In this document: positions 1 to 5,647 of the stretch, piece after piece | Position numbering within the stretch: the first letter of the stretch is position 1 | Layout of the letters: each line of letters starts with the position of its first letter | Source: a virus | Length of the DNA stretch: 5,647 nt | Direction: 5' to 3' (one strand) | Virus record (IMG/VR): IMGVR_UViG_3300007505_000271 | Span: 1 to 5,647 of that record | The notes under the pieces: model-generated | What the model saw: the letters and a program-made list of their open reading frames with translations, nothing else | Databases searched by the model: none | What the model was told of the DNA's origin: nothing | Position numbers and translations under genes: made by a program

Positions 1-12
1 GGTGTCACTCCG

Positions 13-39
13 CACACTTACATCAAGGAAGTAAGTGTG
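13..39 (-). other. Hairpin with 9-bp stem and 9-nt loop (copy 1 of the 4691-4717 element) in the VP3-VP8 intergenic region
   Basis: CACACTTAC (13-21) / loop atcaaggaa / GTAAGTGTG (31-39), a perfect inverted repeat. Confidence 0.7.
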
Positions 40-60
40 GCGAGCGAAACTGACCTAAGG

Positions 61-543
61 TCAGCTTCGCTTTTCATCCTTCGGCTTCGCCTCAGGAGGA
101 TTGACGAGCTCGACCTTTGCAGGTGGAGGCTCGACAGGATCGGGGGCAGCAAGGCCCCATTCTTGGAGATCCTTTTTGTTTTTGGGATCCTGAGCAAATT
201 CAACGAATTTGACAGGATCATTATCGAATTTGCGACGAACAGTCGCAGAGAGAGACATGAACGCAGAAGTAGCCTCGTTAAGAGTTTCGAGGGCGGTTTG
301 CATGTCAGGGACGTTAGAAACGTCCAGATAGCGGGGTTCACCCTTGTTGAGATTAGTAGGAGCGAGACCCGTGGCCTCGAAGCGAGCCATGAGGACGTTG
401 ATATCAGCGTCATCAGCAAATTCTTGCCGGGTCATAGAGGGATCATGGTTAGTATACGATGAAGCAATTCGCTCATCGTCAGATTGATGGACGACCATAG
501 AGGACATGAGTTCGCCATCAGAGTTACAGCCGCGGTAGCGCAT
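61..543 (-). CDS. VP3: VP3 internal scaffolding protein (gokushovirus type), 160 aa
   Basis: ORF-track 61..543. ATG start preceded by AGGA 9 nt upstream (aaaggatggtaaaacATG), 3 nt after the VP2 stop. Contains the MTRQEFADDADINVLMARF segment typical of gokushovirus VP3 as I remember it. Acidic/proline-rich C-terminus. Position after VP2 fits the family gene order. Confidence 0.85.
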   Translation of the reverse strand: MRYRGCNSDGELMSSMVVHQSDDERIASSYTNHDPSMTRQEFADDADINVLMARFEATGLAPTNLNKGEPRYLDVSNVPDMQTALETLNEATSAFMSLSATVRRKFDNDPVKFVEFAQDPKNKKDLQEWGLAAPDPVEPPPAKVELVNPPEAKPKDEKRS

Positions 544-546
544 GTT

Positions 547-1275
547 TTACCATCCTTTAAAGCGATTGTTGAAGGTATCGGACTGGTAGTGATTTTCACC
601 AGTCAGTTTATCCTTCCAGCTAGAGCCGGAAGAATGAGTTTCCGTCTTGTACGATTTCCAAGGCGCGACGGTATCAGAGAGTTTTTTAGCAGAGTTGAGA
701 ACGGGCGAGACCGCCCGTTCAGCTTCTTGGGCAGCGGTGCCAGCTTGCCGCACGGTTTTCATAGCCGACGTCCCCATGAGGGCAGCGTCGGTCCGTGCAT
801 TGAGGGCGCGCAGTTTAGCAGGATCAAGGTCCTGCGTTAAGATTTCACGCTCCGCAATAGACTTGACGTTTTGCGCATTTTTGAGAGCAGTATCAGCAGA
901 GATGTTTTTGTTAGTTTCTTGCATATTAGCAAGTTCGGCGGTTGCCCGCCGTACGGCGAGGCCCGTATTCACGGCCTCGCCGATAGGATTGCCCTCGATT
1001 TTCGGGGCAGTCAGCGCGGCCTGAGAGCCGCTTGGAGACGAAGCGCCGCCCTTTTGATAGGCCAGAATTGGGTTGAGACCAGCAGCCCGCATGTCGGCCA
1101 TCCCGCGTTGGTAAGCGGTATTGGACATGCGTTCTTGGAAGTCTCTGTTCAATTGGGCCTGAGCGGCGTTAGCTTCGTTAGTTTTTTCCGTGCTGTTCAT
1201 ATTGAACAGCCCGGTTAGGGTGCTGCCGACACCAGAGATTGCAGCACCCATTAGCATATCGTCGACACCGAACAT
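547..1275 (-). CDS. VP2: VP2 minor capsid / DNA pilot protein, 242 aa
   Basis: ORF-track 547..1275. ATG preceded by AAGGAG with a 9-nt spacer (ctAAGGAGactaccaatATG). Contains the FQERMSNTAYQRGMADMRAAGLNPILAY segment that matches the conserved VP2 motif remembered for Gokushovirinae. Gly/Ala-rich N-terminus. Confidence 0.9.
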   Translation of the reverse strand: MFGVDDMLMGAAISGVGSTLTGLFNMNSTEKTNEANAAQAQLNRDFQERMSNTAYQRGMADMRAAGLNPILAYQKGGASSPSGSQAALTAPKIEGNPIGEAVNTGLAVRRATAELANMQETNKNISADTALKNAQNVKSIAEREILTQDLDPAKLRALNARTDAALMGTSAMKTVRQAGTAAQEAERAVSPVLNSAKKLSDTVAPWKSYKTETHSSGSSWKDKLTGENHYQSDTFNNRFKGW

Positions 1276-1305
1276 ATTGGTAGTCTCCTTAGGTTACAGC
1301 GCATC

Positions 1306-1350
1306 CAAATCACTCCGGGAGATGCAAGAGGCATCTCCCTACGTGATTTG
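1306..1350 (-). other. Bipartite 17-bp extended hairpin in the VP1-VP2 intergenic region, about 16 nt upstream of the VP2 SD on the sense strand
   Basis: Outer stem CAAATCAC (1306-1313) / GTGATTTG (1343-1350). Inner stem GGGAGATGC (1317-1325) / GCATCTCCC (1331-1339), loop aagag, symmetric 3x3 internal loop. Confidence 0.7.
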
Positions 1351-1356
1351 ACGCGC

Positions 1357-1385
1357 AGGGAGGAAGTAAGGAAGGAAGGAAGAGG
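1357..1385. repeat. Polypurine (+) / polypyrimidine (sense strand) tract with (AAGG)3 microsatellite core
   Basis: agggaggaagtaaggaaggaaggaagagg: 28 of 29 bases are purines. AAGG is repeated in tandem over 1368-1382 and forms a mirror repeat. No ATG follows on the + strand. Confidence 0.8.
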
Positions 1386-1397
1386 CCATCCGGGAAC

Positions 1398-1412
1398 GGA
1401 AGCTTCGCTTCC
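1398..1412. other. Small hairpin (6-bp stem)
   Basis: GGAAGC (1398-1403) ttc GCTTCC (1407-1412). Confidence 0.4.
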
Positions 1413-1452
1413 TAGGGGCGTATGTTGCCCTTACACCGGAGGGACACGCGGT

Positions 1453-1470
1453 AGTCAGAACAAGCTGACT
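1453..1470. other. Small hairpin (6-bp stem, 6-nt loop)
   Basis: AGTCAG (1453-1458) aacaag CTGACT (1465-1470). Confidence 0.45.
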
Positions 1471-1477
1471 TACGCTT

Positions 1478-1502
1478 AAGGGGACCCCAGTGGGGTCCCC
1501 TT
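1478..1502 (-). terminator. GC-rich 11-bp hairpin 13 nt after the VP1 stop; terminator-like or mRNA-stabilising, but without a U-tract
   Basis: AAGGGGACCCC (1478-1488) agt GGGGTCCCCTT (1492-1502). On the sense strand it follows the VP1 TAG (1516-1518) and is followed by aagcgtaag, so there is no T-run outside the stem. Confidence 0.4.
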
Positions 1503-1515
1503 CGCAACCCCCCGC

Positions 1516-3096
1516 CTAGAAGTGATCTATGAGTCCAGGCACGCCATAGACAGGCATGGGGCGAGCACAGCGATAACGGAAGTAGCCATCGAATAGGAGA
1601 TCAGGCTCCGAAGGGACAGCGACGACGCGATCGACAGGAGGATTTTCCTCGATGAACGCAGCGTTGAGAGCCGGAGCAGTGGCGAAGTTTTGAGCAAGAT
1701 GCCACGTATCCAGAGGAACGGCAGAGTTAGAACGCATCCGACCAGTAATCATGGACGGTTTGTAGCGGTATTCCGCATAGCGTTCTTGATAGCCGAAGGC
1801 AGCGTCGGCAGTACCAGCGACATAAGGCGACGCGAGATAGATTTCTTTGTTAGCCACGACCTGTTCGCCAATGTGCGACAGAGCGGGCCAGTAGAAATCA
1901 AAGCGAGTGGAGCGAGACCACATTTTGTTGAGGCCCTGCTGATAGTTCAGATCAGCACGAGCAGAGATGAGGCCCAGAACGATAGTATGCTCAGTGAAAG
2001 ATTTAGAGAAGCCGACACGGCCTGAGGAGAAAGTACCCATAGCTGCAAGATTTCCTTGAGGCGAGGGCTGTGTGGCTGTCGAAGAAGTCTGAGCGATCGG
2101 ATTAACGTTAAGAGGTACAGAGCCACCACCGAGATATTCAGGACGGTTGAGGCGAGCGTCAGGAGAAGTAACGCCGAAGTGAGCACGAATAAGCTCCGTA
2201 TAGCGAGTACCGCCACGGGCGTCACGTTCGTAAATCTTTTGAACTTGGAACGCCTGACGTAGCGCGTTGATGGTTGAGGCGGTGGCAGTGGTGAGATCGG
2301 CATAGAGAGCGCCGGCAGGAGGCCCGAGCGAGATATTGACCGGGCCGGTTGCGGCAGTGAGGGCGCCGGTGCCAGCAGCACCTGAGATGGCGCCAGAGGC
2401 CGCAGAGTTAGTACCAGCAGAGAAAGCCGTCCAGGTACCGGCATTGTTGCCGCGAAGGACGGGAGCAGATGTTCCGAGAGGGAGGCTTACAGCCGGACCC
2501 TTTTGGGGCCACGGGAGGGCCGAGGTGAAGTAATCGTGGCGTTTGCCACGGCGAAGCAATGTGTAAAGCGTCGGGGCGTCCGGCCCGTCACCTTTAGGGA
2601 CGGAGACAGAATTTTGCAGATTTTGATCACGGAACCACTCGTTATAGATGAGGTTATAGGCCCGCAGGAAGAGAGCAGAATGAGGCATCCCTTGGATTTT
2701 TGTAGGGAGACCCATGTAGTCGTATATGGTTTGCTCACCATACCCGCCAGCGCCGGAAGTAATCGTGGGGATGATGAAAGAGGTGGAGTCACCCGGGTTG
2801 GGTTGCTCACCCATAAACCGTTGGAAGTTATCCCACACGAGGCGGAGCGGGACAGCGAAGAAGAAGACATCGATAAACATATTATCCATGAAGGGATGCA
2901 GCGGCGTAGCGAGACGGCCGAACATGGACATATTGAGATTGAAGGAGTCGCCCGGGAGGGCTTCGTCAACGAAGATGGGGACTAGGTAACCCGCATCGAA
3001 GGTAGTTTTAAGACCGTGGGACCGGTCGAAGCTAGAGCGCGGAATGTCAGCTTCCGGGACTTTGCTGAATTGATGGGCCATGACAGACCTAGACAT
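1516..3096 (-). CDS. VP1: VP1 major capsid protein (Microviridae F-like jelly-roll, gokushovirus type), 526 aa
   Basis: ORF-track 1516..3096. ATG at 3096 preceded by GAGGACT with a 6-nt spacer. N-terminus FSKVPEADIPRSSFDRSHGLKTTFDAGYLVPIFVDEALPGDSF, plus LPWPQKG and ERDARGGTRYTELIRAHFGV, are hallmark gokushovirus VP1 blocks as I remember them. Size is typical of the family. Confidence 0.97.
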   Translation of the reverse strand: MSRSVMAHQFSKVPEADIPRSSFDRSHGLKTTFDAGYLVPIFVDEALPGDSFNLNMSMFGRLATPLHPFMDNMFIDVFFFAVPLRLVWDNFQRFMGEQPNPGDSTSFIIPTITSGAGGYGEQTIYDYMGLPTKIQGMPHSALFLRAYNLIYNEWFRDQNLQNSVSVPKGDGPDAPTLYTLLRRGKRHDYFTSALPWPQKGPAVSLPLGTSAPVLRGNNAGTWTAFSAGTNSAASGAISGAAGTGALTAATGPVNISLGPPAGALYADLTTATASTINALRQAFQVQKIYERDARGGTRYTELIRAHFGVTSPDARLNRPEYLGGGSVPLNVNPIAQTSSTATQPSPQGNLAAMGTFSSGRVGFSKSFTEHTIVLGLISARADLNYQQGLNKMWSRSTRFDFYWPALSHIGEQVVANKEIYLASPYVAGTADAAFGYQERYAEYRYKPSMITGRMRSNSAVPLDTWHLAQNFATAPALNAAFIEENPPVDRVVAVPSEPDLLFDGYFRYRCARPMPVYGVPGLIDHF

Positions 3097-3102
3097 AAAG
3101 GC

Positions 3103-3147
3103 AGTCCTCGCATAGTTAGAGACAGGGCAATGTCGCCCTGGAGGACT
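3103..3147. promoter_or_regulatory. Nested dyad between the divergent VP1 and orf58 starts; each outer arm reads GAGGACT (SD) on the strand of the gene next to it
   Basis: Outer arms AGTCCTC (3103-3109) / GAGGACT (3141-3147). Inner arms CAGGGC (3123-3128) / GCCCTG (3135-3140), loop aatgtc, 13-nt one-sided bulge. VP1 reads GAGGACT-gccttt-ATG and orf58 reads GAGGACT-atagc-ATG. Confidence 0.6.
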
Positions 3148-3175
3148 ATAGCATGGCGATTCGGGTAGAGATCAA
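3145..3175 (-). promoter_or_regulatory. Candidate sigma70-type extended -10 promoter for VP1 (late operon), lying inside the 5' end of orf58
   Basis: Sense strand reads TTGATC (complement of 3170-3175), a 19-nt spacer, then TGcTATAGT (complement of 3145-3153). The -10 matches 5/6 with a TGn extension; the -35 matches 4/6 and the spacer is long. Identified by eye only. Confidence 0.3.
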
Positions 3176-3329
3176 CCGGGATTATCTGGAGAAGGCCCTT
3201 GATATGGCGGCCGGCGCGGCCACAAGGGCGAGCAATCAGAAGGGTATCAACCCGTTGATCAGGGAGATACATCAGAAGGACGCGGCAGCGTGGGTAGACG
3301 CAAAGAGATCGATTACCGAAGTGAAGTAA
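3153..3329 (+). CDS. Hypothetical 58-aa protein on the strand opposite all other genes (MAIRVEINRDYLEKALDMAAGAATRASNQKGINPLIREIHQKDAAAWVDAKRSITEVK); possible ribbon-helix-helix-like small DNA-binding protein
   Basis: Hand-translated; too short for the ORF track. ATG at 3153, TAA at 3327-3329. GGAGGA at 3140-3145, 7 nt upstream of the ATG. The stop is followed after 6 nt by a hairpin plus a T7 terminator. It fills a gap with no credible sense-strand ORF. Codon first positions are strongly purine-biased, as expected for a real reading frame, and residue composition is balanced and helical-looking. There is no homology evidence. Confidence 0.45.
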   Translation: MAIRVEINRDYLEKALDMAAGAATRASNQKGINPLIREIHQKDAAAWVDAKRSITEVK

Positions 3330-3330
3330 G

Positions 3331-3360
3331 AGAAAGGGGCCCCGAAGGGCCCCTTTTTTT
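3331..3360. terminator. Bidirectional rho-independent terminator between the convergent VP5 and orf58
   Basis: agaaa-GGGGCCC (3336-3342) cgaa GGGCCCC (3347-3353)-ttttttt. On the + strand the stem is followed by 7 T. On the - strand the loop reads UUCG (a C(UUCG)G tetraloop) and is followed by TTTCTCTT. It starts directly at the VP5 stop codon. Confidence 0.75.
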
Positions 3361-3613
3361 ACACAGTTTTAATTATGAGAGATAAGCAGGAGGTGATTTG
3401 CTCCGGAGGTGCGGTGCTAAATACACCATCTGCATCATCGAAAGACCCGAGTTTAAACAGAGTGTAGTCGGCCGCATGCTTAGAGAATTCATGTTTGGGA
3501 TCATTAACAGCGTCTGTGAGAGAGCGCAGCGCCGATCCGAGAGACGGAGAGAAGAAGGGTTGCATAAAGGCCTGTACGGCCGAGTCGTAGACACTGAAAA
3601 TCTCCATTTTCAT
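3359..3613 (-). CDS. VP5: VP5-like non-structural protein (gokushovirus ORF5 family; proposed analogue of phiX174 protein C in ssDNA synthesis/packaging), 84 aa
   Basis: ORF-track 3359..3613. The start overlaps the VP4 stop in ATGA (3610-3613). The pattern F.V.D......QPFF....G.A.R.......D......K...DY.LF.LG.FDD..G matches the remembered ORF5 proteins of Chlamydia and Bdellovibrio microviruses. Position between VP4 and VP1 fits. Confidence 0.75.
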   Translation of the reverse strand: MKMEIFSVYDSAVQAFMQPFFSPSLGSALRSLTDAVNDPKHEFSKHAADYTLFKLGSFDDADGVFSTAPPEQITSCLSLIIKTV

Positions 3614-4524
3614 AGAGTTCGACCTTTAGTTTTGAGCTTAGCCATTGCGACTAGCTCCTTGGTTACACGGCGACGATTAGAGTTGTCGCGCCTGTCGATT
3701 TTACGACGGCGAGCGATTTTTAGCAATTCGAGACGAGCAGCACAAGTAGGAGAGTCAGCGGAATAGCGATTGTCATAGTATCGCGGAAGAGAAGAAGGGA
3801 CCCCGTTAACAATAACGTTGTCATGAGTGTACATTTCCCCTTTGTAGTTATCGTAGTAGGTGCCGCCGATGCCCGGACGGCGAGACATAGTAATAAATTC
3901 GGGAGTTCTGCCCGAATAGAAGTATTTATATTTAGGATTGGAGGGTTTGAGCTTTTTCATGCAGTATCGGGCGGTATAGGCGCAGGATTCAAAAGTAACA
4001 TCTCCAATAACGGAGTTGCCTGCAGTCCACAGTTTGGACAGGGTATTTGAGCTATAGAGATTATATTCCGATCCAGTAGTTTGTACTCGGAGATCATTGA
4101 ACGTGTGCGAGAGCAAGAGCACGTGATAGTGAGGACGATAGGTTGTTTCGCCATATTCACCACAAGCGAAGAACCGGACCGATGATGATCGAGACCCATT
4201 GTTACTGATTTCATAGTGTTTTCTGAGCCTTTTCATAAAGAGTTGCAGATCACGTAGAACAAGAGTTGGCAAACCCCCATCAGTGTGTGGGAGGTGCTTG
4301 TTGTCATAGGTGAGAGTGAGGAAGGCAGAGTTTTGATGCATACGCTTTTCATGCATGCATCTGAGCGCCCATTGGCGCGAGTGCTCGAGCTTGCAGCCGA
4401 AGCAGAGTCCGCAAGGGACTTTTATAGGGATGCCGGTTGCCGACTTGTCCTTACGAAAGACAAGCCGGCGATCGGGAGAGCCCTCAGCCGGATAATAGGC
4501 TGTGAGAGGGCCATAGCAGGGCAT
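3610..4524 (-). CDS. VP4: VP4 replication initiation protein (HUH rolling-circle endonuclease, phiX174 A-like), 304 aa
   Basis: ORF-track 3610..4524. RCR motif I FLTLTY (aa 68-73). HUH motif PHYHVLL (H132-Y133-H134). Motif III with paired tyrosines, AYTARYCMKK (Y183, Y187). Cys cluster CGLCFGC (aa 38-44). The N-terminus MPCYGPL is typical of the family. The ATG directly abuts the VP8 stop (TAGATG). Confidence 0.95.
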   Translation of the reverse strand: MPCYGPLTAYYPAEGSPDRRLVFRKDKSATGIPIKVPCGLCFGCKLEHSRQWALRCMHEKRMHQNSAFLTLTYDNKHLPHTDGGLPTLVLRDLQLFMKRLRKHYEISNNGSRSSSVRFFACGEYGETTYRPHYHVLLLSHTFNDLRVQTTGSEYNLYSSNTLSKLWTAGNSVIGDVTFESCAYTARYCMKKLKPSNPKYKYFYSGRTPEFITMSRRPGIGGTYYDNYKGEMYTHDNVIVNGVPSSLPRYYDNRYSADSPTCAARLELLKIARRRKIDRRDNSNRRRVTKELVAMAKLKTKGRTL

Positions 4525-4644
4525 CTAGAGCCGGATGCCCCCGCGCATGGGGGCAGACCGGATATTTTTTACGTGCGTGTGGGACGCACTGTGACGGAAT
4601 TTGGAGCGGGAGGCGCTCCTGGACAAACCGTGTCGTTTTGCCAT
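4525..4644 (-). CDS. VP8: Small highly basic DNA-binding protein (gokushovirus ORF8/VP8, functional analogue of phiX174 J), 39 aa: MAKRHGLSRSASRSKFRHSASHTHVKNIRSAPMRGGIRL
   Basis: Hand-translated; below the ORF-track size cutoff. ATG at 4644 preceded by AAGGA with a 7-nt spacer (aaAAGGAatcctctgATG). There is an in-frame stop 8 codons upstream. 14 of 39 residues are K/R/H and none are acidic. The C-terminal MRGGIRL resembles the RGG(I/R)RF ends I remember for the Chlamydia-phage and SpV4 ORF8 proteins. Its stop TAG (4525-4527) touches the VP4 ATG. Confidence 0.75.
   Translation of the reverse strand: MAKRHGLSRSASRSKFRHSASHTHVKNIRSAPMRGGIRL
4536..4555 (-). promoter_or_regulatory. 7-bp GC hairpin at the VP8 3' end, 12 nt upstream of the VP4 start; candidate translational throttle for Rep
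   Basis: TGCCCCC (4536-4542) gcgcat GGGGGCA (4549-4555), flanked by direct CCGGAT repeats (4531-4536 and 4558-4563). VP4 has no clear SD of its own (ggctctagATG). Confidence 0.45.
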
Positions 4645-4668
4645 CAGAGGATTCCTTTTTAGAGGTTA

Positions 4669-4689
4669 GGAGTGACTTGGTGTCACTCC
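4669..4689 (-). other. 8-bp hairpin in the VP3-VP8 intergenic region; spans the arbitrary linearisation point
   Basis: GGAGTGAC (4669-4676) ttggt GTCACTCC (4682-4689). Confidence 0.65.
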
Positions 4690-4690
4690 G

Positions 4691-4717
4691 CACACTTACA
4701 TCAAGGAAGTAAGTGTG
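4691..4717 (-). other. Hairpin with 9-bp stem and 9-nt loop (copy 2 of 13-39); sense-strand loop TTCCTTGAT; candidate origin or structural element
   Basis: CACACTTAC (4691-4699) atcaaggaa GTAAGTGTG (4709-4717). It lies 1 nt from the preceding hairpin. Confidence 0.7.
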
Positions 4718-4727
4718 GCGAGCGAAA

Positions 4728-4742
4728 CTGACCTAAGGTCAG
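4728..4742 (-). terminator. Short hairpin overlapping the VP3 stop codon (also at 50-64), followed by TTT on the sense strand; weak terminator candidate for the late operon
   Basis: CTGACC (4728-4733) taa GGTCAG (4737-4742). On the sense strand the VP3 TGA lies in the 5' arm, and the stem is followed by tttcgctcg. Confidence 0.3.
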
Positions 4743-5221
4743 CTTCGCTTTTCATCCTTCGGCTTCGCCTCAGGAGGATTGACGAGCTCGACCTTTGCAG
4801 GTGGAGGCTCGACAGGATCGGGGGCAGCAAGGCCCCATTCTTGGAGATCCTTTTTGTTTTTGGGATCCTGAGCAAATTCAACGAATTTGACAGGATCATT
4901 ATCGAATTTGCGACGAACAGTCGCAGAGAGAGACATGAACGCAGAAGTAGCCTCGTTAAGAGTTTCGAGGGCGGTTTGCATGTCAGGGACGTTAGAAACG
5001 TCCAGATAGCGGGGTTCACCCTTGTTGAGATTAGTAGGAGCGAGACCCGTGGCCTCGAAGCGAGCCATGAGGACGTTGATATCAGCGTCATCAGCAAATT
5101 CTTGCCGGGTCATAGAGGGATCATGGTTAGTATACGATGAAGCAATTCGCTCATCGTCAGATTGATGGACGACCATAGAGGACATGAGTTCGCCATCAGA
5201 GTTACAGCCGCGGTAGCGCAT
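4739..5221 (-). CDS. VP3: VP3 internal scaffolding protein, second representation of the same gene (61..543) due to circular wrap-around
   Basis: Identical 160-aa translation at offset 4678. Confidence 0.85.
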   Translation of the reverse strand: MRYRGCNSDGELMSSMVVHQSDDERIASSYTNHDPSMTRQEFADDADINVLMARFEATGLAPTNLNKGEPRYLDVSNVPDMQTALETLNEATSAFMSLSATVRRKFDNDPVKFVEFAQDPKNKKDLQEWGLAAPDPVEPPPAKVELVNPPEAKPKDEKRS

Positions 5222-5224
5222 GTT

Positions 5225-5647
5225 TTACCATCCTTTAAAGCGATTGTTGAAGGTATCGGACTGGTAGTGATTTTCACCAGTCAGTTTATCCTTCCAGCTA
5301 GAGCCGGAAGAATGAGTTTCCGTCTTGTACGATTTCCAAGGCGCGACGGTATCAGAGAGTTTTTTAGCAGAGTTGAGAACGGGCGAGACCGCCCGTTCAG
5401 CTTCTTGGGCAGCGGTGCCAGCTTGCCGCACGGTTTTCATAGCCGACGTCCCCATGAGGGCAGCGTCGGTCCGTGCATTGAGGGCGCGCAGTTTAGCAGG
5501 ATCAAGGTCCTGCGTTAAGATTTCACGCTCCGCAATAGACTTGACGTTTTGCGCATTTTTGAGAGCAGTATCAGCAGAGATGTTTTTGTTAGTTTCTTGC
5601 ATATTAGCAAGTTCGGCGGTTGCCCGCCGTACGGCGAGGCCCGTATT
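5225..5647 (-). CDS. VP2: VP2 pilot protein, 3' part only (second representation of 547..1275; the 5' end is cut off by the window end)
   Basis: Identical to 547-969 at offset 4678. The ORF-track entry 5225..5602 simply starts at an internal Met (MQETNKNIS...). Confidence 0.85.
   Translation of the reverse strand, partial: NTGLAVRRATAELANMQETNKNISADTALKNAQNVKSIAEREILTQDLDPAKLRALNARTDAALMGTSAMKTVRQAGTAAQEAERAVSPVLNSAKKLSDTVAPWKSYKTETHSSGSSWKDKLTGENHYQSDTFNNRFKGW

Follow-up and report, generated by a model that had tools for sequence, protein, structure and literature searches.

Genome layout and features at the locus

The window analysed here is a stretch of 5,647 nucleotides from the virus record IMGVR_UViG_3300007505_000271. 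It represents a circular gokushovirus genome of 4,678 nt, with bases 1-969 recurring at 4679-5647. Gokushovirinae were recognized by their core gene set on one strand of a circle of ~4.5-5 kb, and Pfam and PHROG matches show this set to be complete: VP1 (Phage_F), VP2 (pilot protein), VP3 (Chlamy_scaf), VP4 (Rep) and VP5 (Phage_ORF5), all five on the minus strand. A J/VP8-like packaging protein is encoded at 4525-4644. Between VP5 and VP1 there is a gap of 262 nt (3097-3358), the length given in the first-pass annotation, in which an open reading frame of 58 codons is found on the plus strand. The following features were located at or around this gap.

1516-3096, minus strand: VP1 major capsid gene, the divergent neighbor (Pfam Phage_F, E=8.5e-185; PHROG major head protein)
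2982-3272, minus strand: 96-aa sense-strand shadow ORF, not a gene (stops in relatives; no Pfam or PHROG match)
3090-3122, plus strand: weak candidate promoter of the small gene by consensus match, TAGACA followed by CATAGT (15-nt spacer) or TAGAGA (21-nt spacer)
3103-3147, no strand assigned: 7-bp inverted repeat AGTCCTC (3103-3109) / GAGGACT (3141-3147), a long-range stem
3123-3140, no strand assigned: short GC hairpin or dyad CAGGGC-AATGTC-GCCCTG, 5′ of the small-gene Shine-Dalgarno sequence in the 56-nt intergenic region (-11.9 kcal/mol, z -2.6)
3140-3145, plus strand: Shine-Dalgarno sequence GGAGGA, 7-nt spacer to the ATG
3145-3175, minus strand: candidate promoter of VP1 overlapping the beginning of the small gene, TTGATC (3175-3170), 19 nt, TGc-TATAGT (-10 at 3150-3145)
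3153-3329, plus strand: 58-aa gene, ATG at 3153 and TAA at 3327-3329 (ORF, homologs, frame-specific selection, fixed position in 33 genomes, predicted fold)
3330-3360, both directions: intrinsic-terminator-like element common to the 58-aa gene and VP5 (GAGAAA, 7-bp GC stem, T7)
3359-3613, minus strand: VP5 gene, the convergent neighbor, with its terminator in common with the 58-aa gene (Pfam Phage_ORF5, E=2.6e-24)

The 58-aa gene overlaps no other gene, and its start codon lies 56 nt from that of VP1, in divergent orientation. Its predicted product is a soluble protein of 6.4 kDa with a pI of about 9.2-9.3. Since the gene is complementary to every core gene, it can be expressed only from the double-stranded replicative form.

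The opposite-strand ORF is conserved as a gene

An open frame of 58 codons is not rare by itself, with a chance of (61/64)^58, or ~6%, in any one frame; it is conservation rather than open length that places this ORF beyond chance. About 170 homologs of 56-62 aa were found, matching from end to end and comprising 93 sequences after clustering at 90% and 82 clusters at 50% identity, and their start and stop positions are kept within 1-2 codons. Among 15 divergent genomes, the plus frame of the gene contains no stop codon, whereas the other five frames contain 11 to 59, the three minus frames having 11, 12 and 51. The mean pairwise differences at codon positions 1, 2 and 3 in these genomes are 0.40, 0.30 and 0.60, and pN/pS is 0.44 with pS saturated (0.78); within the subfamily of the window protein, the pairwise omega ranges from 0.08 to 0.3. 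Several synonymous codons serve the invariant Gly, Ala, Arg and Ser residues, at which third positions vary freely (e.g., GGC, GGT, GGA and GGG for G21; AGG, CGG and AGA for R25; AGC, AGT and TCG for S27). No frozen synonymous stretch, which would be a sign of an embedded promoter, was evident by eye inside the ORF. These results show that selection on the gene is purifying and acts on its own frame.

It is therefore almost certain that ORF 3153-3329 is a real protein-coding gene opposite every core gene, as the first-pass annotation had proposed for the ORF filling this gap. Its statements on the sequence all proved correct, among them that first codon positions are mostly purines (46 of 58 codons), and its reading of the 96-aa minus-strand ORF as a shadow frame also holds, given the stops in the sense frames of relatives. 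The opposite reading would take the open frame as a by-product of non-coding elements such as hairpins or an origin, or would take the sense-strand ORF of GenBank as the real gene. Two hairpins do flank the region, and seven GenBank records place hypothetical proteins on the sense strand over it. However, this reading is already contradicted by the 11-51 stops in the sense frames, the conservation of the protein while synonymous sites are saturated and the steady start and stop positions, and no Rfam family matches in the window. We regard its probability as negligible and the GenBank annotation at this gap as being on the wrong strand.

Distribution and inheritance of the small gene

All 33 genomes checked have the gene in the VP5-VP1 gap and in reverse orientation to these two neighbors. 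The arrangement of Phage_F (VP1), a small gene on the opposite strand and Phage_ORF5 (VP5) holds down to 29% identity to the window protein. In gokushoviruses that do not carry the gene, the median VP5-VP1 gap is 21.5 nt (n=54), compared with 262 nt in the window. Among 80 relatives in IMG/VR, one scored above the HMM threshold and one more has a diverged copy, and a pattern scan recovered one locus in IMG/VR and one in the JGI metagenomes. In the VP1 tree, the carriers group together as one clade, and the small protein co-diverges with VP1 (rho 0.35) at a mean identity of 35%, against 68% for VP1. As judged from the tree and these identities, the small gene has been inherited vertically with VP1, at about twice the divergence in identity. 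One member of the clade, MK249212, has no small gene but has kept the terminator; the gene must therefore be dispensable.

The gene had been linked to a lysogenic or carrier state, and the survey lends no support to this link: patterns limited to the close subfamily found no prophage copy among representative genomes of bacteria and archaea (185,579 in all), and the longest contig with any family member is 8,306 nt.

Database families gave no assignment. The only PHROGs candidate was phrog_11447 (E 0.13), and nothing consistent with an anti-defence or defence family was obtained with PADLOC. A reverse ORF in a VP4-VP1 gap elsewhere (L109) has neither a Shine-Dalgarno sequence nor a terminator and is probably spurious.

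Expression signals around the gene

The Shine-Dalgarno sequence and the hairpin with seven T's 6 nt past the stop codon were both found as first described, and both recur in relatives. GGAG, GAGG or AGGA is present at an equal distance from the start codon in 23 of 28 carriers. The hairpin consists of GGGGCCC (3336-3342), the loop CGAA and GGGCCCC (3347-3353) and is followed by T7 (3354-3360), the last two T's of which fall within the VP5 stop codon. Its folding energy is -24.4 kcal/mol (z -6.0) as plus-strand RNA and -20.5 kcal/mol (z -3.9) as minus-strand RNA, and a terminator scan places it on the minus strand. Of 28 carriers, 26 have a GC hairpin immediately past the stop codon; its stem differs in sequence from genome to genome, and A- and T-runs flank it. 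The hairpins were counted by their GC stems, since the A- and U-runs are complementary. With its GC stem, its U-run and its conserved position, the element is a predicted intrinsic (rho-independent) terminator.

The sequence between the two start codons is less uniform. In carriers, the start codons of VP1 and of the small gene are 54-62 nt apart, and a GC hairpin occupies the position of the 3123-3140 dyad in most of them, with varying stems (GGCGCGAT..TGCGCC, GAAGC..GCTTC). The dyad is missing in a subgroup with an intergenic region of ~35 nt. The longer repeat at 3103-3147, which had been put forward as the dyad of interest, is the VP1 Shine-Dalgarno sequence (as its complement) opposite that of the small gene; the long-range stem amounts to -19.9 kcal/mol on the plus strand and -20.9 kcal/mol on the minus strand, and as an extended repeat it is not conserved in relatives.

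The plus-strand promoter candidate proposed earlier, TAGACA (3090-3095), 15 nt and CATAGT (3111-3116), is present in the sequence as claimed, with its TAGACA covering the first VP1 codons. Similarly, 9-10 of 21 genomes of relatives have TAGACA or TTGACA next to the VP1 start codon, separated by 16-18 nt from TAGAGT, TAGACT, TAAGAT or TAGAAT, and these -10-like hexamers lie 31-47 nt upstream of the small-gene ATG. All of them are consensus matches, and no promoter passes the promoter scan in the VP1/small-gene region of the window. A promoter for VP1 might lie at 3145-3175, over the beginning of the small gene, and in 8 of 21 genomes a TAT..T hexamer precedes the VP1 start codon by 45-52 nt. 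It seems likely that the small gene has a transcription unit of its own.

This arrangement raises the possibility that the protein is a nucleic-acid-binding regulator, which would bind DNA or RNA of the 56-nt region (e.g., the 3123-3140 dyad), would repress or time the expression of VP1-VP3 and of itself and might permit a carrier state. The divergent orientation from VP1, with the two start codons so close together and a GC dyad between them in most carriers, would suit such a role. Furthermore, the terminator divides VP4-VP5 from VP1-VP3 in this clade, and the candidate promoters face and overlap each other and would interfere mutually. Opposite-strand repressors also exist in other ssDNA phages, such as RstR of CTXphi. 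However, the subgroup with the shorter intergenic region keeps the protein without the dyad, MK249212 retains the terminator though the small gene is absent, and the search with close-subfamily patterns found no prophage copies. A further reading would hold that the clade has a truly ambisense genome, in which the reverse gene, the bidirectional terminator and the two overlapping promoters make up a minimal genetic switch. We consider this improbable. If true, such a switch would set the choice between making capsids and persisting as a replicative form in a non-lytic carrier state. Microviridae would then have their first immunity-like module, one that needs neither an integrase nor a repressor of classical fold.

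Predicted fold of the 58-aa protein

The AlphaFold model of the window protein (pLDDT 94.2) has helices at residues 9-27 and 34-52, and that of a 42%-identical member with a different alignment (pLDDT 92.1) has helices at 9-29 and 33-52. According to these models, the protein is very probably an antiparallel two-helix hairpin, with helices of 19-21 residues and extended termini. The short extended segments at the N- and C-termini are the best conserved parts across the family, which has a pI of 7.9-9.4.

A ribbon-helix-helix (RHH) repressor, the fold proposed in the first-pass annotation and a subset of the regulator reading, stands only in its outline. Like Arc, CopG, MetJ and ParD, this is a small protein in which two helices come after an extended N-terminal segment, and in the subfamily of the window a G-I-N turn precedes helix 2; this strand-helix-helix topology and the pI of about 9.2 are points in favor of a regulator. 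Residues 1-8 are extended and alternating (R4-V5-E6-I7). In contrast to RHH proteins, the helices are long and antiparallel, the C-terminal extended segment is conserved, and the strand carries an acidic residue: position 6 is a conserved Asp/Glu, at the strand position expected to face DNA in RHH. None of the 88 + 82 family members matches RHH in Pfam even at E<=10, hhalign gave 0.3% against CopG and 0.1% against Arc, PDB profile searches returned no RHH, and no RHH chain is among the best 50 PDB Foldseek matches listed for either model. An RHH assignment is thus not supported by the Pfam, hhalign and Foldseek results or by the long antiparallel helices.

A helix-turn-helix of the Fis type (HTH_8) was also considered. 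The close subfamily has the Fis spacing G-x-x-T-R-A-x4-G-I-N, and sub-threshold HTH_8 matches occur in 32 of its 88 members versus 3 of 82 members of the broad family. It was rejected because the matches are sub-threshold (best E 0.003, below gathering; hhalign against Fis 7.9%), are lost in the broad family and are at odds with the model, in which one unbroken helix runs across G21, unlike the three-helix geometry of HTH. No other DNA-binding family matched either, and considering these results together with those at the intergenic region, a nucleic-acid-binding regulator seems doubtful. A similarity to a cystatin helix, for which the narrow profile gave E 0.045 and the broad profile 0.98, was treated as chance.

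The Foldseek neighbors, all at E>=0.8, are generic hairpins that form four-helix bundles or bind partners, among them YscE/EscE, Sda-bound KinB, TraM, EncB and designed bundles. The protein resembles YscE/EscE, TraM, Sda, EncB and the designed DF1 in fold class and size; these are its best matches, non-significant as they are, with TM-scores of ~0.7 over 43-51 residues. In contrast, there is no sequence relationship with these proteins, and they have no equivalent of the conserved extended termini. Rop offers a further comparison as a helical hairpin that forms a four-helix bundle. Since the matches are non-significant, it is the fold class that carries the claim of protein binding, and judging from the models we find protein binding somewhat more probable than nucleic-acid binding as the mode of action.

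The models and profiles also bear on a role in lysis or in inhibiting cell-wall synthesis. To our knowledge, no lysis gene is known for gokushoviruses, and none of the seven scanned ORFs has a Pfam or PHROG match that points to one; an accessory protein of this size, with expression apart from the main operon, could fill this place. However, the 58-aa protein has no transmembrane segment (maximum Kyte-Doolittle 15-residue mean 0.25, GRAVY -0.41), and the gene is restricted to one clade, one member of which lives without it, though every gokushovirus must lyse its host. Either function is thus very improbable.

The protein could instead be a cofactor of replication, packaging or assembly with a phage protein (VP4, VP5 or VP1, for example) as its binding partner, and phiX174 C or K as analogs. 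Its gene adjoins VP5 and VP1 and has followed strictly vertical descent together with the capsid gene, and the family-wide terminal motifs could dock on a conserved phage partner. Such a role needs no opposite orientation, though; most gokushoviruses with this set of core proteins have no such gene, and a J/VP8-like packaging protein is already encoded in the window. We consider this cofactor role quite unlikely.

Discussion

We favor the explanation, at a probability of roughly 0.55, that the small gene forms an accessory cassette with transcription of its own, whose product is a small protein that binds a partner. It would be a self-contained, moron-like transcription unit, with a promoter over the first VP1 codons that faces a promoter of VP1 located in the first part of the small gene. 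The hairpin would dimerize into a four-helix bundle, and the protein would act as a small modulator or inhibitor by binding another protein, from either host or phage, being neither an enzyme nor a sequence-specific RHH repressor.

Morons of lambdoid phages are autonomous promoter-gene-terminator units between conserved genes. Like them, the 58-aa gene is inserted between genes that are adjacent in relatives, has its own translation signals and a predicted factor-independent terminator, and is dispensable in at least one lineage. Unlike them, it resides in an ssDNA phage of 4.7 kb that shows no sign of lysogeny; it is ancient and vertically inherited where morons are sporadic, and its promoter is only a candidate. 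RstR of CTXphi is an opposite-strand repressor in a filamentous ssDNA phage; such repressors of filamentous phages are XRE-type helix-turn-helix proteins of temperate phages, encoded next to the replication gene. The 58-aa gene is likewise the sole reverse gene of a small ssDNA phage and divergent from the major operon, but its protein shows no HTH or RHH signal, it lies beside the capsid gene and the close-subfamily search found no prophage copies. Similarly to phiX174 E and K and phiMH2K orfN, it is a small accessory microvirus gene outside the core set. Those genes are situated within other genes on the coding strand, phiMH2K orfN being annotated on the plus strand, whereas the 58-aa gene is on the opposite strand and overlaps none.

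One previous case in a microvirus was described by Roux et al. 2012 (PMC3394797), who called the orientation of the complementary-strand ORF of Human_gut_33_003 "highly unusual"; a second example was not known to them. Both genes are predicted opposite all other genes of a microvirus. That ORF, however, is 153 codons long, was found in one genome and adjoins a peptidase M15 gene, and no conservation was reported for it, whereas the 58-aa gene belongs to a clade-wide family of 57-58-aa proteins at a fixed position between VP5 and VP1.

Gokushovirus genomes have already been synthesized and resurrected (PMC7062461). A clean knockout of the small gene should therefore be feasible, because it overlaps no other gene.

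Microviruses are among the most abundant ssDNA phages. The literature treats them as single-strand coders, and curators have deleted reverse genes. A reverse gene conserved across a clade contradicts this one-strand coding rule, which can remove real genes from curated sets. It also accounts for the wrong-strand hypothetical proteins and the over-extended VP1 starts in GenBank. The gene adds a new orphan family of 57-58-aa proteins to the microviruses and implies an altered transcription layout in its clade, with a putative terminator between the replication and capsid modules.

Genome layout

The window covers a circular genome of 4,678 nt 1.2 times over, with an exact 969-nt terminal redundancy (bases 1-969 = 4679-5647). 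Its minus strand carries the complete gokushovirus core set of five genes, and one small gene is found on the plus strand.

Genes of the window
61-543, minus, VP3 scaffold (Chlamy_scaf)
547-1275, minus, VP2 pilot
1516-3096, minus, VP1 capsid (Phage_F, E = 8.5e-185)
3153-3329, plus, small gene (58 aa)
3359-3613, minus, VP5 (Phage_ORF5, E = 2.6e-24)
3610-4524, minus, VP4 replication initiator

A very basic 39-aa sense-strand ORF at 4525-4644 (minus), which abuts the VP4 start (MAKRHGLSRSASRSKFRHSASHTHVKNIRSAPMRGGIRL), keeps its C-terminal ...KN....PMRGGIRL in 12 relatives and probably encodes a J/VP8-like DNA-packaging protein. The VP1 stop is separated from the VP2 start by a 240-nt gap (1276-1515) with raised GC content (0.56-0.59) and a switch in AT skew; no credible ORF was found in it, and it could be the site of an origin or other regulatory element.

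Conservation of the small gene

The first-pass annotation had filled the 262-nt gap between VP5 and VP1 with a plus-strand ORF (3153-3329) that has its own SD (GGAGGA, 3140-3145, 7 nt before the ATG) and its own terminator (GGGGCCC-CGAA-GGGCCCC and then seven T's, 6 nt past the TAA), and all of these coordinates are correct. Taken alone, a 58-codon ORF is weak evidence for a gene, and it is conservation that decides. Using the 58-aa sequence as a tblastn query, we have identified this ORF in GenBank records of microviruses sampled from blackfly, robin and other birds, each time between VP5 and VP1 and on the strand opposite to the annotated genes. A profile search of large protein databases gave 93 homologues, and when 1.84 billion representatives were searched exhaustively, 82 clusters (50% identity) were obtained; the proteins in both sets have 56-62 aa and can be aligned from end to end. 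The order VP1, opposite-strand small gene, VP5 is found in all 33 genomes with readable context and holds even for homologues just 29% identical. Conservation and selection in the plus frame among relatives, as expected for a gene at the VP5-VP1 junction, are both evident: across 15 diverged genomes the plus frame contains no stops, versus 11-59 in the other five frames, and pairwise omega is 0.08-0.3 within the window's subfamily. Differences at codon positions 1, 2 and 3 are 0.40, 0.30 and 0.60, and pN/pS amounts to 0.44, at a pS of 0.78 that indicates saturation of synonymous sites. Invariant residues use various synonymous codons (all four Gly codons at G21 and G31; AGG, CGG and AGA at R25; AGC, AGT and TCG at S27). 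These results indicate, at the level of sequence, that the small gene is a real, translatable and selected gene on the complementary strand, and it is extremely improbable that the ORF is not a gene.

Since the plus frame is the conserved one, sense-strand ORFs over the small gene are read as shadow frames. Judged from their stops across the 15 genomes, this is the nature of the 96-aa antisense ORF in the window, as had been proposed, and of the "hypothetical proteins" in at least seven GenBank records. Public records draw such "hypothetical proteins", or an N-terminally over-extended VP1, across the reverse gene (NC_027642, MK496752, MK249192, MK249150, MK249174, MZ364268, MZ364264, MK249149 and MK249153), and the reverse gene itself is annotated in none of these nine.

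Distribution and history

Among 80 IMG/VR gokushoviruses with VP1 60-66% identical to that of the window, the gene passes the HMM threshold in a single genome, and one further genome has a diverged copy. In the relative labeled L034, a diverged 63-aa homologue below the threshold (~1216-1404, minus; …EKEIASQKRAINTQKQPAF…) has altered termini and has kept its terminator. Where non-carriers have sufficient sequence upstream (54 genomes), the VP5-VP1 gap has a median of 21.5 nt. A VP1 neighbour-joining tree of 101 genomes groups all carriers into a single clade, and the sole genome without the small gene inside this clade, MK249212, has an 87-nt VP5-VP1 gap (4479-4484 and 1-81) that still holds the GC hairpin and TTTT. 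The annotated VP1 start in this record is ~81 nt too early. Identity of the small protein follows that of VP1 (Spearman 0.35) at a lower level, the two averaging 35% versus 68%. The simplest history is one ancient insertion followed by vertical inheritance, divergence faster than that of the capsid, and rare loss. Outside the clade, the gokushovirus labeled L109 has a reverse ORF of 70 aa (1081-1293, minus) in a 288-nt gap upstream of VP1; this ORF has neither SD nor terminator and is probably spurious.

A lysogenic or carrier state had also been suggested. No family members were found on contigs longer than 8.3 kb, nor among the representative genomes of bacteria and archaea (185,579) that were searched with patterns that cover the close subfamily, and there is therefore no sign of lysogeny.

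Intergenic signals

The terminator hairpin is very stable in both directions (plus, -24.4 kcal/mol, z -6.0; minus, -20.5 kcal/mol, z -3.9). With GAGAAA ahead of it, it reads as a terminator for both the small gene and the convergent VP5, and a terminator scan calls it on the minus strand. In 26 of 28 carriers the small-gene stop is followed by a GC hairpin of -20 to -27 kcal/mol, with stems that vary in sequence while pairing is kept. The relative lengths of the flanking A-runs and T-runs differ between genomes, so that either direction may be the stronger one.

SD-like GGAG, GAGG or AGGA is present 4-13 nt upstream of the small-gene start in 23 of 28 carriers. From start codon to start codon, the distance between VP1 and the small gene is 54-62 nt in the window's subgroup and 35-83 nt in others. 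Both SDs are found in this space, along with a short GC hairpin just 5′ of the small-gene SD in most genomes (3123-3140 in the window); any promoter must therefore overlap coding sequence. No sigma-70-like promoter near the small gene passes a promoter scan. A candidate for the small gene consists of TAGACA/TTGACA on or beside the VP1 ATG, 16-18 nt and a TAGAGT-like hexamer in 9-10 of 21 genomes; the version present in the window is poor, in agreement with the earlier description of its candidates as weak. A candidate for VP1, TTGATC-19-TGcTATAGT, lies within the small gene's first codons. If both consensus matches are real, the two promoters would face each other and overlap.

The dyad noted at 3103-3147 is a 7-bp inverted repeat (3103-3109/3141-3147) formed by the two SDs, which are the same 7-mer, GAGGACT, inverted. 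An RNA that includes both 7-mers could mask its SD in a stem of -20 kcal/mol; relatives do not share the extended repeat. The short GC dyad at 3123-3140 and the position of the small gene would suit a nucleic-acid-binding regulator at the VP1 boundary, the main alternative, which we consider rather unlikely given that one subgroup is without this GC dyad, the terminator survives without the small gene, and the protein bears no DNA-binding signature.

The protein and its possible action

No Pfam family matches the small protein, and PHROG does so only at E 0.13. AlphaFold2 with a close-family alignment (pLDDT 94.2) places extended segments at 1-8 and 53-58 and helices at 9-27 and 34-52, joined by a loop at 28-33; a 42%-identical member with a far more diverse alignment gives the same predicted fold (pLDDT 92.1). 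The predicted product is a helical hairpin. The strand-helix-helix order that the first-pass annotation took for a ribbon-helix-helix (RHH) layout is correct, but RHH membership is not supported: 170 member scans matched no RHH profile at E ≤ 10, the hhalign probability was <1% for CopG and for Arc, no RHH structure is among the Foldseek matches listed, the predicted helices have an antiparallel arrangement and exceed RHH length, and the place where RHH strands read DNA is taken by a conserved acidic residue. A sub-threshold likeness to Fis-type HTH is seen in the close subfamily alone and is at odds with the predicted model. The G-x-x-T-R-A-x4-G-I-N spacing at residues 21-33, equal to that of Fis helices C and D (GNQTRAALMMGIN), appears to be chance, as does the likeness of one helix to the cystatin N-terminal helix (E 0.045).

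The extended termini, MA-x-R-[VI]-[DE]-[LI] and T-[IL]-T-E-[VI]-K, are best conserved family-wide, together with A15, R25, N33-P34 and K42-D43. Between the helices, the loop varies within the family as a whole but is a nearly invariant TRASNQKGINP in the window's subfamily. The protein is hydrophilic and without a membrane segment (family pI 7.9-9.4, net charge +1 to +3); a function in lysis is very improbable, and one as an assembly or replication cofactor only slightly less so. Foldseek against PDB and BFVD gave no match below E 0.15, and its neighbours belong to the generic helical hairpins, many of them forming four-helix bundles in pairs or gripping a partner protein. The small gene has its own SD, a terminator in common with VP5, and an insertion site where relatives have ~20 nt. 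We favor, with a probability of about 0.55 overall, a reading in which the small gene would have a promoter of its own over the VP1 start, to be used for transcription of the replicative form, and its product would dimerise and, as a small modulator or inhibitor, bind a partner protein.

No description of this family was found in the searchable literature. The one previous mention found of a microvirus ORF on the complementary strand concerns a different, single-genome case, which was called unique (Roux et al. 2012, PMC3394797). The small gene probably represents an autonomous accessory cassette, in an orientation that was thought to be absent from this virus family.
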